Source: Pseudomonadota bacterium (GTDB lineage Bacteria > Pseudomonadota > Alphaproteobacteria > Rhodobacterales > Rhodobacteraceae). Taken from it: a stretch of 64,000 nt of DNA. The notes beneath the pieces were generated by a model. That model was not told the DNA's origin. It saw only the letters and a list, made by a program, of their open reading frames with translations, and searched no databases. The first letter of the stretch is position 1. The number at the start of each line of letters is the position of its first letter. The translations under genes were made by a program, and so were the position numbers. The stretch is taken from the NCBI GenBank assembly GCA_963205235.1, contig CAUJIP010000026.1, forward strand, positions 8,042-72,041, read 5' to 3'. Below are positions 1 to 64,000 of this stretch, in pieces.

Positions 1-1
1 C

Positions 2-175
2 GAGGGCGAGATTGCCACTGCCTTTGGTGCATTGGCGGCTGAATATCCTGACCTGTCCATGGGGTCTTATCCGTTCAACCAGCAGGGCGCGCATGGCACC
101 AATCTGGTGATACGGGGGCAGGACCCGGCCCGATTGGACGAGGCGATGCTGCGCCTGACCCGGCTTTTCGGATGA
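2..175 (+). CDS. 3' end of a molybdopterin-binding / CinA-N-terminal-type domain protein (5' end outside window)
   Basis: Frame is open from the window edge and translates to ...EGEIATAFGALAAEYPDLSMGSYPFNQQGAHGTNLVIRGQDPARLDEAMLRLTRLFG*. The TGA at 173-175 overlaps the next ATG (ATGA). Family call is from memory of the C-terminal region only. Confidence 0.45.
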   Translation, partial: EGEIATAFGALAAEYPDLSMGSYPFNQQGAHGTNLVIRGQDPARLDEAMLRLTRLFG

Positions 176-867
176 CGCCGGAAACCCTTGCCCGACTGAT
201 GGAGGCGACCTGGCCCCCCGCGCGGGCCTGGCGCGATGGGGCGTTCACGCTGCGTAACGGGGACGGTGGCGGCAAGCGCGTCTCGGCGGCAAGCTGCGAG
301 GGGGGCTGGACCACGCAGGACTTGGACAGGCTGGAGGCTGCAATGCCCGAGCCGCTTGTCCTGATCCGGGCGGGCGAGGATCAGCTGGATCAAGCGCTTG
401 CCGAACGGGGTTGGCGCGTGGTCGACCCTGTCGTGGCCTACGTCGCGCCGGTGGCGGCCGTGAGTGCCGAATTGCCGCCGCTTACCGCCTTTGCGCATTG
501 GCCACCGCTGCAGATTGTCGCGTCGATCTGGGACGAAGGTGGCATCGGTCCAGCGCGGATCAAGGTGATGGAGCGGGTTGCCGCAGCGAAATGTGCCGTG
601 CTGGCCCGATCCGGCGACCGCCCGGCTGGTGCCGTGTTTGTGGCGCAAAGCGGCGAGCATGCCATGCTTCACGCGCTGGAAGTCCGCCCCGATCTGCGCA
701 GGCAGGGCGCGGGCGAGGCTTTGCTGCGCGCCGCCGCGAATTGGGCCGCAGAGCAAGGCGCGCAATACCTTTCGCTGGTGGTGACAGAGCGGAATGCCGC
801 CGCCCGCGCGCTTTATGATCGCCTTGGAATGCAGGTCGTGGGACGTTATCACTACCGAATGAAATGA
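172..867 (+). CDS. GNAT family N-acetyltransferase
   Basis: 231-aa ORF. The C-terminal part has the acetyl-CoA binding pattern LEVRPDLRRQGAGEALLRAAANWAAEQG...ARALYDRLGM. Confidence 0.8.
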   Translation: MTPETLARLMEATWPPARAWRDGAFTLRNGDGGGKRVSAASCEGGWTTQDLDRLEAAMPEPLVLIRAGEDQLDQALAERGWRVVDPVVAYVAPVAAVSAELPPLTAFAHWPPLQIVASIWDEGGIGPARIKVMERVAAAKCAVLARSGDRPAGAVFVAQSGEHAMLHALEVRPDLRRQGAGEALLRAAANWAAEQGAQYLSLVVTERNAAARALYDRLGMQVVGRYHYRMK

Positions 868-888
868 ACGCGGAAAGCGCCTCGGGCT

Positions 889-1842
889 GTGCGGAACTAC
901 CTTTCCTTGCTGGTCTTCATGGGTTCGATGTCCGCTGCAGGGACCTCGGCGGCGCTGACGCTTGAGTTTTCCGCCGAAGTCCTGCGTGAGGAAGTGCGCA
1001 GCGCAGCCATTGCAGGTTATGCCTTGCCGATCGGGCCCTTCGACGGGCAGACTGTTCCATCCCGGATGGTCGAAGGGTCGCTGGAACAGCGCGCCTTCCA
1101 GCTGGACGCCCCCGGTGTGACGACGCTTGCGATCATGGCGCCGCTGCGCGACCAGATCGTCGCCGCAGGCTTCAGCGTGGTCTTCGAATGCGAGGCGCGC
1201 GCCTGTGGGGGCTTTGACTTCCGCTTTGGCATCGAGGTGATCCCCGAGCCTGACATGCATGTCGATATGAGCGACTATCTGTTCCTGTCCGCCGAGAAGG
1301 ACGGTGAAGTGCTGTCGCTTCTGGTCAGCCGGACCTCGCTTGCCGCTTTTGTTCAGGTGACCAAAGTCACCGACGCGCCGGTGCCCGACAGCCCACCAAA
1401 GGCCATCGTCGATCTGGATGATGAAGAAGCCCCGCGTGAGGTTGTTGCCGAGACGCCGGGCGCCATGGGCATCATGGCGGCGCTGGACGAACAGGGCCGG
1501 GCCGCGCTGGACGATCTGGTCTTTGACACCGGGTCATCCGCGCTGGCTGAAGGGGATTATGCATCCTTGAAGGAAGTGGCCGCATGGCTGGATGCCAACC
1601 CGGAAGGGACCATAGCGCTTGTCGGGCATACCGATGCGTCTGGCAGTCTGGCGGCGAATATCGCCCTGTCCGAACGTCGGGCCGAGGCGGCGGCACAGGC
1701 CTTGATCGATGTCTATGGCGCCGACCAAAGCCGGGTGAGCGCTGAAGGTGTGGGCTTTCTGGCCCCGCGCGCACCCAATGGTACGGAAGAGGGACGGCAG
1801 AAAAACAGGCGGGTCGAAGTCGTGGTGACTTCGACCCGCTAG
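889..1842 (+). CDS. OmpA-family protein (N-terminal domain of unknown function, C-terminal OmpA-like peptidoglycan-binding domain)
   Basis: C-terminus reads GHTDASGSLAANIALSERRAEAAAQALI...GRQKNRRVEVVV, the classic OmpA_C pattern. Hydrophobic N-terminus. GTG start taken from the track is uncertain. Confidence 0.8.
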   Translation: MRNYLSLLVFMGSMSAAGTSAALTLEFSAEVLREEVRSAAIAGYALPIGPFDGQTVPSRMVEGSLEQRAFQLDAPGVTTLAIMAPLRDQIVAAGFSVVFECEARACGGFDFRFGIEVIPEPDMHVDMSDYLFLSAEKDGEVLSLLVSRTSLAAFVQVTKVTDAPVPDSPPKAIVDLDDEEAPREVVAETPGAMGIMAALDEQGRAALDDLVFDTGSSALAEGDYASLKEVAAWLDANPEGTIALVGHTDASGSLAANIALSERRAEAAAQALIDVYGADQSRVSAEGVGFLAPRAPNGTEEGRQKNRRVEVVVTSTR

Positions 1843-1883
1843 GGATCACGAAAGGGAGGAGAGGGATCGACCTCGCCTTCAGA

Positions 1884-2789
1884 TCACCAGTTGTCCGGGC
1901 CTTTTTCCATATAGCGCTTGGCCAGAAAGTCGATGAAGGCGCGCACCTTGGGCTGGGTGAACCGGCCCGGCGGATAGATCGCATAGATGCCAAGGGTTTC
2001 CACAGGCAGACCAGGGATCGCCTCTTCCACCAGACCCTGACGCATGGCGTCGGCGTAAAGGAAGCTGGGCAGATAGGCGATGCCAAGACCCGACACCGCC
2101 GCATTCAGCAGGCTTTGGCCATCGTTCACCGTCAGCCAGCCCACCGAGCGGACCTGCCGCTTTTCGCCCGAAGGCGCGGTGATCTTCCACACGTTGCCAT
2201 TGGCCTGGTTGGAATAATGCAGAAGCTTGTGGTCGTTCAGATCGTCGATCTTCTGGGGCCGTCCGTATTTCTGGAAATAGGACGGAGCCCCGATCATGCG
2301 CTTGGTCGTTTCGGTCAGCTTGCGCGCGCGCAGCGAGCTGTCTTCAAGTTCCCCAACCCGGATAGCCATATCAAAGCCTTCGCTGATCAACTCGACATAG
2401 CGGTTGTTCAGCACCATGTTCACCGTGATTTCCGGGTATTCCAGCAGGAAATCGCCCAGAATTGGCGACAGAAGGTTCACCCCGAAATCCGTCGCCACCG
2501 ACACGCGCAGAAGGCCCGAAGGGGCCGATTGCATCGAAGTCACCAGTGCATCCGCCTCGCCCGCGTCGTTCAGGACGCGACGGGCGCGGTCGTAATAGGC
2601 AAGGCCGATCTCGGTCGGGCTGACCCTGCGGGTGGTGCGGTTCAGAAGGCGCGCACCAAGCCGGGCCTCCAGTGCCGAAACGTGCTTTGAGACTGCGGAT
2701 TTCGAAATCCCCATCTTCTTTGCCGCATCGGTAAAGCCGCCCTGGTCTACGACGGTGGCAAAAGCCTCCATCTCGGTCAGTCGATCCAT
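1884..2789 (-). CDS. LysR family transcriptional regulator
   Basis: N-terminal HTH MDRLTEMEAFATVVDQGGFTDAAKKMGISKSAVSKHVSALEARLGARLLNRTTR, followed by a LysR substrate-binding domain. 301 aa. Confidence 0.9.
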   Translation of the reverse strand: MDRLTEMEAFATVVDQGGFTDAAKKMGISKSAVSKHVSALEARLGARLLNRTTRRVSPTEIGLAYYDRARRVLNDAGEADALVTSMQSAPSGLLRVSVATDFGVNLLSPILGDFLLEYPEITVNMVLNNRYVELISEGFDMAIRVGELEDSSLRARKLTETTKRMIGAPSYFQKYGRPQKIDDLNDHKLLHYSNQANGNVWKITAPSGEKRQVRSVGWLTVNDGQSLLNAAVSGLGIAYLPSFLYADAMRQGLVEEAIPGLPVETLGIYAIYPPGRFTQPKVRAFIDFLAKRYMEKGPDNW

Positions 2790-2965
2790 TTTGTCCTCGT
2801 TGGAACATTCACGCCTAATTGACGATCACCATAGACGGCGAATTCGGGCAGGATGGGGGCGAATGCGCGTCCTATCCGGGGTATTGTCGGGGATCGTTCA
2901 TGGCATAGAAACGCCAGCTTTGGCTTTTTCCGGCCAGAACCTGCTTGGAAAACGTCGCTATAAAC

Positions 2966-4990
2966 CTAAAGTTGCGCAGCCAGCCGTGCGCCCTGATCTA
3001 TGGCGCGCTTTGCGTCAAGTTCCCGCGCGACATCCGCACCGCCAATGAGGTGATGGGCGATGCCAAGCTGGTTCAGCGCAACAGAAAGACGGCGGTCGGG
3101 GTCCTGACCGGCGCAGATAACAACGCCATCGACAGGCAGCAGGCCGGGGTTTTCGCGGTTCGGGCCGTGGCTTAGAATGATGCCTTCAGCGGTGATCCGT
3201 TCATAGGTCACGCCACCCAGCATCCGCACCGACTTCATCGCCAGATTGGCGCGGTGAATCCAGCCGGTGGTCTTGCCCAGATGCCGCCCCGGCTTTTCGG
3301 CCTTGCGCTGCAGAAGATGCACCTCGCGGGCCGGGGGATGCGGGGTCGGACCATTGGGCGCAAGGCCGCCACGAGCAGCCCAAGGCGCGCTGACGCCCCA
3401 TTCGGCGCGCCAGAGGGCTGCGTCCAATGCGGGGCTTTGGCCGCGATGCACCAGCGCCTCGGCCACGTCGAAACCGATGCCGCCTGCCCCGATGACCGCG
3501 ACGCGACGCCCCGGATCGGCACCGTTCAGGATGTCGGCATAGCTGAAGACGCGGGCCCCCGGATCGGTGGGGATCTGCGGATCGCGCGGGATAACGCCGG
3601 TCGCGAGGATGACTTCGTCGAAGCCGGTCACGTCATTGGGCCGGGCCTCTTGCCCCAATCGAAGCGTGACGCCGGACTTGCGCAGCATGGTGTCGAACCA
3701 GGCGACAAGTCCGTGGAATTCCTCTTTCCCCGGCACCCGCTTTGCCAGATTCAACTGCCCCCCGACCTGATCCGCCCGGTCGAACAGCACCACCTGATTA
3801 CCGCGTTCCGCCGCCACAATCGCCGCCGTCATCCCGGCCGGCCCTGCCCCCACGACCGCCACGCGCTTGGGGTTCAAGGTCGGGGCAAAGGTCAGCACCG
3901 TCTCATGGCAGGCGCGGGGGTTTACGATGCAGGATGACAGTTTGCCCGAGAATGTGTGGTCAAGGCAGGCCTGATTGCAGGCGATGCAGGGGGCGATTTC
4001 GGCGGACCTGCCGCTTGCAGCCTTGGCGATGAAATCGGGATCCGCCAACCAAGGACGCGCCATTGACACCATGTCAGCGGCCCCTTCGGCCAACAGGCGT
4101 TCCGCCACATCCGGCGCGTTGATCCGGTTCGAGGTGATGACCGGGATCGACACTTCGGGCCGAAGCCGCGCGGTCAGGTCAGCGAATGCGGCACGGGGGA
4201 CCGAGGTGGCAATCGTGGGCACCCGCGCCTCGTGCCAGCCGATGCCGGTGTTCAGGCATGAGGCCCCCGCCGCCTCGATAGCTTTTGCAAGCTGGATCAC
4301 CTCGTCCCAACTGGACCCGTCCGGCACGAGGTCGATCAGCGAAATCCGGTAGATCAGGATTGCCTTCGGGCCAATCGCGGCGCGGACACGGCGGACCACC
4401 TCGACCGGCAGACACATCCGGTTTTCATAAGGCCCGCCCCAGCGGTCGGTGCGGCGGTTGGTGTGGGTGACAAGGAACTGGTTCAGGAAATAGCCTTCCG
4501 ACCCCATCACCTCGACCCCGTCATAGCCCGCCTGAATGGCGCGGGTGGCGGCGGTGACGATGTCGGTGATCTGCTTTTCGATCCCGTCCTCGTCCAGCGC
4601 CTGCGGCGGAAAGGGCGAGATTGGCGATTTGACCGGCGACGGCGCGACACAGTCCTTGCCAAAGGCATAGCGGCCCGCATGCAGGATCTGCATCGCGATA
4701 TGGCCGCCCTCGGCATGGACGGCTTGGGTCACGCGGGCGTGGTTGGCGATGTCCTGATCGGTGAACAGACCTGCAGCGCCGGGGAACACCCCGCCTTCGC
4801 GGTTCGGGGCCATGCCGCCCGTCACGATCAGCCCCGCCCCACCCCGCGCGCGGGCGGCGTAGAAAGCGGTCACACGGGTCCAGTCGCCGGTTTCCTCCAG
4901 CCCGGTATGCATCGACCCCATCAGGGCGCGGTTGCGAAGGGTGACGCCTGACAGGGTGATCGGGGCCAGAAGATGCGGATAGGGGGACAT
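2966..4990 (-). CDS. fadH: NADPH-dependent 2,4-dienoyl-CoA reductase
   Basis: 674 aa. Contains an OYE-like N-terminal TIM barrel (LRNRALMGSMHTGLEE, HAGRY), a Cys cluster CIACNQACLD and a C-terminal Rossmann motif VAVVGAGPAGM. This is FadH architecture. Confidence 0.85.
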   Translation of the reverse strand: MSPYPHLLAPITLSGVTLRNRALMGSMHTGLEETGDWTRVTAFYAARARGGAGLIVTGGMAPNREGGVFPGAAGLFTDQDIANHARVTQAVHAEGGHIAMQILHAGRYAFGKDCVAPSPVKSPISPFPPQALDEDGIEKQITDIVTAATRAIQAGYDGVEVMGSEGYFLNQFLVTHTNRRTDRWGGPYENRMCLPVEVVRRVRAAIGPKAILIYRISLIDLVPDGSSWDEVIQLAKAIEAAGASCLNTGIGWHEARVPTIATSVPRAAFADLTARLRPEVSIPVITSNRINAPDVAERLLAEGAADMVSMARPWLADPDFIAKAASGRSAEIAPCIACNQACLDHTFSGKLSSCIVNPRACHETVLTFAPTLNPKRVAVVGAGPAGMTAAIVAAERGNQVVLFDRADQVGGQLNLAKRVPGKEEFHGLVAWFDTMLRKSGVTLRLGQEARPNDVTGFDEVILATGVIPRDPQIPTDPGARVFSYADILNGADPGRRVAVIGAGGIGFDVAEALVHRGQSPALDAALWRAEWGVSAPWAARGGLAPNGPTPHPPAREVHLLQRKAEKPGRHLGKTTGWIHRANLAMKSVRMLGGVTYERITAEGIILSHGPNRENPGLLPVDGVVICAGQDPDRRLSVALNQLGIAHHLIGGADVARELDAKRAIDQGARLAAQL

Positions 4991-5068
4991 GAAACCTCGC
5001 GCGCTTTGGGGGCAGAATGCCCGGTGCCACAGGGACTGTCACCCGCGACGCGGCGTCATTGGGGGTTG

Positions 5069-5725
5069 TCAGAGACCCAGAAGTCCGGGCAGGTCATCCA
5101 TTGTACGGAACAACGGCACGCCCAAAGCCGCCATGTGCCGGGCGGGCGGGGTGTCCGGGCCGTGACCGGCATAGCCAAGGCAACGCATGCCCGCCGCCAG
5201 TGCAGCCGAAGCCCCGGTCGCGCTGTCCTCGATCACCACGCAATCGGCGGGATCAGCGCCGCAGGCCTTTGCCGCTGCAAGATAGACGTCTGGCTCGGGT
5301 TTCGGCTTGCCCAAGGCCTGCCCCGACAGCACCGCCCTGAATCGCGGGATCAGCCCATGCTGGCCCAGCGAGATCTGCATCTTCTGAAGCGAGCCATTTG
5401 ATCCGACGGCAAAGGGAATGCCCGCACGGTCCAGCCGGTCGAAGACGGGAAGGATGCCGGGAACAAGGGGCGTGCCCTTTTCCAGCATCGCGTACATCCG
5501 GGCATAGAAATCCTGCACCCAAGTCTCGGGCAGCCGCGCCCTTGCCGCCCGCGCCCGCACCGCGACCGTTTCGATGGTGCCGCCGATGAAGTCGGTCTCA
5601 AGCTGCTGCAGGGTCAGGGGCAGTCCGTGTGACGCAAGGTCGTCGATCAGAAGGGCAAAGGTCGGGCCCTCGCTATCGACGATCACCCCGTCGCAGTCGA
5701 ACAGAACGGCGGCGGGGCGGGTCAC
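5069..5725 (-). CDS. HAD family hydrolase (phosphatase-type)
   Basis: Motif I AVLFDCDGVIVDS, and a late motif VVIEDSATGASAALAAG. 218 aa. Confidence 0.8.
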   Translation of the reverse strand: MTRPAAVLFDCDGVIVDSEGPTFALLIDDLASHGLPLTLQQLETDFIGGTIETVAVRARAARARLPETWVQDFYARMYAMLEKGTPLVPGILPVFDRLDRAGIPFAVGSNGSLQKMQISLGQHGLIPRFRAVLSGQALGKPKPEPDVYLAAAKACGADPADCVVIEDSATGASAALAAGMRCLGYAGHGPDTPPARHMAALGVPLFRTMDDLPGLLGL

Positions 5726-6282
5726 TCGGGCGCTTTCAGCAAGGTCACGATGGTGTCTCCGTAGGTGCGCTGGTCGACCTGCGCGAACCCATTTGGCACT
5801 TGGGGGGCGGTGTTCTCTTCCCAGACCACCATCGCGCCCGGTGCCAGCCAGCCGCCGGCAAACGCCGAGGCCAAGGCGGCCTCTCCCATCGCCTTGCCAT
5901 AGGGCGGGTCAAGGAAGATCAGCGTGAAGGGCGCTTGCGCGTTCAGGCCAAGGCGGGTGGCGTTCTGGCGGAGCAGGCGGGTGTCGCCTTCGGCTTTCAT
6001 CTTGGCGATGTTGGCGCGGATCAACGTGGCGGCCTTGGCACCGTCATCGATAAAGGTCACCTCTGCCGCCCCCCGGCTGAGCGCCTCCAGCCCCAGCGCC
6101 CCAGTTCCGGCGAACAGGTCCAGTACGCGGGCACCGGTGACCGGGTTGCCGTGAGCGTTGATCAGAAGATTGAAGATCGCCTCCCGCACCCGATCCGAGG
6201 TGGGGCGCAGATGGGCGGCCATGTCGCCCTCGCCCACATCGGCAAGGCGAAGGCCCCGGCGGTTGCCGCCGATGATCCTCAT
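5722..6282 (-). CDS. rsmD: 16S rRNA (guanine966-N2)-methyltransferase
   Basis: MRIIGGNRRG..., LDLFAGTGALGLEALSRGA and FLDPPYG motifs. 186 aa. 4-nt overlaps with both neighbouring genes. Confidence 0.85.
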   Translation of the reverse strand: MRIIGGNRRGLRLADVGEGDMAAHLRPTSDRVREAIFNLLINAHGNPVTGARVLDLFAGTGALGLEALSRGAAEVTFIDDGAKAATLIRANIAKMKAEGDTRLLRQNATRLGLNAQAPFTLIFLDPPYGKAMGEAALASAFAGGWLAPGAMVVWEENTAPQVPNGFAQVDQRTYGDTIVTLLKAPE

Positions 6283-7481
6283 CCCTTCAGAAGCGTCTTC
6301 AGGTCGGGAGTTCCGGTGATGACGTCCGGCGAAGGGCTTTTGCCGCCTTCGATCAGGCGTTTGCCGACCATATAGGCGCGGGGGTCGTTCATCGCGTCGA
6401 CCGCCAGAAGCTTATCACCCGCATAATACCAGAAGCTGACCGCCTCACCTTCGCCCTGACGGGTGACGATGTGGTCATAGCCGGTGTTCAGGCCCGCGAT
6501 CTGCAGTTTCAGGTCGAACTGATCTGACCAGAACCACGGCTTCGCCACATAAGGCGTGTTTGCGCCCAGCATGTTCGCCGCGACGACTTCGGCCTGGTCG
6601 ATGGCATTTCCGACCGATTCCAGCCGAATCCGCCCGCCGTTCCGGGGGAACGAGGCGCAGTCGCCCGCCGACCAGATCGACGAGTCAGAAGTGCGGCCCA
6701 TCTCGTCGGTGGAAATGCCGTTGTCGATGGTCAGACCCGCCGCTTCGGCCAGATGGGTGTTCGGCGTGATCCCGACCCCGACGATGACGAAATCGGCTGG
6801 CAACTGACGACCGTCCTTCAGCAGCGCGCCGGTGACACGGTCAGTGCCGACAAGGCGGTCAAGCCCCGTCTCCTCAAGGATCGTCACGCCATGCGACTGG
6901 TGCAGGGCCCGGACGTGGTTGGAGGTTTCGGGACTGGCCACCCGCTGCAGAATCCGCGGAGCCATTTCCAGAACCGTCACGTCAAGCCCAAGCTTGGAGG
7001 CCACCGCCGCCGCCTCAAGCCCGATATAGCCGCCGCCCACGATGATCGCGCGGCGACCGGGCTGGAATTCGCCCCGCATCGCATCGACATCGGCCAGGGA
7101 ACGGACGGTATAGACCCCCGCCAGTTCGCCACCGATAGCCGCAGGCAGGCGGCGGGGGGTCGACCCCGTGGTCAGGGCAAGGTGGTCATAGTCCAGCGCC
7201 TCGCCGCCGACGGTGATGGTCTTGGCCACCGGGTCGATGGCATTTACCGATTGGCCAAGGCGCAGGTCGATCTTGTTCTCGGCCCAGAATTCGGGCGTGC
7301 GCAGCCACAGCCGGTCTTCGCCGATTTCGCCCAGAAGATAAGCCTTCGATAGCGGCGGGCGCTGATAGGGGGCGCTGGGTTCATCGCCCAGCATCACGAT
7401 TTCACCCTGATGCCCAAGGGCGCGCAGCTTGGCTGCCAGCGCTGCCCCGGCCTGACCGGCCCCGACGATGACGACGCGCAT
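6279..7481 (-). CDS. NAD(P)/FAD-dependent ferredoxin/rubredoxin-reductase-type oxidoreductase
   Basis: Start trimmed to the internal Met MRVVIVGAGQAGAALAAKL. Second Rossmann motif is AIIVGGGYIGLEAA. The C-terminal reductase dimerisation region is present. Confidence 0.8.
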   Translation of the reverse strand: MRVVIVGAGQAGAALAAKLRALGHQGEIVMLGDEPSAPYQRPPLSKAYLLGEIGEDRLWLRTPEFWAENKIDLRLGQSVNAIDPVAKTITVGGEALDYDHLALTTGSTPRRLPAAIGGELAGVYTVRSLADVDAMRGEFQPGRRAIIVGGGYIGLEAAAVASKLGLDVTVLEMAPRILQRVASPETSNHVRALHQSHGVTILEETGLDRLVGTDRVTGALLKDGRQLPADFVIVGVGITPNTHLAEAAGLTIDNGISTDEMGRTSDSSIWSAGDCASFPRNGGRIRLESVGNAIDQAEVVAANMLGANTPYVAKPWFWSDQFDLKLQIAGLNTGYDHIVTRQGEGEAVSFWYYAGDKLLAVDAMNDPRAYMVGKRLIEGGKSPSPDVITGTPDLKTLLKG

Positions 7482-7570
7482 GGAAAACTCCCTCTGGCAA
7501 GTTTCGGGTCGGACCCTATATGCCAAGGCGGCAAGGCGCAACGCGGCCCCCCAACCAGAGGATACAGAAA

Positions 7571-8056
7571 ATGACGATTACTATCGGAGACAAACTGCCC
7601 GAGGCCACGCTTCTGCACATGGGCGCGAACGGGGCCGAGGCGGTGAAGCTTTCCGACAAGCTCAAGGGCCGCAAAGTTGTGATCTTCGGTCTGCCGGGGG
7701 CCTATACCGGCACCTGCTCGACCGCGCATGTGCCAAGCTTCATCCGCACGGCGGGCAAGTTTGCCGAAAAGGGTGTGGACGAAATCATCTGTGTCGCGGT
7801 GAACGACCCCTTCGTGATGAAGGCCTGGGGCGAAGCGACGGGCGCCACTGCCGCCGGGATCACGATGCTGGGCGACGCGGATGCAAGCTATTCAAAGGCC
7901 GTTGGCCAGACCTTTGACGTGCCGCATCTGGGCTTCTTCGCACGGTCCAAGCGCTATTCGATGATGGTGGAAGATGGCGTTGTGACCCGCTTCAACCCGG
8001 AAACCTCGTCCGGTTGCGAAATCTCGGCGGGCGAGCATCTGCTGGCGCAGCTTTAA
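7571..8056 (+). CDS. Prx5-type peroxiredoxin
   Basis: Start trimmed to MTITIGDKLPEA. Peroxidatic Cys motif is FGLPGAYTGTCS. 161 aa. Confidence 0.85.
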   Translation: MTITIGDKLPEATLLHMGANGAEAVKLSDKLKGRKVVIFGLPGAYTGTCSTAHVPSFIRTAGKFAEKGVDEIICVAVNDPFVMKAWGEATGATAAGITMLGDADASYSKAVGQTFDVPHLGFFARSKRYSMMVEDGVVTRFNPETSSGCEISAGEHLLAQL

Positions 8057-8069
8057 GCCTCGACGGGTT

Positions 8070-8131
8070 GCTCGTCGATGACTTCGTCACTCCTCGCGGG
8101 TCACCCGACGAGGAGACGAAGTCGAACGAGG
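8070..8131. terminator. Long imperfect hairpin in the convergent peroxiredoxin / PCD gap (candidate bidirectional terminator or REP-like element)
   Basis: cttcgtc(ac)tcctcg at 8081-8095 pairs with cgaggagacgaag at 8108-8120. That gives 13 bp with a 2-nt bulge and a 12-nt loop. The flanks extend the pairing imperfectly. Confidence 0.45.
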
Positions 8132-8144
8132 AGGCAGCCCGAAG

Positions 8145-8510
8145 TCAGCCCTTCCTCGCGTTGATCTCGCACAGGCAGGTCACCGGTTCACCGTGGTTCC
8201 GTTGAATCTCGGTGTCCGGGGCCAGCCTGTCCATCGCGCGGGCAAGGTCGATGTCCAACTGCGTCAGGCCCTTGGTCGAATGCGTGGTCAGCGTCACGTC
8301 GACGGTGTTGAACTTGTTCGTCCATTCGGGGTGATGGTTCAGCTTGTCGGCCACCAGTGCCGCGCGGGACATGAAGCCCCAGGCTTCGGAGAACGTCTTG
8401 AATTTCCAGATCTTGCGGATGGCGTCCTGACCGGGCACCGCTGCCCATCCCGTTTCGGCCAGGGGGGCGAGCGCGGCAGGTCGGTCTTCGGCGGGCAAAA
8501 GCGGTGTCAT
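8145..8510 (-). CDS. phhB: 4a-hydroxytetrahydrobiopterin (pterin-4a-carbinolamine) dehydratase
   Basis: Core reads FKTFSEAWGFMSRAALVADKLNHHPEWTNKFNTVDVTLTTHS. 121 aa, including a roughly 25-aa C-terminal tail. Confidence 0.8.
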   Translation of the reverse strand: MTPLLPAEDRPAALAPLAETGWAAVPGQDAIRKIWKFKTFSEAWGFMSRAALVADKLNHHPEWTNKFNTVDVTLTTHSTKGLTQLDIDLARAMDRLAPDTEIQRNHGEPVTCLCEINARKG

Positions 8511-9676
8511 TCAGGCTCTCCTTGGCTTGGCGCGCCCCGGCGGAAGGGGCCATAGGCGGTCAGGACTTCGATCTCTTCCCCCACCGCGCGGCGTTCTGCC
8601 TCAAGATAGCGCGCGACGGCGGCACGGAAAGACGGGTCGGCGATCCAGTGCAGCGAATGGGTTTCCACCGGCAGATAACCACGCGCCAGCTTGTGTTCAC
8701 CCTGCGCCCCGGCCTCGACCCGGTTCAGCCCTTGGGCGATGGCCCAGTCGATGGCCTGATAATAGCACAGTTCGAAATGCAGGCAGGGATGATCTTCGAT
8801 GCAGCCCCAAGAGCGCCCGTAAAGCGTGTCGCGCCCGATGAAGTTCAGGGCCCCCGCCACCGGTCGCGCGCCGTTGAAGGCAAGGACCAACAGCATGTCG
8901 TTCCGCATGCTGTCGTGCAGCCGGTCAAAGGCCGCCCGCGTCAGGTAGGGTGTACCCCATTTCCGGCTGCCGGTATCCTGATAGAACTGCCAGAACGCCT
9001 CCCAATGCCGGGGTTCGATTTCGTCCCCGGTCAGCGCGTGGATCGTCAGCCCGGACGCACGCGCCGTCTCGCGTTCCTTGCGGATCATCTTGCGCTTGCG
9101 GCTGGCAAGGTCGGCGAGGAAATCGTCAAAGTTGCCGTAACCCCGGTTTTCCCAGTGAAACTGCTGGGTGACGCGGTGCAGCGTCCCGTCCACCCCGGCA
9201 AGCGCCAGCGCCTCTTCTACCGTGCAGAAAGTGGCGTGGAGGGAGGAAAGCTTGTTTTGCGCGGTCACCGCAATAGCGGCCCGCCAAAGTGTTTCGCTGT
9301 GTTCGGGCGGACCAAGAAACCGCCGACCGGTTGCTGGGGTAAAGGGAACCGCTATCTGAAGCTTGGGGTAATAGCGCCCGCCTGCCCGCTCATAGGCATC
9401 GGCCCAGCCGTGGTCGAAGATGTATTCGCCCTGGCTGTTGGTCTTCACATAGAGGGGCGTCGCGGCAAGGATCTGGCCAGACTCCTCAATCACCAAGGGA
9501 CGCGCCTGCCAGCCGCTGCGCCCGCCGGTCGACCCCGAAGCCTCCAGCGCCGCAAGGAAACGGTGGGTCGTAAAGGGGTCGATTGGTCGCCCGCTTGCCT
9601 GTTCGGGCGCGGCAAGACGGTCCCAGTCCTGGGCCGAAACCGCCGTGAACCCGTCCAGAAGCAAGGCACCGGGCAT
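8507..9676 (-). CDS. FemAB-like / GNAT-fold protein (DUF482 family), function unknown
   Basis: Start trimmed to MPGALLLDGF. Conserved blocks are DPFTTHRFLAALEASGS, YYPKLQIAVPFTPATGRRFL and HFELCYYQAIDWAIAQGLNRVEAGAQGEHKLARGY. Family name is from memory. Confidence 0.7.
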   Translation of the reverse strand: MPGALLLDGFTAVSAQDWDRLAAPEQASGRPIDPFTTHRFLAALEASGSTGGRSGWQARPLVIEESGQILAATPLYVKTNSQGEYIFDHGWADAYERAGGRYYPKLQIAVPFTPATGRRFLGPPEHSETLWRAAIAVTAQNKLSSLHATFCTVEEALALAGVDGTLHRVTQQFHWENRGYGNFDDFLADLASRKRKMIRKERETARASGLTIHALTGDEIEPRHWEAFWQFYQDTGSRKWGTPYLTRAAFDRLHDSMRNDMLLVLAFNGARPVAGALNFIGRDTLYGRSWGCIEDHPCLHFELCYYQAIDWAIAQGLNRVEAGAQGEHKLARGYLPVETHSLHWIADPSFRAAVARYLEAERRAVGEEIEVLTAYGPFRRGAPSQGEPE

Positions 9677-9684
9677 CGCCTGAC

Positions 9685-10458
9685 CTAGACCGGAAGGGGC
9701 GAAAGATACCCCTCGAACGTCACGTTGTCGGCGACACGACGCGCCTCGGCCTCGGCCTCTGGCGACCGGATCGTCCAGCACAGGATCGCAGCACCCGCCG
9801 CTTTCAATTCGGCAACCCGTGGGCTGGCAAGATCCGCCGCCTCGTGGCTGATGAAGCTGGACCCGGTCGGGTCATAGTCGGGAATGGCGCGGAAATGGCG
9901 GCAGTCGGATTCGGGCAGCGGGGCCCAGTCGTCAGGATCATAGGCCGAGGTGGTGATCCCCCGTGCAATGCCGGGGGCAAGGCGGGCCATGTGGCGCACG
10001 GCATCCGGGTTGAACGACATTATCGCCACCGGCCCGGCATAGCCTTGCAGCGCCTTGGCGGTCGCCGCCTCCAGCCGCCCATCGGTCGGACCCATGACCA
10101 GCGACTGATCCTTGATCTCGATCAGCAGGGGCACGCGGCCCGCGATCATCGCCAACACTTCCGGCAAGGTGGGGATCGCGTCGGTCGAATCCTTCAGCAC
10201 GATCCGCGCCAATTCCGCCGCCGTCCGCGCATTCACCGGGCCGGTTTCGCCAGTCAGACGGTCCAGCACTTCGTCATGGAAGACCATGGCCTGACCATCG
10301 GCAGACAGCTGAAGATCAATCTCGATCCCATAGCCCGCCGCCACCGCCGCCCGGATGGCAGAGGGCGAATTCTCGATCACGCCCTTGGCCCGGTCATGCA
10401 GGGCCCGGTGGGTGATCGGCAGGCGAAGGAATTCTTGCGGCAGGGGAATGCGGGTCAT
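9685..10458 (-). CDS. Glycerophosphodiester phosphodiesterase family protein
   Basis: ITHRALHD...ENSPSAIRAAVAAGYGIEIDLQLSADGQAMVFHD, the GDPD signature. 257 aa. Confidence 0.8.
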   Translation of the reverse strand: MTRIPLPQEFLRLPITHRALHDRAKGVIENSPSAIRAAVAAGYGIEIDLQLSADGQAMVFHDEVLDRLTGETGPVNARTAAELARIVLKDSTDAIPTLPEVLAMIAGRVPLLIEIKDQSLVMGPTDGRLEAATAKALQGYAGPVAIMSFNPDAVRHMARLAPGIARGITTSAYDPDDWAPLPESDCRHFRAIPDYDPTGSSFISHEAADLASPRVAELKAAGAAILCWTIRSPEAEAEARRVADNVTFEGYLSPLPV

Positions 10459-10916
10459 TTCAGCTCGAAAATCGCCTCGATTTCCACCGCAACCCCCAGC
10501 GGCAGCGACACCGCCGACACTGCCGACCGCGCATGGCGCCCGGCATCGCCCAAAGCGGCCACCAGAAAATCCGATGCGCCGTTGATCACCTTGGGTTGGT
10601 CGATGAATTCTGCGGTCGAGTTCACGAAGCCCACCAGTTTCACCACCCGCGCGAAACGGTCGAAATCGCCGCCGCAGGCCTTTTTCAGCTGTGCCAGCAG
10701 CGAGATCGCGCAGCGCTTGGCCGCCGCCGCGCCCTGTTCAACCGCCAGATCCTCACCCAGACGGCCCTTGATCAAGCCGTGTTCGTCCTGGCTGATCTGG
10801 CCCGAGACATAGACATGTTTGCCGATCACGACAAAAGGCACATAGTTCGCCGCCGGGGCCGGGGCATCGGGAAGGGTGACGCCAAGTTCGGCAAGGTGGG
10901 TTTCGATCGGGTGCAT
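10455..10916 (-). CDS. RidA/YjgF family protein
   Basis: Start trimmed to MHPIETHLAELG. Contains VYVSGQIS...ARSAVSAVSLPLGVAVEIEAIFEL. 4-nt overlap with the GDPD gene. Confidence 0.8.
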   Translation of the reverse strand: MHPIETHLAELGVTLPDAPAPAANYVPFVVIGKHVYVSGQISQDEHGLIKGRLGEDLAVEQGAAAAKRCAISLLAQLKKACGGDFDRFARVVKLVGFVNSTAEFIDQPKVINGASDFLVAALGDAGRHARSAVSAVSLPLGVAVEIEAIFELK

Positions 10917-11012
10917 GGCTGGATCCTTTGAAGTTTTGCCGCCAGTTAACGCCTGCACCAAGGGCGAAGCAAGAGGCGCAGACCTGATCCCGACCGTACC
11001 TTTGCCCGATGG

Positions 11013-12311
11013 TCAGCCTTCCCGCATGGCATGACCAAGGAAGACGGTGAAGGGTTCAAGAAGATAGGCCATCGGGCTTTGGGTCCCGGTCGTGACATAG
11101 GCCTCGACCCGCATGCCGGGAAGCAGGACCCGCCCGCCCAGACGGTCAAGCTCTCCGGGGTCGATGGTCAGCTCGACCGAATAGAACCCGACTCCGGTTT
11201 CGGGGTCGGTCAGCGCGTCGGCGGCAATCAGCGTCACTTGCGCCCGCAGACGCGGAACCTCGGACCGGGAGAAGGCCGAAATAGCCAATTCGGCCTTCTG
11301 GCCCAGCGAGACGGCGTCGATATCCTCGGGGCGGACGCGAACCGTGATCACCAATGGGGGATCGATGGGCACCAGGCTGAGGATCGGCTCGGCCGGGCGC
11401 AGCACGACCTGTGGTTTGGGGGTCTGCAGCCCAAGCACGATGCCTGCAACCGGTGCCCGGACTGTCAGATGATCAACCCGGTCAGCAAGGCCGCGCCGGG
11501 TTTCCTCCAGCTCGGCAATCCGGGGCTCGACCTCACGCAGTTCGGCGGCGGCGGCCTCCATACGCTCGGTGCGCAAGCCGCCAATGCGCAGCGCGGTCTC
11601 GGTCATCTGGCCAGAGATCTGGGCCTTGGCGACCGACAGTTCGGCAATCTGGCCGGTCAACCGGGCGGCTTCGCGGCCAAGTGCCAGCAGGTCGGATTGC
11701 GGGACAAGACCTTGCTGAAACAGCTCTGACTGACTGGCCAGCTCTTCCTTGATAAGGGCAAGCTGGTCTTCCAGCGCCTGCTGTTCCTTGACGATCCCCT
11801 CGAACTGGCTGCGAAACTGCGCCACGCGCAAGGCAAGCAGCGCCTCGGCTTCGTTGAAAAGCGCAAGGCGCAGATCGAAGTGCCGTTTTTGCCCGTCGAC
11901 TTCGGCCATGACATCGGGGGCCAGGGGGGCGCTGGCCAACAGCGAATCGGAAAAAGTGACGGTCTTCGCCGCATCCCGTTCGGCAGTCAGCCGTGCCGCC
12001 CGCGCCGCCAGACCCGCGAGCCGACGATCAAGGTTACGCAATTCCAGGACCAGCTCTGGGGCGTCAAGCCGCAGCAAGGGATCGCCTGCCGCGACACGGC
12101 TTCCCTCGCGAACAAAGACCTCGGCCACGAACCCGCCTTCGGGATGCTGGATCACCTGGCGATGATCCTCGACCACGATCTGCCCGGTCAGGATGACCGC
12201 ACCCTCAAGCCGCGCCAGAACGGCCCAGGTGCCAAAACCCCCGAAAAGCCCCGCCAGGGCCAGAAGGCCAAGCAGGACCGGCCCCCGGAAGGAAAGCACA
12301 GGGTCGCTCAT
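11013..12311 (-). CDS. HlyD-family type I secretion periplasmic adaptor (membrane fusion protein)
   Basis: Start trimmed to MSDPVLSFRGPVLLGLLALAG, an ATGA overlap with the ABC gene. One TM segment, long coiled-coil region and C-terminal beta domain (VRAPVAGIVLGL...LLPGMRVEAYV). Confidence 0.85.
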   Translation of the reverse strand: MSDPVLSFRGPVLLGLLALAGLFGGFGTWAVLARLEGAVILTGQIVVEDHRQVIQHPEGGFVAEVFVREGSRVAAGDPLLRLDAPELVLELRNLDRRLAGLAARAARLTAERDAAKTVTFSDSLLASAPLAPDVMAEVDGQKRHFDLRLALFNEAEALLALRVAQFRSQFEGIVKEQQALEDQLALIKEELASQSELFQQGLVPQSDLLALGREAARLTGQIAELSVAKAQISGQMTETALRIGGLRTERMEAAAAELREVEPRIAELEETRRGLADRVDHLTVRAPVAGIVLGLQTPKPQVVLRPAEPILSLVPIDPPLVITVRVRPEDIDAVSLGQKAELAISAFSRSEVPRLRAQVTLIAADALTDPETGVGFYSVELTIDPGELDRLGGRVLLPGMRVEAYVTTGTQSPMAYLLEPFTVFLGHAMREG

Positions 12312-14119
12312 GCGCGGCCTCTGGCGATGGTGGGGGTCAGGTGGCTTGCGTTCTTCACCGTTTCGCGCAGGACCTGGTCGCGCGGGCCGACGGCGGAAAC
12401 CATCCCGTCCTTCAGCACCAGAAGTAGGTCGCATTCCTGCAACGCGGAGGGCCTGTGCGACATGATCAGCACTGCCGCCCCGGTCGACCGGGCGGCGCGC
12501 AGGGCCTGATTCAACGCCTCGGCACCGTCATGGTCAAGACTGGCGTTCGGTTCGTCCAGAACCAGAAGCACCGGATCGCCAAAGATTGCCCGCGCCAGAC
12601 CGACTCGCTGGCTTTGGCCGCCGGAAAGACGGCCCGCCCCAAAGGACAGCCGCGTGTCATAGCCTTCGGGAAGTTGCAGGATCATGTCATGGGCACCGGC
12701 GGCACGCGCGGCCTCGATGATGTCATGCGGGTCGATCCCTGGCTGCAACCGCGCGATATTCTCGGCAATCGTGCCGTCAAACAGCGCCACCTTCTGTGGC
12801 AGATAGCCGATCCAGTGACCCAGCCTTTCAGGATCGTACTGGTCTAACGTCGCACCATCCAGTCGTATATGCCCCGCGATGGGCCGCCATGCCCCGATCA
12901 GGGCCTTGGCCAGCGTCGACTTGCCCGAGCCCGAAGGGCCGATAACCCCCATCACCTGCCCCGGCATCAGCGAAAAGCTGACCGAGCGCAGGGTGGGCGC
13001 GCGGCTTCCCGGTGGGATGACCGTCAGCCCCTGAACCTCCAGCCTCGCGGCGGGGCGCGGCAGGGCAGTTCGGGGCAAATCCAGCGGGACCTGACCCAGA
13101 AGGTCAGACAGGCGCGCCCTGGCCTGCCTTGCATGGGCAAAGACCGACCAATGCGCCACTGTCTGTTCAATGGGTTGCAGTGCCCGGCCCATCAGGATCG
13201 AGGCCGCGACCATCGCCCCGGCTGAAAGCTGTTCCCGCAGAACAAGCCAGGCGGCAAGCCCAAGCATGGCCGATTGCAGGAACAGCCGGAACGTCCGGAT
13301 CGTGACCGACCAGCGCCCGCTGGCGTCCGCAGCCGCAAGTCCTGCGACACGGGCAAAAGCACGGCTGGCCCGCCACCGATCACTTGCCGCCTCGGTCATG
13401 CCCATCGCCCGGATCAAATCGGGCTCCAGCCGCAACGACCCGCTCAGCCGGTCAGCCTCGCGTCCGGCAAGCGTCGCGGTTTGCAAATGTGGATCGGTCG
13501 CACGCTGGTTTGCCCAACTTGCAAGGGTCAGGACCAGCCCCCCGCCCGCAGCGAAACAGCCAAGCCAGGGGTGAAAGATGAAAAGCGCAGCAAAGAACAA
13601 CGGGGTCCAGGGCAGGTCGAACAGCGCCAGCAGGGCCTGGGACGCCCAAAACCGTGACAGGGCGTCAAGATCCCGTTCCGCCGCGTGGGCGGCTGTGTCG
13701 TGTGGTGCCACCGAAAGCCGCCGGAAGGCCGCGCTCAGCACGCGGGATTCCAGCCCCGCCTGCAGCCTTGCCCCGACCCGGGCCATGATCCGGCCCCGCG
13801 CGAAATCCAGCAGGCCCATCGCCAGATAAAACCCTACCAGCAGCAGCGTCAGCGCCAGCAGCGTCTCGACCGAGCGCGAGACAAGCACCCGGTCATAGAC
13901 CTGCAGCATGTAAAGCGGGGCCGACAACATCAACAGATTGACGAAGGCCGAAAAGATAAAGGCCAACGCAATGCCCCCGCCCGATCCGGAAAGGGCCGCA
14001 GCAAGTTCGGCCGCTCCGGCGCTGGGTATCTTTGGCAGAAGGGCAGTCCCGGACAAGGCCGACTCCTTTGGCATCTTCCCGCTAGACCCGGCGAAATCGC
14101 CGTTCTTCAGTGTTGTCAT
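12308..14119 (-). CDS. Type I secretion system permease/ATPase (PrtD/HasD-type, no C39 peptidase domain)
   Basis: TMD motif LYMLQVYDRVL, Walker A GPSGSGKST, signature LSGGQSQRV, Walker B LLVLDEP. Exact start is uncertain; an internal Met sits at 14074. Confidence 0.85.
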   Translation of the reverse strand: MTTLKNGDFAGSSGKMPKESALSGTALLPKIPSAGAAELAAALSGSGGGIALAFIFSAFVNLLMLSAPLYMLQVYDRVLVSRSVETLLALTLLLVGFYLAMGLLDFARGRIMARVGARLQAGLESRVLSAAFRRLSVAPHDTAAHAAERDLDALSRFWASQALLALFDLPWTPLFFAALFIFHPWLGCFAAGGGLVLTLASWANQRATDPHLQTATLAGREADRLSGSLRLEPDLIRAMGMTEAASDRWRASRAFARVAGLAAADASGRWSVTIRTFRLFLQSAMLGLAAWLVLREQLSAGAMVAASILMGRALQPIEQTVAHWSVFAHARQARARLSDLLGQVPLDLPRTALPRPAARLEVQGLTVIPPGSRAPTLRSVSFSLMPGQVMGVIGPSGSGKSTLAKALIGAWRPIAGHIRLDGATLDQYDPERLGHWIGYLPQKVALFDGTIAENIARLQPGIDPHDIIEAARAAGAHDMILQLPEGYDTRLSFGAGRLSGGQSQRVGLARAIFGDPVLLVLDEPNASLDHDGAEALNQALRAARSTGAAVLIMSHRPSALQECDLLLVLKDGMVSAVGPRDQVLRETVKNASHLTPTIARGRA

Positions 14120-14198
14120 CGACCCGGACGCGACTTATGGCTAATCTCGGACTGGGGTCGCCTGGACTGGACCCTGACGTGGTTGCCCGGATACTAGG

Positions 14199-14975
14199 AT
14201 GCAGGTTCTGAAGATTTCATTGCCAGGATCGCTGCGGTTGCGCGCCCTTGTGGCTGGCGTGGGTCTTGGCCTGCTTGCAGGCTGTGGCGCTGCACCTGGG
14301 CCGGACGGGGTCAATGATCCGTTCGAACCCACGAACCGCAAGATTCACGCCTTCAACCGTGGCGTGGACCAGATGTTTCTTGGGCCGACCTCCAAAGGCT
14401 ATGGCCGTGTGATTCCGAAACCCGTGTCGCGGGCGATCGGCAATCTGGCCGACACGCTTGATCTTCCGGGCGACATTGCGAACAATCTTCTGCAGTTCCG
14501 GGTCGGGGATGCCGCGCAGAACACGCTGCGGCTTGGGACCAATGTATTCTTTGGCGTCGGCGGCATTTTCGACACGTCGACGATGCTTGGGCTGCCCGGA
14601 AAACCCACCGATTTCGGCGAAACGCTGCATGTCTGGGGCTTTGGCGAAGGCGCCTATCTTGAGGTGCCGTTCTCTGGCCCGTCGACCGTCCGCGATGCGA
14701 CCGGAACCGTGGTTGATATCGTCATGAACCCGGTTCGGCTGGCCGTGCCCAAGCGCGAAGCGATGGCTGCGACGGCGATCAAGCTTTTCTCACGTGTTGG
14801 TGACCGCGACCGGTTCTCGGAAACGATAGAATCGATCCTATATGACAGTGCTGACAGCTATGCTCAGGCGCGGCTTCTGTATCTGCAGAACCGGCGCTTT
14901 ACCCTCAACCGAGGGGCAGCCACCACCACTGAGGACGAGTACATTGACCCCTACGAGGATCCCTATGCCGAGTGA
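14199..14975 (+). CDS. mlaA: MlaA/VacJ family lipoprotein
   Basis: Lipobox LLAGCG, then NRKIHAFNRGVDQMFLGP...LGTNVFFGVGGIFD. Confidence 0.85.
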   Translation: MQVLKISLPGSLRLRALVAGVGLGLLAGCGAAPGPDGVNDPFEPTNRKIHAFNRGVDQMFLGPTSKGYGRVIPKPVSRAIGNLADTLDLPGDIANNLLQFRVGDAAQNTLRLGTNVFFGVGGIFDTSTMLGLPGKPTDFGETLHVWGFGEGAYLEVPFSGPSTVRDATGTVVDIVMNPVRLAVPKREAMAATAIKLFSRVGDRDRFSETIESILYDSADSYAQARLLYLQNRRFTLNRGAATTTEDEYIDPYEDPYAE

Positions 14976-15573
14976 ACCGATGGTTTCGCGCCGTGTCTTG
15001 TTGGCAGGCAGTGCCGCTGGTCTGGCGCTTTTCAGCCTGCCGCGCGCCGCCCTGGCAATGACCGAGGGCGAGGCCAAGTCATTGGTCGACAAGACCGTCG
15101 GCCAGATCAATGACATCATCAACTCGGGCAAGTCCGAGCAGGCGATGCTGGGCGAATTCGAAAAGCTGTTCGCCAAGTTTGCGGACGTGCCGACCATTGC
15201 ACAGTCGGTGCTTGGTCCGGCGGCCAAATCTGCCTCGAAGGGGCAGATGTCCAGCTATACCAAGGCCTTCCAGGGTTATATCAGCCGCAAATACGGTCGC
15301 CGCTTCCGCGAATTCATCGGCGGACGGATCGAAGTTGCAGAAGCCAAGGCGGTGAAAAGCTTCTTCGAGGTGATCTCGACTGCCTATCTGCAAGGCGAAG
15401 CCCCGTTCGAAGTGCGCTGGCATGTGTCCGATAAGTCCGGCAAGGGCCTGTTCTTCAACATCATCATCGAGGGCGTGAACATGCTGGCGTCCGAGCGCAC
15501 CGAGATGGGCGCGCTTCTGGACCAGCGCGGCGGCGACCTTGATACGCTGATCGCCGATCTCAAGACGCTTTAG
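14965..15573 (+). CDS. MlaC/Ttg2D-family phospholipid-binding periplasmic protein
   Basis: Start trimmed to MPSEPMVSRRVLLAGSAAGLALFSLPRAALA, which is Tat-like. Contains FNIIIEGVNMLASERTEMGALL. Overlaps the mlaA stop by 11 nt. Confidence 0.75.
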   Translation: MPSEPMVSRRVLLAGSAAGLALFSLPRAALAMTEGEAKSLVDKTVGQINDIINSGKSEQAMLGEFEKLFAKFADVPTIAQSVLGPAAKSASKGQMSSYTKAFQGYISRKYGRRFREFIGGRIEVAEAKAVKSFFEVISTAYLQGEAPFEVRWHVSDKSGKGLFFNIIIEGVNMLASERTEMGALLDQRGGDLDTLIADLKTL

Positions 15574-15589
15574 CCTGCAAAGGGAGAGG

Positions 15590-15634
15590 CCGGAGTTCTC
15601 GAAAGCTCCGGTCCGATTTCTTCGAAGAAATCGG
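15590..15634. terminator. Two adjacent hairpins between convergent genes (candidate bidirectional terminator)
   Basis: ccggag at 15590-15595 pairs with ctccgg at 15606-15611. A perfect 22-bp palindrome ccgatttcttcgaagaaatcgg lies at 15613-15634. Confidence 0.5.
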
Positions 15635-15640
15635 TTCTCT

Positions 15641-16255
15641 CTAACGCGGGATCTTGATTCCCAGCTTTTCCAGTGCGGCAATGGCCTCGGCGGCTTCGGG
15701 GCCGTTCAGGTTCAGCGTCTGCCCGCCCGCCTGCACCACCGGCCCGAACCAGGTGTTGATCGCATTCACCGTCCGCGACGGCCCCGGTCCGCTGGTCGAA
15801 TAGGGCGTCACCGGCACAGCGCCATTCTGATCCGAGAAATGCAGCACTGCGCGATAGGTGGTCCCGCTGTCGCTTGACCGGCTTGAGGCCAGCGCAGCCC
15901 CCTGAAAGGCGGCCAGCGGATAGGTCTTTTCACTTCGCCCCAGAAGCCCGCGCTTGGTGATCGTGATCATCTGGGCGGCACGGTTGAAGGTCAGTGTCCG
16001 CGTCTTCAGCAGGAAGGCGGCAATGGCCAGCGGGATCACCGACATATAGCCCATGATGCTCATCCCCGGCACCGAATTGGGCAGGAACCCGGATGCCCCC
16101 GGCACCCCCATCTGGCCGACAATGAAGGGTAGGATGTAGTGCATCCCGAAGCCAAGGCTGAAGAACAGCAGGAACAGGAAGATGCACAGGATCCACAGAC
16201 CCGTGGGCTTGATCTCGATCACCAGCCGGTTCTTGTCATTTTCCAGAATGCGCAT
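15641..16255 (-). CDS. Hypothetical membrane protein (two predicted TM segments)
   Basis: Start trimmed to MRILENDKNRLVIEIKPTGLWILCIFLFLLFF. A second hydrophobic segment is IMGYMSVIPLAIAAFLL. No recognisable catalytic motif. Confidence 0.6.
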   Translation of the reverse strand: MRILENDKNRLVIEIKPTGLWILCIFLFLLFFSLGFGMHYILPFIVGQMGVPGASGFLPNSVPGMSIMGYMSVIPLAIAAFLLKTRTLTFNRAAQMITITKRGLLGRSEKTYPLAAFQGAALASSRSSDSGTTYRAVLHFSDQNGAVPVTPYSTSGPGPSRTVNAINTWFGPVVQAGGQTLNLNGPEAAEAIAALEKLGIKIPR

Positions 16256-16351
16256 CGTGAGGCCCTCTCCTGAGGTCCGGCGTCCCAAAGGGCCGGAGGA
16301 ATGGCGGCAAGATTAGTGGCGTGCGCCCAACCGATCAAGTCGGGTTTCCCC

Positions 16352-18670
16352 TCAGTCGACCGGACCGATCAGTTCCAGAATCAGTCCGTCCTCGGTGACA
16401 ATGGTTCCGGGCGGCAAAGGTTCACCGGTTCCGGGCAGGGGGGCGGTATAGGCCTCGGGCAAGGGTTCCTCATAGACCCCGCCATCCACGTTTGACCCGT
16501 CAAAATAGGGCACGTCTTCGGGCGCGATGGCGCCTTCGACCGTGGTCGGGTCGATCGGCATATAGGTCGAATCCGGCACTTCGGTCAAAAGCGGGCTGGG
16601 ATCGACGCCTTCGTTGATCCGGGTCATCACCTCGTGCCAGATTTCCGCAGGCAACCCGCCGCCGGTGACGCCGGTCAGGGGGCTGTTGTCGTCATACCCC
16701 ATCCAGACGCCCACCACGTAATCGGCGGTAAAGCCCACGAACCAGGCATCCCGCGCACTGGTCGTGGTGCCGGTCTTGCCCGCCGCCTCGCGGTCATCTA
16801 GCCGGGCCCGACCGCCGGTGCCAGAATTCAACACTTCGGTCATCATGTAGGTCAGGGCGCGGGCGGCCTTTTCGGAAATCACCCTCTCCCCGATCCCGCC
16901 GCCCTTGCCGAACAGGGGTTCGTCCATCCCCTTCAGGCGCAGCGCGTCAAGCCCGTAAGGGGTGACCGATGACCCGCCGTTCAGGATGCCCGCGAAAGCC
17001 CCGGTCATGTCGATCAGCGTCGATTCCGACACGCCCAGCGCCAGCGACGGGCCATCGGCAAAGTTCTGCGCCAGACCGAAGTCGGTCGCGACCTGAATGA
17101 CCAGATCGCGGCCCACGGCTTCGCTGATCTTGACCGCCGGGATGTTCCGGCTTTCGGCCAGAGCCTGGGTCAGGGTGATCGGCCCCTTGAACTCACGGTC
17201 ATAGTTCTGCGGGCACCAGTCACCCGAGCCAGCCGTATAGATGCACATCGGACTGTCATCGACGATGTCCATGGGACTCATCCCCAGGTCCATCGCCACG
17301 GCATAGACAAAGGCCTTGAAGGTCGATCCGGTCTGCCGGAGCGCCTGCGTCGCGCGATTGAAATCGCCTGCATTCGGCACATCGCGCCCGCCGACCATCG
17401 CGCGTACCGCGCCATCCGCGCTCATCACCACGATAGCGGCCTGCGCCTTGGACCCTTCCTTCAGCTTGTTCTCGAACACCCAGGCCAAGGCTTCTTCGGC
17501 CTTGCGCTGCATGTCCTGATCCAGCGTCGTTTCGATGATCACGTCCTCGGTCGTGTCGCGCGCCAGATAGTCGGGTGTCGTTTCCATCACCCAATCGGCG
17601 AAATAGCCGCCGGATTTCTGCTTGGCCGCCTTGGACAGAACGGCGGGATTGGCGCGTGCCTCATCCGCCTGGGCTTTGGTGATATAGCCCTGATCCTCCA
17701 TCAGGCCCAGAACCACCTCGGCCCGCGCCCGCGCCCGGTCCATGCTGGAGGTCGGCGCATAGGTCGACGGCGCCTTCAGCAACCCCGCCAGCATCGCCGC
17801 CTCGGCCAGGGTCACATCCTTGGCCGACTTGCCGAAATAGCGCTGCGCCGCCGCCTCGAACCCGCGCGCGCCCGCGCCGAGATAGGCCCGGTTGAAGTAG
17901 ATCGTCAGGATCTCTTCCTTGGAATACTTGACCTCCATCGCCAAGGAAAACGGCACTTCCTTGATCTTGCGCCACATCCCGCCCTGACGGCAGTCCTTTT
18001 CGTAATCGGCTTCGGTCTTCCACAAGGCCGGGTCCCATTTGACCCCAAGGCACAAAAGCTTGGCCGTCTGCTGGGTGATGGTCGACCCGCCGTTGCCTTC
18101 AAACGGACCGCGCCCCTCGGACAGGTTGATCTTGACCGCACTCGCGATCCCGCGCGGGCTGATGCCGAAATGCCAATAGAACCGCTTGTCCTCAGTCGCG
18201 ACCACGGCGTCGTGCAGATAGGGCGACACGCTTTCCGCCGTCACCATTCCGCCGAAGGTTTCTCCCCGCCAGGCAAAGACCTCGCCATTGCGGTCCAGCA
18301 TCGTGACTGACCCACGGGCGCGACCATCGACCAGCTCGTCCAAAGCGGGAAGCTGGGCATAATAGTACCAGACGAACCCGCCAAGGATCAGCGCGCCAAC
18401 CGCGCTGACCCGCCAGGTGATGCCCCAGAACACCCGCCACAGGAACAGAAAGCTGCCAAGGATAAACCCGTGCTGCCGCCGGGGACGCGCGGCACGGCGA
18501 CGCCGGGGGGCACTGGGTTTCTTCGAAGCAGGCTTCTTCGGTCCGCCGCCCGTGCCCCGGCCCGAACCGCCGCCGGACCCGCCACTGCGCGACGGCTGTG
18601 CCGAATACCGTTTGTCTGCGACCAGAGGGCCGCGCCCCCGACTACCTGCTGCCATGCCTGCCTGCGCCAC
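16352..18670 (-). CDS. mrcA: Class A penicillin-binding protein (glycosyltransferase GT51 + transpeptidase)
   Basis: GT51 motifs EDKRFYWHFGISPRG and GGSTITQQ. Transpeptidase motifs STFK, SRN and KTGTT. 772 aa. The symbol is tentative and the start is uncertain. Confidence 0.85.
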   Translation of the reverse strand: MAQAGMAAGSRGRGPLVADKRYSAQPSRSGGSGGGSGRGTGGGPKKPASKKPSAPRRRRAARPRRQHGFILGSFLFLWRVFWGITWRVSAVGALILGGFVWYYYAQLPALDELVDGRARGSVTMLDRNGEVFAWRGETFGGMVTAESVSPYLHDAVVATEDKRFYWHFGISPRGIASAVKINLSEGRGPFEGNGGSTITQQTAKLLCLGVKWDPALWKTEADYEKDCRQGGMWRKIKEVPFSLAMEVKYSKEEILTIYFNRAYLGAGARGFEAAAQRYFGKSAKDVTLAEAAMLAGLLKAPSTYAPTSSMDRARARAEVVLGLMEDQGYITKAQADEARANPAVLSKAAKQKSGGYFADWVMETTPDYLARDTTEDVIIETTLDQDMQRKAEEALAWVFENKLKEGSKAQAAIVVMSADGAVRAMVGGRDVPNAGDFNRATQALRQTGSTFKAFVYAVAMDLGMSPMDIVDDSPMCIYTAGSGDWCPQNYDREFKGPITLTQALAESRNIPAVKISEAVGRDLVIQVATDFGLAQNFADGPSLALGVSESTLIDMTGAFAGILNGGSSVTPYGLDALRLKGMDEPLFGKGGGIGERVISEKAARALTYMMTEVLNSGTGGRARLDDREAAGKTGTTTSARDAWFVGFTADYVVGVWMGYDDNSPLTGVTGGGLPAEIWHEVMTRINEGVDPSPLLTEVPDSTYMPIDPTTVEGAIAPEDVPYFDGSNVDGGVYEEPLPEAYTAPLPGTGEPLPPGTIVTEDGLILELIGPVD

Positions 18671-18928
18671 TCGTGAACCGGGGGCCAGTTCCGGCCCGTT
18701 TGGCGCACAATAGACCGGATTTGTCCGAAAGCGAAGGCGGGCGAAAGAGGTTTTGCGTCTGTCCGCCGCCTATCAATTGGGCAGATGCGGCCACAAGCGC
18801 AAAAATTATGCGCCAAGCCGGGCATGAACGCGGATTCCAACGGCAGATTCATTGTGCGCCTGCAGCAATTCCGCCCTGCTTGCCCCTGACGGCCCCATTG
18901 GCGGGTCGCGTTGAGAAAGGGGAAAACC

Positions 18929-19267
18929 TTGAAGCTGATCATTGCAGCCATCAAGCCATTCAAGCTTGAGGAAGTCCGCGAAGCGCTGACCGCCATCGGC
19001 GTGCGCGGGATGATGGTAACCGAGATCAAGGGGTTCGGCACCCAGTCGGGCCACACCGAAATCTATCGGGGTGCCGAATACGCCGTGAACTTCGTGCCGA
19101 AAGTCCGGCTTGAAATCGTGGTTGCCGACGCGCTGGCCGATCAGGCCGTCGCGACCATCCAGAAGAAAGCCAAGACCGACAAGATCGGCGACGGAAAGAT
19201 TTTCGTCCTCGACGTTGAACACGCCGTGCGGGTCCGCACCGGTGAAACAGATGACGACGCGCTGTGA
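18929..19267 (+). CDS. glnK: Nitrogen regulatory protein P-II
   Basis: A TTG start gives the canonical 112-aa MKLIIAAIKPFKLEEVREAL... with T-loop GTQSGHTEIYRGAEY. A purine-rich RBS (aaaggggaaaa) lies upstream. The gene precedes amtB. Confidence 0.9.
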   Translation: MKLIIAAIKPFKLEEVREALTAIGVRGMMVTEIKGFGTQSGHTEIYRGAEYAVNFVPKVRLEIVVADALADQAVATIQKKAKTDKIGDGKIFVLDVEHAVRVRTGETDDDAL

Positions 19268-19293
19268 CGGCGGGGAAAAGGGGAAAACCTGAG

Positions 19294-20715
19294 ATGAACA
19301 TGCAACCGAAACATGCAGGTCTTGGCGCGCTGGCAGCGATGCTTGTGGCAGGCCTGCCAGCCTTGGCCCAGGACGGGCCGATCCTGAACCCGACAGCCGA
19401 GCAGATGGCAGCCATGGTCGACAAGGGCGACACGACCTGGATGCTGGTCTCATCCGCACTTGTGCTGATGATGGCCATTCCGGCGCTGGCCTTGTTCTAC
19501 GGCGGCCTGGTCCGCACCAAGAACATGCTCAGCCTGCTGATGCAGGTCTTCATGATCGTAGGCATCGGAGCGGTGATGTGGGTGGCGGTCGGCTACAGCC
19601 TCTCCTTCACCTCTGGCTCGCCCTACATCGGCGGCCTGTCCAAGGCGATGCTGGCGGGCGTCGGCACCGGCACCTATGCCGCGACATTTTCCAACAACGT
19701 CTACCTGCCGGAATATGCCTTCGTCATCTTCCAGATGACCTTCGCCTGCATCACCCCGGCCCTGATCATCGGGGCCTTCGCCGAGCGTATCAAGTTCTGG
19801 CCGCTGATGCTGTTCTGTGTCCTATGGACGCTTCTGGCCTATTATCCCATGGCCCACATGGTCTGGTTCTGGGCTGGACCGGACTTCCTGTCGGTACCCG
19901 AATTCGCCAATGACAAAGGCCTGCTTTGGGGCTGGGGTGCGCTTGACTTTGCGGGCGGCACCGTCGTCCACATCAACGCCGGGATCGCGGGTCTGGTCGG
20001 CTGTATCGTCGTGGGCAAACGGATCGGCTTCAACAAGGAACCGATGCCGCCGCACAGCCTGACGATGACGATGATCGGTGCTTCGCTGCTGTGGGTCGGC
20101 TGGTTCGGCTTCAACGCCGGGTCCAACCTGGAAGCCAACGGCCTTGCGGCGCTTGCCTTCCTGAACACCTTCGTCGCCACCGCCGCCGCGACCCTTTCCT
20201 GGGTTCTGGTCGAACAGCTGCGCCATGGTCGCCCGTCACTTCTGGGGGCAGTCACCGGGGCCGTCGCCGGTCTGGTCGCCGTCACCCCCGCTGCAGGCTT
20301 TGCTTCCCCCGGAGGGGCGCTTGTCCTGGGTCTGATCGTCTCGCCGGTCTGCTTTGTCTTCGTCTCGACGGTGAAAAAGCGGTTCGGCTATGACGACAGC
20401 CTGGATGTCTTTGGCGTACACGGCGTCGGCGGGATCGTTGGAGCCATCGGGACCGGCGTGCTGGCTGATCCTTCGCTTGGCGGGCAGGGCTGGTATGACT
20501 ACACCGTCTTCCCGGCGGTTCCGGGGGTCTATGACATGACCGCCCAGGTCATCATCCAGATCCAGGCCGTTGCCGTGACCGTGGCCTGGACCGGCGTCGT
20601 GTCGCTGCTTCTTTTCTCGCTGATCAAGCTGGTCTTCGGTCTGCGCCCATCCAACGACGACGAACGTCAGGGCCTTGACCAGACCGCCCACGGCGAAAGC
20701 GCCTACAACATGTGA
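19294..20715 (+). CDS. amtB: Ammonium transporter
   Basis: Start trimmed to MNMQPKHAG. Multi-TM protein with LDFAGGTVVHINAGIAGL and DVFGVHGVGGIVG motifs. Confidence 0.9.
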   Translation: MNMQPKHAGLGALAAMLVAGLPALAQDGPILNPTAEQMAAMVDKGDTTWMLVSSALVLMMAIPALALFYGGLVRTKNMLSLLMQVFMIVGIGAVMWVAVGYSLSFTSGSPYIGGLSKAMLAGVGTGTYAATFSNNVYLPEYAFVIFQMTFACITPALIIGAFAERIKFWPLMLFCVLWTLLAYYPMAHMVWFWAGPDFLSVPEFANDKGLLWGWGALDFAGGTVVHINAGIAGLVGCIVVGKRIGFNKEPMPPHSLTMTMIGASLLWVGWFGFNAGSNLEANGLAALAFLNTFVATAAATLSWVLVEQLRHGRPSLLGAVTGAVAGLVAVTPAAGFASPGGALVLGLIVSPVCFVFVSTVKKRFGYDDSLDVFGVHGVGGIVGAIGTGVLADPSLGGQGWYDYTVFPAVPGVYDMTAQVIIQIQAVAVTVAWTGVVSLLLFSLIKLVFGLRPSNDDERQGLDQTAHGESAYNM

Positions 20716-20737
20716 TACGGGTGCCGTGACAAAAGAA

Positions 20738-20771
20738 AACGGCCCGGGTTACGCCCGGGCCGTTCTTGTTT
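20738..20771. terminator. Bidirectional rho-independent terminator (amtB / usp convergent gap)
   Basis: 11-bp perfect stem aacggcccggg / cccgggccgtt with a 5-nt loop. T-rich tracts follow on both strands. Confidence 0.75.
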
Positions 20772-20781
20772 CAGACGCGGC

Positions 20782-21627
20782 TCAATGCGCCAGGAAAACC
20801 GGAATCTCGGCGCTTTCCAGCATGTCGCGGGTGGCACCGCCCAGGATCGCCTCGCGGAACCGCGAATGGCCATAGGCCCCCATCACCAGCAGGCCCGCGT
20901 CAAAGTCCCGCGCCTGCCGCGCCAGAACCTCGGAAATCCGCGGCAGGGTCTTTGCCAGGACCGACACTTCGGCCTTGATCCCGTGACGCACCAGCAACTG
21001 GCACAGAAGCCCGCCCGGATCAGACCGCTCGGGCCCATGGGTCGGCGGGTCGACAACCACGATCTGCACCGACTCGGCCCGGCGCAGGAAGGGCATGGCA
21101 CGGCGGGCGGCGACCATCGCTTCGCGACTTTGGTTCCAGGCCAGCATGACGCGCTTTGGTTCCGCCGACTTCATCCCCGACGGCGGGACAACCAGCACGG
21201 GGGACATGCCCTCGAACAGGGCGGCCTCGGTGACGGCCTCGTCAATCACGCTGCGGCCGGGTCCATAGGCCAAGGGCAGGATGACAAGATCCGAATACCG
21301 CGCCCGGGTGCCGACCACATCGGTCAGCGCGCCAAGCTGCGTCACCACCGATTCGACCGACGACCGCAGCGTGGGCGGCTGCGCCCCCAGCGCTGCATTC
21401 AGCGCGGCTTCAGCCTTCCGCGCCTCGCTTTCGGCGCGGTCCATCGCGGCCGCAATCACCACCGCACCCGAGCCGACATAGGAATAGCCGACCTGCGTCT
21501 GGTCGACACCCAACGCCAGCGCGTCCAGATGGGCATCCATCCGGTTTGCGATCTGGGCAGCGGCAGTCACGGTGGTCAAAAGCCCCTCGGGCGAGGTGGC
21601 AACCGTCAGAAGGGATTTGTAGGGCAT
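20782..21627 (-). CDS. Tandem-domain universal stress protein (UspA family)
   Basis: 281 aa in two USP-like halves. The C-terminal part reads [25 protein letters not shown]. Confidence 0.8.
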
Positions 21628-21693
21628 GGTCAGCTCCTATGAGGTCAGTCTGCACGACAAGAGTTCATCTTGCGCACTCCTGCAACCCGCGCA

Positions 21694-21707
21694 TTGACCA
21701 AGATCAA
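21694..21707. promoter_or_regulatory. FNR/FnrL-type box
   Basis: TTGACCAAGATCAA against the consensus TTGAT-N4-ATCAA. Lies in the usp / ccoN divergent region. Confidence 0.7.
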
Positions 21708-21725
21708 TTCCCCGCATCGGGCTGG

Positions 21726-21739
21726 TTGACCCAGATCAA
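21726..21739. promoter_or_regulatory. FNR/FnrL-type box
   Basis: TTGACCCAGATCAA, centred 32 bp from the first box and about 110 bp upstream of the ccoN ATG. Confidence 0.7.
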
Positions 21740-21845
21740 GGTATTTCAACCCGCTGCACCGCAGAAGTCGAACAGTCGGAGAGTCCGGCTTGGCCCCGAG
21801 TCGACAAATGGGCCCGGTCGGACGGACAGGACGAAGGGACGCAAA

Positions 21846-23444
21846 ATGTGGGACTACTTGAAACTGGCAGGGCTTGGCCTCGTCGCGGTCTTGGCCGCGA
21901 TCGCGGCCAATTATGCCCGTGACCTGGCCTATCAGGTCAATGCGCTTACGGTGATGCTTGCAGCGGGCATCGCCTTTCTTTGGGTGCTGCGGACGGCGGG
22001 CGATCCAAAGCCCAATGTGCAGCATGAATATTTCGACTCTGTAATCCGGGCCGGGGCCATCGCCACGGCCTTTTGGGGCGTTGTGGGCTTTCTGGTCGGC
22101 GTCGTCATCGCCAGCCAGCTTGCCTTTCCCTGGCTGAACTTCGAGTTCCTGCAGGGCTTCGGCAACTTTGGCCGCCTGCGCCCGCTGCACACCAGCGCGG
22201 TGATCTTTGCCTTTGGCGGCAACGCGCTGATCATGTCGTCGTTCTATATCGTCCAGCGCACCAGCGCGGCGCGCCTGTTCGGCGGCAGCCTTGGCTGGTT
22301 CGTGTTCTGGGGCTGGCAGCTGGTGATCGTTCTGGCGGCAACCGGTTATGTTCTGGGTGCCACGCAAGCCAAGGAATATGCCGAGCCGGTCTGGTATGTC
22401 GACATCCTGATCACTGTGGTCTGGGTTGGCCTGCTGATCGCCTTCATGGGCACGCTGCTGAAACGCAAGGAACCCCACATCTACGTGGCCAACTGGTTCC
22501 TTCTGTCGATGATCCTGACCGTGGCGATGCTGCATCTGGTCAACAACCTTGCGATCCCGGTCTCGATCTTCGGGTCCGAGCAGGTTCAGCTCTTCTCGGG
22601 CGTGCAGGACGCCATGGTGCAGTGGTGGTATGGCCACAACGCCGTGGGCTTCTTCCTGACCGCAGGCTTCCTTGGGATGATGTACTACTTCGTTCCCAAG
22701 CAGGTCGAACGGCCGGTCTACAGCTACAAGCTGTCGATCATCCACTTCTGGGCGCTGATCTTCCTTTATATCTGGGCCGGTCCGCACCACCTGCACTATA
22801 CCGCCCTGCCGGAATGGGCCGCGACCCTTGGCATGGTGTTCTCGGTGATCCTCTGGATGCCGTCGTGGGGTGGCATGATCAACGGTCTGATGACGCTTTC
22901 GGGCGCCTGGGACAAACTGCGCACCGACCCGATCATCCGGATGATGGTCGTCTCGATCGGCTTCTACGGCATGTCGACCTTCGAAGGCCCGATGATGTCG
23001 ATCAAGGCCGTGAACAGCCTGTCGCACTATACCGACTGGACCATCGGTCACGTCCACTCCGGCGCCTTGGGCTGGAACGGGATGATCACCTTCGGCGTGC
23101 TTTACTATCTGGTTCCGCGTCTTTGGAACCGCGAAGGGCTTTACAGCCTGAAACTGGTCAGCTGGCACTTCTGGCTCGCCACCATCGGGATCGTTCTCTA
23201 CGCCTCCTCGATGTGGGTCACGGGCATCATGGAAGGCCTGATGTGGCGTGAAGTGGATGCGAACGGGTTCCTCGTGAACGCCTTTGCCGACACGGTGGCC
23301 GCCAAGTTCCCGATGTATGTGGTCCGCGCCTCCGGTGGAGCGCTGTTCCTTACAGGGGCGCTGATCATGTGCTGGAACCTCTGGATGACCGTGCGGGCCC
23401 AACCCGCGAAGGCCACTCAGAATTCCATGGTTCCGGCGGAATAA
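21846..23444 (+). CDS. ccoN: cbb3-type cytochrome c oxidase subunit I
   Basis: Start trimmed to [11 protein letters not shown]. Multi-TM heme-copper oxidase sequence ([28 protein letters not shown]). 532 aa. Confidence 0.95.
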
Positions 23445-23456
23445 GGGGACAAAGAC

Positions 23457-24224
23457 ATGGGAATTCTTGACAAACACAAAGCAATCGAAACCCACGCGAC
23501 GCTTCTGATGGTGCTCAGCCTTCTGGTCGTCACCATCGGGGGGATCGTGCAGATCACGCCGCTCTTCTATCTTGAAAACACCATCGAGAAAGTCGACGGG
23601 ATGCGTCCCTACACGCCGCTGGAACTGGCCGGCAAGGCGATCTTCCAGCGCGAGGGCTGCTATGGCTGCCACAGCCAGATGATCCGCCCGATGCGCGACG
23701 AAGTCGAACGCTATGGCCATTACAGCCTGGCGGCGGAATCGATGTACGACCATCCGTTCCAGTGGGGCTCCAAACGCACCGGGCCGGACCTTGCACGGGT
23801 GGGCGGGCGCTATTCCGACGAATGGCACCAGGACCACTTCACCGATGCCAAGTCGGTGGTGCCGGAATCGGTGATGCCGCCCTATGGCTTCCTTGCCGAC
23901 AACGTCATCGACGGGGAATACATCCAGGATCTGGTTGCCGCGAACCGGATGGTGGGCGTGCCCTATACCGACGCGATGGTCGAAAACGCGCTGGCCGACT
24001 TCCTGGCGCAGGCCGACCCGAATGCTGACTCCAGCGGTCTTGTCGAACGTTACACCTGGATGGAAGACAACGGCACCGTCGTGCAGAACTTCCCCAAGTC
24101 GCTTAACGTCCGCAACTTCGACGGCCAGCCCGAGCTGACCGAGATGGACGCGCTGATCGCATATGTTCAGGTGCTGGGCACGATGGTCGACTTCTCGACC
24201 TTCACTCCAGTCGCGAACCGGTAA
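23457..24224 (+). CDS. ccoO: cbb3-type cytochrome c oxidase subunit II (monoheme)
   Basis: N-terminal TM segment and heme c site CYGCHSQ. Confidence 0.95.
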
Positions 24225-24234
24225 GGGGGCAAGG

Positions 24235-24426
24235 ATGGAAACCTATTCCGTACTGCGCCACCTGGCCGACAGCTGGTTCCTTCTGGCGATGACGCTCCTG
24301 TTCCTTGGCATCTGCCTCTGGGCCTTCCGGCCCGGCGTGCGGGCTGCCCATCAGGATGTCGCAAGCTCCATCTTCCGCAACGATGACCATCCTGCGGAAG
24401 CAACCCCTGCCAAGAAGGAGGCATAA
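24235..24426 (+). CDS. ccoQ: cbb3-type oxidase small subunit CcoQ/FixQ
   Basis: 63-aa [31 protein letters not shown]..., the in-frame tail of track ORF 24163-24426. Position between ccoO and ccoP fits. Confidence 0.8.
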
Positions 24427-24430
24427 GGCC

Positions 24431-25312
24431 ATGTGCGCCAAGCCATTGAAGAAAGAGCCCCGGCAGGTGGAAACGACCGGCCACAGCTGGGACGGCATTG
24501 AAGAGTGGAACAACCCCCTGCCCCGTTGGTGGGTCTGGGTGTTCGTCGGCACCATCGTCTGGGGGGTGGGCTATACTGTGGCCTATCCCGCCTGGCCCCT
24601 GCTGACCGAGGCAACGCCCGGGGTCATCGGCGGCAACACGCGGCTGGACGTCGCCACCGAAATCGCTGCGGTCGACAAGTCGAACGAAGCGATCAAGGCC
24701 AAGCTCGTCGCTGCCGATCTGACCGCCATCAGTGCTGACGAGGAACTTGCCAACTTTGCCACCAATGCCGGTGCCGCGATCTTCCGCACCAACTGCGCCA
24801 CTTGCCATGGCTCGGGGGCGGCGGGTGTTGAAGGCAAGGGCTATCCGAACCTTCTGGACGACGACTGGCTTTGGGGCGGTACGATGGAGGATATCCATCT
24901 GACCATCACCCACGGCATCCGCAACACCACCGACAAGGACGCCCGCTATTCGGAAATGCCGAAATTCGGCGCGGACGAAATCCTGGACGCCACCCAGATC
25001 GCTCAGGTCGCGGAACATGTGCTTGCCCTTTCGGGTCAAGAGCATGACGCAACCCTTGCTGCGGCCGGGGCTACCGTCTTCGTCGACGCAGGTTGCAACG
25101 CCTGCCACATGGACGACGGCACCGGCGACCGGATGCAGGGCGCTCCGAACCTGACTGACGCGATCTGGCTTTACGGCGGCTCGCGCGAGGCGATCATCGA
25201 GACGGTCACCTACGCCCGCTTCGGTGTGATGCCCAACTGGAATGAACGGCTGAGCGAAGACGAAATCCGTGCGGTTGCGTTCTTCGTCCACAGCCGTGGT
25301 GGTGGCGAGTGA
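24431..25312 (+). CDS. ccoP: cbb3-type cytochrome c oxidase subunit III (diheme)
   Basis: Start trimmed to MCAKPLKKE, preceded by aggagg. Contains [17 protein letters not shown] and two heme sites CATCHG and CNACHM. Confidence 0.9.
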
Positions 25313-25329
25313 CCGTTGTTTGAAACGAC

Positions 25330-25402
25330 TGCGGCCCGTCCCTCTCTCCGGGCCGCAATTACCAGACTGCCGCGATCCGAAAGGCTCGCGGCCTTTTCTT
25401 TT
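25330..25402 (+). terminator. Two tandem hairpins ending the ccoNOQP operon; the second is followed by a T-tract
   Basis: tgcggcccg / cgggccgca at 25330-25357. gccgcga / tcgcggc at 25369-25392, followed by cttttctttt. Confidence 0.7.
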
Positions 25403-25491
25403 CCGGCAGATGGCGCATATTCTGGATACGGCCTGATGCGTTGCCCCCGGCGTTTGGGACCACGACGATGTGATGCCAAGGCGTCTTTCTA

Positions 25492-25505
25492 TTGATGCAG
25501 GTCAA
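25492..25505. promoter_or_regulatory. FNR/FnrL-type box upstream of ccoG
   Basis: TTGATGCAGGTCAA, about 72 bp upstream of the ccoG GTG. Confidence 0.6.
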
Positions 25506-25576
25506 GGCCGCCAGCACGCGAATGGGGGAATGCAGGGCGGAAGACCTGACTGCCCCCTGCCGGGGAAGGAGCAAAC

Positions 25577-26992
25577 GTGAGCACCCCTGAAACCGAACCC
25601 GCCCTTTATGCCGCACGCGAACCGGTGTTTCCGCGCCGAGTGAAGGGTACCTTCCGGACACTCAAGTGGTGGATCATGGGAATCACCCTTGGCATCTACT
25701 ACCTGACGCCCTGGCTGCGCTGGGATCGCGGGCCTTCGCTGCCCGATCAGGCGGTTCTGGTTGATATGGCGAACCGCCGCTTCTTCTTCTTCATGATCGA
25801 GATCTGGCCGCATGAATTCTATTTCATCGCGGGCCTGCTGATCATGGCGGGTCTTGGCCTGTTTCTGTTCACCTCCGCCGCCGGACGGGTCTGGTGCGGC
25901 TATGCCTGCCCGCAGACCGTCTGGACCGACCTGTTCATCCTGGTCGAACGCTGGGTCGAAGGCGACCGAAACGCGCGCATCCGGTTGTTCCGGCAGAAAT
26001 GGGACGCTGAAAAGATTCGCAAGCGGGCGGTCAAATGGACCATCTGGTTCCTGATCGGTCTGGCCACAGGCGGGGCATGGATCTTCTATTTCACTGACGC
26101 GCCCACGCTTCTGCGTGATCTGGTGACCGGTCAGGCATCGATGATCGCCTATATCACCATGCTGATCCTGACTTTGACCACCTTTGCCTTCGGCGGCTTT
26201 GCCCGCGAACAGATCTGCATCTATGCCTGCCCATGGCCGCGCATCCAGGCCGCCATGATGGACGAGGATACCCTCACCATCGGCTACCGCGACTGGCGCG
26301 GAGAACCCCGCGGCAAGCAGACCATCGAGGGCAACGGCGACTGCATCGACTGCATGGCTTGCGTCAACGTCTGCCCGATGGGGATCGACATCCGCAATGG
26401 CCAGCAACTGGCCTGCATCACCTGCGGCCTGTGCATCGACGCCTGCAACGACATGATGGACAAGATCGGCAAGCCCCGCGACCTGATCGGCTATCTCGCG
26501 CTGACGGACGAGACCCGAGAACGCGCCGGATTGCCGCGCAAACCGATCATGGCACATGTCTTCCGCCTGCGGACCATGATCTACACCGTGCTGTGGTCGG
26601 CGGTCGGCATCGGCCTTGTCGTCGCGCTTTTCATGCGCTCGCCCATCGACGTGAACGTGACCCCGGTCCGCAACCCGACCTTTGTCACACTCTCGGACGG
26701 CAGCATCCGCAACGCCTATGACCTGCGCCTGCGCAACATGCACGGCGAAGAGGCCCAGTTCACCATCACGGTGACTTCGGACACCAATGTGACGATGTCG
26801 CTGGAAGGGGCCGAAGGTCTGACTGTGACCGTCCCCGCCAACGAAACCATGTCCCAGCGCGTCTATCTGACTGCAGCCCCCGGCACTCGTGCCGCGGTCG
26901 AAGATCGAAGCGACGTGCGGATCTGGGTCGCCGAGCTGGGCACCACAAACCGCGTGTATCACGATACGATTTTCAACGGGAAGGAAGACTGA
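25577..26992 (+). CDS. ccoG: cbb3 oxidase accessory 4Fe-4S protein CcoG/FixG
   Basis: GTG start. Cys clusters CGYACPQ, CIYACPWP, CIDCMACVNVCP and CITCGLCIDACN. Confidence 0.9.
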   Translation: MSTPETEPALYAAREPVFPRRVKGTFRTLKWWIMGITLGIYYLTPWLRWDRGPSLPDQAVLVDMANRRFFFFMIEIWPHEFYFIAGLLIMAGLGLFLFTSAAGRVWCGYACPQTVWTDLFILVERWVEGDRNARIRLFRQKWDAEKIRKRAVKWTIWFLIGLATGGAWIFYFTDAPTLLRDLVTGQASMIAYITMLILTLTTFAFGGFAREQICIYACPWPRIQAAMMDEDTLTIGYRDWRGEPRGKQTIEGNGDCIDCMACVNVCPMGIDIRNGQQLACITCGLCIDACNDMMDKIGKPRDLIGYLALTDETRERAGLPRKPIMAHVFRLRTMIYTVLWSAVGIGLVVALFMRSPIDVNVTPVRNPTFVTLSDGSIRNAYDLRLRNMHGEEAQFTITVTSDTNVTMSLEGAEGLTVTVPANETMSQRVYLTAAPGTRAAVEDRSDVRIWVAELGTTNRVYHDTIFNGKED

Positions 26993-26993
26993 G

Positions 26994-27446
26994 ATGGGTG
27001 AACTTACCGGGCGCCACGTCTTTGCCATCACCGCCAGCGCCTTTGCCGTGATCATCGGGGTGAACGTGCTTCTGGCCGTCAAGGCCGTCAGCACCTTCCC
27101 CGGGCTTGAGGTCGAGAATTCCTATGTCGCGGGCCAGGGCTTCAACGAACGCAAGGCCGCGCAGGATGCCTTGGGCTGGGTGATGACACCGACCTATGAA
27201 GCAGGCCGGATCAAGCTTGCCTTCACCGATCAAAGCGGCAATCCGGTCTCGGTTCAGGACCTCAAGGTCCTGGTCGGACGCACGACCGAAGCCGGTGACG
27301 ATGTCTGGCCGGACTTTGCCCCGCAGGACGGGGTCTATGCCGCCGATGTCGCCCTTGGCCGTGGCAAATGGATGCTCAAGGTCACCGCCTTGTCCGCAGA
27401 CGGCACGCTTTTCGAACAACGCTCGGACCTTTTCGTGCAAGGCTGA
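26994..27446 (+). CDS. ccoH: FixH/CcoH family protein
   Basis: Start trimmed to MGELTGRHVFAITASAFAVIIGVNVLLAV, 1 nt after the ccoG stop. Confidence 0.8.
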   Translation: MGELTGRHVFAITASAFAVIIGVNVLLAVKAVSTFPGLEVENSYVAGQGFNERKAAQDALGWVMTPTYEAGRIKLAFTDQSGNPVSVQDLKVLVGRTTEAGDDVWPDFAPQDGVYAADVALGRGKWMLKVTALSADGTLFEQRSDLFVQG

Positions 27447-27449
27447 CCC

Positions 27450-29645
27450 ATGAGTATCGCCGAAGATTTCGCACGCGCGCCCATCTCGGCCTGCCCGGCC
27501 TGCGCCGTCGTGCCCGCCGCCGAACGGATCGCCGCCCTGCGCGCCGAACGGGATGGGCGGATCGTCCTGTCCCTGCCCGGCGCCGATGACGCCCAGTCGA
27601 TTTCCACCGTCGAAACCGCGCTGCAGGCCGTGCCCGGTGTACGGTCCGCGCGGGTCAACCTGACCCTGAAACGCGCCAGCGTCGAAACCGGACCCGACGT
27701 CACCGCCTCTGCCCTTGTCGCCGCCCTGTCCGCCATCGGCCAAGAGGCGCACGAACTTGACCCCGGTCTTCTGTCATCGACCGAGACCGACCGTCAGGGG
27801 CGCGAGCTTTTGATGCGGGTCGGCGTCGCGTTCTTTTCGATGATGAACGTCATGCTCCTGTCGGTCGCCGTCTGGTCCGGGGCCGAGGATGCGACGCGCG
27901 ACCTTTTTCACTGGATTTCCGGCGCGATTGCCCTGCCGACAGTGATCTTCTGCGGTCAGCCCTTCTTCAAATCCGCCTGGGCCTCCTTGCGCCAGGGCAA
28001 GCTTGGGATGGACGTGCCGATCAGCCTTGCCCTGATCCTTGCCTCGTCGATCTCGGTCTATGAAACTTGGCATTCTGGCCACCACGCCTATTTCGACGCC
28101 GCCGTGATGCTGGCCTTCTTCCTGCTGATCGGTCGCTATCTTGACCACCGTACCCGCGCTGTCGCCCGATCAGCCGCCGAAGAACTTGCCGCGCTCGAAG
28201 TGCCGCGCGCCATTGTTCTGGACGACGGCACCGAAGTTGAACGCCCGATCGCGCTTGTCGCCGTGGGCGATCTGGTGCTGGTCCGCCCCGGCGCGCGGAT
28301 GCCGGTCGATGGCATCGTGACCCATGGCGCATCCGAGATTGACCGAAGCCTTCTGACCGGTGAAAGCCTGCCCATCCCGGCGCAGGCAGGCACCATCGTC
28401 AGCGCGGGCGAGGTCAACCTGACCGGACCCCTGACCGTGCAGGTCACCGCCGCAGGCAAGGATTCCAGCCTGCACCGCATGGCTGACCTTGTCGCCGTCG
28501 CCGAAGGCACGAAGACCCGCTATACCAGCCTTGCCGACCGCGCTTCCCGACTTTACTCGCCCCTGGTCCACCTGCTGTCGTTCAGCGCCTTTGGCTATTG
28601 GATGTGGGCCACCGGCGGCGATGCCCGCTATGCCATCAACATCTCTGCCGCCGTCCTGATCATCACCTGCCCCTGTGCGCTTGGCCTTGCGGTTCCCGCC
28701 GTGATCACCTCGGCCTCGGGCAAGCTGTTCCGCAAGGGCCTGTTGATCAAGCATGGCACCGCGCTGGAGCGTCTGGCCGAAGTCGATACCGTGATCTTCG
28801 ACAAGACCGGCACCCTGACCCTTGGCATGCCCGAACCGCAAGGGCTTGACGACCACCCGGACGAGGTTCTGGCCATCGCCACCGCCCTTGCCGCCGGATC
28901 GTCGCACCCCTTGGCGCGCGCCCTTGCGGACGGGGTCCGCGCGAAAGGCATCGCCCCGGCAGCGGTCCAAGACATTCTTGAAGTCCCCGGCCATGGGATT
29001 GAAGGCCGTTGGCAAGGCAACCGCGTCCGGCTTGGCCGGGCCGACTGGTGCGGTGCAAACGCCCTTGCCGCCACCGCGACCTACCTGTCGCTGGGGGACC
29101 AGTCCCACGCCTTCGCCTTCACCGACCGCCCGCGCCCCGGTGCCGCAGAGGCCGTCACCGCCCTGCAAGCCGCTGGCCTGACGGTCGAGCTTCTGTCGGG
29201 TGACACCGAAGCCCCAGTCCGCGATCTTGCGCAGCGCCTTGGCATCGGCAACTGGCGGGCAGGTGTGCTTCCGGCTGAAAAATCCGCCCGTGTGGCCGAA
29301 CTTACCGCCCTTGGCCACAAGGTCCTGATGGTCGGCGACGGGCTGAACGATACGGCTGCACTGGCCGCAGCGCATGTGTCGATCTCTCCTGCCACAGCGC
29401 TTGACGCCGCAAGGGTCGCCTCCGACATCGTGCTGCTGGGGCAGGACATTGCCCCCATCGCCGATGCCGTGCGGATCGGTCGGCAATCAGCCCGCCGGAT
29501 GATCGAGAATTTCATCATCTCGGGCGGCTACAACGTGATTGCCGTGCCGCTGGCATTGGTCGGCGCTGCAACCCCCCTTGCCGCCGCCTTGGCGATGTCG
29601 CTTTCCTCGATTACCGTCTCGTTGAACGCAATGCGGCTGAAATAG
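27450..29645 (+). CDS. ccoI: Copper-translocating P1B-type ATPase CcoI/FixI
   Basis: TGES, CPC (ITCPCALGLA), DKTGTLT and GDGLND motifs. 731 aa. Confidence 0.9.
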   Translation: MSIAEDFARAPISACPACAVVPAAERIAALRAERDGRIVLSLPGADDAQSISTVETALQAVPGVRSARVNLTLKRASVETGPDVTASALVAALSAIGQEAHELDPGLLSSTETDRQGRELLMRVGVAFFSMMNVMLLSVAVWSGAEDATRDLFHWISGAIALPTVIFCGQPFFKSAWASLRQGKLGMDVPISLALILASSISVYETWHSGHHAYFDAAVMLAFFLLIGRYLDHRTRAVARSAAEELAALEVPRAIVLDDGTEVERPIALVAVGDLVLVRPGARMPVDGIVTHGASEIDRSLLTGESLPIPAQAGTIVSAGEVNLTGPLTVQVTAAGKDSSLHRMADLVAVAEGTKTRYTSLADRASRLYSPLVHLLSFSAFGYWMWATGGDARYAINISAAVLIITCPCALGLAVPAVITSASGKLFRKGLLIKHGTALERLAEVDTVIFDKTGTLTLGMPEPQGLDDHPDEVLAIATALAAGSSHPLARALADGVRAKGIAPAAVQDILEVPGHGIEGRWQGNRVRLGRADWCGANALAATATYLSLGDQSHAFAFTDRPRPGAAEAVTALQAAGLTVELLSGDTEAPVRDLAQRLGIGNWRAGVLPAEKSARVAELTALGHKVLMVGDGLNDTAALAAAHVSISPATALDAARVASDIVLLGQDIAPIADAVRIGRQSARRMIENFIISGGYNVIAVPLALVGAATPLAAALAMSLSSITVSLNAMRLK

Positions 29646-29658
29646 GGGCGGCTTCGAG

Positions 29659-29817
29659 ATGGAAATCCTTGTGATCCTGATCCCGGTTTCGCTTCTTCTG
29701 GGTGGAATCGGGCTTGCTGCCTTCTTCTGGGCGATGCGGACCCGGCAGTTTGACGACCCCAAGGGCGACGCGAACCGCATCCTGACCAAGGACTGGGATG
29801 ACCGGCCAAAGCCCTGA
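29659..29817 (+). CDS. ccoS: cbb3 oxidase maturation protein CcoS/FixS
   Basis: Not in the ORF track because it is under 60 aa. I translated MEILVILIPVSLLLGGIGLAAFFWAMRTRQFDDPKGDANRILTKDWDDRPKP* (52 aa), starting 13 nt after ccoI. Confidence 0.8.
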   Translation: MEILVILIPVSLLLGGIGLAAFFWAMRTRQFDDPKGDANRILTKDWDDRPKP

Positions 29818-29819
29818 AA

Positions 29820-29898
29820 CCAGAAGTTAAGATCTGGTAAACAGATTTTACCAACTATCTGATATTGCTTGGATAAAGGAATTTGTCCACGGTGGACA
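29820..29898. terminator. AT-rich convergent gap with three short hairpins
   Basis: ccaga / tctgg at 29820-29837, ggtaaa / tttacc at 29836-29852, tgtccac-g-gtggaca at 29884-29898. No clear U-tract. Confidence 0.3.
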
Positions 29899-29901
29899 GG
29901 G

Positions 29902-30579
29902 TCAGGCGATGGTGACCGTCGCGGATTGCAGCCCGTCGATTTCCACCCGGCAGGAGTCCCCCCGGACCAGCGGCCCGACCCCAGCCGGGGTGCCGGTGAA
30001 GATCAGATCGCCAGGCGCAAGGCTGACCAGCTGCGACAGGGCCGCGATGATCGCAGGCGGGCTCCAGATCATGTCCGACAGCCGCGCCTCTTGCCGGATC
30101 ACCCCGTTTACCAGACAGCGCAGGGTCGCATCCGGAAGCGGGCCGGGTCGGATCGCCCCGACGACGGCTGACTTGTCGAACCCCTTTGCCATGTCCCAGG
30201 GGCGGCGGCTGGCCTTCGCCTCGGCCTGCAGATCGCGGCGGGTCAGGTCATTGCCGGCGGCATGCCCCCAGATCATCGCAGCGGCGGCATCCTCGGTGAC
30301 CATCGCCCCGGCCTTGCCGATGGCGACGACCAGTTCCCCCTCATGATGCAGGTTCGTTGTCGCAGTCGGATAGGCAATCGTGCTCCCACTTTCGACCACC
30401 GCATCGGCGGGCTTGGTGAAAAAGAACGGCGGTTCCTTGTCGTCAGCCCCCATTTCGCGGGCATGCTCGGCATAGTTTCGACCCACGCAGAAGATGCGGC
30501 GGATTGGAAAGCGTTCGACACGGCCAGTCACGGCAAGGGTAACGGTCGGCAGAGCGGGGAAGACCAGAGCGATGCCCAT
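29902..30579 (-). CDS. Fumarylacetoacetate hydrolase (FAH) family protein
   Basis: Start trimmed to MGIALVFPALP. Contains RIFCVGRNYAEHAREMG, FFTKPADA and GDLIFTGTPAGVG. Confidence 0.85.
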   Translation of the reverse strand: MGIALVFPALPTVTLAVTGRVERFPIRRIFCVGRNYAEHAREMGADDKEPPFFFTKPADAVVESGSTIAYPTATTNLHHEGELVVAIGKAGAMVTEDAAAAMIWGHAAGNDLTRRDLQAEAKASRRPWDMAKGFDKSAVVGAIRPGPLPDATLRCLVNGVIRQEARLSDMIWSPPAIIAALSQLVSLAPGDLIFTGTPAGVGPLVRGDSCRVEIDGLQSATVTIA

Positions 30580-30583
30580 GAGA

Positions 30584-32509
30584 TCAGCCCCCGACCGTCT
30601 CGCAGGGGATGGCGCGGGCGGACAGGCGGCGGCAGGCAAGTTCAGCCTGCTCTTCGGTCAGACCCATGAAGCTGGCCCGCCAGACACCGCCCGACTGCGA
30701 GGTCTTGCGCAGCCCATCGTTCAACGTCGCACTTTCGGCAAGCGCGGTCTTCAGAAGCGCCCGTTCCGCCTCATACCGCGAGGGGTATTCGCCGACGTTC
30801 ACCCCGAAATGCCGCCCGCCCGAGCTTGACATCACCACGACGACTTCTTCCTGCGCTTCCTCGACCGGAGCCTCGGCCACTTCGACGGTATCGAAGATGG
30901 GCGCCTTGCGTTCGGGCTGCGGGGCGGTGACCGTCGCGGCAGCCAGTTCGGCAGTTGGGGGGGCCATGTCGGTCTGACCTGCGACAGTCTCGACATCGGA
31001 CACCCCGGCAATAAGCAGGGTCGGGTCTTCCGCCCGTGTCACGTCCGGGCCGGGATCAGTGACCACCAGCTCGGGTTCCGGCGTTGCTTCGGCCACCACG
31101 ACGGGGGCGGGCTCGACGGGAGTTTCCACTTCGACCTCGGCGGAAGCGACCGCCGTTTCCGCCAACGTTTCCGGGCGCAGCTTCGGTTTCGCTTCGGCCA
31201 GCGCCGGATCGAGGACGGGATCAACTACCGGTGCGGTCGCATCTGCCGTCGCCGTATCCGCCAGCAGGGCAACCTGCGCCTCAAGCGTGCCGGGTTCGAC
31301 CGCGACAGGCGAGGCGGGATCGACGGGGTCTGCGGCCGCCAGAGCGATCTCGACCTCTTCGATCTCAGCAGGTTCTGCGGGGGTTTCGGTTGCAGCCATT
31401 GCTTCGGCCTGGAACTCCAGCGTGCCTTCGGCTGCGGGTTCGGCGGTCGCTTCGGCCAGCGCGCCGTCGATGCCTTCAGCCATCGCAATCGCCACGTCAT
31501 CGGGCACACTTGGCAAGTCGGGTCGGCGTTTCGGTCGCAGAGACGTTGTCACTTCACCCGAGACGCGAATGGTCTTGCCGGCCCCGCCTTCGGCGTCGAT
31601 TTCGTCGATGCCGTCTTCAATCGATGCAATCAGCGCCTCGTCCGGCAGCGGGGCCGCCGTCGGGGGCTGTTCCTTGGCATTCTTCGGGGCCTTTTCGAAG
31701 CCCAGGTCCATCAACTCGGCCATCTTGGCGTTACGGTCAGCCGACGACGTGCCGCCAAATACAGTGGCGATGATGTGCTTGTCGCCGCGATGGGCCGAAG
31801 CTGTCAGGTTGAACCCCGCGGGCGAGGTGTAGCCGGTCTTGATCCCGTCAGCACCTTCATAGCTGTCCAGAAAGCGCGAGTTCGTGTTGGTCACGGTCGC
31901 GACGCCCGCGTCCGCCGTCCGACGCGAGAAGATGCCGAAATACTGCGGAAAATCGTAGAACAGATGCCGCCCCATGACGTTCATGTCATAGGCGGTCGAC
32001 AGATGCCCCTCGGCCGTCAGACCGTTGGCATTCTTGAAGGTGGTGTTGTTCATGCCAAGTTCGCGCGCGGTCGCGGTCATACGCTTGGCAAAGGCCGTGT
32101 GATCGCCACCGATCGCGTCGCCAAGTGCGGCGGCGGCGTCATTGGCGGATTTGATGGCCGCGGCGCGGATCAGATACCGGATGGCGATCTTCTGACCCGG
32201 CTTCAACCCCAGGCGCGATGGCGGCTGTGATGCAGCATAGTCTGACACCGTGACTTTGGTATCGAGCGACAGGTTGCCTGCCTCGATTTCCTGAAAGACG
32301 ATGTACAGCGTCATCATCTTGGTCAGCGATGCGGGATGCAGACGGGTATTTGCGTTCTTTTCGTAGAGGATCTCACCCGTGCGAGCGTCCATCACGATGG
32401 CTGCAAAGGGCGCAGCCTGAAGCGGGCTTGTCGCCAGAACGGCGAAAGCCACGAAAAGCACGAAACCTGTGCGAAGAATCCGCCCGAGAAGCGATGCCAC
32501 GTCGCCCAC
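30584..32509 (-). CDS. Serine-type D-Ala-D-Ala carboxypeptidase (S11) with a long low-complexity linker and C-terminal SPOR domain
   Basis: SLTK, SAND and KTGYT motifs lie within the first ~270 aa. An acidic A/E/P/V/T-rich linker of ~290 aa follows. The last ~80 aa are SPOR-like (FGVNVGEY...WRASFMGLTEEQAELACRRL). Confidence 0.85.
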   Translation of the reverse strand: MGDVASLLGRILRTGFVLFVAFAVLATSPLQAAPFAAIVMDARTGEILYEKNANTRLHPASLTKMMTLYIVFQEIEAGNLSLDTKVTVSDYAASQPPSRLGLKPGQKIAIRYLIRAAAIKSANDAAAALGDAIGGDHTAFAKRMTATARELGMNNTTFKNANGLTAEGHLSTAYDMNVMGRHLFYDFPQYFGIFSRRTADAGVATVTNTNSRFLDSYEGADGIKTGYTSPAGFNLTASAHRGDKHIIATVFGGTSSADRNAKMAELMDLGFEKAPKNAKEQPPTAAPLPDEALIASIEDGIDEIDAEGGAGKTIRVSGEVTTSLRPKRRPDLPSVPDDVAIAMAEGIDGALAEATAEPAAEGTLEFQAEAMAATETPAEPAEIEEVEIALAAADPVDPASPVAVEPGTLEAQVALLADTATADATAPVVDPVLDPALAEAKPKLRPETLAETAVASAEVEVETPVEPAPVVVAEATPEPELVVTDPGPDVTRAEDPTLLIAGVSDVETVAGQTDMAPPTAELAAATVTAPQPERKAPIFDTVEVAEAPVEEAQEEVVVVMSSSGGRHFGVNVGEYPSRYEAERALLKTALAESATLNDGLRKTSQSGGVWRASFMGLTEEQAELACRRLSARAIPCETVGG

Positions 32510-32586
32510 CCTTTGCCTGTCGGCCCGGATTTTCCGGTGCCATTATTCTGCCTCGGGAGACAGGCTAGCACAGAGGATTCATTCCG

Positions 32587-32611
32587 AAAACCCATAAAAT
32601 CCAATGGGTTT
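32587..32611 (-). terminator. Possible terminator hairpin downstream of the HAD gene
   Basis: aaaacccat / atgggtttt 8-9 bp stem with an 8-nt loop, in an AT-richer stretch. Confidence 0.35.
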
Positions 32612-32694
32612 GCCACATTCCTTCATGTAGTTGCAGGAATGTCTCACCGCGCCGAAAGTTGGGCCACATATAGGGGGATAGGGCCACAAAGGCG

Positions 32695-33402
32695 CTAATC
32701 CTTGCGGGGGGCGATCAGGCTTGCAACCAGGGCGGGAAGCGCGCCAAGCGAGGTCAGGGCATGAAAACGCCGGTGGTCCTGCGGCGGATCGGCGGCTTCC
32801 AGTGCCCAGGTCAGGCCATGTGGCACATGCACACCCCATGACCCGGCCTCAAGCGCGGGAATGACATCGGATTTCAGCGAATTGCCGACCATCATCGCCT
32901 GATCGGCCCCGGTGCCGTGGCGGGAAAATATCTGGCGATAGGCTTCGGCGGTCTTGTGGCTGACGATTTCGACCCCGTCAAAAAGATCGCCAAGGCCGGA
33001 TTGCGCCAGTTTCCGTTCCTGATCCAGAAGGTCGCCCTTGGTGATCAGAACCACCCGGTACTCGGCGGCCAGTTCCGTGACCGTGGCTCGGACGGCGGGC
33101 AAAAGTTCGATCGGGTGTTCCAGCATGTCGCGCCCGGCGGCGATGAGTTCGCCGATGACAGCGGCGGGAACCCGGCCCTCGGTCACCTCGATCGCGGTTT
33201 CGATCATGGACAGGGTGAACCCCTTCACGCCAAAGCCATAGTGGCCGATGTTGCGGCGCTCGGCCGCCTCAAGCCGTTCGGCAAGGTGGTCGGGAGCGGC
33301 GTAAGCGGACAGAAGCGAGGCAAAGCGGTCTTGCGTCAGGCGAAAGAAGCTTTCGTTCTGCCAAAGCGTGTCATCCGCATCAAAGCCGATTGTGGTCAGC
33401 AT
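32695..33402 (-). CDS. HAD family hydrolase
   Basis: Motif I IGFDADDTLW. Later motifs VLITKGD and MMVGNSLKSDV. Confidence 0.8.
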   Translation of the reverse strand: MLTTIGFDADDTLWQNESFFRLTQDRFASLLSAYAAPDHLAERLEAAERRNIGHYGFGVKGFTLSMIETAIEVTEGRVPAAVIGELIAAGRDMLEHPIELLPAVRATVTELAAEYRVVLITKGDLLDQERKLAQSGLGDLFDGVEIVSHKTAEAYRQIFSRHGTGADQAMMVGNSLKSDVIPALEAGSWGVHVPHGLTWALEAADPPQDHRRFHALTSLGALPALVASLIAPRKD

Positions 33403-33534
33403 TCCAGCCCTTCCTGACGCTGCCCGCAGCGCCCCTTTCCGTCCCCACAGAACAGGCTATAATCCCGCCGGTCAATGCCACCCCCGAATCCCCTTTGACG
33501 GAGCCCGAGTTTCGTGTCCATCCGGCCTTTCACG

Positions 33535-33855
33535 ATGTCCGACAAAAAGGATGGCCCGGGGAATGACAGCGGCCTTCTGACCAAAACCAAGACCGAAACG
33601 AAGCGTCCGCCGATGTACAAGGTGATGCTTCTGAACGACGATTACACGCCGATGGAATTCGTGGTGCATGTGTTGGAACGGTTCTTCGGCCTGAACCATG
33701 CGCAGGCCTTCGACATCATGCTGACCGTCCACAAGAAGGGTCTGGCGGTGGTTGGCGTGTTCAGTTTCGAGGTGGCGGAAACCAAAGTGGCGCAGGTTAT
33801 GGACTTTGCCCGCCGTCACCAGCATCCCCTGCAATGCACGATGGAAAAGGAATGA
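33535..33855 (+). CDS. clpS: ATP-dependent Clp protease adaptor
   Basis: [27 protein letters not shown]...[20 protein letters not shown]. Start trimmed to MSDKKDG. Confidence 0.9.
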
Positions 33856-33903
33856 CCTTCCATCGCTTCCCGGAAAGGGCCTGAGGGGCATTGTCCCCCG
33901 CTC

Positions 33904-34899
33904 ATGCGTAGCGCTCGTCTTCAACTCGCCCTGGATAGTGGCGCGGTCAACCTGCCTGCGACGGGCATGATCGCCGTCTATCGCCCCCGCATCGGTGATG
34001 ACCTGTCGTCCCTGCCGCCCGACCGGGTGGTTGCGCTGACCGGGTTCAAGCCGGATCATGACCATTTCGCAAAGGTCTGTTCGGTGACGCCCTGCCCGCC
34101 CTATACGGCGGCGGTGGTCTGCCTGCCCCGGTCGCGCGAAGGGGCGCGGGCCTTGCTGGCGCAGGCGGCGGATGAGGTCAGCCCCGGCGGGTTGATCGTG
34201 GTGGATGGGCAGAAGACCGACGGGATCGACACGGCGCTGAAGGATCTGCGCGGGTTGGTCGAGGTGTCAGAAAGCCTGTCCAAGGCGCATGGCAAGCTGG
34301 CCAGTTTTGCTGCCGGACCCGGGCTTGAGGATTGGCGCGGGGCGATGCGGGGGATCGATGGGGGGTTTCAGACCCAGCCGGGTATCTTTTCCGCCGATAC
34401 GCCCGATCCCGGGTCGGTTCTGTTGGCAGGGGCGCTGCCATTGGACCTTGGCGGCAAGGTGGCCGATCTGGGGGCTGGCTGGGGCTTTCTGGCGCGGGAA
34501 ATCCTGCGCCGACCGAAGGTCAAGCGGCTGGATCTGGTCGAGGCGGAAGCGGATGCCTTGGCCTGTGCAAAGATCAACATTTCTGACGAGCGCGCCCGGT
34601 TCCATTGGGCGGATGCCACGACATGGAAGCCCGAAAGCCTGCTGGACGTGGTGGTGATGAACCCGCCGTTCCATCAGGGGCGCGACGCGGACCCTGCCTT
34701 GGGGGCGGCGTTCATTCAGGCCGCTCGGCGGATGTTGGCGCCCAAGGGTTCGCTCTGGTTGGTTGCAAACCGGCATCTGCCCTATGATGCGGTGCTGGCG
34801 GACGCTTTCCTTGAATGCAACGAGATTGCCGGAACCCCTGCCTTCCGGGTGATCCATGCCACAAAACCCCGCTTTCAGCCCGCAAAGCCGAAACGCTGA
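33904..34899 (+). CDS. Class I SAM-dependent rRNA (guanine-N2) methyltransferase, RsmC/RlmG-like
   Basis: VADLGAGWGFL and VVMNPPFHQG motifs. 331 aa. Confidence 0.75.
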   Translation: MRSARLQLALDSGAVNLPATGMIAVYRPRIGDDLSSLPPDRVVALTGFKPDHDHFAKVCSVTPCPPYTAAVVCLPRSREGARALLAQAADEVSPGGLIVVDGQKTDGIDTALKDLRGLVEVSESLSKAHGKLASFAAGPGLEDWRGAMRGIDGGFQTQPGIFSADTPDPGSVLLAGALPLDLGGKVADLGAGWGFLAREILRRPKVKRLDLVEAEADALACAKINISDERARFHWADATTWKPESLLDVVVMNPPFHQGRDADPALGAAFIQAARRMLAPKGSLWLVANRHLPYDAVLADAFLECNEIAGTPAFRVIHATKPRFQPAKPKR

Positions 34900-34917
34900 C
34901 CTTCGACGAGGCTTACC

Positions 34918-35730
34918 ATGTCCTTTTCCGTTTCCGGCAAGACTGCCATCGTGACCGGCTCGGCCTCGGGCATCGGGCTGGCCATTGCGCGGCATCTTCT
35001 GGACAAGGGCGCGAACGTGATGTTCGCCGATATCGACGAGGACCGGCTGGAGGATGAGCTTGGCGAAGAAGCGCGGGCAGAAGGGCCGGTTCGGATTTTT
35101 GCGGGTGATCTGACCGAAAAGCTGACTATCGCCAACCTGATGTCGGCCACCATCGACGCCTTTGACCGGGTGGATATTCTGGTCAACGCCAGCCGGAAGA
35201 TGGCGGTCTCCAACCCTTTGTCCGCAGACACGGACGCGGTGGAAGAATTGTGGCGGCAGAACGTGCTGTCGGCGCTGCGGATGTCGCAATGCGTGGCGCG
35301 GCGGATGATCCAGCATGCCGAAAAGGCGGGGGTCGAGCCAGGGACGATGATCGGGTCGATCATCAACCTGTCGTCGATCACGGCGCAGGTGACCCGGCCC
35401 GAGCTTCTGGCCTATTCGATGGGGGCTGCGGCGATTGACCAGATGACGCGGTCAATGGCGCTGGCGCTGGCACCCAAGGGGATCAGGGTCAATGCCGTCG
35501 CCTTCGGGTCGGTGATGAGCGGCAGTTTGCAGGCGGCGCTGAAGGACAACCCCGATTTCCGGGACGAGATCACCGCCGCCACCCCGTTGCAGCGGATCGC
35601 CGCCCCGGCCGAGATCGCCGAGACGGTGCAATTCCTGGCCTCGGACGCCTCGGGTTTCATGACCGGACAGGTGCTGGCGGTGGATGGCGGTCGCAGCCTT
35701 CTGGATGCCGCCACGCCGCCTGCACATTGA
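34918..35730 (+). CDS. SDR-family protein with non-canonical active-site motifs
   Basis: Cofactor motif TGSASGIGLA is present. NNAG is replaced by NASR, and the YxxxK position reads AYSMGAAA, so there is no Lys. Confidence 0.75.
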   Translation: MSFSVSGKTAIVTGSASGIGLAIARHLLDKGANVMFADIDEDRLEDELGEEARAEGPVRIFAGDLTEKLTIANLMSATIDAFDRVDILVNASRKMAVSNPLSADTDAVEELWRQNVLSALRMSQCVARRMIQHAEKAGVEPGTMIGSIINLSSITAQVTRPELLAYSMGAAAIDQMTRSMALALAPKGIRVNAVAFGSVMSGSLQAALKDNPDFRDEITAATPLQRIAAPAEIAETVQFLASDASGFMTGQVLAVDGGRSLLDAATPPAH

Positions 35731-36120
35731 TCATTCCGGATATTCGGACTTGCACTGCGCGATGACCGCTTCGGCCGCCTTTGCCAGATCCTTGCGCTTG
35801 GCCTTCAGGTCTTCAAGCTTCTTGGCCTCATCGGCAAGGACGATGGTCTTTGGCCGTTGCACCGTCACATCATGTTCAATCATGCAGGGCACCGGGACCA
35901 CCGGCGGTTGGCCTTCGACCTGCGGCTGAGCGCAATATCCCCAATGTTCCTGGGTGATCGTGACATTCTCTATCGCATAGCCACGGTCGATATTCCCCTG
36001 CGTTTCGGCAATCAGGCGGTCCACCGTGCGCAGGTCGCGGGTGCCCGCGCTGATGCACTGTTCCTGCGGGGTGCCGCAGGCGGCCAGCAGGACAAGCATT
36101 GGAAGGACATGGCGTTTCAT
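35731..36120 (-). CDS. Hypothetical lipoprotein
   Basis: Start trimmed to MKRHVLPMLVLLAACGT (lipobox). 129 aa with four further Cys. Its stop abuts the SDR stop with no spacer. Confidence 0.6.
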   Translation of the reverse strand: MKRHVLPMLVLLAACGTPQEQCISAGTRDLRTVDRLIAETQGNIDRGYAIENVTITQEHWGYCAQPQVEGQPPVVPVPCMIEHDVTVQRPKTIVLADEAKKLEDLKAKRKDLAKAAEAVIAQCKSEYPE

Positions 36121-36196
36121 CGGGCTCTCCTTGGGCTGTGGCAAGCGGCGCGAAGGGATGCTAGGCAAGACGCGGACAGGAAATGGAGCTTGAAGG

Positions 36197-37057
36197 ATGA
36201 CCGATAGCATGGACCACCGCAAGGCCATGGCCGCTCAGTGGTTCCGCACTTTGCGTGATCGCATTGTCGCGGCCTTCGAGGATATGGAGACGCGCTTTGC
36301 CCCCGCTGCGGCGGGCCGGTTCGAGGTGACGCCCACCACTCGCGCCGATGGTGGCGGCGGCATAATGAGCGTGATGCGCGGCGGGTCGGTATTTGAAAAG
36401 GTCGGAGTCAACTGGTCCGAGGTTCACGGGACGCTGGGCGAAAAGGCACAGCGCGCCATGGCCGCGCGCGGGGTGCCGGGCATGGACACCGACCCGCGCT
36501 TCTGGGCCAGCGGCATTTCGCTGGTGGCGCACATGGTCAACCCGCATACCCCTGCCGTCCACATGAACACCCGGATGTTCTGGACCCCCGGCGCCTGGTG
36601 GTTCGGCGGAGGCGCGGACCTGAACCCCTGCCTCGAATACCCCGACGATACCGCGCATTTCCACGGGCAGATGCAGCGTGCCTGCGACGCGCATTCCCCC
36701 GACTATTACCCCCGCTTCAAGGCCTGGGCGGACGAGTATTTCTTTGTCCCCCACCGGGGCCGCGCGCGGGGCGTGGGCGGAATCTTCTACGACGACTTGA
36801 ACACCGGCGACTGGGATGCCGATTTCGCCTTTACGAAGTCGGTGGGCGAGGCCTTCCTGCCCGCCTTCCTGCCCGTCACCGAACGCCGTCTGGGCACGCC
36901 GTCGTCCGAGGCGGATCGCGAGGCCCAGCTGATCCATCGCGGACTTTATGCCGAATACAACCTGGTCTACGACCGGGGCACCAAATTCGGGTTGGAAACC
37001 GGCCACAACGCCGATGCCGTGCTGATGAGCCTGCCGCCCATCGCCAAGTGGATCTGA
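36197..37057 (+). CDS. hemF: Oxygen-dependent coproporphyrinogen III oxidase
   Basis: FEKVGVNWSEVHG, SLVAHMVNPHTPAVHMNTR and GVGGIFYDDL motifs. 286 aa. Confidence 0.9.
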   Translation: MTDSMDHRKAMAAQWFRTLRDRIVAAFEDMETRFAPAAAGRFEVTPTTRADGGGGIMSVMRGGSVFEKVGVNWSEVHGTLGEKAQRAMAARGVPGMDTDPRFWASGISLVAHMVNPHTPAVHMNTRMFWTPGAWWFGGGADLNPCLEYPDDTAHFHGQMQRACDAHSPDYYPRFKAWADEYFFVPHRGRARGVGGIFYDDLNTGDWDADFAFTKSVGEAFLPAFLPVTERRLGTPSSEADREAQLIHRGLYAEYNLVYDRGTKFGLETGHNADAVLMSLPPIAKWI

Positions 37058-37070
37058 GGGGGATCTGGTC

Positions 37071-37685
37071 GTGGACCTGCCCGATCAGCTTGGCGCCTTC
37101 CTTCTGACCGCTTTGGTGATCGAGGTCACACCCGGCCCGAACATGGCATGGCTTGCCCTGCTTTCCGCTTCGGCAGGGCGTCGGGCCGGGCTTGCGGCGG
37201 TTTCGGGTGTCGCGCTTGGTCTGACCGTTCAGGCGATCCTTGCAGCCCTTGGAGTGGCCGCACTGGTCCAGCTTTGGCCGGGGTTGTTTCAGGCTCTGCA
37301 CTTTGCCGGTGTCGGTTTTCTGGTCTGGCTGGCCTGGCAAAGCTGGCGCGACGCCGCGACACCGGCGCATCACTTGCCCGGTGGCGGAGAGGGTGCATCA
37401 GATGGCTTTCGGCTGGGGCTGATCACCAACCTTCTGAACCCCAAGGCGGCGATCTTTTTTCTGACGATCCTGCCGGGGTTTCTGGTCGCAACCGATAGCG
37501 TTGGGGACGTGCTCTTGCTTTCGGCGATCTATCTTGGCATCGCAACGCTTGTGCATCTGATCATCGCCCTTGCCGCCGGCGGGCTTCGTCCGTGGCTGGC
37601 GGATCCGGCAGTGTCGGTCTGGATGCACCGGTTTCAGGCCGTCGCGCTTGTCTTGGTCGCGATCTGGCTTTTGGGGAAAGGATAA
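37071..37685 (+). CDS. LysE/RhtB family amino-acid efflux translocator
   Basis: GTG start. TPGPNMAWL motif and about 6 hydrophobic segments. 204 aa. Confidence 0.8.
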   Translation: MDLPDQLGAFLLTALVIEVTPGPNMAWLALLSASAGRRAGLAAVSGVALGLTVQAILAALGVAALVQLWPGLFQALHFAGVGFLVWLAWQSWRDAATPAHHLPGGGEGASDGFRLGLITNLLNPKAAIFFLTILPGFLVATDSVGDVLLLSAIYLGIATLVHLIIALAAGGLRPWLADPAVSVWMHRFQAVALVLVAIWLLGKG

Positions 37686-37690
37686 GTCGC

Positions 37691-38044
37691 ATGGCCGACA
37701 TCACTGTGAAAGCCGCCTATGGCTCGGTCGTCGAGGATGAGGGGTTCCTGTTCATCGGCTTTGCCGAGGGCGAGGAGGAGGACGAGGGCTATGTCCTGTT
37801 CCGCCAGCCCATGGAGGGCGGGCCAGTCTGGTTCGAGGTGAATGACGAAGGGTTCGGTGCCGAGGAGGCGGTGGACCGCGTCACCGCCGGGCCGAAGGGG
37901 ATTGAGATCGCGCTGAAGCCGGACATGGCGGCAAAGTTCGGCTGGGCAACTTCGGTCGCCGTGCGGATCGGGCCGGGCACCGAAGACGCGGACGATGCAT
38001 TGGCGGCGCTGGCCGCGATGCTTGGCCCCCGTTGGCAGGCATAG
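37691..38044 (+). CDS. Small acidic hypothetical protein
   Basis: Start trimmed to MADITVKAAYGSVVEDEGFLFIGFAEGEEEDEGYVLFRQP...VWFEVNDEGFG. 117 aa, no signal peptide. Confidence 0.6.
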   Translation: MADITVKAAYGSVVEDEGFLFIGFAEGEEEDEGYVLFRQPMEGGPVWFEVNDEGFGAEEAVDRVTAGPKGIEIALKPDMAAKFGWATSVAVRIGPGTEDADDALAALAAMLGPRWQA

Positions 38045-38051
38045 GGAGAAC

Positions 38052-39467
38052 ATGCCGATGTCGCTGACCGATGAACTTGCCGCCGCGATCGGGGCTGCGA
38101 ATGTCCTGACCGGCGGGGACATGGCCCGTTATGGCCGCGACTGGATGGGCTGGTACGAAGGTGCGCCCATTGCCGTCGCCCGTCCCGGTTCAACGGATGA
38201 GGTCGCTGCCTGCCTTCGGATAGCGGCCAGCCACAAGCTGCCGGTCGTGCCGATTTCGGGCAATACCGGGCTGGTCGGCGGAACCCATACGGACGGCGGG
38301 CTGATGATCAGCCTGGAACGGATGAACCGCATCCGCGCCATCAAGCGCGAGGCAAAGCTGGTGGTGGCCGAAGCCGGGGTGATCCTGTCGCGCCTGCATG
38401 ATGCAGCCGAGGCCGAGGGGTTGTATTTCCCCCTGTGGTTTGGCGCGCGGGGGTCCGCGATGCTGGGCGGGGCCTTGTCCACCAATGCGGGCGGGTCAAA
38501 CGTGCTGCGCTATGGCTCGACCCGCGGTCTGTGTCTGGGGCTGGAGGTGGTTCTGGCCGATGGCCGCGTGTTGAACCTGATGAGCGAGTTGCACAAGGAC
38601 AACTCCGGCTACGACCTGAAGTCCCTGTTCATCGGGGCGGAAGGCACGCTGGGCATCATCACGGCAGCGGTGATGAAACTGGTCCCGGCGCCCCGCGCCC
38701 ATGCGACGGCGGTTCTGGCGGTGCGGACGCTGGCCGATGCGCTGCTCCTCTTGAACCGAATGCAAGAGGCGACCGGGGGTCGGGTCGAGGCGTTTGAATT
38801 CATGCCCCGGACCTATTCCGAACGGTTGCAGGTGGTACGCCCCGATCTGGGCCTGCCATTCGACCATATCCCCGAAGTCACCATCCTGATCGAGGTCGCA
38901 ACCACCGTTCCGGCGGAAGCGGCGCCCGATGACACCGGCGAAATCCCCCTGGTCGCCGTTCTGGAAGGCGTCCTGGCCGAGATGATGGAGACCGGATTGA
39001 TCACCGACGCCGTCCTTGCCCGGTCAGAAGCGCAGCGCCGGGCAATCTGGGCGCGGCGTGAGGCGGCGGCAGAGATTGCGGTGGGCCTGGTGCCCGAGGT
39101 CGACACCGATGTCGCGGTGCCTCTGGACAAGGTCGAAGTCTTCCTGGCCGAGGCGCTGCAGCGGCTAGAGGCGATGGACCCCGGCGCGCGGACGTTGACC
39201 GTTGCGCATATGGGCGACGGAAACCTGCATTTCGCGGCCTATCCGACCCACGACGATGAGGGACTGAAGGACCGCGTGCGCGAGATGGTCGAGGATATCG
39301 TCCAGGATCTTGGCGGCAGCTTTTCCGCCGAGCATGGGGTCGGGCTGTCGAAACTGCCGTCGATGCGGCGACGCAAGGACCCGGTGGCTCTTGACGTCAT
39401 GCGGTCTATCAAGGCGGCGCTTGACCCCGAAGGACGGATGAACCCCGGCAAGGTCATTCCGGACTGA
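38052..39467 (+). CDS. FAD-binding oxidoreductase (GlcD / D-2-hydroxyacid dehydrogenase family)
   Basis: Start trimmed to MPMSLTDELAAAIG. FAD_binding_4-type region PVVPISGNTGLVGG. C-terminus HGVGLSKL...LDPEGRMNPGKV. Confidence 0.8.
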   Translation: MPMSLTDELAAAIGAANVLTGGDMARYGRDWMGWYEGAPIAVARPGSTDEVAACLRIAASHKLPVVPISGNTGLVGGTHTDGGLMISLERMNRIRAIKREAKLVVAEAGVILSRLHDAAEAEGLYFPLWFGARGSAMLGGALSTNAGGSNVLRYGSTRGLCLGLEVVLADGRVLNLMSELHKDNSGYDLKSLFIGAEGTLGIITAAVMKLVPAPRAHATAVLAVRTLADALLLLNRMQEATGGRVEAFEFMPRTYSERLQVVRPDLGLPFDHIPEVTILIEVATTVPAEAAPDDTGEIPLVAVLEGVLAEMMETGLITDAVLARSEAQRRAIWARREAAAEIAVGLVPEVDTDVAVPLDKVEVFLAEALQRLEAMDPGARTLTVAHMGDGNLHFAAYPTHDDEGLKDRVREMVEDIVQDLGGSFSAEHGVGLSKLPSMRRRKDPVALDVMRSIKAALDPEGRMNPGKVIPD

Positions 39468-39504
39468 CGCCGCCATTCTTGCGCCCGTCCGGTGGCTGCC
39501 GGGG

Positions 39505-41586
39505 TCAATCCCCGGCAACCGTCCGAACCTCAAGCTGCAGGATCGCCGGTCCTGGGCCATTGTCGTCGCCTTCCGGCGTCAGGCCGATTGCCCCGCGCGT
39601 GGTTTCGCCAAAGCCAGCCTCGGTCAGTGCATCGCCAAAGCCTGAACCGCCGATGTTCCGGGTCGGGTCCACTGCGTCCTGCGCCAGATAGCTCAGGTCT
39701 TCGACCGGGCTTTGCTTTTTGGCAGGCGTCATGATCACAAGCATCCGTTCTTGGCCCAGTACGTCGTCCGATATCTTGAACAAGCCTTGTTCCAGCGTGT
39801 CGCCCGGCTGCAACCGACCCGAGAACCAGTGGCTGATCGACCAGTCCGCGCCAACATAGAGGACGTTCACATCGACCGGCCCGTCCGTGTTGTTGCGCGC
39901 CAGCACATGCACCTCGTCATCGGTCACCAGCGTCGGCACCGGGACCAAGGGCAGTTCGCGCAGATCCTCGTCGGGTCCGGCACGGGTTTGCATCGCGACC
40001 TCGACATCCAGACCCTCTGATCCGACGGCCGCGCCCAGTTTCAGAAGGTTCTGGGCCCGGGCGATCTTGGTCAATGTGTCGGACAGGGCCTCGGCCAGTT
40101 CGGTTGCATCCTTGTCTTCAGTCGAGACGGAAGGCGTGAAACCACCCTCATCGGCCAGACCGGTGGAAGGCAGGATCCAGATCGCATCGGGGCGGTCGCT
40201 GTCGGGCAGGACGGCAAGATGCAGGTCGGCGTCCTGATCGGATTTGACAAAGTTCAGGCGGGGGCCGGTAAGTTCGGTCAGCTCGTCCAGGGCCGCGACC
40301 AGCGCCTCGGCCGGGGCAGACCCTTCGGGGGGCAGCGCAACCGTCAGGGTAAAATCAAGCGACTCGTCCAGTTTGCGCAGGGTTACGCCCTTCGGCAATT
40401 CGGCGGGCAGTGTCTTGCCATCCTTGTCAATTGGTTGCCCGGTGGACGAGAAGGTGTCGACCGAAACCAGTTCCACATAGCCAAGTGCGGCGGAATCCTC
40501 ATCGGCAGCCGTTGCCATGACGGCCAGTACAGCGCCTTCGGACAGACCGTGCAACGTACCTGCCGGAATCACCAGACCGGCGTCCCCGGATTCGGCCTGC
40601 CATTGCCGCACGCGGTCGCCGCCTTCGCCAGAAAAGACCACCTGATCCAGATCGCCTTCGAAAAGCGGAGTCGACCGGGCAAGATTCTTGACCGAATAGC
40701 GGCGCAGGACTTCCTGCCCGATCTGGCCATAGGTGGCACCAGGGTATTCGGCCAGAACCTCCATCAGAGTATAGGTGAAAACACCTTGCGGCTTGCGGTC
40801 AGGTTCGCCGCGCGGCAGTTTTTTCTCGGGCGTGACTTCGTTGGTCTGGGCAGCGAAGAAGGCGACGAAACTGCCGTCCTCGGTGCCCCCGTCAAAGGGT
40901 GCGTCAGCCTGGGCTTCCTGCTCTCCGATCGACCGGCTGGCGACTTCTTCGATCATCTCGGGGTCGATCCCCAAGGCCTCGGGCGGAAGCTGGCGCATCA
41001 GGACTTCGTCATCGGCCAGTTCGACCGAACGGGTGGCGGTGCCGGAATGGCAGCTGTCGAAGACCGCCCAGACATTGGCCCCCTTGCCCCGCAGATCGTC
41101 TATCATCTGACCGATTTCGTCATCGACCAGGCTGTTTTCCACCGTACCTGCCTTGTCCGACCAGGGCCCGATGTCGCGGGGCAGGAAAATCTCGTCCAGC
41201 CCGTCAAGCTCGGTCGAAGGGTCCAGCGCGGGGGATTGCGAGCCGTGGCCCGAAAAATGCAGATAGACAAAGTCGCCGGGCTGCACTTCGGCGGTCAGGT
41301 CGGAAAAGGCGGTGCGGATCGCGGCAAGGGTCGGGTCCTTGGACCCTTCCACCCCGTCGGACAGCACGGTGACATTTTCGGGCAGGAAGGGCACCGGGGC
41401 TTCGGTGGTCAGGTATTGCGCGACAAGGGCGACGTCATTGCCGGGGCCTTTCAGCCACCACCGCTGTTCAAGGCTGGGATAGTCATTGACCCCGATCAGC
41501 AGCGCATAGTTTTCCCGCGCCAGCGCAGGCAGCGCGACCATCGCGGGCAGCACGAGTATTGCCGAAGAGAGAAGTTTGCGCAGCAT
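39505..41586 (-). CDS. Exported caspase-fold (peptidase C14) protein with a ~400-aa C-terminal extension
   Basis: Signal peptide MLRKLLSSAILVLPAMVALPALA. YALLIGVNDY, catalytic His in YLHFSGHGSQ and catalytic Cys in VFDSCHSGT. 693 aa. Confidence 0.8.
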   Translation of the reverse strand: MLRKLLSSAILVLPAMVALPALARENYALLIGVNDYPSLEQRWWLKGPGNDVALVAQYLTTEAPVPFLPENVTVLSDGVEGSKDPTLAAIRTAFSDLTAEVQPGDFVYLHFSGHGSQSPALDPSTELDGLDEIFLPRDIGPWSDKAGTVENSLVDDEIGQMIDDLRGKGANVWAVFDSCHSGTATRSVELADDEVLMRQLPPEALGIDPEMIEEVASRSIGEQEAQADAPFDGGTEDGSFVAFFAAQTNEVTPEKKLPRGEPDRKPQGVFTYTLMEVLAEYPGATYGQIGQEVLRRYSVKNLARSTPLFEGDLDQVVFSGEGGDRVRQWQAESGDAGLVIPAGTLHGLSEGAVLAVMATAADEDSAALGYVELVSVDTFSSTGQPIDKDGKTLPAELPKGVTLRKLDESLDFTLTVALPPEGSAPAEALVAALDELTELTGPRLNFVKSDQDADLHLAVLPDSDRPDAIWILPSTGLADEGGFTPSVSTEDKDATELAEALSDTLTKIARAQNLLKLGAAVGSEGLDVEVAMQTRAGPDEDLRELPLVPVPTLVTDDEVHVLARNNTDGPVDVNVLYVGADWSISHWFSGRLQPGDTLEQGLFKISDDVLGQERMLVIMTPAKKQSPVEDLSYLAQDAVDPTRNIGGSGFGDALTEAGFGETTRGAIGLTPEGDDNGPGPAILQLEVRTVAGD

Positions 41587-41605
41587 GGTCAGCCCCCCAC
41601 CACAG

Positions 41606-42229
41606 TCAGTTCGTCATCAGTGCATAGGACGCCGATACCGGGCCCTTGTTTTCGATCTTGAGCGTGAATGTCCCGGCCTCTGCCGGGGTCCAGCCGCAAT
41701 AAGCTATGAAGGAAATATCGGTGTCGGAACAAACCAGCCGGCCCGCGGCATCAAGCACCATCAGGTTGAGGTCGGTCGTGTCCTTTGCCTCGACATACAC
41801 TTCGGCATATTCGCCGGCCCGAAACTCGATCGGGGGATAGGTGTCTGCCCCGCCATTCGCCAACGAGCCGATATTGTAGACCGGGCCGGTGGCGACACCC
41901 TTGGTCGTTTCGTCCCTGGCGTCCGCGATCAGGCCAAGAAGCGCGGCGTCATCCCCTGCAAGGGTTTCTGCGCTGGCCAGCATCTCTTCCCAAGTCAGGG
42001 GTGCACCTTCACCCGCCGTGCCGTCAATGGCAGCGCGGTCAGTCACTTCGGGCGCGATTTCCTTGCGGATCCGGGCGGCAGACAGGATGAGAAGCGGGTC
42101 ACCCTGCGCCAGGCCCGTTGCGTAAAGCCGGGCCGAAAGTTCGGCCAGTTGCACCGGGGTACCGGGTTCGGCCATGGCCGGAAGGGCAAGGGCGACTAGA
42201 GTGGAAGCAAGAAGAAGGCAGCGCATCAT
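41606..42229 (-). CDS. Secreted hypothetical protein with a PPC-like (pre-peptidase C-terminal type) beta-sandwich tail
   Basis: Only the last 207 codons of track ORF 41606-44458 are used. Signal peptide MMRCLLLASTLVALALPAMA. Tail reads GEYAEVYVEAKDTTDLNLMVLDAAGRLVCSDTD...GTFTLKIENKGPVSASYALM. Lies 19 bp upstream of the caspase-like gene. Confidence 0.65.
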   Translation of the reverse strand: MMRCLLLASTLVALALPAMAEPGTPVQLAELSARLYATGLAQGDPLLILSAARIRKEIAPEVTDRAAIDGTAGEGAPLTWEEMLASAETLAGDDAALLGLIADARDETTKGVATGPVYNIGSLANGGADTYPPIEFRAGEYAEVYVEAKDTTDLNLMVLDAAGRLVCSDTDISFIAYCGWTPAEAGTFTLKIENKGPVSASYALMTN

Positions 42230-42298
42230 GATCCCGGAGTTGCGGCGATTGTCCTGAGCATGCTGTGCGGCTTCTTGCCTGTAAATGCTCGATTTCTT

Positions 42299-42317
42299 CA
42301 TGACGACCTTTGTCATG
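42299..42317. promoter_or_regulatory. Palindrome CATGAC-N7-GTCATG in the divergent promoter region
   Basis: catgacgacctttgtcatg lies between the 41606-42229 gene and the HtrA-like gene. No known regulator is assigned. Confidence 0.3.
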
Positions 42318-42376
42318 TGCCCTTGTTCCCCGGGCCTGTTAGCAAACCGGCAATGAGGCAGGAAAAGGAGACCGCA

Positions 42377-43705
42377 ATGCGGTTCAAGTCTGACAGGAAA
42401 GTTTGGCGCTGGCTTCCCCATGGCGAGGATGTGCTGGCGGCACTTCTGGTTCTTGTGCTTGCGCTGGTGGTCAGTTCGGCGACAGCGTCCCCCCTGGACA
42501 AGGCAATGGACAAAGTCCTGACCGTACGCAGCGCGGATGGCGAGGATCGGTTCCTGGGATCGGCCTTCATCTGGGCCGATGGCACGGTCGCGGTAACGAA
42601 TGCCCATGTCGTGGGCGAAGCGGAAGAGGTGCGGCTGATCAACCGGGATGGGGTCGAGGAAACCGCGCTGGTGATTGCAAGCGATCCGGTGCGCGATGTG
42701 GCGGTGATCTCTATCACCCCCGGTCGTGAGGGGCTTGTGCTGGCGGATGCGGCACCAGAGCTGGGCGATGAAGTCTTTGCGCTGGGGGCGCCATTGGGCG
42801 TGGAGTTCACCCTGACCGAAGGGCTGATTTCGGCCACCGAACGGCAGGTCGACATCACAGTGCCGCTGATGCTGTTGCAGCATGATGCAGCGGTGAATCC
42901 GGGGTCCTCGGGTGGCCCGCTGGTCGATGCAGACGGGCTGCTTCTGGGCATGAACAGCCAGATTGCCGATGGCAGCCGGATGTTCGTGGGGATTGCCTAT
43001 GCGATTTCCGCCGCAGATCTTGACCGGATCGTGACCGGGCTGATCGACGAAACCCTTGTGCCTTATCCGCACCTTGGCCTGTCTGCCCGCGCCGTTGACC
43101 TTAAGGTCGCCGATGCGCTGGGGGTTGAACCGGGCGGCATGCTGATCGACGCGGTCGCACCCAAGGGCCTTGCCGAGAATTCGGGCCTGTTGGCGGGCGA
43201 CATCATTACCGGTGTAGACGGGACCGCCTTGACCGAAGCCGGCGATCTTGCCTTTGCCTTCGAAGGTGCGCTGGAAACGGGCGAGGTAATGCTGGATATC
43301 CTGCGTCAACACGAAAGCGTTGAGGTCACGCTGGCTCTTGCCGCAGTTGAAGACGAAGGCGGTACTGTCCTGCGGCAGATTGGCGGGAACGCCGCCCCGG
43401 CCATGGTGCAATCCTACAGCCTTGCCGGGCTTGGGATCGTCCTGGATGAAAGCGGCACCGTCACCGATTTGACCATGAACTCCCCCGCCGCGGATGCAGG
43501 TCTTGCCTTGGGCGACAAGATCCTGACCGTGAACGGCGACGAGGTCGACCTTGCGACCTTTGAACTGACCGGACCGGCTCTGATTCTGGTCCAGGCTCGG
43601 GGTGGGGTCACGCGACACCTGCGGCTTGATCCCTGGACCCCAAGTGACGGAGTTCGGCCGGTTGGCGGGGCGAATGTGCTTGACCCGGCCGTGGTCGTGT
43701 TCTGA
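42377..43705 (+). CDS. S1C (HtrA/DegP-like) serine protease with two PDZ-like regions
   Basis: Start trimmed to MRFKSDRK, preceded by ggaaaaggag. TM anchor ALLVLVLALVV. Triad contexts TNAHVV, RDVAVI and NPGSSGGPL. Confidence 0.85.
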   Translation: MRFKSDRKVWRWLPHGEDVLAALLVLVLALVVSSATASPLDKAMDKVLTVRSADGEDRFLGSAFIWADGTVAVTNAHVVGEAEEVRLINRDGVEETALVIASDPVRDVAVISITPGREGLVLADAAPELGDEVFALGAPLGVEFTLTEGLISATERQVDITVPLMLLQHDAAVNPGSSGGPLVDADGLLLGMNSQIADGSRMFVGIAYAISAADLDRIVTGLIDETLVPYPHLGLSARAVDLKVADALGVEPGGMLIDAVAPKGLAENSGLLAGDIITGVDGTALTEAGDLAFAFEGALETGEVMLDILRQHESVEVTLALAAVEDEGGTVLRQIGGNAAPAMVQSYSLAGLGIVLDESGTVTDLTMNSPAADAGLALGDKILTVNGDEVDLATFELTGPALILVQARGGVTRHLRLDPWTPSDGVRPVGGANVLDPAVVVF

Positions 43706-43714
43706 ACTGGGGCC

Positions 43715-44413
43715 ATGGGAATGGACGAACGCATCCTGATCGTCGAGGACGACGCCGAGACCGCCGCCGCCGTGCGGGCGGAGGTCGAGGCCTTGGGTTG
43801 CTCGGTCGACCATTGTGACACGCTGGAGGCGGGCGTGGCGGCGGCTATAAGCACCCCCTACAAGGTCATCGTGCTGGACCGCATGCTTCCCGGCGGCGAC
43901 GGGGTCGAGGCGATGGCGCGGATCAGGGCGGGCGGGTCGACCGCGTTGATCCTGATCCTGTCCGCCTTGGGCCGCGCCGCGAACCGGGTCGAGGGGCTGG
44001 AAAAGGGGGCGGATGACTATCTGCCCAAGCCCTTTGAACCGGATGAGTTGCGCGCCCGTTTGCGCGCGCTGTTGCGCCGGGGCACGATGCAGGTTCTGGA
44101 CAATGACCTGCTGGCCTTTGGCGATCTGGAGATTCGGATGAAGGCGCGGACAGTGCATGTCAAACGCGCCCATGTCGCCGTCAGCCCCAAGGAGTTTGAG
44201 CTGATCACCTATTTCGCCCGCAACGCCGGGCAAGTGGTCACGCGGATGCAGCTTTTGGAAAACGTCTGGAACCTGCATTTTGACCCCGGCACCAATGTCG
44301 TCGACGTCCATGTCGGGCGACTGCGCCGCAAGTTGGAGGATGCAGGGTCCCCCGCGATCCAGACCGCCCGGGGCGAGGGGTATATCTTCTTTCCCAAGGT
44401 CACGGCGGGGTGA
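43715..44413 (+). CDS. OmpR/PhoB-family response regulator
   Basis: Receiver domain ILIVEDD...VIVLDRMLPGGDG...KPF, then a winged-helix domain (LSPKEFELITYF...RGEGY). Confidence 0.9.
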   Translation: MGMDERILIVEDDAETAAAVRAEVEALGCSVDHCDTLEAGVAAAISTPYKVIVLDRMLPGGDGVEAMARIRAGGSTALILILSALGRAANRVEGLEKGADDYLPKPFEPDELRARLRALLRRGTMQVLDNDLLAFGDLEIRMKARTVHVKRAHVAVSPKEFELITYFARNAGQVVTRMQLLENVWNLHFDPGTNVVDVHVGRLRRKLEDAGSPAIQTARGEGYIFFPKVTAG

Positions 44414-45786
44414 CACTGGCACGGCCCCCGATCCGACTGTTCCTCGCCGCACGGGCAACGCTGCGGCTGGCGGCTCTGATGGCGCTGGCGGTCACGCTTC
44501 TGTCGCTTGGCGCGATGATGCTGCAGTACCGGCTGGTCGAGACCCGGATGATGGAGGCGCAACAGGCACTTCTGACCGCTGATCTTGGCGGCTTTGCCGC
44601 CCTTTATGAACAGCGCCGGATCATCGCCTTACGGCAGGCCATCGAATACCGCGCGGCGGCGGCAACCGGGGATGAGATGCTCTTGTTGCAGGACCGCAAC
44701 GGCACGTTGCTGGCGGGAACCCTGACCGAATGGCCTGTCGGCCTTGCCCCGGTCGGCGCAGATTTCGCTGCAGCGGATGCGTTCGAATTCACGAGCCTGG
44801 GCAAGCGCTGGCTGGCGGTCGCGCGGGAATTGCCGGGGGGGTTTCCGCTTTTGGTCGCACGGTCCTTGCAGCCGGTCGACGATACGCTGGCGGCGCTGCG
44901 CCGGGGCATTCTTGGGCTTCTGGCGGCCTGCCTTGGTGCCGGGGGGCTTTTCGGCTGGCTTTCGGCGCGTTCGGTGATGGGCCGGATCGGGCGGATCAAC
45001 GACCTTGCCGACCGTGTGGCCGAGGGCGAACTGGATGCACGTCTTCCGGGTGAACGGTCTGCCGACGAATTCGGCCTGCTGGAGACCCACGTCCATGCCA
45101 TGCTGGACCGGATCCAGAACCTGAACCGGGCGACGCACAGGCTGTCGGACACCATCGCGCATGAACTTCGTACCCCCCTGAACCGGATGCTGCAGAAGCT
45201 GTCAAAGATCGAGGGGCAGGAGGCGCTGACCAGCGAGTTGAAGGCCGAGATGCGGCAGGCGATCCGCATGTTCGATTCGCTTCTGGATATCAGCCGGGCC
45301 GAAGCCGATCAGGGAACCGGCGGCGGGTTGGTGCCGGTGGACCTGTCCGCCGTCGCCTCCGAAGTCTGGGAGCTTTACGAGCCCTTGGCCGAGGACAAGG
45401 GGCTGATTGCGGAAGCCCGCGTTACGCCGGGACTAAGGGTCCTTGGCGACCACAACCTGATTGCGCAGGTCCTGTCGAACCTGATCGACAACGCGATCAA
45501 GTATTGCTCGGCGGGGGATCGGGTGATGCTGGACCTGTCCGAACAGGGCGACCGTCACCTCATGCGGGTTGCCGATACCGGGCCGGGCCTGCCCGAAGAC
45601 CTGAAAGCAGAAGCCTTCGAACGCTTTACCCGGGCCGAGCGGGACCGGGGGATCAAGGGCCATGGTCTGGGGCTGGCGCTGGTGCGCGCCATCGCCGCAC
45701 GGCACGGGGCACGACTCGCGATGCCTGCGACGGAAGGCGGTTTTGCGCTTGAAATCCATTGGCCAAGGCTGCAGCACTCGGACTGA
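44410..45786 (+). CDS. Sensor histidine kinase (2 TM, HAMP, HisKA, HATPase_c)
   Basis: GTGA overlap with the regulator gene. H-box SDTIAHELRTPL, N-box NLIDNAIKY, G-boxes DTGPGL and GHGLGL. Confidence 0.9.
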   Translation: MTLARPPIRLFLAARATLRLAALMALAVTLLSLGAMMLQYRLVETRMMEAQQALLTADLGGFAALYEQRRIIALRQAIEYRAAAATGDEMLLLQDRNGTLLAGTLTEWPVGLAPVGADFAAADAFEFTSLGKRWLAVARELPGGFPLLVARSLQPVDDTLAALRRGILGLLAACLGAGGLFGWLSARSVMGRIGRINDLADRVAEGELDARLPGERSADEFGLLETHVHAMLDRIQNLNRATHRLSDTIAHELRTPLNRMLQKLSKIEGQEALTSELKAEMRQAIRMFDSLLDISRAEADQGTGGGLVPVDLSAVASEVWELYEPLAEDKGLIAEARVTPGLRVLGDHNLIAQVLSNLIDNAIKYCSAGDRVMLDLSEQGDRHLMRVADTGPGLPEDLKAEAFERFTRAERDRGIKGHGLGLALVRAIAARHGARLAMPATEGGFALEIHWPRLQHSD

Positions 45787-45803
45787 CCCAACCCGGAACC
45801 TCC

Positions 45804-47246
45804 ATGCGCCGTGCCCTTCTTCCCCTGTTCCTGCTATTCGGCTGCGCGCCGTGGAACCAGCCGCAGAACGAACCTTTGCAGGGAGAGAACGCCAGCCTTG
45901 TCGAACCGCTGATCGCCGGGGATGGCGAGGTTTACATCGGGCTGGCCTTTTCTGGTGGCGGGATGCGCGCCACGGCTTTTGCCTATGGCATGCTGGAAGA
46001 ATTGCGCGCTACGGGTGTGTACAGTGGCACGCCGAACGGGCTGCTTGATAATGTGCGGCTGGTTTCGGGCGTGTCCGGCGGCTCGGTCATGGCGGCACAG
46101 TTCGGGCTTTACGGGGCGGACGGGCTGCCGGGCTTTCGCGAAAGCTATCTGCTTGCCAATGCCGAAACCTATATGGCGACCTCGGCGCTGAATCCTCTGA
46201 CGCTGGCCAAGGGGCTGGCGGGTGGGATCAACGGTCGCGATACCTTTGGCCGCTATCTGGACGAGGTTCTGTTCCACGGTGCGACCTTCGGCGACCTGCG
46301 CAAACGCTCGCACGTCATGACCTGGATCAACGCCACCGACATGGCAAACAACACTCCGTTCCTGTTTTCGCCGGAAACCTTCGATGCGCTTTGTTCTGAC
46401 CTGTCAAGAGTCCGCCTGTCCGAAGCCGTGGCGGCCTCGGCTGCCTATCCGCTGGTCTTTACCCCAATCGTGCTGAAGGCCCATCAGGGCGCTTGCGACT
46501 ATCGTGAGCCTGACTGGCTAACCGCCGCCCGCTACAACCCCGAAGCCACCGCCGCGATGCGCGCCCATGCCCGCGCGCTGGAAAGCTATACCAACCCCGA
46601 AGAGGTGAAATTCGTCAAACTGCTGGATGGCGGGATCACTGACAATTTCGGCACGACAGGACTGGCCGTCGAACGCGCCCGCGCTCAGGTGCCCTATGCC
46701 CCTCTGACCGCCGAAGAGGCGGTGAAGCTGAAACGGATGCTGTTCCTTGTCGCCAATGCGGGCGTCGACAATGACTATGACTGGACCGGGCGAGTTTCCG
46801 GCCCGGGCGGGGTGAATCTGGCGGTGTCGATCGCCTCATCCGCGATGTCCGCCGCCTCGCGCTCGGGCTATGATTCGATGCGGGGTGAATTGCGGTTGTG
46901 GGAAGCCGAGCTGATTGAATGGCGTTGTACCCTGCCCCTGTCCGAAGTGCGCCGCTTGCGTGGATCGACAGATGGCTGGGACTGCAAGGACGTGAAGCTT
47001 TTCGTCGGCGAGGTCAGTTTCGCGAACCTTCCAACCGAGATGCGGGATAGGGTGGACACGGTTCCGACCAGGCTGAAGCTGCCGGAAGCGCAGGTCGATC
47101 TGGTGATCGAGGCCAGCCGTCTCGCCACCCGGATGACGCCGGAATACAACGGCTTTCTCGCCTCGCTGACCGGGAACGATGTGGATCAGCGGATCGAGGA
47201 TGGCATTGCCGCTGGCGGCTATCGCGTGGTTCCTTTGGGGAACTGA
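45804..47246 (+). CDS. Patatin-like phospholipase, predicted lipoprotein
   Basis: Start trimmed to MRRALLPLFLLFGCAPW (lipobox-like). Oxyanion motif SGGGMRA, nucleophile GVSGGS, Asp motif LDGGITDNFG. Confidence 0.85.
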   Translation: MRRALLPLFLLFGCAPWNQPQNEPLQGENASLVEPLIAGDGEVYIGLAFSGGGMRATAFAYGMLEELRATGVYSGTPNGLLDNVRLVSGVSGGSVMAAQFGLYGADGLPGFRESYLLANAETYMATSALNPLTLAKGLAGGINGRDTFGRYLDEVLFHGATFGDLRKRSHVMTWINATDMANNTPFLFSPETFDALCSDLSRVRLSEAVAASAAYPLVFTPIVLKAHQGACDYREPDWLTAARYNPEATAAMRAHARALESYTNPEEVKFVKLLDGGITDNFGTTGLAVERARAQVPYAPLTAEEAVKLKRMLFLVANAGVDNDYDWTGRVSGPGGVNLAVSIASSAMSAASRSGYDSMRGELRLWEAELIEWRCTLPLSEVRRLRGSTDGWDCKDVKLFVGEVSFANLPTEMRDRVDTVPTRLKLPEAQVDLVIEASRLATRMTPEYNGFLASLTGNDVDQRIEDGIAAGGYRVVPLGN

Positions 47247-47369
47247 TCGCACCCCGGACCAAGGTGCGGTCGGTCATCACCAATCCGTCACGCAATCTTT
47301 ATGCCGTCGCGCAGTGCTTGGCACTGGCGGGTGGGGGCGCATGCGATAGAATGGACGCAGGATAAGGAC

Positions 47370-47897
47370 ATGATGGCCCGCAAACCGTTGCCACAACCCA
47401 GTGCCGAACATCGTCGCCGCGGTTTTGAACCCGCGTTCGGGCTGATGAAGGACCCGCTGCGTCTGGCGGGCGAAGCGCGTGGCTTTGCCGTGACCCGGCT
47501 TTTGACCCATTGGGCCGAGGTTGCGGGGCCAGAGCTTGCCGCCAAGACCCGACCGGTCAAGGTCGGCTTTGGGCGCGAAGGTCTGGGCGCGACGTTGACG
47601 CTGCTGGTCAAGGCCAGCGAGGCGCCCATTGTGCAGATGCAACTGCCGCAGTTGAAGGATCGGGTGAATGCTGTCTACGGCTATGCCGCTGTGGCCCATA
47701 TCCACCTGACCCAGACAGCGGCCAGTGGCTTTGCCGAAGGGCAGGCCGATTTTGCCGCTGCGCCGAAAGCCCCCCCAAAGCCCGACCCGGCGCAACAACT
47801 CCGCGCCAAGGCACAAGCGGAAGGGGTTGCCGATCCCGGCTTGCGGTCGGCGCTTGAACAGCTTGCCCAAAACATCTTAACTCGCCCCCGAATGTGA
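47370..47897 (+). CDS. DUF721 (DciA-like) domain protein
   Basis: Start trimmed to MMARKPLPQ. Contains LTHWAEVAGPELAAKTRPVKV...LTLLVKASEAPIVQMQLPQLKDRVN. Confidence 0.7.
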   Translation: MMARKPLPQPSAEHRRRGFEPAFGLMKDPLRLAGEARGFAVTRLLTHWAEVAGPELAAKTRPVKVGFGREGLGATLTLLVKASEAPIVQMQLPQLKDRVNAVYGYAAVAHIHLTQTAASGFAEGQADFAAAPKAPPKPDPAQQLRAKAQAEGVADPGLRSALEQLAQNILTRPRM

Positions 47898-47921
47898 ATG
47901 GCCTGAAAAGGACGCCCGAAG

Positions 47922-48548
47922 ATGCTGAAACTGAACCGCCGGGCCATGATTGCCCTTGCCGCTGCCGCCTCGGCCGCGATGACCCCTGCTTTCGCCGAGG
48001 ATGCGCCCGCAGCCGAAGTGCCGCCTCCTGGTGATTTTTCCATCGGCGATGCGAATGCCCCGGTAAAGATTGTCGAATATGCCAGCTTTACTTGCCCGCA
48101 TTGTGCGCATTTCCATGAAACGGTCTGGGCTGACCTGAAGAAGAACTACATCGACACCGGAAAGGTGCATTTCACCCTGCGCGAAGTGTATTTCGACCGC
48201 GTTGGCCTGTGGGCTGCGATGGTTGCGCGCTGCGGTGGCGAAATGCGGTATTTCGGCATCCACGACATGCTGTTTTCGAAGCAGTCGGAATGGCTTGCCT
48301 CGCAAGATCCGACCGTGATCGTCGATGCGCTGAAAGCAATCGGCCTTTCGGCAGGGATCGATGCCGCCGCGCTGGACACCTGCCTTAACGATCAGGCGAT
48401 GGCCGAGGCGCTGGTCAAGCAGTTCGAGACCAACATGGCAGCCGATGGTGTCGAAGGCACGCCGACGATTTTCGTCAATGGCGAAAAGATCGGCAATCCT
48501 TCCTATGAGGACCTGTCGGCAGCCATCGACGCGGCATTGGCTCAGTAG
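47922..48548 (+). CDS. DsbA-family thiol:disulfide oxidoreductase
   Basis: Signal peptide, then active site FTCPHC. 208 aa. Confidence 0.85.
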   Translation: MLKLNRRAMIALAAAASAAMTPAFAEDAPAAEVPPPGDFSIGDANAPVKIVEYASFTCPHCAHFHETVWADLKKNYIDTGKVHFTLREVYFDRVGLWAAMVARCGGEMRYFGIHDMLFSKQSEWLASQDPTVIVDALKAIGLSAGIDAAALDTCLNDQAMAEALVKQFETNMAADGVEGTPTIFVNGEKIGNPSYEDLSAAIDAALAQ

Positions 48549-48549
48549 G

Positions 48550-49686
48550 ATGGCCGCCCCCCTGGAAGGTATCCGCGTCATCGAGTTGGCGCGGATTCTG
48601 GCTGGCCCCTGGGCCGGGCAGACCTTGGCCGATCTTGGGGCCGATGTGATCAAGGTCGAGGCCCCGGAAGGCGATGACACCCGCCGCTGGGGGCCTCCGT
48701 TCGTGGAAAACGGCGGCGAAAAGACGGCCGCCTATTTCCATTCGGCCAACCGGGGCAAGCGCGGGATCACCTGCGATTTCCGCACGGCCGAGGGGCAGGA
48801 GCTGGTGCGCCGTCTGGTGGCCGACGCCGATGTGGTGATCGAGAATTTCAAGGTCGGCGGTCTGGCGAAATACGGGCTGGACTGGAAAAGCTTGCGCAAG
48901 GTTAACCCAAGGCTGATCTATTGTTCCATCACCGGGTTCGGGCAGGACGGGCCTTACGCGCATCGGGCGGGCTATGATTTCATCATCCAGGGGATGTCGG
49001 GGCTGATGTCGGTCACTGGCGCTCCAGACGGGCAGCCGCAGAAGGTGGGCGTTGCCGTCACCGACATTTTCACCGGCGTCTATGCCGCGACCGGCATTCT
49101 GGCGGCGCTGGTGCAGCGGGGCCGGACAGGTGAGGGTCAGCAGGTCGACATGGCTTTGCTGGATGTGGCGACCAGTATCATGGCCAATCAGGCGATGAAC
49201 TATCTGGCCTCGGGCAAGGTTCCGGGGATGATGGGCAATGCGCATCCAAACCTGGCGCCCTATGCGGTGTTTGATTGCAAGGATGGCTGGCTGATTCTGG
49301 CCACGGGGAATGACGGGCAGTACCAGCGGCTGTGCAAGATCCTTGGGCTGGACGACATGGCGACGGCGCCCGACTTCCTGACCAATGCCGACCGGATCGC
49401 CAACCGGGTGGTGATGACCGACCGGATCACGGCGGCCACGAAGACCTGGTCCAAGGTCGACTTGCTGGCTGCCTGTGAGGCAGAGGGCGTTCCTGCCGGG
49501 CCGATCAATTCGCTGGATGAGGTCTTCGCCGATCCGCAGGTCATTGCGCGCAAGCTGCAGATCGCGCCCGAAGGCCTGCCGGGCCTGCGCAGTCCGATGA
49601 CGTTTTCGGGGGCCGAGCTGGCGCTGGACCGGCCTGCGCCACGGCTGGGGCAGCATCAGGACGAGGTGTTGCGTGACCTTGGCTGA
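48550..49686 (+). CDS. CaiB/BaiF family CoA-transferase
   Basis: Start trimmed to MAAPLEGIRVIELARILAGPWAGQTLADLGADVIKVE. Contains GYDFIIQGMSGLMS. Confidence 0.85.
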   Translation: MAAPLEGIRVIELARILAGPWAGQTLADLGADVIKVEAPEGDDTRRWGPPFVENGGEKTAAYFHSANRGKRGITCDFRTAEGQELVRRLVADADVVIENFKVGGLAKYGLDWKSLRKVNPRLIYCSITGFGQDGPYAHRAGYDFIIQGMSGLMSVTGAPDGQPQKVGVAVTDIFTGVYAATGILAALVQRGRTGEGQQVDMALLDVATSIMANQAMNYLASGKVPGMMGNAHPNLAPYAVFDCKDGWLILATGNDGQYQRLCKILGLDDMATAPDFLTNADRIANRVVMTDRITAATKTWSKVDLLAACEAEGVPAGPINSLDEVFADPQVIARKLQIAPEGLPGLRSPMTFSGAELALDRPAPRLGQHQDEVLRDLG

Positions 49687-49698
49687 AGGGCGCGTGGC

Positions 49699-50202
49699 AT
49701 GGCGTTGACCATTGCCGAACTGGCTCTGGGCGGTGGCACGTTGGCAATCAGCCCGATGCCGGGGCGCGGCGGGGCCTATCATTCCGACTTGCGCGACCTG
49801 CTGGGTTTTGGACCGGATTTGGTTTTGACCATGACAACCGGGGAAGAACTGGCGTCGAAAGAGGCGGAGACGCTGCCTGCAGATCTTGCCAGCAATGACA
49901 TTGTCTGGCTGCACCTGCCCATCGTCGATTTCGGTGCGCCGGGTGTGGCGACGGCGGCGCTGTGGCCCGAAGCGTCAATCCGTGCGCGTGAGGTGCTGGC
50001 CAAGGGCGGCAAGGTGCTGGTGCATTGCATGGGCGGGTGCGGGCGGTCGGGCATGGCAGCGCTGCGGCTGATGGTTGAGGCCGGTGAGGAGCCTTCGGCC
50101 GCGTTGCAACGCCTGCGCGCGGTGCGACCCTGCGCGGTTGAAATGCCGGAGCAGTTTGACTGGGCGGCAGCGGGTGGTGCGCTGCAGCGCACCCTACGCT
50201 GA
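49699..50202 (+). CDS. Small Cys-based protein phosphatase (dual-specificity / PTP-like fold)
   Basis: P-loop VHCMGGCGRSG, i.e. HCX5R(S/T). 167 aa. Confidence 0.7.
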   Translation: MALTIAELALGGGTLAISPMPGRGGAYHSDLRDLLGFGPDLVLTMTTGEELASKEAETLPADLASNDIVWLHLPIVDFGAPGVATAALWPEASIRAREVLAKGGKVLVHCMGGCGRSGMAALRLMVEAGEEPSAALQRLRAVRPCAVEMPEQFDWAAAGGALQRTLR

Positions 50203-50760
50203 TGCCGGGCCGTAAAGTCTGGTAGGCAGGCTGCGCAGCACATCCGAGTTGCGACGGACGCGGGCAAGGGTCCATCCGCCCTGAAAGCCGATGATGAAGG
50301 TTTCGGCCATGTCATGCGCCGTATCGGGGGGCATGCCCAAAGTTTGGGCATAGTGCGAAGCCCCGGCGATGATGCGGGTGAAGGCAGCCTCGGCATGGAT
50401 GCGAAAGCGCGCTTGATCGGGGCCGTCGAACATCAGCCCGAAGATCGGGCAGGCGTCGGCGCTGTTCAGGATGTCGAAAAGCTTGGCCATCTTGTAGCAG
50501 AAGGTCGTGACCCCGTGTCGCCAATCGGGTGCGGCGTGAAAGCTGTCGTCGATCACCCGCACGATCTCCCCCGCCGTCCAGTCTGCTGCGGCACAGGCGA
50601 GGTCGGCCTTGCCTTCGGGAAAGTGGTGGTACAGCGACCCCTTGGGAACCCCCGCCTCGGCCAGGATTTCTGACAGACCCGTGCCGTCATAGCCCCGCTG
50701 GCGGAAAAGCCGGGTGGCGGCCTGCACAAGGCGGTCTTTGGTCGAGGCTTCTTCGGTCAT
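50194..50760 (-). CDS. TetR/AcrR family transcriptional regulator
   Basis: Start trimmed to MTEEAST. HTH reads RLFRQRGYDGTGLSEILAEAGVPKGSLYHHF. Confidence 0.9.
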   Translation of the reverse strand: MTEEASTKDRLVQAATRLFRQRGYDGTGLSEILAEAGVPKGSLYHHFPEGKADLACAAADWTAGEIVRVIDDSFHAAPDWRHGVTTFCYKMAKLFDILNSADACPIFGLMFDGPDQARFRIHAEAAFTRIIAGASHYAQTLGMPPDTAHDMAETFIIGFQGGWTLARVRRNSDVLRSLPTRLYGPASA

Positions 50761-50799
50761 GGCGCACAACATAGGGCCGGACGTGTCGCATGAGAAGAC

Positions 50800-50815
50800 T
50801 AGACTGATCGGTCTA
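50800..50815. promoter_or_regulatory. Candidate TetR operator half-site pair 1
   Basis: TAGACTGATCGGTCTA, a near-palindrome in the TetR / alpha-beta-hydrolase divergent gap. Confidence 0.6.
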
Positions 50816-50825
50816 GTGATGATAA

Positions 50826-50841
50826 TAGACCGATCAGTCTA
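50826..50841. promoter_or_regulatory. Candidate TetR operator half-site pair 2
   Basis: TAGACCGATCAGTCTA is the exact reverse complement of site 1, 10 bp away and 17 bp before the hydrolase ATG. Confidence 0.6.
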
Positions 50842-50857
50842 ATCGGCGAGGGCTGAC

Positions 50858-51727
50858 ATGCTGGACACGACGTCACGCTATCATCTGGGCGAGGAGCTGG
50901 AGATCCGCAGTGAGGGCGCTTTGCTGCGAGGGCGCATCTTCCGGCCAAGCGGAACGCCCCGTGCGGCGATGGTCGTGCATGGGGCAACGGGGGCCCCTGC
51001 CGGATTTTACCGGGCCTTCGCGGAATGGGCGGCGGCGGAAAGGGACCTTGCCGTCCTGACCTATGACTACCGCGATTTTGCTGCCTCGGCCCGTGGGCCC
51101 GTGCGTGGATCAAAGGCAACCCTCGCCGAATGGGGGCGGTTTGATCAGGGGGCTGCGCTGGCGACATTGGCGCGGATGTACCCTGACACGCCGCTTTGGG
51201 TCATGGGCCATTCGGTCGGCGGGTTGTGGCTGGGCTGGCATGCGGCGATGGAGCGCGTCACGCGAACGGTGACGGTTGGATCGGGGCTGACGCATGTGAC
51301 CGATCACCCGTTGCGCACGCGCTGGAAGGCGCGGGCCTTCTGGTCGCCGCCGGTGCGGGTCATGGCGGCCCTTGCGGGCTATTTGCCGGGACGGATGGTT
51401 GGGCTGGGCGCCGACCTGCCGCGCGGGGTTTATGAGGATTGGCGGCGCTGGTGTCTGCAACCGGGCTGGCACTTGTCGGACATTGGCCGCAGCCTGCCCC
51501 TGCCCGATCCGCATCGGGTGAAAGGCCATTTGCGGATGATCGCGGTTGCCGATGACGATCTGGTGCCCTCCGCTGCGGTCTGGCGGGCGCGGGCGTTGTA
51601 TCCTGAGGCTATGAAAGAGCAGATGGTCCTGCGGCCTGCCGATTTCGGGCTGAAAAGCATCGGGCATATTCCGGTGTTTCATCGCCGAAACGCGGTGCTG
51701 TGGCCCACGATGCTGGATCAGCGCTAA
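50858..51727 (+). CDS. Alpha/beta hydrolase
   Basis: Nucleophile elbow GHSVGG. 289 aa. Divergent from the TetR gene. Confidence 0.75.
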   Translation: MLDTTSRYHLGEELEIRSEGALLRGRIFRPSGTPRAAMVVHGATGAPAGFYRAFAEWAAAERDLAVLTYDYRDFAASARGPVRGSKATLAEWGRFDQGAALATLARMYPDTPLWVMGHSVGGLWLGWHAAMERVTRTVTVGSGLTHVTDHPLRTRWKARAFWSPPVRVMAALAGYLPGRMVGLGADLPRGVYEDWRRWCLQPGWHLSDIGRSLPLPDPHRVKGHLRMIAVADDDLVPSAAVWRARALYPEAMKEQMVLRPADFGLKSIGHIPVFHRRNAVLWPTMLDQR

Positions 51728-52281
51728 CGCATCAGGTCGGCTTCGGTCCAACCAAGTGCGGCCATGTCATCGGCTCGGGCGGCGAAATCGTCGCCGGGGA
51801 TGAATTCATCCAGTTGCGGTGGCTTCACCGGGGTTGCGGACAGCATGCCATGGATCTGACCGCGATGATGGGTCTGGTGCTGGAAGAGATGCGACAGAAG
51901 ATCATCCCGACGGTCGTGCTGGGTCTTGTCGCCCCTATCCACATCGACGATTTCGACCAGCCTGTCGGGGGTCAGGCCCTGAACATGGGCCAGAAGGGCC
52001 ATATCCTCGGCCTCTTGCCAGCGGGTCAGGGTGGAAAGATCGGGGCAGGCGCGGGCCTGATCAAGCGCGGTGCGGTTCAGCCGGTGGCCTTGCAGCGCGT
52101 TCAGGTAGAAGCGGTCGACCAGAAGGATATGGTTCAGCGTGGCCTGGATGCTGCCAAAGAAGGAGGGTCTTGGGGACACCAGTTCCTCGGTTGGAAGTTG
52201 GGCCAAGGCGCGATGCAGTCGGGCATTGGCCAGCCGGTTCGCCTGGGCCAGTTTGCGAAAGGTGCGAAGGTGGTCGGTCAT
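51724..52281 (-). CDS. DinB family protein
   Basis: Start trimmed to MTDHLRTFRKLAQANRLANARL. Contains His-containing blocks ATLNHILLVDRFY and HLFQHQTHHRGQIH. Confidence 0.75.
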   Translation of the reverse strand: MTDHLRTFRKLAQANRLANARLHRALAQLPTEELVSPRPSFFGSIQATLNHILLVDRFYLNALQGHRLNRTALDQARACPDLSTLTRWQEAEDMALLAHVQGLTPDRLVEIVDVDRGDKTQHDRRDDLLSHLFQHQTHHRGQIHGMLSATPVKPPQLDEFIPGDDFAARADDMAALGWTEADLMR

Positions 52282-52454
52282 TCCGGTAATCCCATCAGTC
52301 GGCAAAAGAGCATGGCAGGGGATTTGGCCGGACTTGCCACGACCGGCTTCTTTCCGGGACCGCCCGCGCCAAGGCAGGGTAGAAGACTAAGTCAGGCAGG
52401 GCCGGGCGGCAAGCAAGCGCGCATGGCAAAGGCGGTTGTCAAAGCCCGATTCAA

Positions 52455-53495
52455 TCAACCCTTGCCGTCGTGGCTTGCCTTTACGGCAAGGCTTTTCTTG
52501 ACCTGTCGACCAAAGCGCCGGTTTCGTTCACGCGCCTCGGCCGGGGTTTCGGCGTTGACCTGATCCTCGCGCTTCAGCTTGTCCCATCGCAGCAGACGCG
52601 CTTCATCAAGCTGGCCATCGGCGACCGCTTGCCTGATCGCACAACCCGGCTCGGTCTGGTGGGTGCAATCGCGGAACCGGCACTGACCAAGAAGTTCGGT
52701 CACATCCTGAAAGACCGCGTCGATCCCCGCCGCCGCATCCACCAGGCTTAGTGCCCGCATGCCCGGCGTGTCGATCAACCAGCCGCCGCCAGCAAGCGCA
52801 TGCATCGTGCGGATTGTCGTGGTGTGCCGCCCGTGCGCGTCGTTTTCGCGGATCGATCCGGTGGTGCCGTCAAGGCCGGTCAGGCTGTTGGTCAGGGTCG
52901 TCTTGCCCACGCCAGAAGAACCAAGCAGCGCCACCGTCTGCCCCTCACGGCACCAATCGCCTAACAGCCCCGCGACCCCCGGATCACGGGCATCAAGCGG
53001 CAATGCAATCAGGTTGCGTTGCAGACGGCTTGCCTGGTCGCGATAGGTTTCGGCTTCCGCGCTGGTATCGACCTTGGTCAGCAGGATGACAGGCTCGGTC
53101 CCGGCTTCGGCGGCCAGCGCCAGATACCGCTCCAACCGGGCCGGGTTGAAATCGGCGTTGCAAGAGGTGACGATGAAAAGCGTGTCGACATTGGCCGCGA
53201 TCAACTGCTTGCCGTTGCCGGTTCCGGCGGCGCGGCGGCCAAGCTCGGTCTTGCGGTCAAGGCATCGCGTGATGCGCTCACCGTCGGTAAGGACCCAGTC
53301 GCCGATGGCAAGGTCACTTGCCGTCTGTGCCCCGGTCAAGGGCAGGGTGACCGCTCCAGCCTTTGACAGGCCATCGATTCTGGCACGATGGACCCCAGAG
53401 ATGCGGACGGGGGTAAGCGCAAGCTCGGCTTCATCAAGTTGCGAGTGGAAGAAGTTCGACCAGCCAAGGCTGGCAAGTGCATGTTCATTGGTCAA
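52455..53495 (-). CDS. rsgA: Ribosome small-subunit-dependent GTPase A
   Basis: GSSGVGKTTL, DTPG and zinc site CRFRDCTHQTEPGC. 346 aa. Confidence 0.9.
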   Translation of the reverse strand: MTNEHALASLGWSNFFHSQLDEAELALTPVRISGVHRARIDGLSKAGAVTLPLTGAQTASDLAIGDWVLTDGERITRCLDRKTELGRRAAGTGNGKQLIAANVDTLFIVTSCNADFNPARLERYLALAAEAGTEPVILLTKVDTSAEAETYRDQASRLQRNLIALPLDARDPGVAGLLGDWCREGQTVALLGSSGVGKTTLTNSLTGLDGTTGSIRENDAHGRHTTTIRTMHALAGGGWLIDTPGMRALSLVDAAAGIDAVFQDVTELLGQCRFRDCTHQTEPGCAIRQAVADGQLDEARLLRWDKLKREDQVNAETPAEARERNRRFGRQVKKSLAVKASHDGKG

Positions 53496-53669
53496 TCGAG
53501 GCGTTCCTTGCGAACGGAAATCAGGCCCTTTGCAGATCCGATCCGGACATGCGGGCGGCTGGTTCGGGCGGGAACGCGGACTGGGTAAGGCCGAAGCCTC
53601 AGCGCGCGCCGACCCGGAGTGTTGTGGCGACAGTCATGGATACACTCCGTTTCAAGGGCTGCACAAGGT

Positions 53670-53765
53670 GAGAGGCTGGACAACGACCCAAGTGGGGCTC
53701 GTTACGGCTGCTTCCTTCCGGACCTGACCGGGTTGGCGAGGCACCTGCCCGCGCCAACCTCTCGT
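53670..53765 (-). ncRNA. ffs: Signal recognition particle RNA (small 4.5S type)
   Basis: The minus strand reads ...GGUCAGGUCCGGAAGGAAGCAGCC..., identical to the conserved domain IV core as I recall it from E. coli 4.5S RNA. The termini GAGAGGUUGG and CCAGCCUCUC pair to close a hairpin of about 94 nt. Ends are accurate to about 3 nt. Confidence 0.85.
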
Positions 53766-53770
53766 CCGTC

Positions 53771-53799
53771 GATATAGGGGATCGGCCATCCCGGTGCAA
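53771..53799 (-). promoter_or_regulatory. Sigma70-like promoter for ffs
   Basis: Minus strand has TTGCAC (53799-53794), a 17-nt spacer and TATATC (53776-53771). This puts the start site about 7-8 nt upstream of the closing helix. Confidence 0.55.
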
Positions 53800-53878
53800 G
53801 AGTGTGCCGGGGATGATCCAGGTCATTGACTTCCTGACCCGGCTTGGCCTCGTCTGGGGAAAAGCGACGGAGGACTCC

Positions 53879-55246
53879 ATGGCACGCATCATCCGCATCG
53901 AATGGCCTGACAATGGCACGCCCGACCTGCCGCCAGCACTGACCCTGGCCGAGTGTGAGGCGCGTTTGGTGGCGCTGCGCAAGGCTATAGCGGCGCGCGG
54001 GTATGGGGCGATGGTCATTTATGGCGACCGGGAACATGCCGCGAATCTGCACTGGCTGACGGGCTTTGATCCCCGGTTTGAAGAGGCGGTCCTTCTGGTC
54101 ACGGCGGGCGATGCGCTTTTGCTGGCGGGGAATGAATGCCTTGCCTATACGGTGATCTCTCCTCTGGTTCAGGCGGGTCTGGTGCGAACGGGGCTTTGCG
54201 CCAGCCTGTCGTTGCCTTCGCAACCCAGAGGCGGGCGTCGGCTGGCCGATTGGCTGGGCGATCTGGTCAAGCCGGGGTCAACCGTGGGTGCGATAGGCTG
54301 GAAATGGTATGGCTTGGACGAGGTTGACGATCCTGCCACAGCCTTGGATATCCCGGCGTTTCTGGCCGATCCGCTGCGGCGTCTGGCCCGTCGGGTGGAA
54401 AACGCGACCGACATGCTGATGCATCCGGTCCACGGGCTGCGAACCCGTGTCGATGCGGCGGAAATCGCACGGCTGGAATTTGCCAACCACATGGCGGCGG
54501 CTGCGCTGAAACGGATGATCTTTGCACTGAAGCCGGGAATGACGGATTTCCAGGCTTTCGAGGCGGCGCGACTTGGGGGATTGCCGCTGGGGTGCCACGC
54601 CACCTTTGCCACTGGCGACGCTCCTGGCCTGTGCGGGCCGACAGGGCAACACCTTGCGATCGGAGAACCGATCGGGCTGAACATCTGCCATTGGGGGGCG
54701 AACATCTGTCGCGCCGGATGGCTGGCCCGCAGTGCCGACGACCTGCCGCGAGAGGTTCAGGACTATGCCGATGTCTTCGTCGCACCTTATGTTGCTGCGA
54801 TGTCCGACTGGTGCGGGCTGATGCGGCCGGGTGTTTCCGGCGGTGAAGTCTGGGCAAGAATGCGCAAGGCACTGCCCTTTGATCTGTTCGGGGTGACGCT
54901 GAATCCCGGTCACTTGATCGGGCTGGATGAATGGGTGTCCTCGCCGATCCGCGAAGGCTCGACCGATCCGATTGCCAGCGGGATGGCGATGCAGATGGAC
55001 GTGATCCCCGGCCACCCGGCCTATGGGTCAACCCGGATGGAAGATGGCTATGTGATTGCCGATACAGCCCTGCGGGCCGAGTTGAAGCGGGATTTCCCCG
55101 AGGTTGCGGCACGTTGCGAGGCAAGGGCGCATTTCATGCGGGATGTGGTGGGGATGACGGTACCCGACACGCTGCTGCCGCTGGCCGACACCTGCGGTAT
55201 CGTGGCACCCTACCTGCTGGACCCCGCACAGATCGTCGTTTGCTAG
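53879..55246 (+). CDS. Creatinase/aminopeptidase-P-like (M24 fold) hydrolase, specificity unknown
   Basis: Start trimmed to MARIIRIEW. N-terminal creatinase-like region (GYGAMVIYGDREHAANLHWLTGFDPRFEEAVLLV) and a C-terminal pita-bread-like region. I could not verify the metal ligands. Confidence 0.5.
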   Translation: MARIIRIEWPDNGTPDLPPALTLAECEARLVALRKAIAARGYGAMVIYGDREHAANLHWLTGFDPRFEEAVLLVTAGDALLLAGNECLAYTVISPLVQAGLVRTGLCASLSLPSQPRGGRRLADWLGDLVKPGSTVGAIGWKWYGLDEVDDPATALDIPAFLADPLRRLARRVENATDMLMHPVHGLRTRVDAAEIARLEFANHMAAAALKRMIFALKPGMTDFQAFEAARLGGLPLGCHATFATGDAPGLCGPTGQHLAIGEPIGLNICHWGANICRAGWLARSADDLPREVQDYADVFVAPYVAAMSDWCGLMRPGVSGGEVWARMRKALPFDLFGVTLNPGHLIGLDEWVSSPIREGSTDPIASGMAMQMDVIPGHPAYGSTRMEDGYVIADTALRAELKRDFPEVAARCEARAHFMRDVVGMTVPDTLLPLADTCGIVAPYLLDPAQIVVC

Positions 55247-55249
55247 GGC

Positions 55250-55876
55250 CTACAAAAGCCCCGCCAGCCGCGCGCCGGTCAAAAGGTCAGGGGCAACGTG
55301 GTGCGCCCAGCGGCCCCGGCTTGGCAGGATGTCGGGAACCTGCACCACCCGGCACCCCGCACGATGGGCGGCTTCGGCGCCGGTCTCGCTGTCTTCAAAC
55401 ACCAGACAACGGGCGGGCGACACCCCCAGCCGACGGGCGGCCAGAAGATAGGGCTCGGGGTCCGGCTTGGCCTTGGCGACATCATCGCGGGTGATGACCT
55501 CTGCAAAATGCGCCGCAAGCCCGGTGATGGAAAGCTTGTTGGCGGCACTTGAACGACCCGAAGAGGTGACGATGGCCGCGGGCTTGCGCAGCGCGGGCAG
55601 AAGTTTGGCAACCCCCGGCTTCAGTGGCACGCCATTGGCGACCTCCGCGTGGTAGTTGGCCCGGTAGCTTTCGGTCACGGCCACAAGGTCGATACCCGGA
55701 AATGCCCGCCGAAAAGCGGCATTGCTGGCTGTGTCGTCGCTTCCGATCAGGCTTTCGAAGAACGCGCGGCTGACCGAATGGCCATGTTCAGCAAACGCAG
55801 CCATCCCGGCCGTGATCGACAGGCTTTCGGTATCGACCAGCGTTCCGTCGAGATCAAAGAGAATGGCGTCATACAT
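55250..55876 (-). CDS. HAD family hydrolase (beta-phosphoglucomutase-like subfamily)
   Basis: Motif I AILFDLDGTLVDTE. Late motifs TSSGRS and LVFEDSETGAEAAHRAG. Confidence 0.8.
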   Translation of the reverse strand: MYDAILFDLDGTLVDTESLSITAGMAAFAEHGHSVSRAFFESLIGSDDTASNAAFRRAFPGIDLVAVTESYRANYHAEVANGVPLKPGVAKLLPALRKPAAIVTSSGRSSAANKLSITGLAAHFAEVITRDDVAKAKPDPEPYLLAARRLGVSPARCLVFEDSETGAEAAHRAGCRVVQVPDILPSRGRWAHHVAPDLLTGARLAGLL

Positions 55877-55915
55877 GGGGTTCGGCGGCCTTAGGGTTGC
55901 CGGGCCTATAGCCGA

Positions 55916-57865
55916 TCAGAGATGCAGCCGATAGTGCAGGAATCCCTGCGCGTCGCGCAGCAAGGGTTCGGGCCGCATTGCCGCGACATCGCCCAGCGCC
56001 TTGATCGCCCGTGTCCCCGTAGCGATGCGAACGCTTGTGCCGGGCATCGGCAGGAAGTGCCAGTTCCGGCGGGGCGGTGCCGCCACCAGCTCTTGCGCCC
56101 GAATGTATTCTGCAAGGATCGCCTGCACCCGGACACCATCCGACAGCACGACTTGCGGCCCGATGCCGCCCTGCAAGGCAATCCGGCTGGCGCGGTGGTT
56201 GTTCGTCACCAGAAGCAGCGGTTCCGCCAGATCAAGCAGACGACCGTTCAACGAAAGACCGACGATCCGCTGCGCCTCAGGATGGATCAAGGCACCCCCG
56301 ACATCAAACCGCGCGGGCTGGCTAAGGTCGATGGCATAGTCGAGCCCGGGGATGCAGTCGAAGGAAAAGGCCGGGGCATCGAGGTTATGCAGCGGCGCAT
56401 CGCTTTCGCCGGGCTGAATCTGGCGGAAGATCGTCGCCGACCTTTCCAGCCGGTCGGCCACGTCGGCAGCGGTCAGCGCCAGCGTGACCACCGCGTTGGG
56501 AAAGGGATAAAGCCCTGACAGATCACGCATTCGGAACGGGCCTGCGGAAATATCGGTAAAGTTTTCAGGGCCACCAAGTCCACCAGCGCGGAACGGCGTC
56601 ACGGACGCCAGAACCGGCAGCGAAGCAAGCGCCGTTCCAGCCAAGGCGCGGCGCACATGGTCGACCTTTGCCGCCGCAATCAGCTCGATTGCCGCTGTCG
56701 GAGCGACGGTGGCGAAGTAGGTCGTCAGCGGCACCCGCGATTGGCCAAGACTGCGCCGCGACCACGCCAGTGTCGCACGGTGATCCGAAACAATTGCACG
56801 TTGGAACTGCGGCACCACGGGCGCCACCTCGGTTGATCGCGCATTCAGACGCACCTCGCGGTCGATGATCCGCCATTTCCGGTTTTCAAGGCCGGTCCGG
56901 GCCAGCTGAAGGTCGATGATCCCGATATGGCTGCCGGAATGACCCGGCATCACTGCCGGTTTGCCTGCCAGACACCCCAGAACCGGATCAACGCCGGGAA
57001 GGCCGGAAAATCCAGGGCCGGGAAAGATCTGATGGCTATGTCCTGCAATCACCGCGTCGACTTCGGGCAGGGCCGCAAGGGCAGTCGCCGCATTCTCGGT
57101 GCCGTCTTCCGCCTCGAGCGACCCGATGCCGGAATGGACAAGGGCCAAGATCACATCCGCTCCGGTGGCCTTCAGCTTTGGCAACCAGTCCCGCGCGGCC
57201 GACAGAATGTCGCGCATGCGAATCCGGCCTTCCAGACGATCCTTCACCCAAACCTCGATCTGCGGCGGCGCAAAGCCGATCACGCCAACCCGCAGGCTGT
57301 GCTTGCGCCCATGCTGGTCGACGAACCGCCGCCGCAACAGCGCAAAGGGCGGCACAAATGTCCGGTCCCGGCTGGGGGTCTTGCCCAGGCGGGTTGCCAC
57401 GTTGGCCGAGATGATCGGAAACCTGGCCTGCGAAATCGACTTCGTCAGAAAGCCAAGCCCATAGTCAAAGTCATGATTTCCCAAAGTCACGGCGTCATAG
57501 CCAAGCGTGTTGAAGGCCGTAATCACCGGATGCGCCCGCCGCCGACGTTCGACACTGGCGACAAAATCGGCCAGCGGACTGCCTTGCAGGAAGTCGCCAT
57601 TGTCAAACAACATGCTGTTTGGCGCTTCGGTCCGGGCAGCCACGATCTGACGCGCAATCTCGCCCAGACCCCGACCGGCTGCTGGTCGATTGGCACAATA
57701 GTCATAGGGCAAAAGGCAGGCGTGAAGGTCACTTGTCGCGATGAAACGAAGCTTGATAACAGGGTTTTCAGCGGGGATGCCATCGGCAATGTCCCGAGCC
57801 TCGGCAGGTGGAAAGACCTGAGTGGCGGAAAGCGGCCAAGTCTTGGATGCGCCTGGAAGTGACAA
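55916..57865 (-). CDS. Bifunctional 2',3'-cyclic-nucleotide phosphodiesterase / 3'- or 5'-nucleotidase family metallophosphoesterase (CpdB/UshA-like)
   Basis: Metallophosphatase motifs TSDLHA, DNGDFLQGS, GNHDFD and the His-containing stretch ILALVHSGIG, plus a C-terminal nucleotidase domain. No obvious signal peptide; start uncertain. Confidence 0.75.
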   Translation of the reverse strand: MSLPGASKTWPLSATQVFPPAEARDIADGIPAENPVIKLRFIATSDLHACLLPYDYCANRPAAGRGLGEIARQIVAARTEAPNSMLFDNGDFLQGSPLADFVASVERRRRAHPVITAFNTLGYDAVTLGNHDFDYGLGFLTKSISQARFPIISANVATRLGKTPSRDRTFVPPFALLRRRFVDQHGRKHSLRVGVIGFAPPQIEVWVKDRLEGRIRMRDILSAARDWLPKLKATGADVILALVHSGIGSLEAEDGTENAATALAALPEVDAVIAGHSHQIFPGPGFSGLPGVDPVLGCLAGKPAVMPGHSGSHIGIIDLQLARTGLENRKWRIIDREVRLNARSTEVAPVVPQFQRAIVSDHRATLAWSRRSLGQSRVPLTTYFATVAPTAAIELIAAAKVDHVRRALAGTALASLPVLASVTPFRAGGLGGPENFTDISAGPFRMRDLSGLYPFPNAVVTLALTAADVADRLERSATIFRQIQPGESDAPLHNLDAPAFSFDCIPGLDYAIDLSQPARFDVGGALIHPEAQRIVGLSLNGRLLDLAEPLLLVTNNHRASRIALQGGIGPQVVLSDGVRVQAILAEYIRAQELVAAPPRRNWHFLPMPGTSVRIATGTRAIKALGDVAAMRPEPLLRDAQGFLHYRLHL

Positions 57866-58053
57866 TTCCGTCCGGTCCTTTCAATAGCGCGAAAACTGCG
57901 CGACACGGTCCCAAACCGCGAAAAGAAACTGGCATCGAATCAAGGTGTTAACAGTTTCTCACTACCGCAAGAGTTGTGGATTATCAATGACTTTCTCGCG
58001 AGGGACTATGCAGTTGCAACAATCGGAACTCGCCTTGGAAACGGCCAGGCGGA

Positions 58054-58116
58054 ATTGGCGTGATTGAATCGTATTCCTCAACACTTTCCTGTTGCGATCC
58101 CCTCATTGGCGTGATT
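58054..58116. repeat. 12-bp direct repeat ATTGGCGTGATT (two copies) upstream of nudC
   Basis: Copies at 58054-58065 and 58105-58116, 51 bp start to start. Both are followed shortly by AATCG. Confidence 0.6.
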
Positions 58117-58158
58117 CCTGAAATCGGCGCGGACAGGCTTTTTAGCGGGTGAGAGAAA

Positions 58159-59109
58159 ATGCAGATTGCAGAGACTGTCACTTTCGGTGGTTCCGGTCTT
58201 GATCGGGCCGCCCAGATCAGGCGCGATCCGGTAGCGCTGGACGATGCCCTGGCGCGGGGGCTGGTGCTTCCCCTCTGGCGTGGCAAGCCGCTTAGCGATG
58301 GCTCTGCCTTGGTCTGGCTGCCCGCCGGACACCCCGCGCTGGCCGAAGGCCTGACGCCGATCTTCCTGGGGTTTGACGGTGATACCCCGCAGTTTGCGAC
58401 CGACATATCCGGCTGGACCCTCGATCCGGGATCGGAGCCCGTTGTCGGCGGATTTTCCGATCCTTCTGTCCAGATCCATCCTGCCATTGGCGACGCCGCG
58501 GGCTTTGTTGAACTGCGCGGGATCATGGCTCGTCTCACCCCGCGTGAGGCCGAGTTGGTCGCCACGGCGAAGGCGCTCTTGTCCTGGCACCAAAGCCACC
58601 GCTTCTGCGCGGCATGTGGTGCCCGATCCGACATGGTGCATGGCGGCTGGCAAAGAAGCTGCCCCTCCTGCGGTGCCCAGCACTTTCCCCGCACCGATCC
58701 TGTGGTCATCATGCTGGTCACCCATGGCAACGCGGTTCTCCTTGGCCGCAGCCCCGGCTGGCCCGAAGGCATGTTTTCCCTGCTTGCGGGCTTCATGGAG
58801 CCGGGGGAGACCATCGAAGCCGCTGTCCGACGCGAGGTCTTCGAGGAAACAGGCGTTCGCTGCCTTGGGGTGGACTATCTTGCCAGCCAGCCATGGCCCT
58901 TCCCGGCCTCGCTGATGATCGGCGCCCGGACCGAGGCCGCAGCCCGCGAGATCACGCTTGATCCGGTTGAACTGGAAGCCGCGCGCTGGGTGACGCGCGA
59001 AGACCTGGTTTCGGTCATCGCGGGTCTCCATCCCGAGATTCGGCCCTTCCGCAACGGTGCAATTGCCGAATTCATCCTGCGCAACTGGCTTGCCGACCGG
59101 CTGGATTGA
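58159..59109 (+). CDS. nudC: NAD(+) diphosphatase (Nudix)
   Basis: Zinc ribbon CAACGAR...CPSCGAQHFPRTDP. Nudix box GFMEPGETIEAAVRREVFEETGV. Confidence 0.9.
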   Translation: MQIAETVTFGGSGLDRAAQIRRDPVALDDALARGLVLPLWRGKPLSDGSALVWLPAGHPALAEGLTPIFLGFDGDTPQFATDISGWTLDPGSEPVVGGFSDPSVQIHPAIGDAAGFVELRGIMARLTPREAELVATAKALLSWHQSHRFCAACGARSDMVHGGWQRSCPSCGAQHFPRTDPVVIMLVTHGNAVLLGRSPGWPEGMFSLLAGFMEPGETIEAAVRREVFEETGVRCLGVDYLASQPWPFPASLMIGARTEAAAREITLDPVELEAARWVTREDLVSVIAGLHPEIRPFRNGAIAEFILRNWLADRLD

Positions 59110-59158
59110 CCCCATGTTGCCGGGCAAAATGTAAAGACCGAACAGCTCTGGAGCGGAA

Positions 59159-59629
59159 ATGAAACTGACGGCCAAGACCGACCTTGATGCACCGATCAGC
59201 TTTGTGTTCGAGTGTCTGTCTGACCATCCCACCTGGGAACGCGAAGCGGCCGAGCGCGGGATCGACGTGGAACGCCCCGCCGACATGCCGACAACGGGGC
59301 TTGGGGCTGGCTGGCTTATCCGGTTGCCCTATCGCGGCAAGTTGGTGAAGATCCTGCTGCGCATGACCAGCATGGCTCGGGACCAGGACCTGGGCTTTGA
59401 CTATCAATCGAATTCCATCGAAGGCGACCTTGACCTGTCAGTGATGTCGCTATCGCCGCGCCGCACAAGGCTGCACCTGACCATCGATATCAGGCCCAGA
59501 ACCCTGGCTGCACGGTTGTTTCTGAACACGCTTCGCCTGGGTCGGGGGCGCGTGCAGTCACGCCTTGACATGCGAGTGCAGCAGATGGGCATGCAGATCC
59601 AGAACCGCTATGCCAGGGCGCAGCGCTAG
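59159..59629 (+). CDS. SRPBCC-fold hypothetical protein
   Basis: 156 aa starting MKLTAKTDLDAPISFVFECLSDHPTWE.... The fold call is tentative. Confidence 0.55.
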   Translation: MKLTAKTDLDAPISFVFECLSDHPTWEREAAERGIDVERPADMPTTGLGAGWLIRLPYRGKLVKILLRMTSMARDQDLGFDYQSNSIEGDLDLSVMSLSPRRTRLHLTIDIRPRTLAARLFLNTLRLGRGRVQSRLDMRVQQMGMQIQNRYARAQR

Positions 59630-59638
59630 ACTTGCGCC

Positions 59639-60472
59639 TTAGCCGCGTTCGCGGTCCGCTGGATAGACGCCAAGGATTCGGCGTTCGGTGGTGAAGTACC
59701 CCAGTTCCTCCAGCGCCAGCGCGACGTTCGGGTCTTCGGGGTGGCCTTCGATATCGGCATAGAACTCGGTCGCGGTGAACGTGCCGCCGACCATATAGCT
59801 TTCCAGCTTGGTCATGTTGACGCCGTTGGTCGCGAACCCGCCCAGTGCCTTGTAAAGCGCCGCCGGAATGTTGCGGACGCGGAAAGTAAAGGTGGTGATC
59901 ATCTTGCCCACGCCGCGACGACGGTGGTCCGGCTCACGCGACATGACAAGGAAGCGGGTGGTGTTGTTGGCGTGATCCTCGATATGGCGGGCCAGCACGT
60001 CCAGGCCATAGATGGATGCGGCAAGCTCGCTGGCCAGGGCTGCACGGCTTTTGTCGCCGGCCTCGGCCACTTCGCGGGCGGCGCGGGCGTTGTCGGAACT
60101 TACCTTGCCGCGAATGTCATGCACCTTCAGAAAACCTGCGCATTGCGGCAGGATCACCACATGGCCATGGGCTTCGCGCACATCGGAAACTTTGGCACCC
60201 GGTACGCCAAGCAGGTTTACATGCACCCGGACGAAGGCTTCGTCCACGATATGCAGCCCTGATTTCGGCAACAGCGAATGCACATCGGCCACACGGCCAT
60301 AGGTCGAATTTTCCACCGCCAACATGCCAAGATCGACCTCGCCACGCGCGACCTTGTCGACGACTTCTTCGAACGTGGTGCTGGGAACGGCCTCGAATTC
60401 CGGACGGGACTGTTGGCAGGCCTGGTGCGAATAGGCACCAAGTTCCCCCTGAAATGCGATACGACCTGCCAT
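59639..60472 (-). CDS. pheA: Prephenate dehydratase
   Basis: RIAFQGELGAYSHQA and NTTRFLVMSRE motifs with a C-terminal ACT domain. 277 aa. Confidence 0.9.
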   Translation of the reverse strand: MAGRIAFQGELGAYSHQACQQSRPEFEAVPSTTFEEVVDKVARGEVDLGMLAVENSTYGRVADVHSLLPKSGLHIVDEAFVRVHVNLLGVPGAKVSDVREAHGHVVILPQCAGFLKVHDIRGKVSSDNARAAREVAEAGDKSRAALASELAASIYGLDVLARHIEDHANNTTRFLVMSREPDHRRRGVGKMITTFTFRVRNIPAALYKALGGFATNGVNMTKLESYMVGGTFTATEFYADIEGHPEDPNVALALEELGYFTTERRILGVYPADRERG

Positions 60473-60593
60473 TTCCGGTCACTCCCTGACGAAAACCTGC
60501 CCTTAGGGGCGCTTGTTCGCGCGTCTACACCTTGAAACCTGACTGTGGAAGCGGATAGATACCGCCCGGAATGAGACCCCAGATAGGTGAACC

Positions 60594-61124
60594 ATGTTCG
60601 ACACGATGACGACGACCAAGGCAGTGGGCGCGGTTTGCGGTTCGCTTCTGGTGTTCATGCTGGTGGGCTGGGCGGGAACTTCGCTTTATCACGTCGGCGC
60701 CAGTGAACATGGGCAAGCCGAAGGTGAGGCACCCGCGCAGGCCTATAAGATCGACACCGGCGAAGAAGCCACAGGCGAAGCGGAAGCCGAGACGATCGAC
60801 GTCGCAGCCCTTCTTGCTGCGGGTGATGCTGCCGCTGGCGAGGCCGTGTTCAAGAAATGTGGTTCCTGCCACAAGCTGGACGGCAACGATGCCGTCGGGC
60901 CGCATCTGAATGGCGTGGTCGGGCGCAACCACGGCTCGGTCGCGGGCTTTGGCTATTCCGAGGCCATGGCCGCCAAGGCCGCCGAGCCCTGGACTCCGGA
61001 AGCGCTGTTCGCCTTCCTTGAAAACCCGAAGCAAGCCATTCCGGGCACCAAGATGGCCTTCAACGGCCTGCCCAAGCCCGAAGATCGCGCGAACCTGATC
61101 GCGTACCTGGCAACCAAGCAATAA
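60594..61124 (+). CDS. Membrane-anchored class I cytochrome c (CycM-like)
   Basis: N-terminal TM segment [19 protein letters not shown], an acidic linker, heme site CGSCHK and distal Met in PGTKMAF. Confidence 0.85.
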
Positions 61125-61151
61125 GATCCAACGCCCGTTGGGAACCGACAG

Positions 61152-61179
61152 GGCCGCCTTGGGGCGGCCTTGTTTTTTC
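61152..61179 (+). terminator. Rho-independent terminator
   Basis: ggccgcc-ttgg-ggcggcc followed by ttgtttttt. Confidence 0.8.
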
Positions 61180-61282
61180 GCGCCTCACGGAAATGCGCAG
61201 TACATTCGTGGCTTCGCGGCTCGACAAAGGCTGAATTAGCATCAAAGTATAAGAAATTCGGAACCAGGAGGGAGGTTTGCTG

Positions 61283-63193
61283 ATGCGCAAAGACAAGGGA
61301 GCGATGGCCCGGGCAAAGGTTGCAGAGCGGCGGTTCGCGCCGATCCTGGCGACCGGGGCACTGATCCTTGGTCTGGCCGCACTGGCCCTGCCCGCCCGAA
61401 GCGAAACAGTCATCACCGCGCACGGCATTTCCACCTTCGGTGATCTTCAGCTTTCCGCCGACTTCACCCACTTGCCCTATGTGAAACCCGATGCCCCCAA
61501 AGGCGGCGAGCTGTCGCAATGGGCGCAGGGCACCTTTGATTCGCTCAACCCCTTTTCGATCAAGGGCATTGCCGCTGTCGGATCAAGCACCATGCTGGAA
61601 ACGATCCTGACTGGTACGCTGGACGAAATCGGCGCCAGCTACTGCCTGCTTTGCAGCACGATGGAATTCCCCGAGGACCGGTCCTGGGTGATCTTCAACC
61701 TGCGCCCCGAAGTCACCTTTTCGGACGGCACCCCCCTGACCGCCGACGACGTGCTGTTTTCCTATGAAACCTTCCGCGACAAGGGCCTGACCGATTTTCG
61801 CACGATCTTCAGCCAGCAGGTCGCCGGGGCCGAGGTTCTGGATGCGCACCGGATCAAGTTCACCTTTGTCCCCGGCGAGCCGACGCGCGATCTGCCCGAA
61901 CTGGTGGGTGGCCTGCCGATCTTTTCCAAGGCCCACTACCTGGCCAATGGGCTGAACATGGAAGAGATTTCGACCACGCCCTATCTTGGCTCTGGCCCCT
62001 ATGTCTTTGACAAGATGGACATCGGTCGCAGCGTCACCTACCGGCGCAACCCCGACTACTGGGGCGCGACACTGCCGATCAACGTCGGGCAGAACAACTT
62101 TGACACCCTGCGCTATGAATATTTTGCCGATGGCAATTCCGCGTTCGAGGCGTTCAAGGCGGGCGTCTACCGGTTCCGGACCGAAACCTCGTCCAAGTCC
62201 TGGGCCGAACAGTATGACTTTCCCGCCATTGCCGCCGGTCATGTGAAGAAGGACACGCTGCCAAGCGGTGCCAAGGCCAGCGGTCAGGGCTATATCTTCA
62301 ACCTGCGCCGCCCGATGCTGCAAGACCCGAAGGTTCGGCAGGCAATCGGACTGATGTTCAACTTTGAATGGTCGAACAAGACGCTGTTCTACGGGCTTTA
62401 CACCCGGATCAACTCGGTCTGGGAAAACAGCTGGCTTGCCGCCGAAGGCACGCCCTCACCCGAAGAGGTCGCGGTCCTGCAGCCCCTGGTCGATCAGGGC
62501 CTGCTGCCCGCCACGGTCCTGACCGACCCCGCCGTCATGGCCCCGACAAGTGGCGAGCGCCAGCTTGACCGCAAGAACCTTAAAGCCGCCAGCGCCCTTT
62601 TGGACGAGGCGGGCTGGATGGCCGGGGATGACGGTATCCGGCGCAACGATAAGGGCGAGACGCTGACCCTCTCGATCCTGAACGACAATCCGCAGTTTGA
62701 CCGGGTGATCACGCCCTTTGTCGAAAACCTGATTGCCCTTGGCATCGACGCCAAGCTTGAGAACGTCGATACCGCCCAGTACGAACTGCGCACGCGCGAC
62801 CCCGCTTATGATTTCGATCTGATCGTCGGTTCGGCGCGGTCCAGCTATTTCTCGGGCTCCGAGTTGAAGCAGTTCTACGGGTCTGAAACCGCCGATGTCT
62901 CGGCCTTCAACGTCGCGGGGCTGAAAAGCAAGGCCGTCGACCAGTTGATCGAGGTGGTGATGGCCGCCAAGACCAAGGACGAACTGACCGTCGCCACCAA
63001 GGCGCTTGACCGTGTGCTGCGGGCCGAGGGGTTCTGGATTCCGCAATGGTACAAGGCGGAACATTGGGTCGCCTATTATGACATGTACAGTCATCCCGAC
63101 ACGATCCCGGACTATGGCCTTGGACATGAAAGCCTCTGGTGGTACGACGCGGCCAAGGCCGATGCGCTCAAGGCTGCTGGGGTCCTTCAATAA
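61283..63193 (+). CDS. yejA: Family 5 extracellular solute-binding protein of a YejABEF-type peptide / microcin C ABC importer
   Basis: ATG preceded by aggagggagg. Signal peptide. HGISTFGDLQ...YVKPDAPKGGEL is typical of YejA-like SBPs. The symbol is by analogy. Confidence 0.8.
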   Translation: MRKDKGAMARAKVAERRFAPILATGALILGLAALALPARSETVITAHGISTFGDLQLSADFTHLPYVKPDAPKGGELSQWAQGTFDSLNPFSIKGIAAVGSSTMLETILTGTLDEIGASYCLLCSTMEFPEDRSWVIFNLRPEVTFSDGTPLTADDVLFSYETFRDKGLTDFRTIFSQQVAGAEVLDAHRIKFTFVPGEPTRDLPELVGGLPIFSKAHYLANGLNMEEISTTPYLGSGPYVFDKMDIGRSVTYRRNPDYWGATLPINVGQNNFDTLRYEYFADGNSAFEAFKAGVYRFRTETSSKSWAEQYDFPAIAAGHVKKDTLPSGAKASGQGYIFNLRRPMLQDPKVRQAIGLMFNFEWSNKTLFYGLYTRINSVWENSWLAAEGTPSPEEVAVLQPLVDQGLLPATVLTDPAVMAPTSGERQLDRKNLKAASALLDEAGWMAGDDGIRRNDKGETLTLSILNDNPQFDRVITPFVENLIALGIDAKLENVDTAQYELRTRDPAYDFDLIVGSARSSYFSGSELKQFYGSETADVSAFNVAGLKSKAVDQLIEVVMAAKTKDELTVATKALDRVLRAEGFWIPQWYKAEHWVAYYDMYSHPDTIPDYGLGHESLWWYDAAKADALKAAGVLQ

Positions 63194-63211
63194 CAGTGAT
63201 CGGGCAGGGAC

Positions 63212-64000
63212 TTGGGCGCCTATATCCTCCGCCGGCTTCTTCTGGTGATCCCCACGCTTCTGGGCGTGATGTTGATCAACTTCGGCTTGGTGCAATTCGT
63301 GCCGGGCGGGCCGATCGAACAGGTTCTCGCCCGGATCGAAGGGGACGGCGATTCGATCCAAAGCATCGCCGGAACCGAAGACGCCGCGATTGACGATGAA
63401 GGTTCGGGTTATGTCGGGGCGCGTGGCCTGCCGCCCGAATTCCTGGCCGAGCTTGAGGTGCAGTTCGGCTTTGCCCGGATCGTCTGCGACGAAGGCTTTG
63501 CCGGCACGCCTTCAGTAAAGGCTCCGGAATGCCGCAAAGAGGCGATCCCGGCGGCCGAACGCTTCTTCATCATGATGGGCCACTATCTGACCTTCGATTT
63601 CGGCGAAAGCTATTACCGGTCGATCCCCGTCCTTGATCTTGTGCTGGAAAAGATGCCGGTGTCGCTGACCTTGGGCCTGTGGTCGACGCTGATCGCCTAT
63701 ATGGTTTCGATCCCTCTGGGCATTCGCAAGGCAGTGCATGACGGGTCAGGCTTTGACACCTGGACCAGCGGAATCATCATCGCCGCCTATGCGATCCCGG
63801 GGTTCCTGTTCGCGATCATGCTGATGGTCGTCTTTGCCGGGGGCAGCTATTTCCAGTGGTTCCCGCTGCGCGGCCTGACCAGTGATGGCTGGGAGAACCT
63901 GTCCCTCTGGGGCAAGATCACCGACTATCTCTGGCACATCACATTGCCGGTCATAGCCCAACTGATTTCGGCTTTCGCGACACTGACCCTGCTGACCAAG
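63212..64000 (+). CDS. yejB: ABC transporter permease YejB-like (3' end outside window)
   Basis: Not in the ORF track because there is no stop in the window. A TTG start gives MGAYILRRLLLVIPTLLGVMLINFGLVQFVPGGPIEQ..., matching the E. coli YejB N-terminus MGAYLIRRLLLVIPTL as I recall it. The frame stays open to 64000. Confidence 0.8.
   Translation, partial: MGAYILRRLLLVIPTLLGVMLINFGLVQFVPGGPIEQVLARIEGDGDSIQSIAGTEDAAIDDEGSGYVGARGLPPEFLAELEVQFGFARIVCDEGFAGTPSVKAPECRKEAIPAAERFFIMMGHYLTFDFGESYYRSIPVLDLVLEKMPVSLTLGLWSTLIAYMVSIPLGIRKAVHDGSGFDTWTSGIIIAAYAIPGFLFAIMLMVVFAGGSYFQWFPLRGLTSDGWENLSLWGKITDYLWHITLPVIAQLISAFATLTLLTK

Follow-up and report, generated by a model that had tools for sequence, protein, structure and literature searches.

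Genetic linkage of a sensor pair to an HtrA-type protease is familiar from CssRS with HtrA/HtrB in Bacillus and from MprAB with PepD in Mycobacterium, which act when secretion or the envelope is under stress. Bacterial conflict systems repeatedly employ caspase-like proteases and patatins as effectors; those known work in the cytoplasm and rely on NTPase or nucleotide sensors. In E. coli K-12, cpxP lies divergent from cpxRA, and CpxP inhibits CpxA and is itself degraded by DegP (PMC6737893). Exported, multi-copy metacaspase operons of Alphaproteobacteria were already recorded in a published survey, which raised extracellular, fratricidal roles for exported metacaspases (PMC3501461). Here, a six-gene locus was analyzed in a 64,000-nt stretch of DNA (the window). 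We found no published description of this locus, which offers a testable handle on the role of bacterial caspase relatives.

Like CssRS-HtrA/HtrB and MprAB-PepD, the locus links a sensor pair to an HtrA-type protease; unlike it, those systems have no metacaspase, PPC-domain partner or patatin. As in Cpx, a small protein (here called the partner, and predicted to be exported) is encoded divergently from a two-component operon, and an HtrA-family protease, DegP in the case of Cpx, belongs to the circuit. In contrast to Cpx, however, the partner has a PPC beta-sandwich and no sequence homology to CpxP, the HtrA gene lies inside the regulator operon, and the metacaspase and patatin have no counterpart.

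Layout, conservation and mobility of the locus

When open reading frames and motifs were re-checked, the six genes, motifs, gaps and overlaps were all as given in the preliminary description (Table 1), and the motifs quoted there are present in the window and invariant in orthologues. NCBI-called proteins match the HtrA and patatin gene models exactly. Pfam matches of the window proteins were counted above the gathering score.

Table 1 Features of the locus, in window coordinates.
Feature	Position	Strand	Details
Caspase (Peptidase_C14) gene	39505-41586	-	693 aa
Partner gene	41606-42229	-	207 aa; 19 bp upstream of caspase gene
Divergent control region between the partner-caspase and htrA-regulator-kinase-patatin operons	42230-42376		147 bp
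Promoter-like element of the partner-caspase operon	42257-42285	-	TTTACA, 17 nt, CATGCT; starts 13 nt downstream of dyad
Operator-like dyad CATGACGACCTTTGTCATG	42299-42317		Minus-strand reading ATGACAA-AGGTC-GTCAT
HtrA-like S1C serine protease gene	42377-43705	+	Pfam Trypsin_2 and PDZ
Response regulator gene (OmpR/PhoB family, CusR/CopR-like)	43715-44413	+	9-bp gap after htrA
Histidine kinase gene	44410-45786	+	GTG start; 4-nt overlap with regulator gene
Patatin-like phospholipase gene	45804-47246	+	17-bp gap after kinase gene

The locus is a genuine unit that is conserved and horizontally mobile in Rhodobacterales and also has variants in Hyphomicrobiales. The six-gene set was found in ~80 species of Paracoccaceae with its order and tight spacing kept, and the order and orientation of the partner, caspase, HtrA, regulator and kinase genes were maintained in essentially all 80 loci where the contig reaches, with synteny persisting down to 43-55% identity. 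Spacing is mostly -1 to 17 nt between partner and caspase genes (which are translationally coupled in Rhodobacterales), mostly -4 between regulator and kinase genes and mostly 15-35 between kinase and patatin genes. The divergent junction is intact in essentially every locus with enough sequence, even in Hyphomicrobiales variants with a relocated caspase gene. The kinase-patatin junction is broken in only seven otherwise complete loci, where the patatin gene, present in most loci, is gone and a second caspase gene directly follows the kinase gene.

The caspase-side flanks of the loci fall into 13 unrelated clusters, placing the locus in at least 13 flanking contexts, and the genes flanking it in the window are not conserved along with it. 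Many loci come from closely related Tabrizicola-like genomes with a common FAD-oxidase neighbour, and locus counts overstate the number of independent events because the loci are related by descent. One complete copy adjoins repB/parAB on an 82-kb Pseudosulfitobacter plasmid, and another lies on a Vannielia chromosome. All six families occur in a different order on an unassigned scaffold (L081), a Bauldia (Hyphomicrobiales) contig (L090) keeps the partner, HtrA, regulator, kinase and C14 genes, and in a further variant (L091) a partner-C14-CHAT set is divergent from HtrA and regulator genes.

In the window, the locus is present in a reduced form; a larger one exists in relatives. Of the 57 relatives whose flanks were long enough, 50 carry a second metacaspase and an S1A trypsin after the patatin gene or, where that is absent, after the kinase gene; in many relatives one or two more partner paralogues then follow, and fuller loci sometimes also carry CHAT proteases. 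The second metacaspase, the S1A trypsin and the extra partner paralogues are missing from the window locus, which could therefore be a decaying copy, yet its six open reading frames and catalytic residues are intact. The regulated envelope module suggested in the preliminary description holds as far as linkage is concerned, and its co-regulation is supported by a common operator (see below), but that reading was incomplete, the locus being larger.

Predicted exported hydrolases and the partner protein

The caspase consists of a signal peptide, a p20/p10-like catalytic region (approximately residues 25-320) and a ~370-aa C-terminal region. It matched Pfam Peptidase_C14 (66 bits, 4.8e-18), and its best matches in a profile search of PDB sequences were the metacaspases AtMC4, Yca1 and TbMCA2 (E 2e-19 to 1e-11); Foldseek also returned metacaspases, but from a low-confidence model (pLDDT 57). 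Both His114 and Cys179 are kept in 65/65 orthologues, the pocket residues D51 and D177 are invariant in the same number, and all 65 have an N-terminal hydrophobic signal-like segment. The caspase is thus metacaspase-like with Arg/Lys-type pocket residues, its specificity being a prediction from sequence. As in metacaspases (AtMC4, yeast Yca1, T. brucei MCA2) and prokaryotic orthocaspases, the protein combines a His-Cys dyad and a p20 fold with the pair of pocket Asp residues responsible for Arg/Lys specificity. Unlike these, it has a Sec signal peptide, a dedicated partner gene, a dedicated two-component system and a C-terminal region of no known family, for which no Pfam match was obtained even at E<=5.

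The HtrA-like protein begins with a membrane anchor or signal sequence and contains two PDZ domains (Pfam Trypsin_2, PDZ_6, PDZ_2 and PDZ); it scored 217 bits against the NCBIfam Do family, under the cut-off of 416. Of the whole set it evolves fastest (43-87% identity), and its His/Asp/Ser triad is kept in 69/69 orthologues. The patatin (Pfam Patatin, 54 bits, 2.8e-14) has a lipoprotein signal, LFGC with Ala at position +2; GGGxR, GxSxG and DGG are kept in 54/54 orthologues and the lipobox in 51 of them. With their catalytic residues invariant the enzymes look active, and sequence patterns predict export of the locus products.

The partner comprises a signal peptide, a four-helix N-terminal domain, a [KR]-G hinge at K110-G111 and a C-terminal PPC-type beta-sandwich, which has two conserved Cys; the protein invariably ends in Y-x-L-x-T-N. 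No Pfam or NCBIfam match was obtained. In the AlphaFold2 model (pLDDT 91), the C-terminal ~95 residues agree in fold with PPC and collagenase collagen-binding domains; their Foldseek matches (E 1e-7 to 1e-4) were the beta-jelly roll of Tk-SP and the PPC/CBD fold of collagenase. In contrast to usual PPC domains, which form the tail of a protease precursor, this free-standing domain is fused to a helical one, and the window partner falls below the Pfam threshold; a distant S. meliloti homologue gives a weak Pfam PPC match. The family comprises 1,245 clusters at 50% identity, and a signal-like hydrophobic N-terminal segment is present in 76 of 77 partners. In an alignment of 121 sequences, the window protein and 120 representatives, 114 have R or K at position 110 and 111 have G at position 111, and this exposed hinge is a plausible cleavage site for an Arg/Lys-type metacaspase. 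The partner has no sequence homology to the C-terminal region of the caspase. Their coupling would fit an inhibitor, chaperone or substrate role equally well; judging from a gene position that is always divergent from htrA-regulator-kinase and from the one conserved hinge, the most likely role is CpxP-like, with the partner as a modulator or bait in the periplasm.

Control region and two-component system

The divergent gap measures ~150 bp in most of 69 loci, and its alignment contains conserved islands within otherwise diverged sequence. In the window, it holds one conserved dyad, ATGACAA-N5-GTCAT. In 77 of 80 loci the corresponding operator pattern matched in the 250 bp preceding the partner gene, and in 46 of 51 it also preceded the second caspase gene; 202 occurrences were observed in 1.3 Mb of loci where 3.2 were expected. 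Further occurrences lie in L090, in the plasmid-borne locus and, within the rearranged L081, in both of its divergent gaps. The ATGACAA half-site is common to the dyad and to the CusR box AAAATGACAATTTTGTCATTTTT in the cusR-cusC gap of E. coli K-12, and the response regulator is the only DNA-binding protein encoded in the locus. From this resemblance and co-occurrence, we consider the dyad at 42299-42317 a putative binding site of the regulator, and the common operator argues for co-regulation of the operons. The TTTACA of the promoter-like element and a downstream CAT/TAT-n-n-T hexamer are kept across genera in the intergenic alignment, and the second caspase gene of relatives is preceded by a like -35/-10 layout (dyad, ~13 nt, CTTGyy, 17 nt, TATCyT). 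A strict sigma-70 scan found neither promoter of the divergent gap.

The regulator (Pfam Response_reg and Trans_reg_C) is 38% identical to E. coli CusR over its full length, including the recognition-helix region, and has cztR_silR_copR as its best NCBIfam model (1.2e-49, below cut-off). The kinase (Pfam HAMP, HisKA and HATPase_c) has two transmembrane segments flanking a ~120-aa periplasmic domain, followed by HAMP, HisKA and HATPase, and its best NCBIfam model is cztS_silS_copS (2.1e-46, below cut-off). This overall architecture equals that of CusS, but alignment to CusS is confined to residues 202-452, and the periplasmic sensor domain, which is without a Pfam match, has no homology to CusS. 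As with E. coli cusRS and cusCFBA, a two-component operon is divergent from a target operon over ~150 bp with a single dyad between them. Compared with the CusR box, the dyad has a spacer longer by one base, and its right half reads GTCAT where the CusR box has TTGTCAT; the genes under its proposed control encode proteases and a lipase instead of an efflux pump, and full-size loci have additional copies of the operator at other operons. The preliminary description had likened the HtrA and two-component pair to a common envelope-stress arrangement; the pair is there, but with a CusRS-like regulator and operator it is not simply generic.

Proposed circuit and competing explanations

On balance, we lean towards reading the locus as a self-regulated regulon of envelope-exported hydrolases with a CusR-like switch and a CpxP-like partner. 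The CusS-like kinase would sense a periplasmic cue through its CusS-unrelated sensor domain and phosphorylate the CusR-like regulator, which would bind the single dyad in the divergent gap and activate both its own operon and the partner-metacaspase operon, comparable to CusR at cusRS/cusCFBA. Partner and metacaspase would be exported through Sec, HtrA would be anchored or exported, and the patatin would be a lipoprotein, probably of the outer membrane, so that all exported products could act on envelope proteins and lipids. The partner would serve as modulator or bait, perhaps cut at its hinge by the metacaspase. An inducible envelope stress response or remodelling would be the favoured purpose.

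Alternatively, the enzymes could be offensive or nutritional: the proteases and lipase would reach the outside in outer-membrane vesicles, on the cell surface or via a secretion system encoded at another site, and would attack algal or bacterial neighbours or digest external protein and lipid, with the two-component system sensing prey or host cues. In diatom-associated isolates of Pseudosulfitobacter (46 records), a plasmid carries the locus. Its degradative enzymes are diverse, S1A trypsin and CHAT being among them in fuller versions, PPC domains typically occur in secreted proteases, the sequences of HtrA and the partner change rapidly, and extracellular, fratricidal roles have been raised for exported metacaspases (PMC3501461). 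However, no secretion system or transporter was found among the conserved genes in the copies examined, the export signals present would take proteins no further than the periplasm or outer membrane, HtrA is anchored at its N terminus, and the core of partner, two-component system and HtrA resembles an internal sensing circuit. We regard release of this kind as unlikely, though the strongest competitor to an envelope regulon.

Less probable still is self-destruction or an abortive response to phage or stress, in which a danger signal would induce metacaspase(s) and patatin to dismantle the cell's own envelope. The locus shares caspase-like/CHAT and patatin families with conflict systems (gasdermin-protease pairs, CBASS CapV and others), as CHAT joins it in some genomes; it is likewise accessory and mobile, with a variable protease complement, and PADLOC gave domain-level matches to a caspase model and a phospholipase effector model. 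Yet the comparison with defence catalogues that the preliminary description had called for yielded no system-level match in PADLOC. Unlike in conflict systems, all hydrolases of the locus bear export signals, and no NTPase, nucleotide sensor, cyclase or gasdermin is encoded; slow transcriptional control by an OmpR-type regulator would be unusual for abortive infection, and HtrA is usually protective.

A copper/silver or oxidant (CusRS/HprRS-type) response to metal or reactive chlorine/oxygen species, with envelope proteolysis as its output, is more doubtful again. Heavy-metal models are the best NCBIfam matches of kinase and regulator and the operator and the CusR box have an identical half-site, but both scores are far under the family cut-offs, the periplasmic domain fails to align with CusS, and no metal-handling or methionine sulfoxide reductase gene was found in the locus copies examined.

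Chance or merely inherited adjacency of a housekeeping HtrA and two-component unit to an unrelated caspase pair and an unrelated patatin, an option left by the preliminary description, draws on HtrA being common beside two-component systems and on the many Tabrizicola-like loci with their shared neighbour, but it is highly improbable and is rejected here because ~80 genomes have like order and spacing, with synteny unbroken at 42230-42376 in essentially every locus with enough sequence and broken at the kinase-patatin junction in only the seven loci above, while the set is kept in the varied flank contexts and on the plasmid without the window's flanking genes, recurs rearranged in the Bauldia contig and the unassigned scaffold, and has one operator ahead of several of its operons.

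Gene content of the divergent locus

The six-gene layout claimed in the preliminary description, with its gaps and overlap, was reproduced exactly by an open reading frame (ORF) map. The gene models of the HtrA-like protein and the patatin were identical to NCBI-called proteins on a 90.7-kb contig, and an exact-sequence look-up of the window caspase matched no contig. On the minus strand, an open frame of 950 aa (41606-44458), which lies antisense to htrA and the regulator gene and reaches into the partner gene, was rejected as a high-G+C artefact; the true partner start is at 42229. The ORFs that follow the patatin gene encode a DciA-like protein (47301-47897, plus strand; helicase-loader family PF05258, 4.3e-12) and a DsbA-like protein (47922-48548) whose N-terminus was judged by eye to be signal-like, neither of which travels with the locus in other genomes.

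Genes and intergenic gap of the divergent locus
Feature	Position	Strand	Source or spacing
693-aa caspase	39505-41586	-	ORF map
207-aa partner	41606-42229	-	ORF map; 19 bp upstream of caspase gene
Divergent gap, 147 bp	42230-42376		Between partner and htrA
442-aa HtrA-like protein	42377-43705	+	ORF map
Response regulator	43715-44413	+	9 bp after htrA
Histidine kinase	44410-45786	+	4-nt overlap with regulator gene
480-aa patatin	45804-47246	+	17 bp after kinase gene

The families originally assigned also held, as Peptidase_C14, Trypsin_2 with two PDZ domains, Response_reg/Trans_reg_C, HAMP/HisKA/HATPase_c and Patatin all scored above the Pfam threshold. The caspase reached 66.1 bits against PF00656 (cut-off 21.4), and in a profile search of PDB sequences its closest matches were the metacaspases AtMC4, Yca1 and TbMCA2 (E-values of 2e-19 to 1e-11). 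Its His/Cys dyad is intact as described, with H114 (HFSGHG) and C179 (FDSCHSG) invariant in 65 orthologues and kept in distant homologues. D51, which lines up with the ND motif of metacaspases, and D177, which lies ahead of the catalytic Cys, were likewise invariant, and both are placed at what we take to be the S1-pocket positions of metacaspases. On the strength of these four invariant residues, the caspase is predicted to be Arg/Lys-specific. The 370-aa C-terminal region matched no known family, and a partner-like PPC domain within it was ruled out (hhalign probability 3%). The structure model of the caspase was too poor (pLDDT 57, shallow alignment) for this region to be classified, and the lower Foldseek matches were not trusted.

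The HtrA-like protein, which combines Trypsin_2 with two PDZ stretches, evolves fastest of the set. The catalytic motifs quoted earlier for this protein and for the patatin were invariant throughout the orthologues aligned: the His/Asp/Ser triad in 69 sequences, and GGGMRA, GVSGG and DGGITDN in 54. Against the NCBIfam Do family (TIGR02037) the protease scored 217.4 bits and did not reach the cut-off of 416.2; by this measure it is HtrA-like and not an equivalent of curated DegP, DegQ or DegS. The patatin scored 54.2 bits against PF01734 (threshold 27.7), and the lipobox attributed to it was recovered by pattern match as LFGC at residues 11-14, the same pattern occurring in 51 of the 54 orthologues.

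The partner matched nothing in Pfam or NCBIfam, and a distant homologue reached 21.1 bits against the PPC profile PF04151, under the 25.9 cut-off. Its structure model (pLDDT 91) consists of a four-helix domain and a beta-sandwich, the latter resembling the jelly roll of the Tk-SP C-domain and the PPC domains of ColG/ColH and B. anthracis (Foldseek, E-values of 1e-7 to 1e-4). The family to which it belongs comprises 1,245 clusters at 50% identity and is marked by a pair of conserved Cys residues, a [KR]-G hinge and an invariant T-N at the C-terminus. When 120 representatives were aligned with the window protein, the hinge residue was basic in 114 of the 121 sequences and followed by Gly in 111; an Arg/Lys-specific protease could plausibly cut there. 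A metagenome scan with one distant partner relative returned a single 1.2-kb contig.

Conservation, mobility and reduced form of the locus

With the partner protein as query and one genome scanned per species, 80 loci were collected, 79 of which are labeled as Rhodobacterales genera or as unclassified (alpha)proteobacterial bins. The genera include Tabrizicola, Pseudorhodobacter, Cypionkella, Gemmobacter, Thioclava, Thalassovita, Frigidibacter, Fuscovulum, Neotabrizicola and Fertoeibacter. Wherever the contig reaches, the order and orientation of caspase, partner, HtrA, regulator and kinase are constant, down to 43-55% identity. Among the loci mapped, spacing is equally constant: mostly -1 to 17 nt between partner and caspase, -4 between regulator and kinase and 15-35 nt between kinase and patatin, with a divergent gap of about 150 bp. 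The flanking genes of the window are mostly not co-conserved with the locus, only a FAD-linked oxidase recurring in Tabrizicola-like loci, and the outer flank on the caspase side falls into 13 unrelated clusters of DNA. The gene set occurs on the chromosome of Vannielia litorea and, adjacent to repB/parAB, on a Pseudosulfitobacter pseudonitzschiae plasmid of 82 kb; 46 plasmid records of that genus carry it. Rearranged copies were also found. On the other side of HK-RR-HtrA (kinase, regulator and protease genes), an unassigned scaffold (L081) carries patatin, C14 and CHAT protease genes and a Hyphomicrobiales contig from Bauldia (L090) carries C14, TPR and CHAT genes; another variant holds partner-C14-CHAT. 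In every variant the partner gene is divergent from htrA-RR-HK. The linkage of the six genes, which the preliminary description had weighed against chance, is thus borne out, and adjacency that is fortuitous or merely inherited is rejected, the set staying together in 13 flank contexts, on a plasmid and in rearranged copies.

Two loci depart from this synteny: in one (L049) both htrA and the regulator gene are missing and the kinase survives as a fragment, and in another (L046) the htrA and partner genes are about 1.7 kb apart, with an operator copy some 1.65 kb upstream of the latter. A Tabrizicola-like copy (L028, JBAOIR010000036.1), 70-91% identical to the six proteins of the window, comes from a bin labeled Microthrixaceae (Actinobacteria), which is probably a binning error.

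Most relatives carry more genes than the window. In 50 of the 57 loci with enough flank, two further genes lie on the same strand after the patatin, or directly after the kinase in the seven loci where patatin is absent; they encode a second C14 paralogue, which shares about 30% identity with the first caspase, and an S1A trypsin of 350 aa. One or two convergent partner-family paralogues come next in at least 20 of these second-caspase/trypsin loci. The Pseudosulfitobacter plasmid copy additionally encodes a 908-aa protein, a partner paralogue directly upstream of a CHAT protease, and another CHAT gene. None of the second caspase, trypsin, extra partner paralogues or CHAT genes was found in the window, which holds a reduced form of the locus; this short form is common to seven other loci. 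Just past the patatin stop (47247-47300, especially 47262-47290), cGGACcAAggtgcggtcGGTCAT aligns loosely with the second-caspase operator of the closest relative (L001). The match is weak, and the region may be a trace left by deletion of the second caspase, trypsin and extra partner genes.

A conserved operator-like element and its resemblance to the CusR box

Alignment of 67 divergent gaps identified CACATGACAAAGnCCGTCAT as a conserved element amid otherwise diverged DNA, with the dyad ATGAC-N7-GTCAT. Toward the partner gene, 13 nt after the dyad, TTTACA is followed by a 17-nt spacer and CATnnT. The dyad at 42299-42317 is the sole such site in the window; two further dyads with ATGAC-N7-GTCAT-like arms, at 20535-20552 (CATGACCGCCCAGGTCAT) and 63077-63094 (TATGACATGTACAGTCAT), are without the ACAA core and were left out of the operator count. 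In 46 of 51 loci the conserved element recurs ahead of the second caspase gene, again with a matching -35/-10-like arrangement downstream. It also lies between extra partner paralogues, in both divergent gaps of the rearranged scaffold, in the Bauldia variant, and on the Pseudosulfitobacter plasmid at the second caspase gene and before the partner-CHAT pair. Overall, 202 instances of the operator pattern were counted in 1.3 Mb of loci where 3.2 would be expected, a figure that overstates independence since the loci are related by descent. Pattern matches that recur in closely related loci, within the FAD-oxidase gene and where the partner gene meets the caspase gene, were discarded as inherited coding sequence. 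In L061, L044 and other loci, just ~7-12 nt lie between a -10-like TATCyT and the ATG annotated as the start of the second caspase gene, whose transcript may therefore lack a leader or carry only a very short one.

The half-site ATGACAA is common to this operator and the E. coli CusR box, which was taken directly from the 157-bp cusR-cusC gap of strain K-12 (AAAATGACAATTTTGTCATTTTT), whereas the spacer of the locus operator is 1 bp longer. From its box, CusR reportedly switches on the operons on either side (PMC10920338). The locus regulator is the sole DNA-binding protein encoded in the locus and is 38% identical to CusR over its length. We infer from these sequence features that it binds the dyad and co-regulates the operons. 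A rival reading makes the locus a metal or oxidant response. The best NCBIfam models for regulator and kinase are of the heavy-metal class, both scoring well below the cut-offs: the regulator reached 168.9 of the required 279.2 bits for the CusR/CopR subfamily (TIGR01387), with a nearly equal score for the PhoB model, and the kinase 158.9 of 292.6 bits for CusS/CopS (TIGR01386). That the kinase is a CusS orthologue was ruled out, its alignment to E. coli CusS being confined to cytoplasmic residues 202-452; its periplasmic domain neither aligned with CusS nor matched a Pfam family.

Proposed function and significance

The best-supported reading is that the locus is a self-regulated regulon of envelope hydrolases in the layout of cusRS/cusCFBA. 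A single dyad would let kinase and regulator control both divergent operons, with additional operons under the same control where the locus is full-size, and the products of these operons would be exported. The constant position of the partner opposite htrA-RR-HK recalls that of cpxP opposite cpxRA, a system in which CpxP is an inhibitor of the kinase and is cleared by DegP (PMC6737893). This likeness to Cpx is one of gene arrangement only, cpxP being divergent from cpxRA; the partner is not homologous to CpxP (hhalign probability 0.2%), so the parallel is an analogy. Within such a regulon, handling of envelope stress or envelope remodelling is the favored role of the hydrolases, and attack on neighbors and self-destruction are the rival ones. 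Comparison of the gene set with the anti-phage defence systems catalogued in PADLOC matched no system model and gave generic domain-level hits only.

A more specific proposal, which we consider unlikely, places an extracytoplasmic caspase circuit under the CusR-type operator. Partners with PPC domains would be dedicated baits or pro-effectors, which periplasmic metacaspases or CHAT proteases would cut at the conserved [KR]-G hinge; the adjacent kinase would read the cleavage product or the loss of intact partner, and a self-amplifying proteolytic cascade in the envelope would result. Partner-type genes adjoin clan-CD protease genes well outside this locus, and on a Sinorhizobium meliloti plasmid a caspase gene lies between two partner-like genes without HtrA, two-component system or patatin.

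The role of bacterial metacaspases has been debated for a long time. A survey has recorded exported metacaspases and multi-metacaspase operons among Alphaproteobacteria without giving them a function (PMC3501461), and our literature searches did not turn up any account of the present set of genes. The components and the regulatory logic fall into known categories; the novelty lies in how the genes are combined, in the partner family and in the operator. The locus offers a defined and tractable setting, with a dedicated sensor pair, a short mutable operator and a dedicated partner bearing a candidate cleavage site, and its culturable hosts include Tabrizicola, Thalassovita, Vannielia and Pseudosulfitobacter. 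If the circuit works as proposed, CusR-type logic would reach from metal efflux to the control of envelope proteolysis and lipolysis. The large unannotated family of exported proteins represented by the partner is now given a genomic context. On the Pseudosulfitobacter plasmid (NZ_CP086837.1, L084/L086), the 908-aa protein and a 478-aa protein without a Pfam match are both annotated as hypothetical; the genes for both adjoin protease genes, that for the 478-aa protein lying directly downstream of a CHAT gene.
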